Shown here: positions 1 through 38,039 of the stretch, one piece after another
How the letters are laid out: every line of letters begins with the position of its first letter
How positions within the stretch are numbered: position 1 is the stretch's first letter
Assembly: GCA_038870635.1 (NCBI GenBank)
Contig: JAVZJR010000003.1
Span: 69,204 to 107,242, forward strand
Direction of reading: 5' to 3'
Length of the DNA stretch: 38,039 bases
Source: Candidatus Bilamarchaeaceae archaeon
Lineage (GTDB): Archaea > Micrarchaeota > Micrarchaeia > Anstonellales > Bilamarchaeaceae
Notes under the pieces: model-generated
The model's input: only the letters and a program-made list of their open reading frames with translations
The model's database searches: none
Told to the model about the DNA's origin: nothing
Made by a program: the position numbers and the translations under genes

Positions 1-218
1 AGAAGATTTGTACCTTTAACTTCTGTTTCTTCGGTTTTTTCTACACTCTTTACCTCTTCTTTTACTTCAGTTTTAATCTCTTTTTTTTCACCTAATTTTT
101 CCATGTCTTTTTTTATCTCTTCTTTGAGTCCTTCGCTGGGTATTTCTTTTTTATCTTCTTTTTTGTTTTCTGTTAGTGTTATCTCTTTTCTTTTAAGTCT
201 TCTTTCTTTTAAGCTCAT
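1..218 (-). CDS. Hypothetical Lys/Glu-rich protein, N-terminal part (runs off window start)
   Basis: Manually translated: ATG at 218 preceded by GGGTGA RBS; open frame MSLKERRLKRKEITLTENKKEDKKEIPSEG... to position 1; not in ORF track. Confidence 0.7.
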   Translation of the reverse strand, partial: MSLKERRLKRKEITLTENKKEDKKEIPSEGLKEEIKKDMEKLGEKKEIKTEVKEEVKSVEKTEETEVKGTNL

Positions 219-230
219 AAGCGTCACCCT

Positions 231-974
231 TTATTTTATTTCTTCACCAGGGAATAGTTCTTTTATTTTTGCAATGAATTTTTCAACTGTTTCAAATTCT
301 GCTACTTTTCTAGCGGTTTCAGAAACTAATTTTTGTACTTCGTCTATCTTTTTTTCTATTTCGTTTATTTTTTCTTTTACTTGAGTTACTTCTTCACTAA
401 TTTCTACTATTAATTTACCTTGTGCATGTGTACGGTAATCAAGAGCATCCACTACAGAACTTAATGCAAAATCACCCTCTCTTTCTTTTTTTACGTATCT
501 GTCCTCTGCTTCATCTTTAGTGAGGTACTCTTTTAACCTTTGATCTATTGTTTCTTTTTTAACATAGTTTTCTTCTAATTCATCGTTTAAATCATCTACT
601 AAGCCTTCTATTTCGTTATTTAAGAGTTTTTTCACTTCCTCTTCACTTATTTTTTGTGCTACCTCTTTTTTAGTAGAGTTCAATTCTCTTTTTAATTCAT
701 TTAACTCCTCTTTTGTTGAATTCGTTTTTGATATGTATTTCTCGATTAAGCCTATCCTACTATCCATCTCATCATTATTTTCTTTGATTTTTTGTTCCAG
801 TTTATCTGTTCTTTCTTTTAGATTTTTAACTTGATTGACTATGGTTGCAGTGCTCCTTTCAAAAGTCTCTAGAATAGGAACCGCACTTTTCAAAACCTCT
901 GACAACCTCTGTTGTCTTTGTTCATTCTTAACATTACCATTTGGTCCGTTTTTTAAATTTCCATTTCCTTCCAT
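231..974 (-). CDS. Coiled-coil hypothetical protein
   Basis: 247 aa, heptad-rich E/K/L/I composition, two YVKKE repeats; GAGGGAG RBS and TTTATAAA box upstream. Confidence 0.75.
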   Translation of the reverse strand: MEGNGNLKNGPNGNVKNEQRQQRLSEVLKSAVPILETFERSTATIVNQVKNLKERTDKLEQKIKENNDEMDSRIGLIEKYISKTNSTKEELNELKRELNSTKKEVAQKISEEEVKKLLNNEIEGLVDDLNDELEENYVKKETIDQRLKEYLTKDEAEDRYVKKEREGDFALSSVVDALDYRTHAQGKLIVEISEEVTQVKEKINEIEKKIDEVQKLVSETARKVAEFETVEKFIAKIKELFPGEEIK

Positions 975-1064
975 ATTTCTCCCTCAAAATATTCGTGTTT
1001 TATTCTATATTATTGTGGAAAGTATTTATAAATGTTTGCTTTTGTTTAAATGTGGTTTAATTTA

Positions 1065-2477
1065 TCAATCTGAAAAATCCATTGTTCTTAATCTACCATA
1101 TTTAAGCTCATAAACAGGCACTTGCCCAGGCGTAGGTATGTGGCCTTGTTTTATTTGATAATCTGTTCTTGCCTGAAAAGTGCCGGAATTTATTAAGACA
1201 ACACCGCGATATTGCGCATAACTGTTCTTATGTACGTGGCCGCAATGAACTACATCTGGTATTTCTTCTACAACCATGTAATCTATATTCTCAGGTACTA
1301 TTAGGTTACTGCCATAGATGGGTGAAAGGTGTCGTCTTTTCATATACTCCACCATAACTTTTTCAGGATTTTTATACGAAGTACCTGGGATATTTGCTAT
1401 AAAAGAATCTATCGATGTGCCGTGATAGATGAGATGTTTTATTCCTTCTATTATTACATATGATGGGCTACCAATTCTTGTTATATCTGATTTTATAAAT
1501 TCTTTTGGAATTGCTGGCATTGGTTCTCCTCTTCTTACCGCATCGTGATTGCCTGGGCATACTATTATGTCGATATAGTCTGGGATGGAAGCTACAAAAT
1601 CATCGAACATTTCATATTGTTTGTATATATCCTTAACAACCAACTCTTTTTCTTGTCCAGGATAAATACCTATTCCATCTACTATATCGCCTGCAACAAC
1701 AATATATTTAATTTTTGAAGCTAGTTTCTTCTCACTTTCATCTCCCTCTCCATGAAGCCATTTAACAAAGCGATCGAGCTGATTTTTAAGAAATTTATTA
1801 CTACCAAAATGAATATCTGAAATATAAGCTACAGCTAAATCATTTTCACTTGTTTTTTTTGTATTCGTTACTGGTATGTCTGGCCATTCAACTTCACTTG
1901 CTATTAGGTATGGCTCCAAAACCTTGCCTGTTATAGCAATCACGTCATCAACACAAATAGTTTCCGCCTTCTTTTTTACGTCGCCAGAAAATACAACTTT
2001 GAAAGAATCATTTAGATCCTCAACCTCAAAAAAGTAATTTCCTGCTTTTGTTTTTCTTTTTTCAGTAACCATTACTATTACTCTGACGTTTTCACCAATG
2101 CTTTTTTTTGCTTTAGAAAGACTCACTGTAGGTATATCTCTTACAGTGTGTTTTAACAACTTGCTCATTCTCTCATAACGATTTCTAAAATATTTTACGA
2201 AGTTTTCTACTTCTCCTTTTGTGCGCGATTTATCCGTGACATCATATTGGTGCAATACTCTTATGTTAGACGGATACTCTTTTGCCTCTGCTAAAAAACC
2301 ACTCGTCCTAACTTCTACTTCTTTTGGTTTTCTTTCAATTATAATTTTTTCAACATCTTCTTTTGTTATGAATGGTTTGTTCAAACTTAGCAATTTTTCT
2401 ATTATCTCTTTATTATTTTTTATTAGTTCTTCTGCCTCGATGGAGACTCTTATTCCACGTGCGGTTAATCTTTCCAT
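1065..2477 (-). CDS. polB: DNA polymerase D small subunit (DP1), calcineurin-like 3'-5' exonuclease
   Basis: OB-fold region followed by SDIHFG, AGDIVDGIGIYPGQ, PGNHD, YHG, RHLSP, GHVH and NSGTFQ motifs; ATG 2477 preferred over the track's TTG 2501, which overlaps the upstream gene. Confidence 0.95.
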   Translation of the reverse strand: MERLTARGIRVSIEAEELIKNNKEIIEKLLSLNKPFITKEDVEKIIIERKPKEVEVRTSGFLAEAKEYPSNIRVLHQYDVTDKSRTKGEVENFVKYFRNRYERMSKLLKHTVRDIPTVSLSKAKKSIGENVRVIVMVTEKRKTKAGNYFFEVEDLNDSFKVVFSGDVKKKAETICVDDVIAITGKVLEPYLIASEVEWPDIPVTNTKKTSENDLAVAYISDIHFGSNKFLKNQLDRFVKWLHGEGDESEKKLASKIKYIVVAGDIVDGIGIYPGQEKELVVKDIYKQYEMFDDFVASIPDYIDIIVCPGNHDAVRRGEPMPAIPKEFIKSDITRIGSPSYVIIEGIKHLIYHGTSIDSFIANIPGTSYKNPEKVMVEYMKRRHLSPIYGSNLIVPENIDYMVVEEIPDVVHCGHVHKNSYAQYRGVVLINSGTFQARTDYQIKQGHIPTPGQVPVYELKYGRLRTMDFSD

Positions 2478-2481
2478 ATTA

Positions 2482-2736
2482 TCATTTTTTAACTGATTCA
2501 AGTGCGCCCATTATTGCCCAAAGCTGTGTTCGAGCGTGAGGTGGCATATTTATGTCATTACTTACTGATTCTATAAGATAAATCGATGCGCTTATCTTTA
2601 CCGAGAGTTCATCATTTCCTTCTATCCTTGTTTTCGCTTCGCTTATTGCCTTCCTAATATTTTTTGGTATAGTCGTATCCTGTAACATCTCTTCCATCAT
2701 ATCATGCACCGCTTTGAGACTTTTCTCGACAGCCAT
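2482..2736 (-). CDS. UPF0147 family protein
   Basis: 84 aa, DTTIPKNIRKA and DINMPPHARTQLW...LES motifs typical of archaeal UPF0147; GGGGTGG RBS. Confidence 0.9.
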   Translation of the reverse strand: MAVEKSLKAVHDMMEEMLQDTTIPKNIRKAISEAKTRIEGNDELSVKISASIYLIESVSNDINMPPHARTQLWAIMGALESVKK

Positions 2737-2758
2737 AAAACCACCCCTATTTTTTTAA

Positions 2759-2865
2759 CGGGCCCGATGGGATTTGAACCCACGACCGTCAGCTTTCTTC
2801 TCTTTTTTGGTTTTATCCTTAAAATATAGAAGGCTGCTGCGCTATCCAGGCTGCGCCACGGGCCC
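2759..2865 (-). tRNA. tRNA-Arg(UCU) with 32-nt intron at canonical 37/38 position (intron 2795-2826)
   Basis: Acceptor GGGCCCG/CGGGCCC, D arm GCGC/GCGC, anticodon TCT at 2830-2828, T arm GTGGG-TTCAAAT-CCCAT; CTTC(32-35) pairs with intron GAAG with 3-nt bulges; no encoded CCA. Confidence 0.95.
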
Positions 2866-2932
2866 TTTTATTTTTCATTTATATTATAATTTGTTTTTAA
2901 TTTCTTTGCTTTATTTAATGATTGTGTCTTAA

Positions 2933-3622
2933 ATGCCCATAAAAGCAATATTGTTTGATTTGGATAATACACTGATAGATTTTTTAACGTTTAAAAAAGA
3001 GAGTGCTAAAGCCGCTGCGAAAGCGATGGTAGCACAAGGACTTCCAGCAAGCGAGATAGAAACTTATAGCAAAATATTCACGGTTTACGATGAAAAAGGT
3101 ATAGAATATCAAAAAACCTTTGCGGATGTTGTTAAGCAATATAATCTTGAAATAAATTTGGCAGAGAAGATACAACAGGCAGCAATAATTGCATATCTAA
3201 AAAAGAAATTTGAAATATTGCGTCCCTACCCTCTAGTAAAATTTACTCTTCAAGCACTTCGTGAGAAAGGTTTTCTTTTAGGTATTGTTACAGATGCGCC
3301 AAGGAATAAAGCATGGCAAAGACTTGTCTTAACTGGGCTTGAAAATGAGTTTGAAGTAGTAATCACAAAAAACGATACAAATGAAGAAAAGCCAGCAGTT
3401 TCTGCTTTTTTGCTTGCAGCAAAAAAATTAGGACTAACTCCCTCTTCTTGTTTGTTTGTTGGTGATAATCCAGCAAAAGATATAAAGGGGGCGAAAGAGG
3501 CAGGTATGATTACTTGTCTTGCAAAATATGGTGTTTGGAATAGAGACAGCGATGTTAAAGCAGATTACGAAATAAATCAGTTTGAGGAATTAATCAAAAT
3601 AATTGAAAAGGTGGAGTCATGA
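2933..3622 (+). CDS. HAD superfamily subfamily IA hydrolase
   Basis: Motif I DLDNTL, motif II VTD, motif III KP, motif IV GDNPAKD. Confidence 0.9.
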   Translation: MPIKAILFDLDNTLIDFLTFKKESAKAAAKAMVAQGLPASEIETYSKIFTVYDEKGIEYQKTFADVVKQYNLEINLAEKIQQAAIIAYLKKKFEILRPYPLVKFTLQALREKGFLLGIVTDAPRNKAWQRLVLTGLENEFEVVITKNDTNEEKPAVSAFLLAAKKLGLTPSSCLFVGDNPAKDIKGAKEAGMITCLAKYGVWNRDSDVKADYEINQFEELIKIIEKVES

Positions 3623-4074
3623 TAGAAGTCGCATTGGAAAAGAGCAGTTATTCACCCGGCGAAGTCATAAATGGAAAGATTATTTTAAACTTTGAAAAAA
3701 AGATAAAAACAAGAGGAATATATGGAACACTGCTTTGCCATGAGAAGAAAAAAATAGTTTCCGTAAGGGAAATGGATTACTACGATTATAATGAGGATAA
3801 AAGCCTGGGTGTCCCACGCTCATCAAACTTAAGAACAACAGTACAATATCGTGATGATATAATCTATAGAGAGGACAAGGTTATCGCACAAGAAGGAACA
3901 TACTTTAAGGAAACATTTCCTTTTAGTTTTTCACTACCAAAAAATGCCGCACCCACAAGCAAAGAGTATGGGCACGACAATAAAATAAATTTTTGGGAAT
4001 TAGAAGTAAAAGTTGACATTCCATTTGCTTTTGATAAAAGAAAAATAATAGAAGTTTTTGTAGAAGGTTTATGA
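3619..4074 (+). CDS. Arrestin-N/SpoOM-like protein
   Basis: LEKSSYSPGEVINGKI...FPFSFSLP..AAPT...WELEVKVDIPFAFD pattern; ATGA overlap with HAD gene. Confidence 0.65.
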   Translation: MIEVALEKSSYSPGEVINGKIILNFEKKIKTRGIYGTLLCHEKKKIVSVREMDYYDYNEDKSLGVPRSSNLRTTVQYRDDIIYREDKVIAQEGTYFKETFPFSFSLPKNAAPTSKEYGHDNKINFWELEVKVDIPFAFDKRKIIEVFVEGL

Positions 4075-4083
4075 GATGATGGG

Positions 4084-5430
4084 ATGGTGGAGATAACTTG
4101 CTATGGAGGTATTAATGAAATAGGAGGTAATAAGTTTTTAGTTGAGAGCAAAAAAACACGCATATTTTTAGATTTTGGCCAATCATTTACTTTGCTTGAT
4201 GAATATTTTGTTCCAGAGGCATATCTTTATCCAAGGGAACGTTTTGGGCTGCGCGACTATTTTGCTTTCGATCTTTTACCTCAACTAAAAGGCCTTTACT
4301 CAAAAGAGGCCATAGAAAGAACTTCTCTTCCATTTTCCCATCCAGAATATGATGGTGTTCTCATCAGCCATGCTCATATAGACCATATTGAGCATCTTAA
4401 ATATCTCCATCCAGAAATACCAATTTATTTAGGCGAGGCAACGAAACTTATAATCGATTCCGCACAGGTTACTTCTTTTAATGGAGTTTCTTACATAAAA
4501 CAGGATACACCTACAATTACTTTTAGGACAGGTAAAGATTTTTCTATAGGTGATTTTAACATTAAACCAATTCATGTAGATCATTCCATACCAGGTGCTT
4601 ATGGCTTTATAATAGAAACCCCTGAAGGAAATATTGTTTATAGTGGAGATTTAAGAAAACACGGTCCTCGTGCTGATATGACCGAAGATTTTTTAAAAAA
4701 AGCAGCAGAGTGTGACCCAATACTATTTATTATAGAAGGAACGCGCGTTGCAGAAAAAGAAAAAAGAAAAAATCATAGCGAGGGTTTTGTGCAACAGGAA
4801 TCTTTACGTATAGCACAAGAGAAAAAAGGACTTATTCTAGCAATGCGTTATCCAAAAGATATCGATAGATTTAGAACTTTTTACAAAGTTGCAAAAGAAA
4901 CAGGAAAAGAATTGGTCATAACACAAAAAACAGCGCATTTGTTATTGTCTTTAAAGAACGACCCAGTTGGTCTTCCTGATCCTTATAATGATAAAACAAT
5001 AAAAATCTACAAACGTGAGAAAAAAGTTTATCAACCTTGGGAAAACCAAATAACTACTAATTGTGTTGATTCAGAATATATATCTAAAAATAAAAACAAC
5101 ATCATTCTCGAACTAGAATTTTCACAGCTTCCAGAACTTATAGATATAAAACCAGATGGAGGTGCCTGTATTCATTCAATGAGCGAGCCTTTTGAGGAAG
5201 ACCCCCTCTCTCAGATTTCAGAAGAAGTTTTGAGAAGATGGGCAAAGAAATTCAATTTAGATTATTATCAACTTCATGCTTCCGGACATGCTTCCATGGG
5301 AGAAATATTTCAGTTTATAGAGCAGGTTAATCCTGAAAGAGTCTTACCTGTACATACAACAGGTGCCCATCTTTTTAAATGCGAAAACGTTCTCTTACCA
5401 CTAAAAGGACAGACTATCTCTCTCGATTGA
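4084..5430 (+). CDS. RNase J-like metallo-beta-lactamase/beta-CASP hydrolase
   Basis: GGINEIGGN, LDFG, SHAHIDH, VDHSIPGA, SGDLRKHG, EGT and HASGH motifs. Confidence 0.85.
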   Translation: MVEITCYGGINEIGGNKFLVESKKTRIFLDFGQSFTLLDEYFVPEAYLYPRERFGLRDYFAFDLLPQLKGLYSKEAIERTSLPFSHPEYDGVLISHAHIDHIEHLKYLHPEIPIYLGEATKLIIDSAQVTSFNGVSYIKQDTPTITFRTGKDFSIGDFNIKPIHVDHSIPGAYGFIIETPEGNIVYSGDLRKHGPRADMTEDFLKKAAECDPILFIIEGTRVAEKEKRKNHSEGFVQQESLRIAQEKKGLILAMRYPKDIDRFRTFYKVAKETGKELVITQKTAHLLLSLKNDPVGLPDPYNDKTIKIYKREKKVYQPWENQITTNCVDSEYISKNKNNIILELEFSQLPELIDIKPDGGACIHSMSEPFEEDPLSQISEEVLRRWAKKFNLDYYQLHASGHASMGEIFQFIEQVNPERVLPVHTTGAHLFKCENVLLPLKGQTISLD

Positions 5431-5436
5431 AGAAGC

Positions 5437-5498
5437 GGTAACTCAACAGCTACTCTTGTCATCACATCTCAGACTGGGACGGTAATTTCATCGTTACC
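5437..5498 (-). ncRNA. C/D box 2'-O-methylation guide sRNA, predicted 23S rRNA targets Gm2251 and Um2438 (E. coli numbering)
   Basis: Minus strand: C box ACGATGA (5494-5488), guide AATTACCGTCCCAGT, D' CTGA (5472-5469), C' GTGATGA (5465-5459), guide CAAGAGTAGCTG, D TTGA (5446-5443), terminal stem GGTAAC/GTTACC. Confidence 0.85.
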
Positions 5499-5560
5499 AA
5501 TTTTATTATGCATAATTTAAAATTAAAACTTATGTTTTTGACGAAATCTGCGAAGAGTAG

Positions 5561-5575
5561 GAGAAGCTTTATATA
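5561..5575 (+). promoter_or_regulatory. BRE/TATA promoter of the small Zn-ribbon gene
   Basis: GAGAAGC followed by TTTATATA (5568-5575), 37 nt before ATG 5612; GGGTG RBS at 5602-5606. Confidence 0.55.
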
Positions 5576-5611
5576 TTTTTTTTAAGAAAAACAAACGGAA
5601 AGGGTGTGTTG

Positions 5612-5734
5612 ATGGAGCTCACTGAGCAAGAAAAAATAAAAAATGGAATCTGTCCTTCCTGTGGTGCTAATCTTGTTTTTCAAGAAGGTTGTATGACTTG
5701 TATGCAGTGCGGTTGGGGCGCTTGCGACGGTTAA
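5612..5734 (+). CDS. 40-aa stand-alone Cys-rich zinc ribbon resembling the class II ribonucleotide reductase (NrdJ) C-terminal tail
   Basis: MELTEQEKIKNGICPSCGANLVFQEGCMTCMQCGWGACDG*; RBS and TATA upstream; in-frame stop at 5558-5560; not in ORF track. Confidence 0.85.
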   Translation: MELTEQEKIKNGICPSCGANLVFQEGCMTCMQCGWGACDG

Positions 5735-6390
5735 TTTTTTACCTCTTGTTGTTTTTCTTTTTGTTCTTCCACTTTTAGCGTTTCTGTTTTTGGTATATTT
5801 GTTTCCGTTATTACTTTCACTACCTCCTCTTCTGACAAGAAAATGTAGTTTGCATTTTTTAATTTTTTATAAAATTTGTATTGATTCTCTAAAGAAGGAG
5901 GAGTTTCAAAGAAATTTCCTATCCCTTCGAACATACCATACCAGCCAGCTGGTACTAATAGTATCTCTACCAATCTTATGAAATAATTTGTACCATCGTA
6001 AAAGGTGCTCAAGTACATCTGAGTGGCGAGTAGCGTAAAACCAACAGCAATGTATACCAATCCCTTCTTTCTCTTTTTTTGTAATTCATACTCTGTGTTT
6101 TTCAATAATTGTGCAAAATAATCCTTTATTCTTTTTTTTATGAGTGCTTCTGTTTTTGGATTTCTTTGGGCATTTGGGATAGTAAATCTAACTTCGAATT
6201 CTCCTTTTTGCCTTTCGCTGTATTTTTTTTGAACTTCTTTTAAAAAATCATCTGAGAGTATTCTTGTTGAATACGGCGAAGGGTCAAAATCTGAAAATAT
6301 ATCGTCATAAGTGTCTAATGCTATGTTGACAAGATTAAGAAAGGTTGCTGGCTTTTTTTCGTCCTCTGCCACCATTTTTTCTATTTCCAT
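5731..6390 (-). CDS. Hypothetical membrane protein (2 TM)
   Basis: 219 aa; acidic LDTYDDIFSDFDP motif, two hydrophobic helices near residues 110-160. Confidence 0.8.
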   Translation of the reverse strand: MEIEKMVAEDEKKPATFLNLVNIALDTYDDIFSDFDPSPYSTRILSDDFLKEVQKKYSERQKGEFEVRFTIPNAQRNPKTEALIKKRIKDYFAQLLKNTEYELQKKRKKGLVYIAVGFTLLATQMYLSTFYDGTNYFIRLVEILLVPAGWYGMFEGIGNFFETPPSLENQYKFYKKLKNANYIFLSEEEVVKVITETNIPKTETLKVEEQKEKQQEVKN

Positions 6391-6417
6391 AAAAAAAATT
6401 GAAACAAAATATTTATA

Positions 6418-7653
6418 TTAAGACCTTATTGGATCTTGACCATCAACACATATGCAATTTTTGCCTGATTTTTTTCCTCTATAAAGTTGGTCGTCTGCTG
6501 CTTTTATCAATCGTTCTATTATCTCGTCATCGATTTTTTCTATATCCCCAACCACTTTTTTTAAGCTTGAAACTCCAAAGGTGCAGCTAACTTTTAGGAT
6601 GCCTCCTATTCCTAAGTCTATTGCAATGTTGTTTATTAAATCTCTGAATCTTTTTGCGCACTGCACTGCACCGTCAAGATTGGTCATAACTAAATGTAAA
6701 AACTCTTCGCCACCCCATCTTGCTAAGAAATCGGGGTAGACATTTCCTCTTTCCTTATCATCTCTTTTTTTTCTCGTACTCTCAAATATCCGTCTACTTA
6801 TTGTTTCTAATACTAAATCCCCTGTAAGATGACCGTAAGTGTCGTTTATTTGCTTAAAATTATCTATGTCAAACATTATCAGGGCGAAATCATCTATTTT
6901 TTTGCTATTGTATAGACTTATAGTTGCTTTTAGTTGTTCATCTATAGCTATTCTCGTTGGTAAGTTAGTTAATGGGTCAAAATTTTCTACTATCCTTGAA
7001 ACACCGCTTGAGAGCGTAGATATGAGGAGCATTGTTTCCCTTATAGCTTCCTCGCCGGAAAGATTGGAACCACGTATAGTGAGATCATTGCCAGTTATGG
7101 TCCAAACACCAAGCTTTCTTGGTTCTGTATAGAAATTTTTAGTATATATTGGTGATATTATTTTTTGATTTTTTATATCGACAGGCAAATCAATATTTTT
7201 TTCAGCTTCGTAATCACCTATTTTTGTGTTGTATATTTTCATCTTTTTTTTATCTATAAATATAAACGCCATTTCATTATCAATAGCCGCAACTTGGGGT
7301 ACGATGAGTGCTTTTTGTTTTAAATCGATAGTTTCATAAATTCTTAGGTCATAATCGCGTTCTTCCGCTACTTTTTCACATTCATTTAAGTTTTGCTTTA
7401 CTGTTATAAAATGAATTAATTTATTTTTTATATAAAAATGCAAAGAAGAACTTTGGGGCTCCTTAAGATGAGAAAGTACCAATTCTAAATAACATTCAAA
7501 ATCTTTGAAGTTTGTATTTTGGGCTCGACAAAGAGAATATATTGTCATTGCATATGCCGGTGATACGAGCACTTCTTCCACTAGAGGCGTATTATTTTTT
7601 TCTTTTTGTGGGATGTTTTTAAGTGGCCCACCATTATTTTTTAAGTTATGCAT
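6418..7653 (-). CDS. GGDEF-domain diguanylate cyclase with N-terminal GAF-like region
   Basis: DPLTNLP, FDIDNFKQINDTYGHLTGD, ARWGGEEF, SCTFGVS and ADDQLYRGKKSGKN motifs. Confidence 0.92.
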   Translation of the reverse strand: MHNLKNNGGPLKNIPQKEKNNTPLVEEVLVSPAYAMTIYSLCRAQNTNFKDFECYLELVLSHLKEPQSSSLHFYIKNKLIHFITVKQNLNECEKVAEERDYDLRIYETIDLKQKALIVPQVAAIDNEMAFIFIDKKKMKIYNTKIGDYEAEKNIDLPVDIKNQKIISPIYTKNFYTEPRKLGVWTITGNDLTIRGSNLSGEEAIRETMLLISTLSSGVSRIVENFDPLTNLPTRIAIDEQLKATISLYNSKKIDDFALIMFDIDNFKQINDTYGHLTGDLVLETISRRIFESTRKKRDDKERGNVYPDFLARWGGEEFLHLVMTNLDGAVQCAKRFRDLINNIAIDLGIGGILKVSCTFGVSSLKKVVGDIEKIDDEIIERLIKAADDQLYRGKKSGKNCICVDGQDPIRS

Positions 7654-7706
7654 AATTTTATATAAATTGAAACAATTTAAAAAACTTCTTGAGGTTTAGA
7701 AATAGA

Positions 7707-7815
7707 CGCCTCGGCCGGGAATTTCGCCAAAACAAATTTGGTTTCGAACCCGGGTCGCGAGAGTGACAGTCTCGTATGCTAGACCATTGTGCGTTTTTCT
7801 CTACACTACCGAGGC
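7707..7815 (-). tRNA. tRNA-Asp(GUC) with two non-canonical introns: 14 nt at 15/16 (7787-7800) and 22 nt at 59/60 (7721-7742)
   Basis: Acceptor GCCTCGG/CCGAGGC, anticodon arm CGAGA-CTGTCAC-TCTCG; removing both inserts restores D loop AGTGGTCTA and T loop TTCGAAT; both junctions form BHB-type motifs. Confidence 0.92.
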
Positions 7816-7840
7816 AGTATTTATTACCATTATTAATTGG

Positions 7841-7856
7841 TTTTTTAATCTTTTCG
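7841..7856 (-). promoter_or_regulatory. BRE/TATA promoter of tRNA-Asp
   Basis: Minus strand CGAAAAG-ATTAAAAAA ending 26 nt upstream of the tRNA 5' end. Confidence 0.55.
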
Positions 7857-7872
7857 TGCGTGGTTTAAATCT

Positions 7873-9393
7873 ATGCGTAAGAAAAACCACACAATAGATT
7901 ACCTCATATTGTTTTTTTTGCTTTTAACCTGTTTAGGTGGTTTTGCAGTTAGCATAACAACACTTTTTATTTTGCCTTACTTTGTAAGCGAGTACTCTGT
8001 AATAAAAAGTTATGACTCCTTAGAGCGAATAGATGGTCTTACTATTGCAACTGCTGATCCACAACCAGATATTATGTATGCATACAACTCACCTGTGGTT
8101 GTGCCTATTGTGATACAAAAGCCGAATATAAAAAATGACCATTTAGTAAAACTCGTAATAAGCGAGAATAACAAGTTAATTAAAGAAATTGAATGCATTC
8201 CAGCAGATTTATCACAAGAAAAAATGATATGTAATGCTTCTTTTCCATATACTTATGCACCAAATTCTAAAATGGAAGTAAGGGCTGTTTTAGAGTTGTT
8301 TGATGGCAAACGATTTGTTAGCAATAAGATTCCACTTACCTATGATTGGGCAAATTATGAGAAAGGTTTCAGAAACATATCAAGCTCGCTTTTAATAATT
8401 ATAATCCTTGGCTTTCTTCTTCTTATTCTACCCCTTAGTGCAATGATGTATCATCTTACTACTTTAGAAAAGCATCACGCAATATATAAGGGTGAGTACA
8501 CTCTACAAAGTCTTCTTCAACCTTTTAGATATGTAAAAACAAAAGAGCAATTTTTTCAAGCTTTTATTTCTTCACCTCTTTTTTGGTTTATTGAATTTAT
8601 AGGAGCATTCCTTCTAATCATATACTATGCGTTATCTGCAGACGTGTTTAAATCTGATACCTCGTTAGTCGCATTTTTAATAAGCGGTGGTTTTGCTTTT
8701 TTTGTGCCTTTTCTTTGGGTTGCGGTTTGGTGGTTAGCGGACTACAAAGAAAGGGAGCCGTTGAGAATAATAATTTCACTTTTTTTATGGGGCGCGTTCT
8801 GTTGTATTATATCTATAGGTATTAATACAATAGCAGAAGCATTTTTTGTAGTGCTTGGTTTAAGTTTGATAAGCTCGATGATCTTTCCTCCTTTGGTTGA
8901 GGAGTTTTTTAAAGGAACAGGACTTGCAATTTTTTCACTTCACCATGACTATTCAAGCATCGGTGATGGTTTAGTATATGGCTTCACTATAGGAATGGGT
9001 TTTGCTTTTATGGAAAACTGGCTCTATCTTTTAGATAATCCAATGGGTGCTGATATTACTATGTGGGCTTCACTTTTTTTCTTGCGTGCAGTGCTGTTTT
9101 CTGCAATGCATGGGGTGTATACAGCTGTAACAGGCGCACTGATAGGTTATCTAAAAACAATTGGCAAGCCACAAATTCTCCTATTCGGTTTTACTCTAAT
9201 CCCTGCAATTTTTTTACATTCTATCCATAATTCAGTAGATATCTTGTCTGCTATTTTTGGTGACATTGGGGTTTTGGCTTATTGTTGTGTTGTTGGACCT
9301 CTTTTTGACTATGGCGGTCTTTTTGTAATAGCTGTTCTTATGTTAGCTTGGTTAAATCTATCGAGCAAAAGCAGAAAAAATAAAAGTATTTAA
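7873..9393 (+). CDS. PrsW-family intramembrane glutamic protease with N-terminal extracytoplasmic domain
   Basis: D..EREP, PPLVEEFFKG, GFAFMEN, H(GVYT) and LHSIHN motifs; many TM helices. Confidence 0.88.
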   Translation: MRKKNHTIDYLILFFLLLTCLGGFAVSITTLFILPYFVSEYSVIKSYDSLERIDGLTIATADPQPDIMYAYNSPVVVPIVIQKPNIKNDHLVKLVISENNKLIKEIECIPADLSQEKMICNASFPYTYAPNSKMEVRAVLELFDGKRFVSNKIPLTYDWANYEKGFRNISSSLLIIIILGFLLLILPLSAMMYHLTTLEKHHAIYKGEYTLQSLLQPFRYVKTKEQFFQAFISSPLFWFIEFIGAFLLIIYYALSADVFKSDTSLVAFLISGGFAFFVPFLWVAVWWLADYKEREPLRIIISLFLWGAFCCIISIGINTIAEAFFVVLGLSLISSMIFPPLVEEFFKGTGLAIFSLHHDYSSIGDGLVYGFTIGMGFAFMENWLYLLDNPMGADITMWASLFFLRAVLFSAMHGVYTAVTGALIGYLKTIGKPQILLFGFTLIPAIFLHSIHNSVDILSAIFGDIGVLAYCCVVGPLFDYGGLFVIAVLMLAWLNLSSKSRKNKSI

Positions 9394-9442
9394 ATGTTAT
9401 TTTTTATAGTAGTTCATAGCAAATTTGTGATAAGGTGATGAG

Positions 9443-9670
9443 ATGATATGCACCCAAAAAACAAAACATTCAGATAAATTAATTTCAGACAAATTTCAAA
9501 GATATAATGAAATAAGAAAAAAAGTGGAATTCGCAGAGAAATTTCTTGAAGCTTTAAAATTAGTTAATAATCTTTATCATAGTCCTAACCAAAATTATGA
9601 CCCACAAAAAAGAGCGTATGCTATTTCTAATTGTAGACGTTTGATGGAAGAATCTCTACAGCTGCAGTAA
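9443..9670 (+). CDS. Small hypothetical protein
   Basis: 75 aa ORF filling the intergenic gap; AAGGTGA RBS; TTTAAA box upstream. Confidence 0.55.
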   Translation: MICTQKTKHSDKLISDKFQRYNEIRKKVEFAEKFLEALKLVNNLYHSPNQNYDPQKRAYAISNCRRLMEESLQLQ

Positions 9671-9675
9671 TATTT

Positions 9676-10854
9676 TTATCTGCAGCATATTGAAATCGCG
9701 ATAGCTGCGATTATGCTTATTCCGGCAGCAATTGAAAGCGGTACAAGCGCTCCGTAAATTGCCCATAATGTACCAGCAATTAGACTTGCAGGCAAGTAAG
9801 CAGCACCTATCGCTGTGCTGTAAGCACCAAACGCTATACCTCTTTTTTCTGGTGGGGCCATATCGCTTATATATGCTTTGTTAACTGATTCGTCTGTGGC
9901 CACAAAAATTCCATAAAGGCCGAAAAGAATAAGCAATGAGAAGAAGTCACCTACAAACGCAAAACCTATACAAATAAGAGCGTATAACGCAAATGCACCT
10001 GCTATCATAGGTTTTCTTCCTATTTTATCTGAAAGCATTCCTGTGGGAATCGCTGCGATAGCGTAAATAATATTATAAAATAGATATAGTAAAAGAATGT
10101 TCTCCGTGCTTATTCCTATTTCATTTGCACGCACTATAAAAAAGGCAAAACTAAAATAAGCTAAAGAAAAGAAGAGCGATATTTTAAGATAAGTGTGATA
10201 TTCCTTGCCAAGTTGTTTTAGTGCGTCCCAAAATTTTACTTTTTCTTTTGGCGTGATGTTCTTTTTTGTTGGCTCGCGCACAAATAATATTATGAGTAAC
10301 ACTGCCAAAAATGCAGGTATAAGTGCGGCTAAAAAAACAGTTCGATATGCACTTTCACCGTTTCCTAATATTCCAAGGAGAAAAAATGCAATAGCTGGTC
10401 CTATTATCGCGCCAACCGTATCCATCATTCTATGCAGGCCATACGCTTTTCCTCTTGCAGTTGTAGAAGATGAAGCCGCGATTATGGCATCGCGAGGAGC
10501 AGTTCTTATTCCCTTTCCCACTCTTTCAAGCGCACGCATAATCAAAACATGCCACCATTGAGTAGAAAGTGCAATACCTAATTTCACAAAAGAGGACATC
10601 CCATAACCTAAAACGACAAGTTGCTTTCTTTTTCCTGTTTTATCAGATACATAACCAGATACTATCTCAAGCCAACTCGCAATACTGTCGGCAATTCCTT
10701 CTATAAGACCCAACACCTCTTTACCCGCACCAAGGATGGTGGTAACAAAAACAGGTATGAGTGGAAATATCATCTCACTTGAAACATCAGTGAGAAAACT
10801 TACTGCACCTAAAATATAAACATCAAGACCTATATCTTTTTTTTCTTCAGTCAT
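9676..10854 (-). CDS. MFS transporter
   Basis: SFLTDVSSEMIFP, GYVSDKTGKRK, GKGIRTAPRDA and GMLSDKIGRK motifs, about 12 TM; ATG 10854 directly after the pyrG stop preferred to 10881. Confidence 0.93.
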   Translation of the reverse strand: MTEEKKDIGLDVYILGAVSFLTDVSSEMIFPLIPVFVTTILGAGKEVLGLIEGIADSIASWLEIVSGYVSDKTGKRKQLVVLGYGMSSFVKLGIALSTQWWHVLIMRALERVGKGIRTAPRDAIIAASSSTTARGKAYGLHRMMDTVGAIIGPAIAFFLLGILGNGESAYRTVFLAALIPAFLAVLLIILFVREPTKKNITPKEKVKFWDALKQLGKEYHTYLKISLFFSLAYFSFAFFIVRANEIGISTENILLLYLFYNIIYAIAAIPTGMLSDKIGRKPMIAGAFALYALICIGFAFVGDFFSLLILFGLYGIFVATDESVNKAYISDMAPPEKRGIAFGAYSTAIGAAYLPASLIAGTLWAIYGALVPLSIAAGISIIAAIAISICCR

Positions 10855-10855
10855 A

Positions 10856-12481
10856 TCATCTACCTTTTTTTCTTCTTTCAAGTGCAGCTTCTATGAATGC
10901 TACAAAAATAGGAGCAGGTGCTTCAAGACGGCTTTTTAACTCTATATGCGGTTGGGTTCCAACCCCAAAACTATCTTTCCACTCAACCATCTCCACAATT
11001 CCGCTTGGATGAGTACCTGCTATAACCAAACCAGCATCTTCCAATAATTTTACGTATTCAGGATTTACTTCGTACCTGTGTCTATGCCTTTCAAAAACAA
11101 TATCTTCGCTTTCCCCATATCTTTTATACGCATTAGCTACTCTTGTGCCTTTTTTTAATATGCATTCATATGCACCGAGCCTGTTTGTTCCTCCCATAAC
11201 TGCAATCTTTTTTTGTTCTGGCAAAATATCGATTACAGGGGCTGTTGTTTTTTTGTCAAATTCTGTTGAGTTTGCATCTTTAAGATTGCAGACATTTCTG
11301 GCATATTCTACAACCATGAGCTGCATCCCAAGACAGAGACCGAGATAGGGCACTTTGTTCTCTCGCGCATAATTTATAGCAGTTATCTTTCCCTCTATTC
11401 CTCTGGCACCATAACCCCCAGGTACAACAATTCCATCAAAGCTTTTTAGTATTCCAATATTGCCTTTTTCTATTTCTGTAGATTCCACCCAACATATTTC
11501 TACCCCGACATCGTTTGCTGCTCCTGCGTGTATCAATGCTTCTTTCACGCTTGCGTACGCATCTTTTACCGCGGTATATTTTCCAACTACTCCTATTATA
11601 AGCGGTTGCTCACTGGGCGCAATTATTTTATTTACTGTTTTTTCCCATTGCTTTAAATCAATTTCTTTTTCTTCTATTCCTAATTCCCTGCAAATAATTG
11701 AAGTTATCTTTTGCTTTTTTAAAACAAGTGGAAGTTCATAAACAGTTCTTACTAAGGGGTCGTCAAAAACAGCATCTTCTGGTACATTGCAGTACATACT
11801 TATCTTCTTTTTTGATTCAGGATCTAACTTTTCCTGTTCTCGCGCAACAATAATATGTGGTTGTACTCCCATGCTTTGCAGCAGCCTTGTGGCGTGCTGC
11901 GTAGGTTTAGTTTTAAGCTCTCCAGGAGAGAGGCTTGGTACATAAGTAAGCTGAATAAATATCATGTTTCCTCGTTCTTCATGGTAGAGTTGCCTCATTG
12001 CCTCTATAAAATAACCATTTTCTAAATCACCAACTGTTCCACCTACCTCTATTAGAACTATGTCTGCTTTGCTCTTTTCGCCAACCTCTCTTATCCAATT
12101 TTTTATCTCATCTGTTAAGTGTGGCACAAATTGCACATCTCTTCCAAGATAGTCGCCTCTTCTCTCTTTTTCTATTATTTTTTTGAAAAGCTTCCCGCCA
12201 GTGATACTATTCATGCCTGATAGCGAGATGTTATAGAAACGCTCATAAGTTCCGAAATCCATATCTACTTCTGTCCCATCATCAAGTACAAAAACTTCGC
12301 CGTGCCTGAATGGATTCATTGTCCCGCAATCTACATTTAGATAACCATCAAATTTTATTGGCACTACTTTGTATCCCATTGCCTGTAGCAGCTTTCCTAT
12401 AGAAGAAGAGAGGATACCCTTTCCAAGACCAGACATTATTGAACCTAAAACTACGATATACTTTCTGTTTTTAAGTAGCAT
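10856..12481 (-). CDS. pyrG: CTP synthase
   Basis: SGLGKG, GTMNPFRHGEVFV, KTKPTQH, GLCLGMQ and RHRHRYE motifs. Confidence 0.98.
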   Translation of the reverse strand: MLLKNRKYIVVLGSIMSGLGKGILSSSIGKLLQAMGYKVVPIKFDGYLNVDCGTMNPFRHGEVFVLDDGTEVDMDFGTYERFYNISLSGMNSITGGKLFKKIIEKERRGDYLGRDVQFVPHLTDEIKNWIREVGEKSKADIVLIEVGGTVGDLENGYFIEAMRQLYHEERGNMIFIQLTYVPSLSPGELKTKPTQHATRLLQSMGVQPHIIVAREQEKLDPESKKKISMYCNVPEDAVFDDPLVRTVYELPLVLKKQKITSIICRELGIEEKEIDLKQWEKTVNKIIAPSEQPLIIGVVGKYTAVKDAYASVKEALIHAGAANDVGVEICWVESTEIEKGNIGILKSFDGIVVPGGYGARGIEGKITAINYARENKVPYLGLCLGMQLMVVEYARNVCNLKDANSTEFDKKTTAPVIDILPEQKKIAVMGGTNRLGAYECILKKGTRVANAYKRYGESEDIVFERHRHRYEVNPEYVKLLEDAGLVIAGTHPSGIVEMVEWKDSFGVGTQPHIELKSRLEAPAPIFVAFIEAALERRKKGR

Positions 12482-12552
12482 ATCGGTTTATACTCTGGAA
12501 AGTTTTTAAAAATCTGCTTGTATTTTAATCCTTTTCATTTATTTTTTTCTTT

Positions 12553-13695
12553 ATGTTTATAACTACCTTAATTGTAATTCTCTCGCTTATTTTTTTCTAT
12601 CTTGTACTTTCTTTGCCAATCTCTGGTTTGTTAAAGTTTCTTCTTATCGCATTAGAGATGTATCTTGTCGGCGTAGTGCTTGCAAAAAGGTATAAACTAT
12701 CCACTGAGATGGGCTTTATTTTGTTGAAGAGTAAAAAAGGTATAACATTCATAAATAATCTTGCTAAGAATCATAATCTATGGAATTCTTTTGCAGACAT
12801 TGGTTTGATAGTGAGCTATGGGTTCTTAGGAGCTTTAATCTTCAAAAAACATTTTAGTTGGAAAACTTTTATTGTTGGTGTTTTCCTCTTAACTTTTATC
12901 TCTTTCTTAGTTGCACCTACAGCTCTTCATTTCTTATCCTCTGTTTTAACAGGTGGTTTTGCTAAGAAAGCGACATTTGACTTTGGCGGACCAGATATAA
13001 ATTTCATAGTAATAACTGCTCTATTCTATGCAGGTGGCTTTTTCCTAATGCTTTTAGCCGGCATTCTCTATTACTCAACAAATATTTTGTTTTTGTTGAT
13101 TCAATTTATCTTTTTTGGCTCCCAGGCAATCGCAAGCACACCCCCTGGCGGCACTTTGCTTCTTCCCGGCATAAACCTTCCTCTTGTTGAAGGTATTCTA
13201 GCGCTGGCAGTGGTACTTTTGGTTCACGAGGGAGCTCATGCAGTGCTCTCTAGAATTGCTTCTATTCCACTTCTTTCCTCCGGTATCGTTCTTTTTGGGA
13301 TAATCCCAATAGGTGCTTTTATCGAGCCTGACGAGAAAAGACTTGCTAAAAGCCCAGCACAAAGGCAAACCAGGATCCTTGTTGCCGGCTCTACAGCAAA
13401 CTTTATTACAAGTATAATATTCTTCTTTATGTTCATACCCCTATCCGTACTTTTGAAGACACAGGCTGCTGGTACTTTAATTTACGATATAGTGCGATTT
13501 TTTTATGTCTTTATAGGTTTGACCTTTTCATTAAATTTTGTCGTTGCGACTGTTAATATCTTGCCCTTGCCTCTTTTTGATGGTTATCGCTTGCTCGAAG
13601 TAAATATAAAAAACAAGGTTATTGTGTCCGCTTTGATGTACATAACCCTTATAGCTTTCTTGCTTAATTTCTTGCCTTGGTTTTTCGCTCACTAA
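12553..13695 (+). CDS. Site-2 protease (M50 family) intramembrane zinc metalloprotease
   Basis: HEGAH, GAFIEPDE, AGSTAN and NILPLPLFDG motifs. Confidence 0.93.
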   Translation: MFITTLIVILSLIFFYLVLSLPISGLLKFLLIALEMYLVGVVLAKRYKLSTEMGFILLKSKKGITFINNLAKNHNLWNSFADIGLIVSYGFLGALIFKKHFSWKTFIVGVFLLTFISFLVAPTALHFLSSVLTGGFAKKATFDFGGPDINFIVITALFYAGGFFLMLLAGILYYSTNILFLLIQFIFFGSQAIASTPPGGTLLLPGINLPLVEGILALAVVLLVHEGAHAVLSRIASIPLLSSGIVLFGIIPIGAFIEPDEKRLAKSPAQRQTRILVAGSTANFITSIIFFFMFIPLSVLLKTQAAGTLIYDIVRFFYVFIGLTFSLNFVVATVNILPLPLFDGYRLLEVNIKNKVIVSALMYITLIAFLLNFLPWFFAH

Positions 13696-13699
13696 CACT

Positions 13700-15367
13700 T
13701 CACTTACTCTTTTTCTTTTTTTTCTTTAGCAATAGACTAATTCTCTTTTTCTTTTCGATTTCTCTTAATGCTTTAAGGTAGAGTTGATGTGCTATCTGAG
13801 CGCCTTTTTTCATTGATTGATTAAGGTGTTTTACTTTTGGTGGTTTAACTTTCGCTATCTTTATTTTTATTTTAGGAAGTTTTATCTTTTCTATCTTTGG
13901 TTTCTTTATACTTTGGGATGCTTTACTCTGTTTTTTATTTGTTTTTGGGGTTTTGATTTCTGGTTTTACTTTAGTTTTTGGTTTTTTAGTTTTCTTTTGT
14001 CTATTTGCTTTTTCAGGTTTTTGTTTTTTTATTTGTTTCTTTTTATTTGTCTTTTCTTTCTTTACTTTGTTGTTTTTTATTTTTTTTTCTTTCTTCTTTT
14101 TTAATTCCTTTTCAACTATTTTTTTCTCACTTTCTCTCTTTTCTTTATTCTTCACTATTTTTTCTTTTTCATTTTTCTTTTTTTCGTTTTTGTCATCTTT
14201 TTTAGTATCTTTTGTTTCCTCATTATTGATTTTCGGAATATTGGCGTGCAGGAATTCTTTTCTTTGTTCTGTTTTTTCTTCGTTGAATTTGGTTAATATA
14301 GAGAGTATTTTGATTTTATCTTCGCTTGTTGTTGGCCGTTTTACTTCTATTTGTGTTGGCTTTGATATGTTTTTGCTTTCTTCTTTTTTTTCATCTTCTT
14401 TCTTTTTTTTGTTTTTCTTTTCATTGTTTTCATTTTCTGTGTTCTTGTCATCCCTCTCTTTCGGTATATCCTCTTTTACAACATTTTCCTCTCTTTCATC
14501 TACTTTTAAAATCTCATTTTGATATTTATTAAAAAATAGGTCCGGTGCGGCCTCTAGTTTGCTAACTTCTGTTGCAGGATATTCAAAAAATATATCGTTT
14601 TCGTATGATGTTTTTATCTCCCCATATGCTTGCTTTATTTTTTCTTTTACTAAAAATAAATCATGATTGTAGAATTTGGTAGCGCCCCCATCAAAGGCAT
14701 TGTGTTTTGGCATTATTATTTTTTCAATATCATACATTTGTTTTTTGTATTCTTTTTTCTCCTTTCTAACTGTGCCTGTAGAGAAATCAACTAAGTAGTT
14801 ATCTCTTTTGATGTCTATTTTTGCTGCAAGCTTCACTAATTCTATCTCCCCTTCTTTTAAAGCACCACTGCACCCCATTTTTCCTCTTACTTCGCTTCTT
14901 ATTATTTGATCAGCAGAAGGAAGCTCTGATGTTACTCCATAATCTTCTTGAAATAACACACAGTTATCGTACTTTGAAACCCGTTTTGTGTCGCCATTCT
15001 CCCAAAAAGTTGTAGTGCTGAATTTTTTGAAAAAAATACCCATTAACTTTTCTGTTAAAGAGCGCTTCACTTTTCCTATTTCTAATTCGCCTTTTTCTGT
15101 TTTATACTGTCCCCATTCCTCTATCTTAAAACCGTCGCTAAACTCAATTTTCGTTATCCATCTCAACCCTTTAAGAGCACCATTGCCCTCTTTTATCTCA
15201 CAAATACCACCGTATTTCTTTACAAGTTGCGCAACCGCTTCGTTTCTTGTTATACCTTCATCAACAAGTCCGATTAATTTTTTTTCGTTACCATATCTGT
15301 CTTTTAATTTTAGAGTAAACTCAACCTTCCTTTTTGCTGATTTTTCTGTTAAAAATAACTGCTTCAT
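13700..15367 (-). CDS. Hypothetical protein with long Lys-rich low-complexity C-terminus
   Basis: 555 aa; last ~250 aa dominated by K/E, then K/P/I. Confidence 0.7.
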   Translation of the reverse strand: MKQLFLTEKSAKRKVEFTLKLKDRYGNEKKLIGLVDEGITRNEAVAQLVKKYGGICEIKEGNGALKGLRWITKIEFSDGFKIEEWGQYKTEKGELEIGKVKRSLTEKLMGIFFKKFSTTTFWENGDTKRVSKYDNCVLFQEDYGVTSELPSADQIIRSEVRGKMGCSGALKEGEIELVKLAAKIDIKRDNYLVDFSTGTVRKEKKEYKKQMYDIEKIIMPKHNAFDGGATKFYNHDLFLVKEKIKQAYGEIKTSYENDIFFEYPATEVSKLEAAPDLFFNKYQNEILKVDEREENVVKEDIPKERDDKNTENENNEKKNKKKKEDEKKEESKNISKPTQIEVKRPTTSEDKIKILSILTKFNEEKTEQRKEFLHANIPKINNEETKDTKKDDKNEKKKNEKEKIVKNKEKRESEKKIVEKELKKKKEKKIKNNKVKKEKTNKKKQIKKQKPEKANRQKKTKKPKTKVKPEIKTPKTNKKQSKASQSIKKPKIEKIKLPKIKIKIAKVKPPKVKHLNQSMKKGAQIAHQLYLKALREIEKKKRISLLLKKKKKKSK

Positions 15368-15376
15368 GAAATCATC

Positions 15377-17245
15377 CTAGATATATGGCCTTTTAGATAA
15401 TTCTGGTGGCAAAGAGAGGACTTCGAAAGGCATTCCTTTTGTCTTGTTAGTTATTTCGTTTACTACTTCCTCAACCTTCATTACCTTTTTTTCTCCACTC
15501 TCCCTTATCGTTATAGTCAATGTGCCGTCTTTTGCTTCTTTTTCACCTATTACTGCAATGTAAGGTATCCATTCTTTTTCCGCCTCCCTTATCTTTTTTC
15601 CTAATGTTTCATTTCTATCATCTATGTCAACCCTTACAGGTGCCTCTGCTATTTTTCTATATACCTCTTTCGCAACTTGGTTTTGGGCTTCGCTTACTGG
15701 GATAATGCGGATTTGTGTTGGTGATAACCAAAGCGGAAGCATTGCCTTTTTTCCCTCCTTCATCTTCATAGCCTCTTTTTCCAACAACGCATATATGTCT
15801 CTTTCAAGTGAGCCACTCAAAGAAGCGTGAAGTATTAGTGGTCGTTTTTTGTTTCCATCTTTATCAACATAACTTATATCATATGTTTCTGCGTTTTCTA
15901 CGTCTATTTGCACTGTTGTCAAAGCACTCGCCTTGTCCATCGCATCAACAAAATTGAACTCAAACTTTGTAATAAAGTATGCATACCTTTCCTTAAACAT
16001 TTCAACAAGAATTGGCTTTCCTGCCTTTCTTACCATTCTTATGTACCAATCCTTATTTTCATTAAAAAAATCTTCCTGTATTCTGAATCCAACCTCTGCT
16101 TCTAGTCCGAGTTCTTTTAGAAATGCAAGGCCTATATCGTATTGCTTTTCAAACTCTTCTTTTGCTTGCGTTATGTCTGCGGCAAAAGTGTGCATATCTG
16201 GCATAGTGAAAGCTCTTAATCTTTTTAATCCTGCGAGCTCCCCGCTTTGTTCTCTTCTAAAGCTGTATCTTGTGAGTTCATACATTTTTAATGGCAAGTG
16301 CTTATACGACATCACCATGTCATGTGCAGCTAAAAATTGGCCGAAACAAGCTGCGAATCTTAAGAAAAGTCTCTTATCATCACTTATCACAAGGTACTGC
16401 CTTGCTGGGAATCTATTAAGATATTTCTTTAGAGATGGATGTTCAAAATCATACATTATAGGTGTTTCTACTTCTAAAGCACCACATGTTTTTACACAGA
16501 TATCGCTTATCCTTTTCTCAAGTAGTTTTTTTATCAGCTTTCCTTTTGGTAGGTAGCGAAAGTTTCCAGGATCGCTGCCAGGTTCATAATCTATTATCCG
16601 GTGCTCTTTCATTAATGTAATATGGGGCGGTTCTTTTTCATACGCTCTTACTTTTTTTGTTTCATATATGGCGAATTTTTTTAAGTTTAGATATTTTTTA
16701 TAATCAAACTTATCAATATCATGGAGGTTTCCATCTAAATCCATTATGTAGAATCTGCTTTTTAGAACTGCCTCTTGTTTAAGACTTGCTGAAACTTCCT
16801 CTTCTTTTTCTTCTTTTTTCTGCTCACTTGCTCTAAATTCACGAGAAAGTTCGCTCAATGGATGTCCCTTACATTTTAATGTATAAGCTTTATACCATCC
16901 AAAAGGAGAGTGGAATGCCTCATATCCCATCTTTTTTAACTCTTCCTCTGCTTTTAGCACAACTGTGCTTGCTATTCGTGGAGATGAAGGTTTTGATGTT
17001 AGATGAACAAGCGGATAGAGCAATACTCTTTTTGTTTTTACTTGTTTTGCAACAGCATCTGCCTCTCTTGCCAATGCCTTAGCACTTCCACTAACATCCT
17101 CATCACCAAGTTCAACTGCTGTAAAGACAACTAATATCTCTTCATAACGCTTTCTTTCTTGACTTTCTATTTTTTCTGCATCTGCTATTGCTTTCTTTAC
17201 AGGTTCAACCTCTATAAAATCTGCATGAATTGTTAATATCCTCAT
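15377..17245 (-). CDS. thrS: Threonine--tRNA ligase, archaeal type with N-terminal editing domain
   Basis: MRILTIHAD, PFGWYKAYTLKCKGHPLSELSR, RFAACFG, FRREQSGE and TMPDMH motifs; C-terminal anticodon-binding domain. Confidence 0.98.
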   Translation of the reverse strand: MRILTIHADFIEVEPVKKAIADAEKIESQERKRYEEILVVFTAVELGDEDVSGSAKALAREADAVAKQVKTKRVLLYPLVHLTSKPSSPRIASTVVLKAEEELKKMGYEAFHSPFGWYKAYTLKCKGHPLSELSREFRASEQKKEEKEEEVSASLKQEAVLKSRFYIMDLDGNLHDIDKFDYKKYLNLKKFAIYETKKVRAYEKEPPHITLMKEHRIIDYEPGSDPGNFRYLPKGKLIKKLLEKRISDICVKTCGALEVETPIMYDFEHPSLKKYLNRFPARQYLVISDDKRLFLRFAACFGQFLAAHDMVMSYKHLPLKMYELTRYSFRREQSGELAGLKRLRAFTMPDMHTFAADITQAKEEFEKQYDIGLAFLKELGLEAEVGFRIQEDFFNENKDWYIRMVRKAGKPILVEMFKERYAYFITKFEFNFVDAMDKASALTTVQIDVENAETYDISYVDKDGNKKRPLILHASLSGSLERDIYALLEKEAMKMKEGKKAMLPLWLSPTQIRIIPVSEAQNQVAKEVYRKIAEAPVRVDIDDRNETLGKKIREAEKEWIPYIAVIGEKEAKDGTLTITIRESGEKKVMKVEEVVNEITNKTKGMPFEVLSLPPELSKRPYI

Positions 17246-17257
17246 TTTATCTCCTCG

Positions 17258-18421
17258 TTAGTAACCTTTTTTGTAAATATGAACAACTGCAGTTGCACCA
17301 CTCCCTCCTACATTGTGACTTAGGCCATACTCTGCATCTTTTACTTGTCTTCCTGTCGCTTGCTCGCGCAATTGCCAAGTTATCTCTACTGCTTGCTTTA
17401 TCCCAGTTGCTCCAACCGGATGTCCTGCTGCCTTTAAACCACCGCTAGTATTAACAACAACATCTCCACCAAAGGTTGTTCTACCTTCAAGTGTTGCCTT
17501 TCCGCCCTCCCCCTTATTAAAAAACCCGAGGTCTTCTATTGCCATTATTTCCGCGATAGTAAAGCAATCGTGTAGTTCAACTACGTCTATATCTTTTGGT
17601 GTTATTCCTGCTGTTTTGTATGCTTTTTGGGCCGCTATTCTTGTTGCTGCTATTTCTGTGAGGCTTTTTCTCGCGGAAAGCGAAATGGTGTCGCTTGCTT
17701 GAGCACTCGCAACTATCTCTACAGGTTTCTTAGTATAACTATATGCAAGTTCAAGAGGCGCAAGTATGACGCCTGCTGCTCCATCAGTTATTGGCGAACA
17801 ATCAAAAACCTTTAATGGGTCAGCAACAACTTTTGATTTGAGTACGGTTTCCATTGTTATCTCGTTTTGATATTGTGCATATGGGTTTTTCGCCCCATGC
17901 TTATGATTTTTCACTGCAACTGCTGCAAGCATTTCTTCTGTTGTTCCATATTCCAACATATGTCTTTTTGCCATCAATGCGTACAATCCAGGAAATGTCG
18001 CGCCCATAAATAATTCCCATTCTTGGTCGCCTGCCCCTCCAAGCGCATCGCTTACACCGCTTGTGTCTAAGTCAGTCATTTTCTCTACGCCACCTGCTAC
18101 AACAATATCTGCAATACCTGCTGCAACTGCAGTGTAGGCTTGTCTTAACGCAATCCCCCCAGAAGCGCATGCGCCTTCCACTCTTGTGATTGGAATTGGG
18201 TTAAGGCCCATGTAGTCTGCGATAAGTGCTCCAACATGCTCTTGGCCAATAAGGCGACCAGAAGCCATGGTGCCAACAAAACCCGCGTCTATTTTTTCAC
18301 CACTTATCCCAGCATCTTCTATTGCTCTTACACCTGCCTCCACTACTAAATCTCTGTATCCTTTCTCCCAATGCTCGCCGAATTTAGTCATTCCTACTCC
18401 TATTATAGCAACCCGTCTCAT
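17258..18421 (-). CDS. Archaeal-type thiolase (acetyl-CoA C-acetyltransferase)
   Basis: EGACASGG, CSPITDGAA, VELHDCFT, GHPVGATG and HNVGG motifs. Confidence 0.93.
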   Translation of the reverse strand: MRRVAIIGVGMTKFGEHWEKGYRDLVVEAGVRAIEDAGISGEKIDAGFVGTMASGRLIGQEHVGALIADYMGLNPIPITRVEGACASGGIALRQAYTAVAAGIADIVVAGGVEKMTDLDTSGVSDALGGAGDQEWELFMGATFPGLYALMAKRHMLEYGTTEEMLAAVAVKNHKHGAKNPYAQYQNEITMETVLKSKVVADPLKVFDCSPITDGAAGVILAPLELAYSYTKKPVEIVASAQASDTISLSARKSLTEIAATRIAAQKAYKTAGITPKDIDVVELHDCFTIAEIMAIEDLGFFNKGEGGKATLEGRTTFGGDVVVNTSGGLKAAGHPVGATGIKQAVEITWQLREQATGRQVKDAEYGLSHNVGGSGATAVVHIYKKGY

Positions 18422-18472
18422 AAAAATACCAAAATTGGTTTATCAGAAACTGCTTATAAAGATACCGCTACC

Positions 18473-19126
18473 CTAAAGTTTTTTCCAACCATTTTTTGTA
18501 CCTATTATTATTTCGTCAAATTTAGTGAATATGCCATTTTCTATTATCCCTGGGATATTCTTTAGCTTGTTTTCCATTTCTTTTGGATTTTCTACGCGCA
18601 TGTGCATATCTATTATGAAACTTCCATTATCACTTATGACCGGCCCAAGCTTTTTCACTGCCATTCTTATAACTGGGTTATGCTGTTTAAGGGTTTTTAA
18701 GACAAAAGGAGCAGCAAAAGGCAGCACTTCAAGCGCTACATTTCCTTCTAAAACATCTTGTACTTTGCTTTCATCTGCTATAACTATGAATTTTTTTGCG
18801 TTATAATCTATTATTTTCTCTCTTGTCAGCGCTCCGCCACCTCCTTTTAACAATGCTTTTTTTGTAACCTTATCCGCTCCGTCTACTGCTAAATCAATTT
18901 CGCTTATTGCATCAGGTTCAGTAACCCATAAACCATGCTCTATCGCAAGGAGGCGGGTATCGGTGGATGTTGTTACACAGCAAATGCTGAGTTTTTCTTT
19001 TTTTACTTTTTCTGCAAGCAGTTTTATAAACTCTCGAACAGTAGAGCCGCTACCAAGTCCTATGCACATTCCATTTCTTACATATGAGAGCGCCCCAAGC
19101 GCTGCATTCTTTTTTACATCGTCCAT
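18473..19126 (-). CDS. rpiA: Ribose-5-phosphate isomerase A
   Basis: GLGSGST, AVDGAD, KGGGGALTREK and SDNG motifs. Confidence 0.97.
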   Translation of the reverse strand: MDDVKKNAALGALSYVRNGMCIGLGSGSTVREFIKLLAEKVKKEKLSICCVTTSTDTRLLAIEHGLWVTEPDAISEIDLAVDGADKVTKKALLKGGGGALTREKIIDYNAKKFIVIADESKVQDVLEGNVALEVLPFAAPFVLKTLKQHNPVIRMAVKKLGPVISDNGSFIIDMHMRVENPKEMENKLKNIPGIIENGIFTKFDEIIIGTKNGWKKL

Positions 19127-19134
19127 CTATGCAC

Positions 19135-19353
19135 CTATTTTCCTTTCATAAATTTAAGTTGGCCATTTTCGTGTGAAAGCACTTCAAGAACCTTTCCATT
19201 CATGTCTGCGATTGATATTTCAACAAGATTGTCTCCTACTCTAAAAGTTAATATCCTTGGTTGCTTATTAAGCCAGACAACCATGCTGTATATCTTTGTT
19301 TTTTCATCATAAGCATACTTTATACTTGCATTTGCAAAAAGGTCTTTTTTCAT
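19135..19353 (-). CDS. Small hypothetical protein
   Basis: 72 aa beta-rich ORF; AGGTG RBS; tightly packed upstream of rpiA. Confidence 0.65.
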   Translation of the reverse strand: MKKDLFANASIKYAYDEKTKIYSMVVWLNKQPRILTFRVGDNLVEISIADMNGKVLEVLSHENGQLKFMKGK

Positions 19354-19361
19354 GTTTACAC

Positions 19362-19604
19362 CTAAGCAAATAATAATTTCCTTATCTCAGAACCTTCTGG
19401 TAATATGTTTTCTGCTCCACATTGGCTTAAATAATTAGTTATCGCTTCTGCTGTTTTAATTCCATTTTTTCTAATTTCTTCAGCTGTTTTTTTAGCTTCT
19501 GGCACTACTTTACTTGGAGTTAAATGGGGGACGCTTACAACAACAATCGGTTTTCCCTTTTCTCCCTCTCCTTCCTCTACTCTTTCTGCTGTTTTAATCA
19601 CCAT
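19362..19604 (-). CDS. Small hypothetical protein
   Basis: 80 aa; GGTGA RBS; first gene of the putative rpiA operon. Confidence 0.65.
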   Translation of the reverse strand: MVIKTAERVEEGEGEKGKPIVVVSVPHLTPSKVVPEAKKTAEEIRKNGIKTAEAITNYLSQCGAENILPEGSEIRKLLFA

Positions 19605-19674
19605 TTTTTCACCATATTAATTAGGGTAACAGAAGGATTTAATTCTTTTGTTTTGATTAAACAATGGTGGTGCT

Positions 19675-20205
19675 ATGAGAAAGGTGCTTATGATAATCGC
19701 ACCAGAGAATTTTAGAGATGAGGAACTTCTCGAGCCAAAATCTTATTTTGAGAGTAAAGGTTATTCAGTTAAAATTGCAAGCACGAGAAAGGGAGAGTGT
19801 AAGGGTATGCTTGGAGCACAGGTAAAAGCAGAGCTTGCCCTTAATGATATAAAAACTAACGACTACGATGTAATAATTTTTGTTGGTGGTGCTGGAACAC
19901 CTTTAGTAAGAAAAGAGAAAAAGGCAGAAGAAATAGCAAAAGAAGCAGTTGAAAATGGAAAAGTGGTAGCTGCGATATGTTGGGCGCCAACCATACTCGC
20001 GAAAGCAGGTGTTCTTAGAGGTAAGATGGCAACAGTTTGGGCAGGACCAGATAGTGAGTTTGGGATGATGACAACAGATTACCTTAAAAAAGAAGGTGCG
20101 CTCTATCAAAAACAACCAGTTGTTGTTGATGGTAAAATAATAACAGCTGAAGGTCCGCACGCAGCAAAAAAATTTGCAGAAGAAATAGCAAAACTTCTCG
20201 GTTAG
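19675..20205 (+). CDS. DJ-1/PfpI family protein
   Basis: NFRDEE, FVGGAG, AICWAP nucleophile elbow and DGKIITAEGP motifs. Confidence 0.93.
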   Translation: MRKVLMIIAPENFRDEELLEPKSYFESKGYSVKIASTRKGECKGMLGAQVKAELALNDIKTNDYDVIIFVGGAGTPLVRKEKKAEEIAKEAVENGKVVAAICWAPTILAKAGVLRGKMATVWAGPDSEFGMMTTDYLKKEGALYQKQPVVVDGKIITAEGPHAAKKFAEEIAKLLG

Positions 20206-20975
20206 AACTTTTCATTAAGATAATCAACTGCATTCTTGAAAAATCTTATCCCCATCGCTTCTTTTACTATCCCTAGCGGCCAGTACGGGCAGTTTTGTGG
20301 AATGTTAAATGCTTCTGGATGAGGCATAAGGCCGAATACTCTTCCACTTTTATCACACAAACCTGCGATGGCGTCTATCGAGCCATTAGGGTTGTAAGGA
20401 TATTCCACAGTTGGCTCTCCCTTGGGCCCAACATACTGTAAAGCAACTAAGTTGTTTTCCCAAATTTCTTTTCTTGTTTCTTCATTAGCTATTAGTTTTC
20501 CCTCTCCATGCCGCACAGGAAGCATTAGGTAATCCATTCCTTTTGTAAAAATACAGGGCGAGTTTTGATTTACCTTTAAAAAAACCCATCGGTCTTCAAA
20601 CCTTCCAGAGTCATTTGTGGTAAGTGTTACTCTTTGCTTAAAATCAGGGTATGGAAGAAACCCCACCTTTACAAGAACTTGGAATCCGTTGCATACTCCT
20701 ATTATTAGCTTTCCTGCATTGTAAAAATCCAATATCTTGTCACCCAGCTTGTTCTTAATCTTATTTCCAAGTACTTTTCCTGAGCCTAAATCATCACCAT
20801 AAGAAAAACCACCAGCTATAAAAAAAAGATTGTATTCCTCAAGCAATTGGGGATTCTCAATGAGTTTGTTGACATGGATTATGTCAGCTTTTCCACCTGC
20901 CTTCTCAAATGCATACTTACTCTCGTTTTCACAATTTATGCCGTAGCCAGTAAGCACAAGTGCCCTTGCTTTCAT
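20202..20975 (-). CDS. purQ: Phosphoribosylformylglycinamidine synthase glutaminase subunit
   Basis: GYGINCE, GGFSYGD, GVCNGFQ, HGEG, NPNGS and MPHPE motifs. Confidence 0.96.
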   Translation of the reverse strand: MKARALVLTGYGINCENESKYAFEKAGGKADIIHVNKLIENPQLLEEYNLFFIAGGFSYGDDLGSGKVLGNKIKNKLGDKILDFYNAGKLIIGVCNGFQVLVKVGFLPYPDFKQRVTLTTNDSGRFEDRWVFLKVNQNSPCIFTKGMDYLMLPVRHGEGKLIANEETRKEIWENNLVALQYVGPKGEPTVEYPYNPNGSIDAIAGLCDKSGRVFGLMPHPEAFNIPQNCPYWPLGIVKEAMGIRFFKNAVDYLNEKF

Positions 20976-21015
20976 AATTTTATTATCCCTCTTATATTTT
21001 TAAACTGGTGGCTCT

Positions 21016-22038
21016 TTATTGCATGCTTGATATAGCAGTAGTCGTTGCATTCACTCCACTTGTGAGCTGCTGCGTTGATATTATAGCACGAATTGTCCCT
21101 TTTTTGTATGTTTCCCAATAATCTATTTTGTATTGATTAAGTAATATAAAGAAAGGTGTTCTTGTTTTTTCCCTCCCTTCTTCACAACCTTCTACTATAA
21201 CATTTTTTGGTTTTACTCCATCTAAGAAAATACCAATCGCAGACGTACCTGCTCCAAGGCCATAATATGGAGCTTCCATGAAATCTGGCTTTAAGATTTT
21301 TTCTTTATATTTGTTTAATATATTTCCTTGGCCACCGCCTTTTACATTTGATAGTATAATTGTTTTCTTACCTCTATCTGTTAAAAGAAGGACGATTGCA
21401 TCGTTGTAGATATCTGCTGTTTTCTTTTCTGGATTAAGCACCTCCACTACAATTCCGTTTAGGTCGCGGTTATATCCTTGTGAAACCTCGATAGTTTTCT
21501 TTGCCTTTTGTTTTACAAAATCAACAGCTTCCTTATAGGAGGTTGTTGTCGCTTGCCCGCTCCACCAAAACTCTTCTATCTTAAATTCTTCTGCGATTTT
21601 TTGCATTCCACCATACTTTCCTTCATCTTCTGCTGTTGATACAAAAACTTCGATATCATCAACGCCTCGCGATTTTAAGAAATCAAAAACTCTTCCTACG
21701 CTGTTTGCTGAGCCTGCATCTATAAGCATATCAAAATCTTCTTTTTTAATAAGGATGGCGCTTGCTTGTTTGTTGTTTTCATAATCGCATGCATCTATAA
21801 AATATATTCCAAGATTGGCCATAGGCTCATACCTATAAGTTAATCCTTCTTTTTCTGGTGGTTTTTCTTCCTCTTCCTCGCTTTTATTTGTTATGATGGT
21901 GGCATTTTTTTGTGGTTCTACTTTTATTACTACTGTAGTTTTATTTGTTACATTATGTGTGATTGGTTTCTCTCCAAAATCAATACAACCAAAAATCAAA
22001 AGCAAAACAAAAAAAGAAGCCAAAAACAATTTCTTCAA
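21016..22038 (-). CDS. Lipoprotein with degenerate ComEC-type metallo-beta-lactamase fold
   Basis: LIFGC lipobox-like signal; AILIK..MLIDAG intact, but HxHxDH replaced by STAEDEGKYGG and GHHG by PYYG. Confidence 0.7.
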   Translation of the reverse strand: MKKLFLASFFVLLLIFGCIDFGEKPITHNVTNKTTVVIKVEPQKNATIITNKSEEEEEKPPEKEGLTYRYEPMANLGIYFIDACDYENNKQASAILIKKEDFDMLIDAGSANSVGRVFDFLKSRGVDDIEVFVSTAEDEGKYGGMQKIAEEFKIEEFWWSGQATTTSYKEAVDFVKQKAKKTIEVSQGYNRDLNGIVVEVLNPEKKTADIYNDAIVLLLTDRGKKTIILSNVKGGGQGNILNKYKEKILKPDFMEAPYYGLGAGTSAIGIFLDGVKPKNVIVEGCEEGREKTRTPFFILLNQYKIDYWETYKKGTIRAIISTQQLTSGVNATTTAISSMQ

Positions 22039-23504
22039 ACAATCACCTTTTTACTTTCTTTATTCTTTTTTATTTTTTCCAAGATGTTTTCTATTTTAAC
22101 TCTTTCCTGTTTTCCGTCATTTCTATATCTTATTGTTACACTGTTATCATTTAGAGTATCGTAATCAATAGTTACGGCGTAAGGAACCCCAATTTCATCT
22201 GCTCTTGCATATCTTTTTCCTATACTGCCACTTTCGCTGTAAAGCACATTTAACTCTTTTCTTAAAAGATTTGTAATTTCTTTTGCTTTTTCGTCTAATC
22301 CATCTTTTTTCATTAATGGATAAACTGCTACATCATATGGCGCTATTATTGGAGGAAGGTCAAACCACTCCCATTGTTTTTCAGCGCTTGCCTCTCTAAA
22401 ACAATGCTCAAGCAAGCAGAAAAATAGCCTATCAACACCTAAAGATGCTTCAAAGACGTGTGGGATAAATTTTCTTCCATCAAGCGTAACAGTGAAATTC
22501 TCTCCACTGTATTTGGCATGTTGAGAAAGGTCAAAATCCGTTCTATACGCATTCCCAATTGTCTCTATTATTCCGAAAGATGTTTCTACTTCCATATCTA
22601 TGTTTCTTTTTGAGTAATGCGGCGTTTCATCATCACCTAATACACGAAAATACATCCTCTGCTCATCAATACCTACTTTTTTGTAGAATTCCCATTCCTT
22701 TACCAAGAAATAAGCAAATATTTCGTTTGGAACTATCCCTGTTTTTATACTCTCATCTGCAGTAAGCGTTTTTATCTCACCATTTATCTTAAACCTCATG
22801 GTGTAATCTGTAATTTTGCTAAATTTTTCTATGTTTGGCTTTTGTGGATCAAAAAAATATTCTAACTCCATTTGTGTGAATTCACGCATTCTCACAAGAC
22901 CTTTGCGTGGTGATATCTCATTTCTAAAACTTTTTCCTACCTGCCCTATTGCAAGTGGCAATTGCGTTCCGTGATTTCTAAATAAGCGTGGAAATGCAGT
23001 GAATATTCCTTGCGCAGTTTCTGGGCGGCAATACGCTGGTGCGCGTTCCCCTCCCATACCTGTTGCAAACATTAAGTTAAACCTCGCGGCATTGTTAAAA
23101 TCTCCTCCGCATTTAGGACATTTAAGCTTGTGTTCATCTCGTTTTCTATCAAGTTCTGCAAGTTCTTTTCCATCCCACATATATCCTTCTACTTTATCTG
23201 AGATAAATGAATCGGCACGAACTTTTGTATGGCATTTTTGACATTCAAATATTGGGTCAGTAAAACTGTCTACATGGCCAGATGCTTTTAATACTATTTC
23301 AGGAGTTATTATTGCACTTTGAACTTCAAGATATCCCTCTTCGTGTATAAACATTTTTCTCCAAAGTTCTTCTATCCTATACTTTATCTGTGAGCCTACA
23401 GGTCCATAATCATAAAATCCACTAACAGAGCCATAGGGCTCATTACTCGGATAAAAAAAAGATCGTTTTAACGCTAAGTCAAATATTTTTTCATGAAGTT
23501 TCAT
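22035..23504 (-). CDS. glyS: Glycine--tRNA ligase (alpha2, archaeal/eukaryotic type)
   Basis: YDYGPVG, ASGHV, RPETAQG, SFRNEISPR, REFTQMELE and IGKRYARADEIG motifs. Confidence 0.98.
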   Translation of the reverse strand: MKLHEKIFDLALKRSFFYPSNEPYGSVSGFYDYGPVGSQIKYRIEELWRKMFIHEEGYLEVQSAIITPEIVLKASGHVDSFTDPIFECQKCHTKVRADSFISDKVEGYMWDGKELAELDRKRDEHKLKCPKCGGDFNNAARFNLMFATGMGGERAPAYCRPETAQGIFTAFPRLFRNHGTQLPLAIGQVGKSFRNEISPRKGLVRMREFTQMELEYFFDPQKPNIEKFSKITDYTMRFKINGEIKTLTADESIKTGIVPNEIFAYFLVKEWEFYKKVGIDEQRMYFRVLGDDETPHYSKRNIDMEVETSFGIIETIGNAYRTDFDLSQHAKYSGENFTVTLDGRKFIPHVFEASLGVDRLFFCLLEHCFREASAEKQWEWFDLPPIIAPYDVAVYPLMKKDGLDEKAKEITNLLRKELNVLYSESGSIGKRYARADEIGVPYAVTIDYDTLNDNSVTIRYRNDGKQERVKIENILEKIKKNKESKKVIV

Positions 23505-23581
23505 AAAAAATTTTAAGTTGGCGAAGCTTTAAAATTCCTCTCTATTTCTTTTTATATAAATTTTTAGGCAGGAGGAGCGTT

Positions 23582-24241
23582 ATGAAGTTCTTTATTGATA
23601 GTGCGGATGTTGAGGAGATAAAAAAAGCAGTAGAGCTTGGGATGTGTGACGGCGTCACAACAAATCCAACTTTAATAATGAAGGCGGGGAGAGAGCAAGA
23701 AGAGGTTATCAAAGAGATTGCTAAAATAGTAAAAGGACCGATAAGTGTTGAAGCAATAAGTGATGATGCAGATGGAATGGTAAGAGAAGGTGAAAGATTT
23801 GCAAAATGGGCGCCAAACGTAGTTATAAAAGTTCCAATGACAAAAGAGGGCCTAAAAGCAGTACGTCTTCTTGCAAAGAAAAAAATAAAATGCAATGTCA
23901 CTCTTGTTTTTTCAGCTGCGCAAGCTTTGTTGGCTGCTAAGGCAGGTGCTGCTTTTGTTTCTCCTTTTGTTGGAAGGTTGGATGATATTGGCCAGAATGG
24001 GATGGACCTTATTAGAGATATAATGGATATCTATAAAAATTATCCTTTTAAGACAGAAGTTATAGTTGCATCTGTACGCTCTGTTAAGCATGTTGAAGAA
24101 GCAGCAAAGGCAGGAGCACACATTGCCACAATCCCACCAAGAGTATACGAAGAATTATGGAAGCACGAGCTTACTGATAAAGGCATAGAACTTTTCAAAA
24201 AAGACCACGAGGAGTACTTAAAAAAGATTGGAAGGATTTAG
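23582..24241 (+). CDS. tal: Transaldolase (TalC/FSA-like family)
   Basis: GVTTNPT, Schiff-base Lys in [17 protein letters not shown]; Glu in ISVEA and Phe in SPF match transaldolase rather than FSA. Confidence 0.9.
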
Positions 24242-26652
24242 ATATTTCCATCTTCGCTCTTTTTTGTTTCTTCTGTTATAACTGCAAAACTTGACACTTT
24301 TTCGTCTTCTTCAAGTCGTATTATGCGCACACCTTGGGTGTTTCTTCCAACAAGTGAAATCTCGCTTACTGGTACTCTTATACTTTTTCCTTTTGATCCG
24401 ATTACTATTACTTCGTCTTTTTCTCCAACCGCAGCTATCCCGACAACATCACCATTTCTGCCTTCTGTTTTTATGTTTATCACACCATATCCTCCGCGCC
24501 CTTGAAGACGGTATTCAGAGACCTCTGTTCTTTTTCCATACCCGTTTTCACATATTGTGAGTATGGCCGGCTTTCTGCACGCTGTCGCACCTATAACATA
24601 ATCACTTTCGTTCAACCGTATGCCTATCACGCCTTGTGCTGTTCTTCCTATTTCTCTTGCTTCATTTTCATCAAACTTTATTGCTTGGCCCTTTTTCGTT
24701 CCTATAAATATGTGATCATTTCCATTTGTTTTTATGACATCTATCAGTTGATCGCCTTCTTTCAGCGTTATGGCTATTATTCCTCCTTTTCTTGGTTTAT
24801 TGAAATTTGAAAGCGATGTTCTCTTGACTATACCATTTTTGGTTATCATGAAGAGGTATTCGTTTTCAGCAAAAGACGATACACTTATCCATGCAGTTAC
24901 TTTTTCGTCTTTGAGGTCTAAAAGATTAACAATAGACCGACCGATGGCATATCTGTTTGTTTCTGGTATTTGGTAAACTTTAAGCCAATGCATTCTTCCT
25001 TTATTTGTAAATATCAACAAATAATCGTGTGTTTTTGTTACAATTATGTCCTTCACGAAATCATTTTCATGCGTTTCTGCAGCAATTATTCCTTTCCCTC
25101 CTCTTCCCTGTAATCTATACTCGTTTATATCCACTCTTTTTATGTAGCCGTTGTTTGTAATACTTACCACCACGTCTTTATTTGGTATGAGGGATTCATC
25201 AGTGATTTCTTCGTACACATCAATTATTTCTGTTTTTCTTTCATCGCCATATTTTTCCTTTATCTCTAAGAGTTCCTTCTTTATAATATCTAAAATTTTC
25301 TTTATATCTGAGAGTACTTCTTTTAACCATCTTATCTTTTCCTGTAATTCCTTATACTCATTTTCTATTTTCTCTCTTTCAAGAGAAACTATCTTGGATA
25401 TCTTCATATCTAATATTGCAAGTGCTTGCTTCTCGCTTAATGAGTATGTTGTCATTAACTGGTCTTTTGCCGTTTGCGTATCCTTTGCGCTTTTTAATAG
25501 TGCAACGACGTTGTCTATATTCTCTAATGCAATCCTTAGTCCTTGTAGTATATGCGCGCGGTTTTCTGCTTCTTCCAGCTCAAACAAACAACGTTTTCTA
25601 ACTATCTCTTTTCTGAATTCTACAAATTCTTTTATCATTTCATATAGCGTTAGAAGTTTTGGCTTGTTTTTTACTATGGCCAGCATTATCACGCCCATCG
25701 CTGTTTCTAGTAGTGTATGTGCGTACAATTGATTTAGTACTACTTCTGGAGTAGCATCTCTTTTCAGCTCTATGACAAGTGCAAGGCCTTGTTTGTCTGA
25801 GTGGTCATGTACTCCAGCAATACCTTCGACTTTTTTATTCTTTACAGCCTCAACTATGCTCTCTATGATTGCAGTCTTAGTTATTTGATATGGTATCTCT
25901 GTTATCGTTATTTTTCTTTCTTCTATTTCTGCTTTTGCTCGTATTTTTATAGAACCTTTTCCTGTCTTGAAGTATTCCATTATTCCTTTTTTTCCAATTA
26001 CTGTTGCTCCTGTTGGAAAATCAGGACCTTTTATAAATGATAAAACCTCATCTTCGCTTTTTTCGTCTATTAAAGCTATTGCTGCGTCTATCATTTCGTT
26101 TAGGTTATGGGGCGGTATGTTTGTCGCCATTCCAACTGCTATGCCTGAAGAGCCGTTTATTAGTAAGTTTGGTATTTTGGCAGGTAGTACCACGGGTTCT
26201 TTTACTGTACCGTCGAAATTGTCAATAAAATCAATGGTGTTTTTCTCTATATCAGCGAGCATTTCGTCTGCTATTTTTGCCATCCTTACTTCGGTGTATC
26301 TCATAGCCGCAGCAGCATCACCATCTATGCTACCCATATTTCCATGACCATCTACTAATGGATAACGAAGAGAAAAATCTTGCGCCATTCTTACCAGAGT
26401 ATCATAAATTGCCATGTCACCGTGTGGATGGAATTTACCTAAACAATCACCAACCACTCTTGCGCTTTTCTTATGTGGTTTATCATAAGTGTTGTTTAAT
26501 TGATACATTGTATATAGTATTCTTCTGTGTACTGGTTTAAGACCATCGCGCACATCTGGTATTGCTCTTCCTATTATTACACTCATTGCATAGTCAACAT
26601 AAGATTCTTTCATATCTTCTTCAATTGAACGAGGAATTATGATTTCTACCAT
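24238..26652 (-). CDS. gyrA: DNA gyrase subunit A
   Basis: [15 protein letters not shown], catalytic AAMRYTE and GyrA box QGRGGKG; beta-pinwheel CTD. Confidence 0.98.
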
Positions 26653-26660
26653 AAATTCAC

Positions 26661-28550
26661 CTATATGTCTAAATTCCTTACCTCTACTGCGTGTTTTTCT
26701 ATGAATTCTCTTCTTGGTTCTACTTCTTCACCCATTAGTACCCTAAATATTTCATCAGCAAGCATCGCATCCTTTATTGTTACCTTTTTCAGTGTTCTTC
26801 TTTCAGGGTCCATTGTTGTTTCCCAAAGTTGTTCTGGATTCATCTCACCTAGACCTTTGTATCGTTGTATTTCAGCACCTTTCATATCTTCATTGAGCAT
26901 TTTCTTAAGTTCATCATCACTATAAGCATATCTCACTTCTTTACCTTTCTTTAATTTGTATAGTGGCGGCTGCGCTATATATAGATGACCTGTTTCTATT
27001 ATTGGTCTAAAGTATCTATAAAAGAGTGTAAGCAAAAGCGTTCTTATATGACTACCGTCTACATCTGCATCTGTCATTATTATTATCTTGTTGTATCTTA
27101 ACTTCTTTATGTCAAACTCATCTTTTATACCAGTTCCTAGCGCTATTGCTATTGCCTTTATCTCTTCGTTAGAAAGCGCTTTGTGAAGCGGTGCCTTTTC
27201 CACGTTTAAAATTTTTCCGCGCAATGGAAGTATTGCCTGATATCTTCTGTCTCTTCCTTGTTTTGCCGAACCACCTGCAGAATCACCTTCAACAAAATAC
27301 AATTCTGTTTTTTCCACATCTTTTTCAGTACAATCTGCTAATTTCCCAGGAAGCATGCTTGTTTCGAAAACATTTTTTCTTCTTATCAACTCCTTTGCTT
27401 TCTGTGCAGCTTCTCTTGCTTCCATAGATTTCATAACCTTTGCTGCGATTGCTCTTGCATCGTTTGGATTCTCCTCAAAATGACGCATAATTGTTTCGTA
27501 GACAAAACTATCTACAAGTCCTTTTATTTCGCTGTTGCCTAATTTTGTTTTAGTTTGTCCCTCGAATTGGGGCTCAGGAACTTTTACAGATATTATCGCA
27601 GTTAAGCCTTCAACAACATCTTCGCCTTTTAACTTGCTCTCTCCTTTAAGATATTTTTCCTTTGTGAGATATTCATTAGTTGCTCTGGTTATCGCAGTTT
27701 TATATCCACTTACATGCGTTCCGCCTTCAATTGTGTTTATGTTATTAACAAAAGAGTATATTGTTTCGCTATAACTTTCAGTGTACTGCATTGCGTATTC
27801 CATTTCTATATCGCCTTCTGTTTTTTTCGCATAGATAACTGGATGAAGTTTTGGTTTTGCTCTATTGATATGCTCAACAAACTGCTTTATTCCTCCTTCA
27901 TAATGATAATACTCTCGCTCTCCAACACGTTCATCTGTGAATAGTATGCTTATAGTGGGATTGAGAAACGCCAGTTCCATCAATCTTTCCTTAAGATAAT
28001 CAAAATCAAATTCCACACCGCCAAATATTTTAGGATCTGGTTTAAATCTAACTATGGTACCTCTTTTTTGGGTTTCTCCAACTACTTTAACCTCACAAGT
28101 TGGCTTTCCATACTCATAACTTTGAAAGTATACTTTTCCTCCTCGATGAACTTCAACTTCCATTCTTTCGCTCAATGCATTTACAACAGAAATACCAACA
28201 CCATGCAAGCCACCACTAACCTTGTAGGCTTTTTTCTCGAATTTCCCTCCTGCGTGCAGTATGGTAGTTACAACCTCCAGGGCAGATTTTCCACTTTCGT
28301 GCATTTCTGTAGGTATTCCCCTTCCATCATCTTTTACAGAAGCAGAACCATCTTTATGTATAATCACCTCAATGTTTTTCGCATAACCTGCTAAAGCTTC
28401 ATCTATGCTGTTATCAAGTACTTCAAAAAGCAAGTGATGGAATCCTCTTTTGTTTGTATCACCGATGTACATTGCTGGTCTTTTTCTAACCGCTTCTAAA
28501 CCTTCTAAAATCTGGATATCTTTAGCTGAGTACTCTTCTTCCACCGTCAT
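26661..28550 (-). CDS. gyrB: DNA gyrase subunit B
   Basis: VRKRPAMYIG, EVLDNSIDE, SGGLHGVG, EGDSAGG, PLRGKILN, DADVDG and YKGLGEM motifs. Confidence 0.98.
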   Translation of the reverse strand: MTVEEEYSAKDIQILEGLEAVRKRPAMYIGDTNKRGFHHLLFEVLDNSIDEALAGYAKNIEVIIHKDGSASVKDDGRGIPTEMHESGKSALEVVTTILHAGGKFEKKAYKVSGGLHGVGISVVNALSERMEVEVHRGGKVYFQSYEYGKPTCEVKVVGETQKRGTIVRFKPDPKIFGGVEFDFDYLKERLMELAFLNPTISILFTDERVGEREYYHYEGGIKQFVEHINRAKPKLHPVIYAKKTEGDIEMEYAMQYTESYSETIYSFVNNINTIEGGTHVSGYKTAITRATNEYLTKEKYLKGESKLKGEDVVEGLTAIISVKVPEPQFEGQTKTKLGNSEIKGLVDSFVYETIMRHFEENPNDARAIAAKVMKSMEAREAAQKAKELIRRKNVFETSMLPGKLADCTEKDVEKTELYFVEGDSAGGSAKQGRDRRYQAILPLRGKILNVEKAPLHKALSNEEIKAIAIALGTGIKDEFDIKKLRYNKIIIMTDADVDGSHIRTLLLTLFYRYFRPIIETGHLYIAQPPLYKLKKGKEVRYAYSDDELKKMLNEDMKGAEIQRYKGLGEMNPEQLWETTMDPERRTLKKVTIKDAMLADEIFRVLMGEEVEPRREFIEKHAVEVRNLDI

Positions 28551-28672
28551 AAAAATACCGTTTTTTTTTTGCTTTTTTGTGCACTAAAATTATTATTTCA
28601 AAGTGTTTTTAATTGCTTTCTCTTTATGGTAGACATTAGCACATTGTTTCTAACATTATTTTATGTTTGCAT

Positions 28673-30940
28673 TCACTCTGAAATTGTTTTTATTTTTTCT
28701 TTGAATAACTCATAACTCTCCTTTAATCTTTCTTTTGGTATGAATAGAGCGCAGTCATAACCGCTTATTTTGGTGATTAAGAATACTGTTTTATTCCCAA
28801 CTGAAATAAAACTCTCGGGAGCGCCCGTTCCCATCGCTTTATTTAGTGAGTATATGTAAGAACGCAATCTTAAGAGTAGAACAGAAGAAACAGTTGCGCT
28901 TTTTTCTCCTTCAATGTAAGATGCTACTATATTTTCATTTTTTATCAATATGCCACCATTGAGCATTTTTTTATTGGCCATTTCTCTTAAGAGCATAGAT
29001 GCTGTTATTTTTTTTCTTTTTAAAACATCTTTTTCAAAAATTATTTCATCAGAAGAGTGCTCGCTTGCATACCGTGCAAGCGCCCATCCTCTAAGCTCTG
29101 GCTTTATGAATAATAACATATTAGAAGAGACCTCGTTTCTTTCGATTAGTTCTTTTTCTATTTGTTCTCTCCACTTCGGCCAATTCTCTTCTACTGCATT
29201 AGTTTTTTCTTTTACCGTCGCTATTGCAGCTTCTACTTTATCAAGATTTTCAGCTAATATTATAGCATTTTCTGGGCTCATCTTTCTTTCTAGAAGGGAT
29301 ATCCTCTGTGGCGATATCGAAGCAAGCACTTCTTGTTCCTTTGAAACATCCACTCCTGTAGCAGCTGCCTTTTGTATAATATCTTTTAGTTCTGCAATTC
29401 TTTCTTTGAGTTGTACCACCTGCCCTATATAATCCTGTCTTCTTGCTCTTCGTGTAGCTCCATAGTATTTATCAAGAATTGATACTTTCAGAAGATTTTC
29501 TAAACCATCATATAACATTATGACGGCAGCGATGGCGATTATCATACCGCTTAGGTGGATAAACATAGCGTTTGGGTTATCAAAATCAAATTGGGTGATG
29601 TCTACAATGTTCTTTATAATGACTGGCTCTGGTACTAAATAATTATTAAGTATGAATGCGACTACAAACATTATGAGAGCTGCAGGAATGCTAAATTTCC
29701 ATCTTATTGGAGTTTTACTTAGTTTTGAAACTACCTCGTCTAAAAATTTTTTTCCGCTTAGAGCGCCCCTAACGCCAATAAAAGCTAAAGATAACAACGT
29801 ATATGTTAGCATAAAAATAGCCAACGTTAAGCCTAGCGCCAAGCCGGCAGCGAAGTAATGGGACGAAGTTATATCTGAAAACACTAAGAAGATGGAATTT
29901 ATAGCGGCTATCAAGGCAAGATTTGCGTAGGTTATCTTTGTTTTTGGTATAACCACGTTATTTATGTATTCTTCAGGTGTTTTTTCTGTTTGAAAAGAAT
30001 AAGTAAAAACATATGTTTTTGTGGCTATTGATGCTGAAGACCATTTTATGTTTGTTTTTTCGTTCTCAATAAGTCTTGAAATTGTTTGAGGACTTGTCAC
30101 TAAATCTGTTTCAACCTGAAATGGTATCCTATCCTCTACGCTCATTGAAACCGCTTGTTCATAATACTCTTGACCTTCTCCTTCAACTTCTATATAAACT
30201 TTATATTTGTAGTATTTTGTTTCGACTTCGTAGTTTCCTATCTTTTTTGCAGCACTTATTATTCTCTCAGCTCCATAATTACCTTGCTCGCAAAGTTTTG
30301 TATATTTTTCAACAAAAAGCGGGTTAGTATTTATTTCTGCTATAGCATTCTTCGCTTCAAAAATATAATCCAAATAAACATTCTTTCTTTCGTTTTTTTC
30401 ATCTCTTACAAGTTGTGGTAAGATTGTCCGTGCATTTGTGATACTGTTATCAACATCATCAATCTTCTTTTGGTAATCGATTATACTTTCACCGAGTATT
30501 TCGTTATAAGTACTTGATATCATTCTGCATCTATCTGACTTCAATGCGCACAGATTAACACATGTGCTTGGTGTGATGCATCTGCCAGAGCTTAAACCAA
30601 GTTTATTAACACAGGCATCGTAATCTTGCTTTTTTTCTATGACTGCATCACCTATGTCTAAGTCGACTTTTTGTACATACATGTCGGTTAAATTGTTAAA
30701 TTTTTTGTAAGTTGCAGATTGTAAATTTACCACAGCTACCGTACGGTGAAGTGTGTTTTTATCACCTATCTTTACTTTTTGAAAATCATAAATAGCATAA
30801 TCCCAAATACCATCCCCATCTATATCATATTCATTTTTATTAGCAAGGATATTTTTTTTCATTTCATAATTCTGTTGCTCGCTTATACAACCAAATATAA
30901 GAAATGCTAGCACCAAGGCAAAGAGTATTTTTAGCTTCAT
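28673..30940 (-). CDS. Lipoprotein-signal multi-pass membrane protein with coiled coil and C-terminal Roadblock-like domain
   Basis: LIFGC signal, DIDGDG loop, Cys-rich ectodomain, about 4 TM at residues ~340-480, coiled coil, C-terminal alpha/beta domain. Confidence 0.75.
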   Translation of the reverse strand: MKLKILFALVLAFLIFGCISEQQNYEMKKNILANKNEYDIDGDGIWDYAIYDFQKVKIGDKNTLHRTVAVVNLQSATYKKFNNLTDMYVQKVDLDIGDAVIEKKQDYDACVNKLGLSSGRCITPSTCVNLCALKSDRCRMISSTYNEILGESIIDYQKKIDDVDNSITNARTILPQLVRDEKNERKNVYLDYIFEAKNAIAEINTNPLFVEKYTKLCEQGNYGAERIISAAKKIGNYEVETKYYKYKVYIEVEGEGQEYYEQAVSMSVEDRIPFQVETDLVTSPQTISRLIENEKTNIKWSSASIATKTYVFTYSFQTEKTPEEYINNVVIPKTKITYANLALIAAINSIFLVFSDITSSHYFAAGLALGLTLAIFMLTYTLLSLAFIGVRGALSGKKFLDEVVSKLSKTPIRWKFSIPAALIMFVVAFILNNYLVPEPVIIKNIVDITQFDFDNPNAMFIHLSGMIIAIAAVIMLYDGLENLLKVSILDKYYGATRRARRQDYIGQVVQLKERIAELKDIIQKAAATGVDVSKEQEVLASISPQRISLLERKMSPENAIILAENLDKVEAAIATVKEKTNAVEENWPKWREQIEKELIERNEVSSNMLLFIKPELRGWALARYASEHSSDEIIFEKDVLKRKKITASMLLREMANKKMLNGGILIKNENIVASYIEGEKSATVSSVLLLRLRSYIYSLNKAMGTGAPESFISVGNKTVFLITKISGYDCALFIPKERLKESYELFKEKIKTISE

Positions 30941-30991
30941 AAAAGTGAATAGGTAGTTGAGATTTAAATATATTACTGGATTTGGGATAAA

Positions 30992-31789
30992 TCAGAAAAA
31001 CTGGAGTAAATCGAATTTTATAGTTTCGCCGTCTTTTGGCGCTATTGTAGGTATGCCTGTGTTTTTTTCAATTAGTTTTGCTTGAGCTGCTGGGCCTGCT
31101 CTTATCATAGCAATTCCCATATGGTTTATTATTGCCATTTTTGGTTTTGCTCCTTTTACGATTTCTATAGCGTGCGTTGTTTCTAAATGGTCGGGTATTC
31201 CGTCATGTTGGGGCTTGAGTACGTTTATGATAAGACAATCGCATCCTTTGAAATACTGCTGAAGTTCTTGGAAGTAATTAGTATCACTAGTGTACCCTAT
31301 TGTTTTGTTTTCTATAGTTATCTTAAAACCAAAAGTTGTCGGTTCATCGTGTTTAACTTTTATAAATTCCATCTCAAAACTTCCTTTTTCTGTTTGGAAT
31401 TTTGCTTTTTCTATATCTCCACTTTCAAATGCTGGGCAGTAGATTTGCGCGCAGTGTTCAACGTGATATTTAGTTATGAAGCGTTCGTTTGGATCTTCTA
31501 AAAGATTTTTACTCCCTATCAATATACCTTTTTTCTTAAGGGCATATCCACTCATTGCTTCTATCATGAGGTTTGCATCATTGCAATGGTCTATGTGAGA
31601 ATGCGTAACTATTAACACATCAAGTGATAACGGATTTTCCTTAACTTGTAAAGTTCGGATAAGAGCGCCTGGCCCGGGATCTACATGTATGTTGGCAACC
31701 GAAGAATTTATTCTAAATCCTCCTGTCCATCTTATCTGCTTTATAAGGTTTATTCTTCCGCCACCTGTTCCAAGAAATAAAATTTCCAT
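30992..31789 (-). CDS. Metallo-beta-lactamase fold hydrolase
   Basis: FLGTGGGR, VDPGPG, THSHIDH, KH, SDT, HL and NH motifs. Confidence 0.92.
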   Translation of the reverse strand: MEILFLGTGGGRINLIKQIRWTGGFRINSSVANIHVDPGPGALIRTLQVKENPLSLDVLIVTHSHIDHCNDANLMIEAMSGYALKKKGILIGSKNLLEDPNERFITKYHVEHCAQIYCPAFESGDIEKAKFQTEKGSFEMEFIKVKHDEPTTFGFKITIENKTIGYTSDTNYFQELQQYFKGCDCLIINVLKPQHDGIPDHLETTHAIEIVKGAKPKMAIINHMGIAMIRAGPAAQAKLIEKNTGIPTIAPKDGETIKFDLLQFF

Positions 31790-31818
31790 GTTTGATTTTG
31801 GTGCAGGAATTTTAATAA

Positions 31819-32973
31819 TTATTCTAGTCTTTGGAAATTTTTACGAATTTCTTTTATTTTTTCTTCATAAAATGAGTAACTTTTCCAGCTTTCATTTTTG
31901 AATTGGTAAAGATCGTTATCGCTTATGATAAAACTTATATGGTCTGGCATTCTTTCGCATTGTTTTTGCCCATCTTCACATAACTTAAGTTCTTTCCCTA
32001 TCTCGCCCATATACATTCCATTCTGAGGTTCGAAAATTTGAGCGCCATTTATTTTTTTTATTTCTTCTATTGAAGTAATGGTGTTTTCTGAAAGTGCGAT
32101 TATGCAATGGCCAGTGTAATAATCAATACCATAACATATAACGTATGGTTGGAGTTCTTCGAGTTTTCCTAAAGGTACATCGGTGCCATCTACATAATAC
32201 TCTATCATTCCTCTAGATGTTTTTTCAACATACACTGTGTAATGTCCATCACTTTTTACCTTCCACGCTTCTATTGTCCCTTTCTTATCAAGAGACTTAA
32301 GAGTGTTTAAAGTAGCTTTCAGGAAAAGCGCAAAATCTTCACAATCTCCTCCTTTATTTTTTAAGAGCTCATCTAAAGAAAGAAGTCGGTCAGGATCCTC
32401 TTGCACATAAACTATCTCTGCCTTTGCACTCATTACATATGCTATGCACCCAAGGTTAACCCGACCATCATCTATGCATTTTTGTTCCACTCGGTAAATA
32501 AAAGAATCAGCGCTGTGAGGAAGGTGCGAGTTTTTTTTAAACCAGGATACGGATTCATTTACCGTTTGCTCTAACTCTTCAATTTCTTTTGTTATACGAT
32601 TAATCTCTATTTTAGTCTTATTGAGTAGACTTCTTGTTGAGTTTAGTTCTTCTTTTGTTTTTTCTAAATCGCCTTTTGTTTCTTCTAACTGCTTTTTGGT
32701 TTCATTTAGTTTTACCTCTGTTTTTTCAAGAGTTTCCCTCGTTTCTTCAAGTTCAGAAATAGTTTTTTTAAGAGAGGAATTAAGCGCTTGCATTTCGGCG
32801 ATGGTTTTTGTAATAGTCATCTTTGTTTCTTTTATTTCTTTTTCTTGGAGCGCTATTGTAGACTTGCTTTTTTCATTTTCAAAATATAAAAACACATTTA
32901 CAAAAATCGATAGCAAAACAACACACATAAGAAATGCAATTATAAGAGGTGCTATTTTTTCCATTTTTTTCAC
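31819..32973 (-). CDS. Membrane-anchored coiled-coil protein with transglutaminase-like Cys protease domain
   Basis: N-terminal TM, ~110-aa heptad stalk, GDCEDFA, GHCII and FEPQ (Cys-His-Glu triad). Confidence 0.75.
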   Translation of the reverse strand: MKKMEKIAPLIIAFLMCVVLLSIFVNVFLYFENEKSKSTIALQEKEIKETKMTITKTIAEMQALNSSLKKTISELEETRETLEKTEVKLNETKKQLEETKGDLEKTKEELNSTRSLLNKTKIEINRITKEIEELEQTVNESVSWFKKNSHLPHSADSFIYRVEQKCIDDGRVNLGCIAYVMSAKAEIVYVQEDPDRLLSLDELLKNKGGDCEDFALFLKATLNTLKSLDKKGTIEAWKVKSDGHYTVYVEKTSRGMIEYYVDGTDVPLGKLEELQPYVICYGIDYYTGHCIIALSENTITSIEEIKKINGAQIFEPQNGMYMGEIGKELKLCEDGQKQCERMPDHISFIISDNDLYQFKNESWKSYSFYEEKIKEIRKNFQRLE

Positions 32974-33515
32974 TCTATTATTGTTTGCTTTTCAGCATCT
33001 TTTCTGCTCCTTGCATCATCTACTATGGCCAGCCAGGAGTCGCCTATTTTTGTCGTATAATTACCAAATGTTTTGCTTAATGTTATCCGCATCGGTCGAT
33101 ACTTCCTTCTACTCTCTGCGGCAACAATGGTGTCTCTCTCTATTTTTATCATACCAACTCTTCTTAGCCTTGGTAAAACTCTATTGTAAAATGTTGCTTT
33201 AGAGATTTTGTTGGATGATATGAAAGATGACAAATCGCTTCCATCTATTTTTACCTTTTCGACAAGAATCTTCATAAAAGCAACCGCTATCTCGTGATAT
33301 TTTTCTTGATATTTTTTAGGAAAGACGAAATTTATAACCTCCTCTAAATTCCACAAATTTCTAGTCAATTGTTCATTATCATCTTGAAACTTTCTTACCT
33401 CAGAGAAAGGTGGAAAAAATAATGATTCTGAAGAAGGTATCCCTCTTGATGCGATTGTCTTTTGTTTTTTTACTTCTTGTGTCTCTTGCTCTTCTGTCAT
33501 AATGGCATTACTCAC
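32970..33515 (-). CDS. Putative winged-helix DNA-binding protein
   Basis: ISKATFYNRVLPRLRRVGMIKIER helix-wing pattern. Confidence 0.65.
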   Translation of the reverse strand: MSNAIMTEEQETQEVKKQKTIASRGIPSSESLFFPPFSEVRKFQDDNEQLTRNLWNLEEVINFVFPKKYQEKYHEIAVAFMKILVEKVKIDGSDLSSFISSNKISKATFYNRVLPRLRRVGMIKIERDTIVAAESRRKYRPMRITLSKTFGNYTTKIGDSWLAIVDDARSRKDAEKQTIIE

Positions 33516-33539
33516 GTTTAGGATTAAAAAGTTTCGTAA

Positions 33540-34211
33540 TCATGCGTTTGTTGTAAGGAAAGCCCACCAGGGTACGTTTGTTTTTAAAACTTCGCCGTTT
33601 TCTGCATCAACTTCTGCATCCACTGGCATTTCAGCATCAAAGATGCCCAAAATTTTTACTCTTTTCTTTGCTTCTATTTTATAGACTGCACGCGTTTCAT
33701 TTCCTTGGCCGACTTCTTTAAGTTCAATAAGGCAGTTGTTTTCAAGCGAGCATACCTTTAGTTGCAAACGCTCTATTGCTCTTTCTGCAGCTACGTTTGG
33801 CATGATTTTAATCTCAAAAACTCTGTTATTACTTAGGTTCAGACGCAGACGTGTTCTGTTTTCGTTTCTTTCTTGTTCTACTTTGAGATTTGTTTTAACT
33901 GTTAGGTTTTCAGTTTTTATTAAAATAGCATCTTCTTGCTTTTCTAGTTGGACTTCGTTTTCAACTTCGTTTCTTATTTTGTTTTCATCTCCTTTATTTT
34001 GTTCTTTTAAGTTTTCTTTTTCTAAAACTCTTTCTGGTTCGCCTTGCCCCTTGTTTTTTTCTTCTGCGCTTTTATTTATTATGTAATCGTTTTTTTCATT
34101 TTTATCAGGATTTTTATTTGCTATATTTGCCGGTGCAATAGCAAAAGATACTGCAATAATCAACCCTAAAAACAAAAGTAAGAATAATTTTTTCATGGTT
34201 AGGTATAGCAT
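33540..34211 (-). CDS. Secreted protein with PepSY-like C-terminus
   Basis: Signal peptide, E/N/K-rich linker, VYKIEA...VDAENGEVLK, PWWAFL end; true start may be MKKLF. Confidence 0.7.
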   Translation of the reverse strand: MLYLTMKKLFLLLFLGLIIAVSFAIAPANIANKNPDKNEKNDYIINKSAEEKNKGQGEPERVLEKENLKEQNKGDENKIRNEVENEVQLEKQEDAILIKTENLTVKTNLKVEQERNENRTRLRLNLSNNRVFEIKIMPNVAAERAIERLQLKVCSLENNCLIELKEVGQGNETRAVYKIEAKKRVKILGIFDAEMPVDAEVDAENGEVLKTNVPWWAFLTTNA

Positions 34212-34221
34212 CTAATCTTTT

Positions 34222-34896
34222 TTAATTTTTCTTCTTTAAAGCAGAAGTAATAACATATCCTTTTTCTATGTTTATACTTTTATCATCCGTAAAGAACTTG
34301 TTAAGTACAGTTGTTACTGCTATAAATGAGATGGCAACGCCACTAGCAAATATTGCTCTTTCAACTGCAACTATTGGTATTAAAGCAAGCCAGTAAGCTG
34401 GAGTCGTTTGAAATGTGTATAAAAACGCAATACTACCAACAGCATGAGCCATAAAGCTTGCGCCAAGTGAGCGGAAAAATAGATTATTTGGCAAAAGATA
34501 AGCTACTATTGGTATAAGCCAATAAAGAGAGTATACCCAAGCCTCCTGCCCTACTGGGTGGGCAATAAACATTGCCATTGCAATAACAGGAACAATGAGA
34601 AGGTATTTGTCTTTTTTGTAGTTTGCAAAATACCATGTTGCAAAAACCATCGTGAATATTCGTGCAATGTCAAATATTCCTATTTCAGGCGTAGCTGTAA
34701 ATATTGTTATGGCCCGTGCAACGATGACTACAATGGCGCCGTATAAGGGACCAAGAAATGCTGCGGGCAATGGACCAAAAAACTCGTAAAGAGTGAAATA
34801 TTTAGATGTTTCCGCTATACGAGAAATAGGCACATAAACTGATATAAAAACCAAAAAAGTAAAAATCAGAATAAAAGCTAACTTTTTGTATTCCAT
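34222..34896 (-). CDS. Integral membrane protein, ECF S-component-like
   Basis: 224 aa, about 6-7 TM, FFGPLPAAFLGPLYG motif. Confidence 0.6.
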   Translation of the reverse strand: MEYKKLAFILIFTFLVFISVYVPISRIAETSKYFTLYEFFGPLPAAFLGPLYGAIVVIVARAITIFTATPEIGIFDIARIFTMVFATWYFANYKKDKYLLIVPVIAMAMFIAHPVGQEAWVYSLYWLIPIVAYLLPNNLFFRSLGASFMAHAVGSIAFLYTFQTTPAYWLALIPIVAVERAIFASGVAISFIAVTTVLNKFFTDDKSINIEKGYVITSALKKKN

Positions 34897-34927
34897 AAAA
34901 ACACCTTAATAATTAATAGATAAAAAA

Positions 34928-35731
34928 TTATTTGCGTGGCATCTCTGGCTCTTCTATTTCAGAGGGATAGTATGCAGTAGCTGCTTTTGTTGTTTCTTTC
35001 TTTTTCCTTAGTGCGAGTTCTTTTGCTATGAGTTCCTTAACTACTTTTTCGTGTATGAATCTTCTGCCACCAACTTTATAGTGAGGTATTCTTCCTCTAT
35101 CAAGTCTGCGCTCAAAGGCATTTCTCTTAATATTTATACCGTTTTCGTGAAGTTCTCGAAGCGCTTGCGAAACAGAATAATAATTTTTGCTAACATGAGT
35201 AAGTGCTTCTATCGCCTCAACAGGTATCAATCTTCTTGTACCTATTTTTACTGAAGGAACTGATCCTTTTTCAACACGACCTATAAAAGCACGGAAATTA
35301 ATATCAGGATTAGCTTTTTTGTATTCTTGGAATGCTTCTTTTACAGTATAAAATTCTTCTTTGGTTTCAAGAATGTTATCTAAAACATCTTTGTGTATAT
35401 ACCTTTTTCTACCGATTTTAACAAAAGGAATGGTGTTTCTTTCTATTCTACCACCGAAGGCACGAAATGATAAAAGAAGACCATTGCTGCGAAGATAATC
35501 ATATGCTTCTTTTATAGAATATAGCTTATGTGTTTCACGAAGAGATTTTTCCTCTGTTTTTTGTTTATAAAGTTGTTGTGCTGCTTGGAAAACACTCATC
35601 AACGACGAAGTTAAACTTTTCTCCTCTTCTATTTTTTCTTTTTCTATTTCTTTAACATCAAGGTTTCTAAATCTGTCAATCCACTTATCATTAATCTCAG
35701 TCTCTATAATTATTCTTTTTCCCCGGGGCAT
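34928..35731 (-). CDS. DNA-binding protein with three tandem Xis/BldC-like (HTH_17/MerR-type) domains
   Basis: Three ~57-aa repeats Y[ST][IV]..A...F..R[IVL][ED][RK]..[IV]P..K[IV]G..R.I; ATG 35731 follows a GAAGGTGA RBS (track start 35740 lies inside the RBS). Confidence 0.8.
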   Translation of the reverse strand: MPRGKRIIIETEINDKWIDRFRNLDVKEIEKEKIEEEKSLTSSLMSVFQAAQQLYKQKTEEKSLRETHKLYSIKEAYDYLRSNGLLLSFRAFGGRIERNTIPFVKIGRKRYIHKDVLDNILETKEEFYTVKEAFQEYKKANPDINFRAFIGRVEKGSVPSVKIGTRRLIPVEAIEALTHVSKNYYSVSQALRELHENGINIKRNAFERRLDRGRIPHYKVGGRRFIHEKVVKELIAKELALRKKKETTKAATAYYPSEIEEPEMPRK

Positions 35732-35744
35732 TTTATTCACCTTC

Positions 35745-35780
35745 TATGTTATTTTATGATCATTTATGTTATTAATTGTA
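35745..35780. repeat. Phased direct repeats TATG[T/A]T with exact 10-bp period
   Basis: TATGTT 35745, TATGAT 35755, TATGTT 35765, degenerate ATTGTA 35775; lies between the TTTATAAA box (35791-35798) and the RBS of the triple-HTH gene. Confidence 0.65.
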
Positions 35781-35812
35781 AAACATACTCTTTATAAATA
35801 TTTTGTTTTTTT

Positions 35813-37057
35813 TCACCCATTTTTTTGTTTTTCTATAAATTTTTTTAATAGATATATGACAAAAATTATAAATATTAACCCAAAAACCGCATAAAAAATT
35901 GGGTATTCTTCATTCTTTTCCTCTTTTTCATGTTTATTACCACTTTCATTTTGTGGTTTTTCGATTGTGGTTTCTATAACAAATCTCCCGCTTTTGTAGG
36001 CTTTATTACCTTCATAATCACTTGCTTCGACATTGAATTCAACTATTGTTCCTTTTTCTAGTTCTGGAAAATCAATTCCATATAGATTGCTACCTAATGA
36101 ATATGTTTTTGCCTTTTGCCATTGTCCATCAGGCAATAATCTGTAATTTATTCTTATTGAAAGTGGGTCAACACCACTTGCGTATTGACCTAAGTCATTT
36201 ATCTCAAAAGACATTCTTACTCTATTGTTTGAAAGATTGTGTTTTGGTTCATTTATTAGCGGTGCGTTTAGGTCAAAATATATACTTTCTTTTGGTTTTT
36301 CTTTAGCATTGACTATGAGGTTTTTCTGTATGTTGTCATACTGTACTTTAATCTCAACCACATCATTATAAACTTTAAACACTACTTTTCCTTCCTCTGT
36401 TTTCAAAGTTTCGTTGGAGTATGATACAAGTGCACTAAGTGGTTCACCTCTATCGTCGTAAACATCTATTTTTACTTCGTAAATTGGTATTATAGCTTCT
36501 CGTGTTGTGTCCCCTCTAACTAAAATAAAACCACTTTCGCTTCCGCTTCTATATGTTACTAAATACTGTCGTGTTCCATTCTCACTATACATTATTACAT
36601 TTCCGTTCTTGTTAGTTTTTTTAGTTTCATTATTAAAAAAAACAGTTGCATTTTCTAATGGTTTGCCATTTTGGTCTCTTACATAAAAAATTACTCTATA
36701 AATGGGTAATTTAACATCTATAATTTGGGGATGTTTGAGAGCAGTTATTGTTTTTTTAGCAGATGTTGGACCAAATGATGCGTCTATATATATGTTACAA
36801 TCTATTTTTCGTGTTTGTGTTCCTTGATTTAGAAGAGTGAAGTAAACGCTTCCGTTTTCATCTGTTTTTTTTGGTTGGGTGGTAAAGTATTTCTCTCCAA
36901 AAGACGTTCCCCTATCAAAAGTTACGCTAACACTCGCACCTTCAACTGGTCTTATTAAGGAATCCAATACTCTGATGTGGAGATTTTCACTATAACCCAC
37001 GCAATCATCAGCAAATGTAACAGCAACTAAGAGTAATAGAAGGAATGCCAATTTCAT
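35813..37057 (-). CDS. Cell-surface protein with carboxypeptidase-regulatory-like (transthyretin-fold) repeats and C-terminal TM anchor
   Basis: Signal peptide; repeats V.D...P[VL]..A.V...T..NG; Ig-like domain; C-terminal TM followed by basic tail. Confidence 0.8.
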   Translation of the reverse strand: MKLAFLLLLLVAVTFADDCVGYSENLHIRVLDSLIRPVEGASVSVTFDRGTSFGEKYFTTQPKKTDENGSVYFTLLNQGTQTRKIDCNIYIDASFGPTSAKKTITALKHPQIIDVKLPIYRVIFYVRDQNGKPLENATVFFNNETKKTNKNGNVIMYSENGTRQYLVTYRSGSESGFILVRGDTTREAIIPIYEVKIDVYDDRGEPLSALVSYSNETLKTEEGKVVFKVYNDVVEIKVQYDNIQKNLIVNAKEKPKESIYFDLNAPLINEPKHNLSNNRVRMSFEINDLGQYASGVDPLSIRINYRLLPDGQWQKAKTYSLGSNLYGIDFPELEKGTIVEFNVEASDYEGNKAYKSGRFVIETTIEKPQNESGNKHEKEEKNEEYPIFYAVFGLIFIIFVIYLLKKFIEKQKNG

Positions 37058-37123
37058 AAGAAGTAAATATCTTGTACTAATTTTTAAATACTTATGTACA
37101 ACTAAAAAGTTTAAGGTGTTTTT

Positions 37124-38039
37124 ATGAAAAAAGTTTTTTTGGCATTATTGTTAGCTTTTCTTTTTTTTGGTTGCATTCAACTTCCTGGAACTATAAACAA
37201 AGAAAAAATAGATTCTATCTCGAATGTTACTAAAGAAATTTCTGAGACAATTACAGTTGAAGAAAAATGTTCTCCAGCCTACTCTGTTGTTATTCCTCAA
37301 AAAGCGAAGTTGGGCGATTTAGGTACTGTGAAAGTTAAGGCAGATTGCGCTTATGGAGCAACCATCGCTGTTTATTTTGATGGAGTGAAGATAGATGAGA
37401 AAAAAGTAAGTGGAAAAAGCGCTGAACTAATTTTTAATTTGAATTTTAGACAAGACGGCACAAAAACAGTTGAAGTAATTGCGAATGGTAGTTTAATAAA
37501 AAAAGATAACATTATCGTGGACTTGCTTGGGAATAATGAAACAAGTGGCTCAAAAAATGATGGATTTTCGGTTAAAGAATATATAGCAAGTGGTTTTGAA
37601 ATAAAATCAGATATCGAAGTTCGAAGTATTGGTATTTATGTTAAAAGATTGTATAGTAATACGTTAAAGAATTCTTATGTCGTAGTAGAGATTAGAAAAG
37701 ACGATAATGGCGTGCCAGCTTCTTCAAGTGTTGCAGCAACTTATCTTCCCATCGAAAAAATAATGATGAATGAAAAATGGGTTTGGTTTAATTTTAAAGA
37801 TAGTGTGAGACTTGCCCCGGGTACTTATTGGGTTGTCTTGCGTGTTGACCAAGAAAATCCAAATATCGTTAGCGATGTAGCGAATATTCACTATATAGGC
37901 GATAATCCAGATAAACCTGCTAGTGAATTAGTAAAAAGGATGGTTCTGAAGTGGAATGACCAAAAACAAAAACACGAAGAAACTACTTGGGAACCCGCGG
38001 CTTATGATAGGATTTATAGCATATTGTTGAGTTCAGAAA
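37124..38039 (+). CDS. Lipoprotein with beta-sandwich domains (runs off window end)
   Basis: Manually translated MKKVFLALLLAFLFFGCIQLP...; AAGGTG RBS; EIRKDDNGVP...WVWFNF..VRLAPGTYWVVL pattern; not in ORF track. Confidence 0.8.
   Translation, partial: MKKVFLALLLAFLFFGCIQLPGTINKEKIDSISNVTKEISETITVEEKCSPAYSVVIPQKAKLGDLGTVKVKADCAYGATIAVYFDGVKIDEKKVSGKSAELIFNLNFRQDGTKTVEVIANGSLIKKDNIIVDLLGNNETSGSKNDGFSVKEYIASGFEIKSDIEVRSIGIYVKRLYSNTLKNSYVVVEIRKDDNGVPASSSVAATYLPIEKIMMNEKWVWFNFKDSVRLAPGTYWVVLRVDQENPNIVSDVANIHYIGDNPDKPASELVKRMVLKWNDQKQKHEETTWEPAAYDRIYSILLSSE

What the first reader, a model, noticed from the sequence alone, without database searches (positions are those of the whole stretch)
5437..5498. 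Hidden dual-guide C/D box sRNA aimed at the 23S peptidyl-transferase centre
Seen: on the minus strand, a complete C-guide-D'-C'-guide-D layout closed by a 6-bp terminal stem (GGTAAC/GTTACC), with a TTTAAA box about 20-25 nt upstream. Established: C/D RNPs methylate the target base paired to the 5th nucleotide upstream of D or D'. Inference: the D' guide (TACCGTCCCAGT) pairs, with one G-U, to the conserved P-loop ACUGGGGCGGUA, and the +5 rule lands exactly on G2251 (E. coli numbering), the near-universal Gm site. The D guide (CAAGAGTAGCTG) matches the AGCUACxCUx segment just before GGGAUAAC, predicting Um at about U2438. One sRNA would modify two PTC-proximal sites in a probably reduced archaeal genome. 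It is invisible to ORF annotation.
Basis: partly seen in the sequence, partly recalled or inferred. Interest (0 to 1): 0.8.

Follow-up and report, generated by a model that had tools for sequence, protein, structure and literature searches.

The report
Ribosome methylation guide RNA, imperfect guides
This is a real, unannotated small guide RNA of a tiny-genome archaeon that most likely places sugar methyl marks at two sites beside the ribosome's catalytic centre; it is a known kind of RNA, with the oddity that its relatives keep one imperfect pair in each guide.

Summary
Confirmed: a 62-nt archaeal box C/D sRNA gene lies at 5498-5437 (minus strand). The stem and one box pair covary, a TATA-like motif is positionally conserved, and homologues occur in 46 of 49 same-order genomes. 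The host (Micrarchaeota) encodes fibrillarin, Nop5 and L7Ae. The D' guide pairs 12/12 (two G-U) with the host P-loop, +5 on G2251. The D guide is weak here (6 bp, A-C mismatch, 2 bp; not above shuffles alone). It nevertheless tracks each relative's own 23S at three variable positions, so U2438 is the target; whether it is methylated is untested. Both sites were already predicted in other archaea, with other partner guides, and the scan noted this same pair on another genome (e1-5284294). New here: no core duplex was perfect. 0 of 61 P-loop guides were fully Watson-Crick, and 51 of 51 U2438 guides carry exactly one A-C mismatch (+8 or +9). This suggests selected weak binding, though tolerated drift is not excluded. 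It also proposes U2438 as target of a Methanococcus guide published without one. No transcript evidence was available. Verdict: new member of a known kind, with a modest, testable twist.

The parts
5437..5498 (-). box C/D sRNA gene (stem to stem, 62 nt)
5493..5498 (-). 5' arm of terminal stem (GGTAAC)
   Evidence: 6 pairs, 5 with two-sided changes in 20 sequences
5485..5491 (-). box C, degenerate (ATGAAAT); TGA invariant in 20 of 20 aligned copies
5473..5484 (-). D' guide for the 23S P-loop; +5 base at 5477 pairs with the G2251 equivalent (G000:C7:5720); U-G wobble at +7 (5479)
5469..5472 (-). box D' (CTGA)
5459..5465 (-). box C' (GTGATGA)
5447..5458 (-). D guide for the 3' strand leading into helix 74; +5 base at 5451 pairs with the U2438 equivalent (G000:C7:5910); A-C mismatch at +8 (5454)
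5443..5446 (-). box D, variant (TTGA)
5437..5442 (-). 3' arm of terminal stem (GTTACC)
5516..5528 (-). probable TATA box region (two overlapping TTTTAA/TTTAAA words, 31-37 nt before box C)
   Evidence: positional conservation in 33 of 40 homologues; function inferred

Best explanation
An independently transcribed, dual-guide archaeal box C/D sRNA. Shown in sequence: boxes, stem, both guide-target pairings, conservation and covariation. From established knowledge: L7Ae binds the two kink motifs, Nop5 and fibrillarin join, and fibrillarin methylates the ribose paired to the fifth guide base before each D box. Inferred: the D' guide installs Gm2251 in the P-loop (about 0.9). The D guide installs Um2438 next to helix 74, 190 nt downstream (about 0.75), its weak duplex probably helped by the particle being tethered through the strong P-loop guide. 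Also inferred, with less support (about 0.45): the one imperfect pair in each guide is kept by selection, so that these GC-rich rRNA strands are released to form helices 80 and 74.
For: Host machinery: fibrillarin (NCBIfam above cut-off), Nop5, L7Ae. No SpoU/RlmB-type stand-alone methylase was found in this 89.6% complete genome, while all 14 controls ring. P-loop duplex -21.4 kcal/mol. In 51 relatives with both sRNA and 23S, position +4 is G-C in 45 and A-U in 6, and +10 is G-C in 27 and A-U in 24; every one of these pairs is Watson-Crick. The +5 bases fall on alignment columns G2520 and U2712 of Dennis et al. 2015, where G2520 = E. coli G2251 and Neq sR14 is predicted to act at U2712 (PMC4644070). 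Gm at the G2251 equivalent is annotated in the Thermococcus cryo-EM ribosome (PMC12124282, passages). Structure covariation: 89.4% of cells paired against 67.8% shuffled, 0 of 500 shuffles as high.
Against: No transcript or methylation data. In this genome the D duplex is only 6 + 2 bp, -10.0 kcal/mol, below the 9 continuous Watson-Crick pairs that Lui et al. generally require (PMC6009581, passages), and not above shuffled guides. The P-loop duplex also has fewer than 9 continuous Watson-Crick pairs because of the +7 wobble. The two targets are 190 nt apart, beyond the 100-nt relaxation rule. I found no paper that maps Um2438 experimentally. In 15 of 61 homologues box D' is shifted or degenerate.
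Confidence: 0.76

Rival explanations
1. The RNA methylates G2251, but in this family the D guide only binds the helix-74 strand (a folding aid or tether) and seldom or never methylates U2438.
For: Weakest duplex class: mismatches at +8 and +11, core -8.9 against -17.3 kcal/mol for a full complement. 17 of 51 relatives also mismatch at +11. Guides that pair without methylating are proposed in PMC6009581.
Against: The +5 pair and +2 to +7 are Watson-Crick in 51 of 51 (the search motif fixed five of these six guide letters), whereas the published non-methylating cases mismatch at +5 itself. Box D keeps its GA in nearly all copies. The same site has perfect guides in other archaea.
Confidence: 0.17
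2. The D guide is aimed at a different RNA (tRNA, 16S or mRNA), which would explain the constant mismatch.
For: In the host, a few other places score 1-2 points higher than the helix-74 site, and many genomic 12-mers match it with one mismatch.
Against: The guide follows the 23S letter for letter at +4, +9 and +10 across families, and at +8 where one genome has U2441. The higher-scoring host places are at chance level.
Confidence: 0.04
3. On the mismatches only: they are tolerated drift, not selected. G-to-A and C-to-U are the commonest changes in AT-rich genomes and give the mildest mispairs, and relatives inherit them.
For: Kin are not independent; the +8 to +9 move may be only one to three events. 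Nearly all defects are transitions. A second host guide (near U2504) has A at +8 in 23 of 29 genomes but the matching G in 6 (one genus), so a perfect form is viable there. Perfect U2438 duplexes exist in 12 of 17 genomes where the partner guide is different.
Against: No zero-mismatch and no two-mismatch state among 51 U2438 cores, although neighbouring positions changed repeatedly. Where +8 pairs, +9 mismatches (5 of 51). The fully complementary P-loop guide before CTGA was found in 1 of 401 genomes, and that hit has no box C, against 39 of 401 for the +7 wobble form. Seven published archaeal P-loop guides from six species are all imperfect (read by eye).
Confidence: 0.4
4. On the mismatches only: they stop the two guides from pairing with each other, since fully complementary guides would carry a C-run and a G-run.
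For: The guide-guide duplex is weaker than for fully complementary guides in 51 of 51 (mean -2.8 against -8.0 kcal/mol). The U2438 guide is imperfect in 15 of 15 genomes with a P-loop partner, against 5 of 17 otherwise.
Against: Any mismatch weakens such a duplex. In 4 of 51 genomes the two changes complement each other and the guide-guide duplex stays at -8.0. Methanococci keep the +8 mismatch with an unrelated partner, and published P-loop guides are imperfect with unrelated partners.
Confidence: 0.2
5. Chance arrangement of box-like words in AT-rich intergenic DNA.
For: Rfam gives only sub-threshold hits. The naked RNA fold is unremarkable (z -1.32).
Against: Homologues in 46 of 49 same-order genomes, a covarying stem, a positioned TATA, and conservation without shared gene neighbours.
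Confidence: 0.01

Closest known systems
Archaeal box C/D sRNAs for the P-loop: Tte sR107, Pca sR36, Mka sR13/sR45 (predicted G2520 = E. coli G2251; Dennis et al. 2015, PMC4644070), and by my reading Neq sR04, Iho sR410, Sac sR110
   Same: Same architecture and the same target. Four of them carry the same U at +7.
   Different: Each has a different second guide; none is paired with the U2438 guide (supplement rows).
Nanoarchaeum equitans sR14 (D guide predicted at alignment U2712 = E. coli U2438)
   Same: Near-identical D guide in the same position and the same target column.
   Different: There the 23S has U at 2441, so +8 pairs. Its D' guide is unrelated and has no predicted target.
Methanococcus maripaludis sR106 / methanococcal members of Rfam sR2 (RF01139)
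   Same: Carries the same U2438-type guide with the same A-C mismatch at +8.
   Different: The guide sits before D', with another partner, and was listed with no predicted target. Methanococcal copies pass the sR2 gathering score (56.2 and 55.2 against 42); the dual P-loop/U2438 RNAs do not.
Eukaryotic SNORD31 (Rfam RF00089); yeast counterpart snR67 (name and target recalled)
   Same: D' guide differs from the Rfam consensus by one base over 12; same P-loop site.
   Different: 25.4 bits against a gathering score of 40. The consensus has C at +7 (fully complementary), and the D guide is unrelated.

Membership tests
archaeal box C/D sRNA (class) | C, D', C', D boxes able to form two kink motifs | tested here: met
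   D' and C' perfect; C and D degenerate with a covarying box pair; GA dinucleotides kept
archaeal box C/D sRNA (class) | 10-12-nt guides with a Watson-Crick pair at +5 to a host stable RNA | tested here: met
   both guides 12 nt; +5 pairs with host 23S at positions 2273 and 2463 of the gene
archaeal box C/D sRNA (class) | about 9-10 continuous Watson-Crick pairs around +5 (usual prediction rule) | tested here: inconclusive
   D' guide 12/12 with G-U at +1 and +7; D guide 6 + 2 bp, not above shuffles alone but covarying
archaeal box C/D sRNA (class) | host encodes L7Ae, Nop5 and fibrillarin | tested here: met
   (L7Ae and Nop5 were scanned as part-length pieces, best hits below whole-protein cut-offs; Pfam cut-offs passed)
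archaeal box C/D sRNA (class) | expressed ~60-nt RNA bound by the proteins; 2'-O-methylation at the targets | not testable with these tools
   no RNA holder listed
Rfam SNORD31 (RF00089) | score at or above gathering (40 bits) | tested here: not met
   25.4 bits; 0 gathering hits in 16 homologue loci
Rfam sR2 (RF01139) | score at or above gathering (42 bits) | tested here: not met
   no hit on the window at E <= 5; only the two methanococcal loci of 20 pass
Rfam sR44 (RF01129) | score at or above gathering (45 bits) | tested here: not met
   19.3 bits

The most novel reading that the evidence does not exclude
This is a member of an old guide-RNA family of Micrarchaeota, Altiarchaeota and allied DPANN lineages that couples the P-loop and helix-74 sites. 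Its guides are selected to be imperfect: one weak pair is always kept, and it moves position when the rRNA changes. Archaeal guides for GC-rich catalytic-centre strands would then be tuned for release rather than maximal pairing. A share of 'orphan' archaeal guides, such as M. maripaludis sR106, would have ordinary rRNA targets missed by perfect-match rules.
Probability: 0.4. Interest if true: 0.6.

Novelty: new member of a known kind. Interest (0 to 1): 0.38.

Why it matters
It shows that small-genome symbiotic archaea keep RNA-guided modification of the peptidyl-transferase centre, apparently with only a handful of guides (four candidates by a strict scan here). It defines a guide family that Rfam lacks. 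The class and both sites are known, so the gene itself is ordinary. The useful part is the built-in mismatch: if selected, it changes how guide targets should be predicted, and it can be tested directly in Methanococcus maripaludis, a genetic model whose guide shows the same mismatch.

Tried and rejected
Expression: no RNA holder listed. The one same-study RNA run laid on the host 23S gave only 12 short contigs at 90-95% likeness, none over the U2438 site, so it says nothing on expression or editing. C-to-U editing of the rRNA as the cause of the A-C pair: could not be tested; judged unlikely because the mismatch moves between +8, +9 and +10. A special mis-pairing trap between the two target strands: their duplex ranks 240 of 2848 23S 12-mers, so not special. 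A simple stability ceiling: not consistent, since the native P-loop core (-18.1) is stronger than a fully paired U2438 core would be (-17.3). Functional link to the neighbouring RNase J-like gene: present beside the sRNA in 1 of 41 loci, the window's own (about 1.5 kb each side). Rfam membership: none at gathering. Own errors corrected: the helix-74 pattern had the wrong length, the duplex strings were off by one (redone), and the box pairs were set one column off (redone). No search of viral contigs was made.

Full report
Observation. The minus strand at 5498-5437 holds a 6-bp stem, box C ATGAAAT, a 12-nt guide, box D' CTGA, a 3-nt loop, box C' GTGATGA, a second 12-nt guide, box D TTGA and the closing stem. 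It lies between a convergent RNase J-like gene ending at 5430 and an unnamed minus-strand ORF ending at 5731. Rfam gives only weak hits (SNORD31 25.4 bits against 40; sR44 19.3 against 45). A strict scan of the 859-kb genome for the whole layout found 4 candidates against 1 in each of 3 shuffles. Three real candidates had a guide score of 20 or more, against none in the shuffles, and this locus ranked first.

Conservation. A DNA search of 61 genomes gave 19 clear homologues. In the 20-row alignment both guides and the box GA pairs are nearly invariant while spacers vary. The stem has 5 of 6 pairs with two-sided changes. With the two box pairs added, 89.4% of cells pair against 67.8% in shuffles, 0 of 500 as high, and slid controls give 22-44% (related sequences inflate this). 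A covariance model hits 73 of 151 phylum genomes: 46 of 49 in the same order, but 1 of 46 (weak) and 0 of 25 in two large families. Of the 80 record titles shown, 77 were archaeal: Micrarchaeota, Nanoarchaeota, Altiarchaeota, Methanococci and others. In 48 of the 120 a P-loop guide lies upstream, as here (two rows are doubtful). Titles shown for these include Micrarchaeota, Anstonellales, Altiarchaeota, one Ca. ainarchaeum and one Undinarchaeota record. The host's placing in Micrarchaeota rests on these named homologues and on earlier scan notes. A TATA-like word sits 31-40 nt before box C in 33 of 40 loci against 1-10 in other bins, and the neighbouring genes are not shared. I infer a free-standing gene with its own promoter.

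Machinery. Fibrillarin, Nop5 and L7Ae are in the genome. No SpoU-family methylase, the family of bacterial RlmB (recalled), was found, though the genome is 89.6% complete.

Target 1. The D' guide pairs at all 12 positions with the host 23S P-loop, with G-U at +1 and +7. It is the best match among host 23S, 16S and 33 tRNAs, reached by 2 of 150 shuffles. The +5 base falls on alignment column G2520, which Dennis et al. equate with E. coli G2251 and predict to be methylated in three of seven archaea (PMC4644070). Gm at this site is annotated in the Thermococcus ribosome structure (PMC12124282). The P-loop sequence is the same in 23 of 29 genomes examined, interrupted by an intron in 5 and not recovered in 1.

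Target 2. Against the host site AAGCTACCCTGG the D guide gives six Watson-Crick pairs (+2 to +7), an A-C mismatch at +8, two pairs and a mismatch at +11. Alone this is chance level. Comparison rescues it. I examined 61 homologues (20, 41 more from the model hits; 23 of the 73 model hits were not fetched). For 51 the own 23S site was recovered and 10 were dropped for lack of it. Position +4 is G-C in 45 and A-U in 6; +10 is G-C in 27 and A-U in 24; +9 turns to A-U in the 2 genomes whose rRNA has U there. The +5 base is column U2712 of the Dennis alignment, E. coli U2438 by my count on the aligned E. coli row, where Nanoarchaeum sR14 is predicted to act.

The built-in imperfection. All 51 U2438 cores (+2 to +10) have exactly one mismatch, always A-C: 46 at +8 and 5 at +9. 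In one of the five the rRNA has U2441 and the guide pairs there. All 61 P-loop cores (+2 to +11) have one (50) or two (11) non-Watson-Crick pairs, mostly U-G at +7 but also at +3, +6, +8, +9 or +10 (the host P-loop was used for all). These homologues were found with queries carrying the same features. The 48 loci were not selected on the P-loop guide and also include no perfect core, though they partly overlap the same genomes. A direct pattern test found the fully complementary P-loop guide before CTGA in 1 of 401 genomes, where it has no box C and appears to lie in coding sequence, against 39 of 401 for the +7 form. Seven published archaeal guides that I read as P-loop guides are all imperfect. 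M. maripaludis sR106, listed without a target, has the same A-C at +8, as do 3 of 3 methanococcal genomes with a recovered 23S. Against a universal rule: the U2438 duplex is perfect in 12 of 17 genomes with another partner guide (32 of 50 genomes usable). In Altiarchaeota the mismatch is at +10, the edge of the helix. A second host guide has the +8 A in 23 of 29 genomes but the matching G in 6 (relatives' rRNA not checked there). Kin are not independent. Avoidance of guide-guide pairing fits in part but fails in 4 of 51 genomes and in Methanococci. I put selected weakness at about 0.45, tolerated drift at about 0.4, with the remainder for other causes.

Mechanism. Known chemistry (L7Ae, Nop5, fibrillarin, +5 rule; PMC4644070) applied to pairings shown here predicts Gm2251 with high confidence and Um2438 with moderate confidence. 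Dennis et al. propose that dual guides with distant targets help folding; the 190-nt spacing here fits that idea but is not evidence for it. Transcript and marks are untested.

Literature. I saw PMC4644070 parts 1, 3 and 4 of 6, passages, searched rows of supplement 1 and part 3 of supplement 2. For PMC12124282, PMC6009581, PMC7994747 and PMC7089733 I saw passages only; other papers only as search listings. Searches listed no paper on Micrarchaeota C/D sRNAs, on this guide pair, on Um2438 in archaea or on conserved distal mismatches. The library lacks most subscription papers, and supplements I did not open (for example pan-archaeal modification maps) may already hold Um2438 data. Lui et al. 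describe conserved mismatches at +5 only, in the passages seen.

Verdict. A real sRNA, correctly read by the first stage; a new member of a known class aimed at sites already predicted in archaea. An earlier scan note reports the same pair on another genome (e1-5284294). Interest 0.38, carried mostly by the mismatch pattern.

Noticed in passing
L052, L045, L044, L043, L051 (23S of G007, G019, G025, G031, G053): Introns of 698-886 nt sit inside the P-loop, between the G2252 and G2253 equivalents, with ends that by eye form a bulge-helix-bulge and no sense-strand ORF over 41 aa. The guide's full target exists only after splicing; G025, G031 and G053 carry the sRNA.
   Followed up: partly
L013, L019, L020, L021, L024, L026, L225, L255, L258: In 9 of 61 homologues, mostly with an internal hairpin, the D' GA lies one base closer to the guide. 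By the strict +5 rule this would move the mark to G2252; in 6 more D' is degenerate.
   Followed up: partly
G000:C1:385372-385430 (+): A second host C/D sRNA with perfect boxes; guides point at the A-loop (U2552 equivalent by my count) and near U2504, the latter with an A-C mismatch at +8.
   Followed up: partly
G000:C2:115762 (-) and G000:C2:77519 (+): Two more C/D sRNA candidates; one guide matches 23S position 862 over 10 pairs, the other three guides have no clear target.
   Followed up: partly
L001:3958-3990 (host 23S): The catalytic-centre sequence reads GGAGGTAAC where E. coli and most aligned archaea read GGGGAUAAC; relatives show GGAGGTAAC or GGGGGTAAC. The A2503 equivalent appears to be C.
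   Followed up: no
window 6418-7653 (-): An ORF with a GGDEF diguanylate-cyclase domain (TIGR00254, 112.5 bits), which is unusual in an archaeon.
   Followed up: no
window 2759-2865 (-): An intron-containing tRNA gene found by Rfam and by ARAGORN only with introns allowed.
   Followed up: no
window 26871-26923 (-) and 1959-2025 (-): Weak Rfam hits to sR5 (E 2.7) and to the sodium riboswitch (E 0.18, inside a coding gene); probably chance.
   Followed up: no
L061, L069, L072, L101, L108: Other Micrarchaeota records carry the U2438 guide before D' with a different partner guide and no P-loop guide. This may be why two large families lack model hits.
   Followed up: no
L004 (host 16S, G000:C7:20545-22117): The 16S gene is about 95 nt longer than the model and lies about 14 kb from the 23S gene.
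   Followed up: no

What the first reader, a model, noticed from the sequence alone, without database searches (positions are those of the whole stretch)
5612..5734. Stand-alone 40-aa NrdJ-type C-terminal Cys-rich tail with its own promoter
Seen: an unannotated ORF with CPSCG-x5-QEGC-x2-C-x2-CGWGAC, a TATA box, an RBS and an in-frame stop 54 nt upstream, so it is not the end of a longer gene. No ribonucleotide reductase is in the window. Established: CPxCG...EGCxxCxxCG[YW]SxC is the zinc-binding, redox-shuttling C-terminus of many class II (B12-dependent) RNRs, and split NrdJa/NrdJb enzymes exist. Inference: a minimal trans-acting re-reduction subunit for a tail-less NrdJ encoded elsewhere, or a free redox/Zn microprotein.
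Basis: partly seen in the sequence, partly recalled or inferred. Interest (0 to 1): 0.7.

Follow-up and report, generated by a model that had tools for sequence, protein, structure and literature searches.

The report
Free recharging subunit of ribonucleotide reductase
In one family of small-genome archaea, the enzyme that makes DNA building blocks has lost the cysteine tail it needs to recharge itself, and that tail is encoded instead by a separate 40-residue gene elsewhere in the genome, which is lost whenever the tail-less enzyme is lost or replaced.

Summary
The ORF is real: a 40-aa gene with six invariant cysteines, the same array as the zinc finger ending class II ribonucleotide reductase (NrdJ). 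The genome (Micrarchaeota, 89.6% complete) holds one RNR, an NrdJ with no cysteine after the barrel, no TSCPD domain, and a second unlinked ribbon gene. Of 115 genomes of the order, 55 of 57 with a Cys-free NrdJ tail have the free ribbon; 0 of 28 with a fused tail and 0 of 7 with NrdJa/NrdJb do. In a genus that also has class III RNR, five genomes without NrdJ lack both ribbon genes, in four as clean deletions between joined flanks. On a species tree about 5 of 6 independent pairs agree and none oppose (p=0.06). Co-folding gave only weak support (0.42 versus control 0.03). Best reading: a minimal, unlinked, trans-acting re-reduction subunit, NrdJb reduced to its zinc finger. Binding, zinc and redox activity are untested. 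The scan earlier noted free NrdJ-type ribbons in other lineages (mostly DNA-damage contexts), and phages carry RNR-unlinked copies, so other roles remain possible. I found no paper describing this arrangement.

The parts
5612..5734 (+). 40-aa stand-alone six-cysteine zinc ribbon ('type A'): short N-terminal helix (residues 5-10), predicted Zn ligands C14/C17/C30/C33 and predicted redox pair C27/C38
   Evidence: Cys roles inferred by alignment of spacing with S. nassauensis C920/923/933/936/939/945 (PMC5704485)
5558..5560 (+). In-frame TAG 54 nt upstream; rules out the ORF being the end of a longer gene
5560..5579 (+). Purine-rich stretch plus TATA box (BRE/TATA-like archaeal promoter)
   Evidence: same box at the same place in genus relatives; TTTATA in 34 of 66 upstream regions vs 41 of 227 controls; not shown to be active
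5602..5606 (+). GGGTG ribosome-binding-site-like motif
   Evidence: GGTG-type motifs precede the start in many relatives; sequence match only
5731..6390 (-). Convergent neighbour (219 aa, no Pfam family above cut-off) whose stop overlaps the ribbon's stop; not part of the system
   Evidence: neighbours vary across relatives
4084..5430 (+). Upstream metallo-beta-lactamase-fold (RNase J-like) gene ending 181 nt before the ribbon; not part of the system

Best explanation
The peptide is the detached C-terminal zinc finger of the cell's only ribonucleotide reductase and works in trans as its re-reduction subunit. SHOWN: homology, the Cys-free NrdJ tail, co-occurrence and co-deletion. INFERRED from PMC5704485 and PMC4520616: after each turnover NrdJ holds an active-site disulfide (C196/C389 flanking the radical Cys C378). 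The peptide binds Zn with C14/C17/C30/C33, which positions C27 and C38 as a dithiol. It docks at the active-site cleft, takes over the disulfide, and is recharged by a cellular thiol system; thioredoxin reductase, a CSRC thioredoxin-family protein and a CPHC oxidoreductase are encoded, but the donor is unknown. INFERRED origin: fission of an NrdJ with a short linker plus ribbon and no TSCPD domain, followed by duplication into types A and B, with the conserved N-terminal helix possibly replacing the tether.
For: G000's single RNR is a class II NrdJ (TIGR02504 above cut-off) with Cys only at 196, 378, 389 and 660 and none in its last 28 residues. No TSCPD and no class III RNR were found. On PRK08665 the NrdJ covers positions 8-590 and the peptide 724-758. 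Order survey of 115 genomes, 95 tails read: free ribbon in 55 of 57 with a short Cys-free tail, 0 of 28 with a fused six-Cys tail, 0 of 7 with NrdJa plus adjacent NrdJb, 0 of 3 others. Genus g12: all 7 have NrdD; the 5 without NrdJ lack both ribbons. In 4 of these 5 both unlinked loci are deleted between joined flanks, with different junctions and 3'-end remnants in G017 and G090. The gene upstream of type B is kept where NrdJ was replaced but the ribbon behind it is gone (G007, G107, G010, G013, G015). RpoA' tree: 6 well-supported independent pairs, on average 4.8 agree, 0 oppose. Outside this clade the best matches are NrdJ C-termini (77 of 80 viral loci hold an RNR gene). Co-folding: weak support, 0.42 versus best control 0.03; contacts agree in at least 64%, partner pLDDT at least 67. 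The mark was reached by 116 of 157 solved and 2 of 215 mismatched pairs, but at 0.60 or under by only 18 solved pairs and both mismatches. No PDB RNR chain matches the ribbon profile at E<=1, so recall of a solved complex is unlikely. Precedent for transfer between chains: PMC5704485 and PMC4520616.
Against: No biochemistry exists. The tree test does not reach significance (p=0.0625) and most positive genomes belong to one family. G014 (89% complete) has an intact tail-less NrdJ and no ribbon; G103 (86%, 200 contigs) has only a frameshifted type B. G021 and G027 (71% and 75% complete, outside the 115) are also tail-less without a ribbon. G109 has a ribbon and no RNR, though its contig ends just before the expected nrdJ site. 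G092 keeps both ribbons while its nrdJ carries a frameshift. The ribbon is never next to nrdJ (0 of 67 loci). Reconstitution of truncated NrdJd with separately made CRD gave no TCEP activity in PMC5704485, though that CRD aggregated. RNR-unlinked free ribbons exist in phages (18 of 30 loci). The co-folding pass is of the kind the tool calls more often wrong than right unless the guess was likely beforehand.
Confidence: 0.76

Rival explanations
1. The peptide is a general small redox or zinc carrier, for example in DNA replication or repair, that descends from the NrdJ tail and serves other or several enzymes; NrdJ is at most one client.
For: Free copies without an RNR nearby occur in phage contigs (18 of 30 loci, many from one sample), one fused to a DNA methylase. 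Earlier scan notes report free copies behind LexA boxes, next to mcm or a radical-SAM gene in other lineages (unchecked AI notes). 34 of 67 type-A loci lie within 5 kb of the PolD large subunit gene. 40 of 57 genomes keep two or three copies.
Against: A carrier with other essential clients should survive loss of NrdJ, yet both copies are deleted when NrdJ is lost or replaced. The extended promoter pattern is not specific: 15 of 363 G000 genes have it and the window's own gene does not.
Confidence: 0.11
2. The peptide binds NrdJ but acts as a regulator or structural factor (oligomerisation, shielding the cofactor cleft, or inhibition), while the active-site disulfide is reduced directly by a small thiol or a redoxin.
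For: The fused CRD also drives oligomerisation and effector affinity (PMC5704485). This fits the co-loss and the weak co-folding equally well. Exceptions G014 and G103 would be tolerated.
Against: C27 and C38, which are not predicted Zn ligands, are invariant in 119 of 119 sequences. The 150-220-aa CRD studied for oligomerisation includes the TSCPD/IscU-like part, which is absent here (PMC9669993).
Confidence: 0.09
3. It is a transcription- or ribosome-type zinc ribbon (TFS, RpoP, S27, HVO_ family) or a decaying remnant, and its distribution only mirrors ancestry.
For: The fold is a generic zinc ribbon; the best, non-significant structural hits are TFS4, NudC and RNA polymerase subunits. Most carriers are kin.
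Against: 27 of 27 members hit NrdJ PRK08665 and only 2 hit any other family at E<=0.001. Purifying selection. Losses nested inside the family coincide with loss of tail-less NrdJ.
Confidence: 0.04

Closest known systems
NrdJb of split class II RNR NrdJa/NrdJb (Pseudomonas aeruginosa; PMC4520616, passages read)
   Same: A separate chain carries the C-terminal cysteines while the catalytic chain has none; thiol-disulfide exchange in trans.
   Different: NrdJb is 229 aa, includes the TSCPD/IscU-like domain and is in an operon with nrdJa, whose C-terminus has an extra folded part. Here the chain is 40 aa, zinc finger only, unlinked, usually in two paralogues, and the NrdJ ends in a 17-47-aa stub. 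Canonical NrdJa/b also occurs in this order (7 genomes) and is a different NrdJ lineage.
C-terminal six-Cys zinc finger of the NrdJ cysteine-rich domain (S. nassauensis NrdJd; PMC5704485, parts 1-4 of 6 read)
   Same: Same six-Cys array with two CxxC pairs plus an extra pair; best profile match to PRK08665 positions 724-758.
   Different: Fused there and part of a 150-220-aa domain; free here.
Fused short-tail NrdJ of other Micrarchaeota (G139/G140, G043, G216)
   Same: Barrel, linker and ribbon without TSCPD; they fall in the sister group of the tail-less clade.
   Different: Ribbon still tethered by a 40-100-aa linker.
Generic zinc ribbons (TFS4, TFIIB, RpoP, S27ae, HVO_0416/HVO_2142)
   Same: Zinc-ribbon fold.
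   Different: Weak matches only (E 0.004 or worse for the window peptide); that they lack the extra Cys pair is recalled, not tested.

Membership tests
NrdJ C-terminal six-Cys zinc finger | Six conserved Cys: CxxC, C, CxxC, terminal C | tested here: met
   C14, C17, C27, C30, C33, C38 invariant in 119 of 119 rows
NrdJ C-terminal six-Cys zinc finger | Sequence homology to the end of NrdJ | tested here: met
   PRK08665 724-758/759, E 1.3e-7; 27 of 27 members
NrdJ C-terminal six-Cys zinc finger | Zinc-ribbon fold | tested here: met
   AF2 model, mean pLDDT 90.7, helix plus three strands; only ribbon-type, non-significant PDB hits
NrdJ C-terminal six-Cys zinc finger | Binds Zn and passes electrons to the active site | not testable with these tools
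   Needs ICP and TCEP/DTT assays
NrdJb (split class II RNR) | Separate gene from a catalytic chain that lacks C-terminal cysteines | tested here: met
NrdJb (split class II RNR) | Contains the TSCPD/IscU-like domain, about 200-240 aa | tested here: not met
   40 aa; no PF12637 match in G000
NrdJb (split class II RNR) | Operon with nrdJa | tested here: not met
   Different contigs in G000; no RNR within 5 kb in 0 of 67 loci
NrdJb (split class II RNR) | Forms a complex with the catalytic chain | tested here: inconclusive
   Weak support, 0.42 vs best control 0.03
Transcription/ribosomal zinc ribbons (TFS, TFIIB, RpoP, S27ae) | Profile match above family cut-off | tested here: not met
   All far below cut-off

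The most novel reading that the evidence does not exclude
The free ribbon is a diffusible, RNR-dedicated redoxin of a new type: a 40-aa zinc-scaffolded dithiol that cycles between the electron source and NrdJ, letting the cell set dNTP supply through a tiny separately promoted gene, with two paralogues for different conditions. The same module released in other archaea, bacteria and phages would then be a recurrent way to boost or tune host class II RNR in trans, and could account for part of the Cys-free class II tails that NrdJa/b does not explain.
Probability: 0.3. Interest if true: 0.8.

Novelty: new variant of a known kind. Interest (0 to 1): 0.62.

Why it matters
PMC9669993 (section 2.4) reports that 26% of class II RNR C-termini without a zinc finger have no cysteine at all and that NrdJa/NrdJb explains only about 40% of those; how the rest are recharged is open. 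This gives a concrete answer for one archaeal clade: look for an unlinked 35-60-aa gene that public records call hypothetical. It also offers a natural minimal form of a domain that was aggregation-prone in earlier work, which makes two open points testable: whether the zinc finger alone suffices for re-reduction, and what its physiological electron donor is (not found in PMC5704485). The nested co-deletion of two unlinked microgenes with their enzyme is unusually clean genomic evidence for a microprotein's function.

Tried and rejected
Gene neighbourhood with nrdJ: none (0 of 67 loci). A third TSCPD part in G000: not found. The ~120-aa gene upstream of type B as part of the system: rejected, it is kept in genomes without ribbon or tail-less NrdJ and has no Pfam or PDB match. 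A shared operator for nrdJ and the ribbon: an extended BRE/TATA pattern drawn by eye from type-A loci is in 25 of 66 of them, 4 of 17 nrdJ and 4 of 227 control upstream regions, but also in 15 of 363 varied G000 genes and not in the window's gene; read as a strong promoter, not a regulon. ESM Atlas: only unnamed clusters. Structure search of the ribbon: no hit at E<=0.001. A bacterial class survey (26 genomes) found only fused ribbons; the Thermoanaerobacter and Mahella stand-alone proteins could not be placed in their genomes. The careful species tree and the AU test did not finish, so only the quick tree is cited. The Fisher test ignores kinship and is not used. Hidden ribbons in G014, G103, G021, G027: a motif search found none. 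Literature: 8 searches found no description of a zinc-finger-only NrdJ partner; subscription papers, the RNRdb website and the supplements of the papers read were not seen.

Full report
OBSERVATION. The ORF at 5612-5734 (+) is as described: 40 aa, motif CPSCG-x5-QEGC-x2-C-x2-CGWGAC, in-frame TAG at 5558-5560, TATA box at 5568-5575, GGGTG at 5602-5606. Its stop overlaps that of a convergent gene; the upstream RNase J-like gene ends 181 nt earlier. The six-Cys spacing occurs twice in the genome and never in 10 codon-shuffled copies. The best family match is the last 35 positions of the B12-dependent RNR model PRK08665 (E 1.3e-7; next family E 0.004), and 27 of 27 aligned homologues hit that model. 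It is a gene: six Cys invariant in 119 rows, Met exactly 11 residues before the first Cys in 41 of 67 loci, 14 silent versus 5 replacement codon differences to the nearest relative. AlphaFold2 gives a zinc ribbon with a short N-terminal helix (mean pLDDT 90.7); no PDB structure matches at E<=0.001.

THE GENOME. Record titles of the closest loci are Candidatus Micrarchaeota, some Bilamarchaeaceae. G000 (859 kb, 89.6% complete) has one RNR, C4:94527-96623: ATP cone plus barrel, 698 aa, above the cut-off of TIGR02504. Its cysteines are 196, 378 (NPCGE), 389 and 660; the 28 residues after the last conserved motif have none. No TSCPD domain and no class III RNR were found. A second free ribbon ('type B') lies on C1 behind a conserved ~120-aa gene. 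Thioredoxin reductase, a 75-aa CSRC protein and a CPHC oxidoreductase 2.3 kb from nrdJ are present.

DISTRIBUTION. I searched all 115 genomes of the order at 85% completeness or more. The ribbon profile hit 62: 57 as free genes, 2 as fused NrdJ tails, 2 as NrdJb and 1 as a cut tail fragment. The NrdJ C-terminal region was found in 97; tails were read for 95, G078 and G046 being cut by contig ends and not fetched. Free ribbons occur in 55 of 57 genomes with a short Cys-free tail, 0 of 28 with a fused six-Cys tail, 0 of 7 with NrdJa plus adjacent NrdJb, and 0 of 3 others. The other two carriers are G078 (nrdJ cut) and G109 (no RNR assembled; its contig ends inside the gene that precedes nrdJ in a relative). 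Carriers have one (17), two (37) or three (3) copies. In a phylum-wide search (311 genomes, 194 with a match) the listed matches outside this clade end 752-1205-aa frames, but 122 weaker matches were not listed, so free copies elsewhere are not excluded.

CO-LOSS. On an RpoA' tree of 59 genomes both traits change 8 times; of 6 independent pairs on well-supported branches 4.8 on average agree and none oppose (sign test p=0.0625; quick tree only). The DNA is more telling. All 7 genomes of genus g12 have class III NrdD, which makes NrdJ dispensable (inference). G092 and G094 keep nrdJ and both ribbons; the other five have no PF02867 match and no ribbon. The nrdJ flanks are on one contig and closer together in G089, G090, G091 and G093; G017 has a contig break. 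At the type-A locus the flanks are joined in G017, G090, G089 and G093 with gaps of 2, 1, 33 and 62 bp where G092 has 242-322 bp; G091 has 2.6 kb without a ribbon. The type-B gene is likewise cut out in those four, its upstream neighbour intact. G017 and G090 keep different few-codon remnants of the 3' ends, and G092 is sister to G017, which points to repeated deletions, though regain in G092 is not excluded. Where a fused NrdJ or a class-I-like enzyme replaced the tail-less one inside the family (G007, G107, G010, G013, G015), the upstream neighbour also stands without its ribbon.

EXCEPTIONS. G014 has an intact tail-less NrdJ, no NrdD and no ribbon; the type-B neighbour gene is missing from that assembly too. 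G103 has only a frameshifted type B near a contig end. G021 and G027 (71% and 75% complete) are tail-less without a ribbon; G027's NrdJ falls outside the tail-less clade. G092's nrdJ has one frameshift, an error or early decay.

ORIGIN. Tail-less NrdJs form one clade (20 rows, SH-aLRT 100) whose sister group holds NrdJs with linker and ribbon, among them TSCPD-free ones from other Micrarchaeota such as G139/G140 (quick tree, not AU-tested). Fission of such a gene is the simplest reading (inference). The TSCPD-fused and NrdJa/b enzymes of the same order are distant lineages.

MECHANISM. In S. nassauensis NrdJd four Cys bind Zn, two are proposed as the redox pair, all six are needed for TCEP-driven turnover, and electrons can pass between subunits; thioredoxins and glutaredoxin did not serve as donors, and separately made CRD aggregated and did not complement (PMC5704485, parts 1-4 of 6). 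In P. aeruginosa the separate NrdJb does the disulfide exchange and is essential in vivo (PMC4520616, passages). By spacing, C14/C17/C30/C33 are the Zn ligands and C27/C38 the redox pair; C27 and C38 lie on neighbouring strands in the model. Co-folding of NrdJ 100-698, the peptide and Zn gave weak support: 0.42 against a best control of 0.03, contacts agreeing in at least 64%, partner pLDDT at least 67, no interface given. The mark was reached by 116 of 157 solved and 2 of 215 mismatched pairs, but at 0.60 or under by only 18 solved pairs and both mismatches. No PDB RNR chain matches the ribbon profile. I put the trans-acting re-reduction subunit at about 0.76.

RIVALS. Free homologues also exist without an RNR nearby: 18 of 30 phage loci found with a second sub-type, many from one sample, one fused to a DNA methylase, while 77 of 80 viral loci found with the type-A profile do hold an RNR gene. 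Earlier notes of this scan describe free copies under LexA control or near mcm, PolB2 or a radical-SAM gene in other lineages (unchecked here). Type A lies near the PolD large subunit gene in 34 of 67 loci, partly through kinship. These keep a general carrier role (0.11) or a regulatory role on NrdJ (0.09) alive. No specific operator was found.

NOVELTY. It works like NrdJb but is not a member: no TSCPD domain, no operon, 40 aa instead of about 230. Eight literature searches found no such arrangement; public protein records mostly call the homologues hypothetical. PMC9669993 section 2.4 leaves about 60% of Cys-free class II tails unexplained, the gap this fills for one clade. The scan has found free ribbons before on other DNA; its look-ups by this sequence, by this genome and for Micrarchaeota with tail-less NrdJ returned nothing. 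Verdict: new variant of a known kind, interest 0.62.

Noticed in passing
G000 C1:99339-99458 (-), locus L003:1492-1611: Second free six-Cys ribbon (type B, H-x-EGC and W-S-x-C pattern) directly behind a conserved ~120-aa gene; lost several times in genomes that keep type A and tail-less NrdJ.
   Followed up: yes
L003:1619-1984 (-): Conserved all-helical ~120-aa protein (65 of 115 genomes, families f1 and f9) with no Pfam or PDB match; function unknown and independent of the RNR state.
   Followed up: partly
G089, G090, G017, G093, G092, G094: The class III RNR match is in two frames: the last ~30 profile positions lie in a separate 52-77-aa frame just downstream in 6 of 7 genus g12 genomes, and in one 765-aa frame in G091. 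A possible second split RNR.
   Followed up: no
L474-L482, L485, L486, L489-L493, L498, L499: Phage contigs with stand-alone HESGC-type ribbons among replication and methylase genes, no RNR within the locus; two copies in L480 and L485, one fused to the end of a DNA methylase (L485:7116-8084).
   Followed up: partly
P0367, P0373: Stand-alone ribbons annotated as hypothetical proteins in Thermoanaerobacter sp. YS13 and Mahella australiensis, both cultured bacteria; genomic context not seen.
   Followed up: partly
L115, L128: Contigs filed under a Desulfobulbaceae and a Pirellulales genome carry type-A ribbons; L128 also has a PolD large subunit gene, so they look like mis-binned Micrarchaeota contigs.
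   Followed up: partly
L015 (G027) and L010 (G034): G027 has a separately derived Cys-free NrdJ behind an NrdR-like gene (name from recalled motif) with no ribbon found; G034's NrdJ ends in a 12-aa tail with a single CxxC.
   Followed up: partly
window 6418-7653 (-): GGDEF (diguanylate cyclase) domain protein in an archaeal genome (PF00990, E 4e-32).
   Followed up: no
window 3619-4074 (+) and 7873-9393 (+): Arrestin-N-fold protein (PF00339) and a PrsW-family membrane protease (PF13367).
   Followed up: no
window 1065-2501 (-): PolD small-subunit-like gene 3.1 kb from the ribbon; in 34 of 67 related loci the PolD large subunit gene lies within 5 kb, mostly divergent.
   Followed up: partly
L244:4794-5108, L283:4917-5108: Viral proteins with an extra zinc-binding-like motif in front of the six-Cys ribbon, no RNR nearby.
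   Followed up: no

Follow-up and report, generated by a model that had tools for sequence, protein, structure and literature searches.

A resident GAF-GGDEF gene family of Micrarchaeota, predicted to encode diguanylate cyclases, many with a split I-site

The window (the whole 38,039-nucleotide stretch of a Candidatus Bilamarchaeaceae archaeon contig that was analysed) carries a gene for a 411-aa GAF-GGDEF diguanylate cyclase at 6418..7653 on the minus strand, assigned from its ORF and its Pfam match. The protein was divided into a disordered N-terminal tail (aa 1–23, 7585..7653, minus), recognised by pLDDT <50 and composition, a divergent GAF-fold domain (aa 25–225, 6979..7581, minus), delimited on the predicted model and without a Pfam match, and a GGDEF catalytic domain (aa 224–399, 6457..6984, minus; Pfam E 4e-32). 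The cyclase scored 111.6 bits against PF00990 (cut-off 23.8) and 112.5 bits against TIGR00254 (cut-off 37.4), its GGDEF fold was backed by Foldseek matches of the AlphaFold model, and it is the sole GGDEF protein of the genome of the window, G000 (859 kb, 8 contigs, 89.55% complete, 0 contamination, about 900 proteins).

In the AlphaFold model, the GAF domain (pLDDT 88.8) is closed by a long helix (aa 200–223), which runs into the DPLT turn. Structural comparison of the N-terminal domain produced a list dominated by GAF domains, with the best match to 3trc (Z 14.6, rmsd 3.6 Å, 147 residues aligned), Foldseek with the same domain returned a GAF match at E 1.5e-4, and the top structural match of the whole model was the GAF-GGDEF cyclase Dcsbis (4zmu). 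Pfam GAF profiles matched the N-terminal part of the cyclase with 0 families, and matched 1 of 20 family members, at E 0.2. Judged by the predicted model, the domain is a GAF fold that is divergent in sequence, and the GAF-like pattern noticed in the preliminary description is thereby borne out at the level of fold, though Pfam is blind to it. The invariant GAF residues P168, G182, and G188 look structural. Since a hydrophobic stretch above threshold was present in only 1 of 78 family proteins, the cyclase was taken to be soluble.

Motif mapping of the catalytic domain located the DPLT turn (D226, T229), R234, DIDNFK (D262, D264, K267), N270–D271, GH..GD, and RWGGEEF (R312–F318; GGEEF at 6700–6714, minus), so that each of the catalytic motifs listed in the preliminary description is present in the ORF. 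The guanine-selecting Asp is D279 (6817–6819, minus), equated with PleD D344 by motif mapping of the numbering, and R234, after the DxLT turn, corresponds to the cross-dimer Arg. These two residues mark strict c-di-GMP producers according to the available text of PMC9140294, and the earlier assignment to the c-di-GMP type rather than the Hypr type, made on the retained Asp, holds with the cross-dimer Arg in addition. The cyclase is judged likely to make c-di-GMP.

Across 91 family domains, the metal-binding and catalytic residues were near-invariant (D262 in 89, K267 in 87, N270 in 91, R312 in 89, G315 in 89, E317 in 89), and the full canonical residue set was found in 64 of the 89 domains with a full core. 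The guanine-selecting position was Asn in 18/91 family domains and Ser in 1/91, versus Asp in 112/112 of the bacterial set, which argues that specificity is drifting in the family. Asn-type members include P0125, P0136, P0143, P0148, and 14 more; a contiguous RxxD accompanies Asn in 13/18, against 15/70 of the other family domains, and the Asn-type members with a contiguous RxxD probably form one subclade.

The I-site of the cyclase is split, with R294 and D308 lying on either side of an 11-residue charged insertion (6730..6774, minus; sequence comparison). The contiguous RxxD five residues before GGEEF is missing, with VYPD in its place, as the preliminary description had recorded; the Arg and Asp themselves are both kept. 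R294 sits 15 residues past D279, a spacing shared with 95/112 bacterial domains, and D308 is at the canonical place, four residues before the active-site Arg. An insertion of at least 3 residues at this site was found in 54 of 82 parsed family domains versus 1/112 bacterial domains, and both I-site residues were retained in 49 of the 54 insertion-bearing members. Since R294 and D308 stand at their canonical places around the insertion, the absence of product feedback proposed earlier cannot be deduced from the sequence and is not supported, and the two residues may also serve structural roles.

Upstream of the gene, a putative archaeal TATA-like box of the leaderless type (7676..7684, minus) ends 22 nt before the ATG; this region is recognisably retained in the orthologue of genome G001, similar boxes lie upstream of the family members inspected, and a sigma-70 promoter scan gave results at or below chance. 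Beyond the box lies a tRNA-Asp(GTC) (7707–7815, minus) with two non-canonical inserts, in the D-loop and T-loop regions, which ARAGORN missed as it stands and called after two in-silico deletions, and which holds the only Asp(GTC) anticodon arm of G000. The neighbours include the archaeal DNA polymerase II small subunit and an archaeal-type ThrRS, consistent with the earlier placement of the cyclase between an archaeal intron-containing tRNA and archaeal-looking genes. The tRNA-Asp is a neighbour that stands outside the cyclase system, and its candidacy as an integration site was rejected because it is not adjacent to the cyclase in G001.

On the other side, at 5731..6390 (minus), lies a gene, included on the basis of synteny, for a conserved hypothetical protein of 219 aa whose C-terminal part is hydrophobic and which has no Pfam or NCBIfam match over cut-off and is named 'hypothetical protein' in the Atlas. 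Its family is widespread in bacteria and Micrarchaeota, and a paralogue is present at G000:C3:9208-9822. The gene was considered as a dedicated, co-distributed receptor and rejected, as it occurs in 39/61 close genomes, many of them without GGDEF, and is missing from several GGDEF-bearing ones. An identical 12-mer (approx. 6396–6407 and 7664–7675, minus; the only two copies in the genome) stands between TATA-like box and start of both the 219-aa gene and the cyclase; in G001 the 219-aa gene lacks it upstream, and it was treated as chance. Elsewhere in the window, a probable archaeal C/D box sRNA with C, D′, C′, and D-like boxes (5437–5501, minus) lies just past an RNase J-like gene, its matches to SNORD31 (E 0.019) and sR44 (E 0.19) both falling below the Rfam gathering score. 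Further observations were a very small zinc-finger-like ORF (about 40 aa) in which CxxC occurs twice (5612–5734, plus), a 151-aa arrestin-N-like protein (3619–4074, plus), tandem bacterial-type DNA gyrase genes (24238–28550, minus), with gyrA confirmed and its neighbour resembling gyrB, and a 270-aa protein with repeated HTH_17 (excisionase-like) domains (34928–35740, minus).

To authenticate the locus, window positions 3500–10500 were compared with contigs from four runs, which belong to three studies. Run X4, from an independent study, gave one contig over 6203–8829 that bridges both gene ends, with 33 differences and 1 gap; runs X3 and X6 cover the stretch in pieces, and the possible source run covers it in one piece. 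Among the listed runs carrying the stretch, all were hot-spring metagenomes and none was an RNA run. Codon usage of the cyclase is typical of the genome (GC3 0.265, 50th percentile; CAI 54th percentile; 547 genes). Comparison with the G001 orthologue gave pN 0.28 and pS 0.86 (synonymous sites saturated) in both domains, and the orthologues are under purifying selection; at 55% identity, against 62–93% for the six neighbours compared, the cyclase evolves faster than its surroundings. Among the listed matches, six were full-length homologues at 56–72% identity, and the remainder mainly covered the GGDEF part.

The gene is almost certainly genuine and resident. An assembly chimera, or a recent bacterial import without a role, might be suggested by the tRNA that the gene adjoins and by short contigs in relatives' bins that carry GGDEF-EAL genes of bacterial appearance (L002, L005); the X4 contig spanning the gene, the full-length homologues followed by a drop to GGDEF-only matches, the genome-typical codon usage, and the separation of tRNA-Asp and cyclase in G001 make this scarcely credible. 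Both artefacts had been raised in the preliminary description: a chimera is not borne out, and a single recent transfer lacking homologues is contradicted by the homologues and by the family described below.

A profile of 20 N-terminal domains was searched against 1.84 billion proteins clustered at 50% identity, and found 93 clusters. A GGDEF domain was present in 91 of 99 sequences (clusters plus close homologues), most of the other 8 being short or apparently truncated. When 30 family clusters were looked up, 5 bore an organism name, in each case (5/5) Micrarchaeota/Micrarchaeia. The GAF profile matched 30 of 301 Micrarchaeota genomes, namely G000, 25/64 others in the host family, 3/4 in f18, 1/14 in f9, and none in the rest, a count that favours the host family, from which the profile was mostly built. 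GGDEF domains were found in 7/7 genomes of the genus, G000 included, in 37/61 close genomes, and, over the Pfam cut-off, in 113/301 genomes of the phylum (38%; 129 at E 0.001), the phylum counts being profile scores, with catalytic state and contig origin established for few. Bacterial-looking GGDEF genes in four relatives' bins (L002, L003, L005, L032) are probably contamination and slightly inflate the raw counts. In two genomes of the family, GGDEF is fused N-terminally to a domain with a CxxxCxxC motif (L007:1-1659, L014:1426-3453), which we take to be of the radical-SAM type.

Synteny was compared over 20 family loci of uneven length. The cyclase lies near triosephosphate isomerase (TIM) in 7/20, near the 219-aa gene in 6/20, and near both in two; a tRNA-Ser-like gene stands beside it in 6/20 and tRNA-Thr in 4/20, and in three genomes of the genus the cyclase is at another site. 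The TIM and 219-aa neighbours are shared across genera, and such sharing points to inheritance from a common ancestor inside the family, followed by rearrangements. The outgroup of the GGDEF tree consisted of 80 non-archaeal loci whose similarity lay mainly in the GGDEF domain. The tree of 87 rows was weak: the 19 rows of the family required 6 changes, most of them falling into two groups made up wholly of Micrarchaeota, and a bacterial sister of the family had no support. In a reduced tree, from which 50 rows had been taken out (long branches, near-duplicates, further GGDEFs of Micrarchaeota, and 23 bacteria), 15 family rows stand on one side versus 22 bacteria with support 84.

The N-terminal tails of the family are basic and Arg/Pro-rich relative to their own bodies: over the first 30 residues, 78 family proteins averaged a net charge of +3.4 over the body, and by the same measure housekeeping neighbours (n = 39) gave +0.1 and bacterial cyclases (n = 110) −0.1. 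Restriction to TATA-anchored starts gave +3.9 for the family (n = 13), +4.3 for HD-GYP-like proteins (n = 8), and +0.3 for conserved neighbours (n = 26), a difference with p about 0.004 in statistics whose members include kin that are not independent. HD-GYP-like proteins of other Micrarchaeota (L053–L063) likewise open with basic, Arg-rich tails. The tail of the window's own cyclase has no Arg and is weakly basic (+1.2). Genes lacking a homologue in G000 were basic in a cruder set (+3.5, n = 19) and not significantly so with anchored starts (n = 10, p 0.17). The basic tails give a compositional hint toward export.

Partners of the signal were sought by profile searches in G000 and its relatives. 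The preliminary description reported no EAL, HD-GYP, or PilZ partner in the window, and this extends to the whole of G000, with EAL and HD-GYP controls positive; MshEN, ComFB, a degenerate GGDEF paralogue, and a diadenylate cyclase (DAC) were likewise not found in G000. EAL and HD-GYP were found in 0/7 genomes of the genus, PilZ in 1/61 and MshEN in 0/61 close genomes, and EAL over cut-off in 2/301 phylum genomes, both as bacterial-looking GGDEF-EAL genes on short contigs. Searches for the c-di-GMP-I riboswitch and bacterial STING gave no match, the positive controls being silent too. The earlier scenario of a transfer with neither homologues nor effectors in relatives thus divides, since homologues exist and known effectors are essentially missing. 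HD_5 was found in 14/61 close genomes and in 0/7 of the genus, and 2 of 11 HD_5 proteins inspected have the full HHE..DG.GYP motif, so some relatives may own a phosphodiesterase. An NrnA-like DHH-DHHA1 protein is encoded at G000:C4:45651-46604; NrnA-like DHH-DHHA1 enzymes can cleave pGpG and some cyclic dinucleotides. As the gene lies in an exosome gene cluster and scores far below the NrnA cut-off, the protein may be a plain nanoRNase. Two secretion/pilus-type ATPases and a pair of family-2 glycosyltransferases are encoded in G000 as well and are, by analogy, possible c-di-GMP outputs.

The explanation to which we give about an even chance is that of a long-resident, cytoplasmic, dimeric cyclase under GAF control, whose c-di-GMP is sensed by an unrecognised receptor of the same cell; that the enzyme acts in its own cell is judged probable. 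If it works as PleD-, WspR-, and Dcsbis-type enzymes do, the GAF domains would dimerise, a small ligand or a partner would move the linker helix, and the two GGDEF domains would be brought together so that 2 GTP are condensed to c-di-GMP. Feedback by the product may persist via the split R294/D308, with the insertion looping out or tuning the site. The c-di-GMP would most likely be read inside the archaeon by a receptor outside the known families and removed by a non-canonical nuclease, for which the DHH-DHHA1 protein is the candidate, and the likeliest output, by analogy, would be a surface or attachment change; cyclases are described as enriched in attached ultra-small cells in the available text of PMC9938205. 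Against this explanation stand the absence from G000 of a receptor of the families searched (PilZ, MshEN, ComFB, degenerate GGDEF), the lack of EAL and HD-GYP in the genus, the poor fit of the DHH-DHHA1 candidate to NrnA, the patchiness of the family (25/64 host-family genomes), the evolution of the gene at a faster rate than the six neighbours compared, and the low share of cloned MAG proteins in PMC13725321 that were consistently active (2/11).

The missing phosphodiesterase and known-family receptors in G000 would also fit an active site kept for another use, whether very low activity or local activity on a bound partner, GTP sensing, a scaffold, or a different dinucleotide. The Asn and Ser substitutions at the specificity position, against a uniform bacterial Asp, and the catalysis-independent phenotypes reported in the accessible part of PMC13725321 favour such a use; it is nonetheless unlikely for the window copy, which keeps both D279 and R234, the marks of a strict c-di-GMP producer in PMC9140294 as far as its text was available, within a family whose metal-binding and catalytic residues hardly vary. 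The same shortage of readers, set against the number of synthases (GGDEF 113/301, EAL 2/301, PilZ 1/61, MshEN 0/61), could mean that either the enzyme or what it makes is passed to a receptor-bearing host or neighbouring cell, making that cell stick or stop swimming. Here the basic, disordered tails would act as an export label, the two secretion/pilus-type ATPases of G000 might play a part, and the rapid divergence of the cyclase would fit. The weak charge of the window's own tail and the anchored-start genes without a G000 homologue, which are not significantly basic, tell against it, as do the putative hosts of Micrarchaeota, which are Thermoplasmatales and Sulfolobales in the consulted text of PMC12892359, with Sulfolobus being without detected c-di-GMP in that of PMC10249747; we consider it quite unlikely.

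In a bolder version, Micrarchaeota would deliver GAF-GGDEF cyclases, and in other lineages HD-GYP-like proteins, by means of the basic, disordered N-terminal tag into a bacterial partner or prey that becomes sessile, and the Asn subgroup may make another dinucleotide. This is very unlikely; if true, an outward-facing use would explain 113 cyclase-bearing genomes versus 2 with EAL, and the hosts of an archaeal symbiont would then have to be bacteria. The patchy distribution of the cyclase, its rapid evolution, and the missing off-switch could further be read as an antiviral or stress alarm, in which c-di-GMP made upon infection triggers a toxic effector of the STING type. The neighbourhoods inspected consist largely of housekeeping genes and tRNAs, no effector gene travels with the cyclase, and the recurring membrane-protein neighbour is present in many GGDEF-less genomes, which leaves this alarm highly improbable. 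With a single cyclase among about 900 proteins, the 859-kb genome is a small space in which a first archaeal c-di-GMP receptor might be found, or the signal revealed as meant for another cell. How GGDEF regulation and specificity can drift may be approached through simple biochemistry on the split I-site and on the Asp-to-Asn subgroup.

Archaeal diguanylate cyclases have already been reported in print, and the find is less surprising than the preliminary description held. Its premise that c-di-GMP signalling is largely absent from archaea is out of date, as archaeal, including DPANN, cyclase activity is reported in the available text of Sidorov et al. 2026 (PMC13725321). That text describes 20 GGDEF proteins from archaeal MAGs, mainly DPANN, of which 11 were cloned and 2/11 were consistently active in all three assays, in bacterial hosts; it calls the occurrence sporadic, gives no systematic survey, and leaves prevalence, receptors, phosphodiesterases, and origin open. 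Added here for one phylum is a common, inherited synthase with EAL, PilZ, and MshEN nearly absent, and a count of 113/301 Micrarchaeota genomes over the Pfam cut-off differs from 'sporadic' as worded in that text. Several proteins in the accessible part of PMC13725321 (KHO53915.1, RJQ22058.1, KYK22704.1; MBI5036943.1) resemble the window's in their intact GGDEF, their retained specificity Asp, and their verified archaeal context, and GAF-GGDEF layouts are listed there. Only one Micrarchaeota sequence is named in its supplement text, with an HPSGDEF motif that is aberrant and, on visual inspection, without a GAF domain, and the split I-site, the Asp-to-Asn subgroup, and the basic tails are features of the present family that were not met in the text available; the figures or uncloned proteins of that paper could include a member of the GAF-GGDEF family.

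In other partly available sources, c-di-GMP is stated not to have been detected in archaea (PMC10249747), cyclases are described as enriched in attached ultra-small cells (PMC9938205), the terms GGDEF and di-GMP never occur in the main text of PMC12892359, and the regulator of Ca. Micrarchaeum acidiphilum (PMC5847659), also a GGDEF protein of Micrarchaeota, differs in being catalytically dead and REC-coupled. A search of titles and abstract beginnings outside subscription journals found no description of the GAF-GGDEF family in print. With the bacterial enzymes Dcsbis (P. aeruginosa, 4zmu), DgcZ, PleD, and WspR, the window's cyclase shares domain order, linker helix, DxLT turn, and active site; unlike bacterial GAF-GGDEF proteins, it has a GAF domain that is 6–15% identical to solved GAFs and unrecognisable to Pfam, carries an insertion inside RxxD, and is encoded in a genome, G000, in which no cognate EAL, HD-GYP, PilZ, or MshEN was found. 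The Hypr cGAMP synthases (GacA/GSU1658, Bd0367) have the same fold, and the substitutions seen in the family fall at the same specificity position; in those synthases Ser or Thr replaces the specificity Asp, whereas the window's cyclase keeps both D279 and the cross-dimer Arg and is therefore not of the Hypr type.
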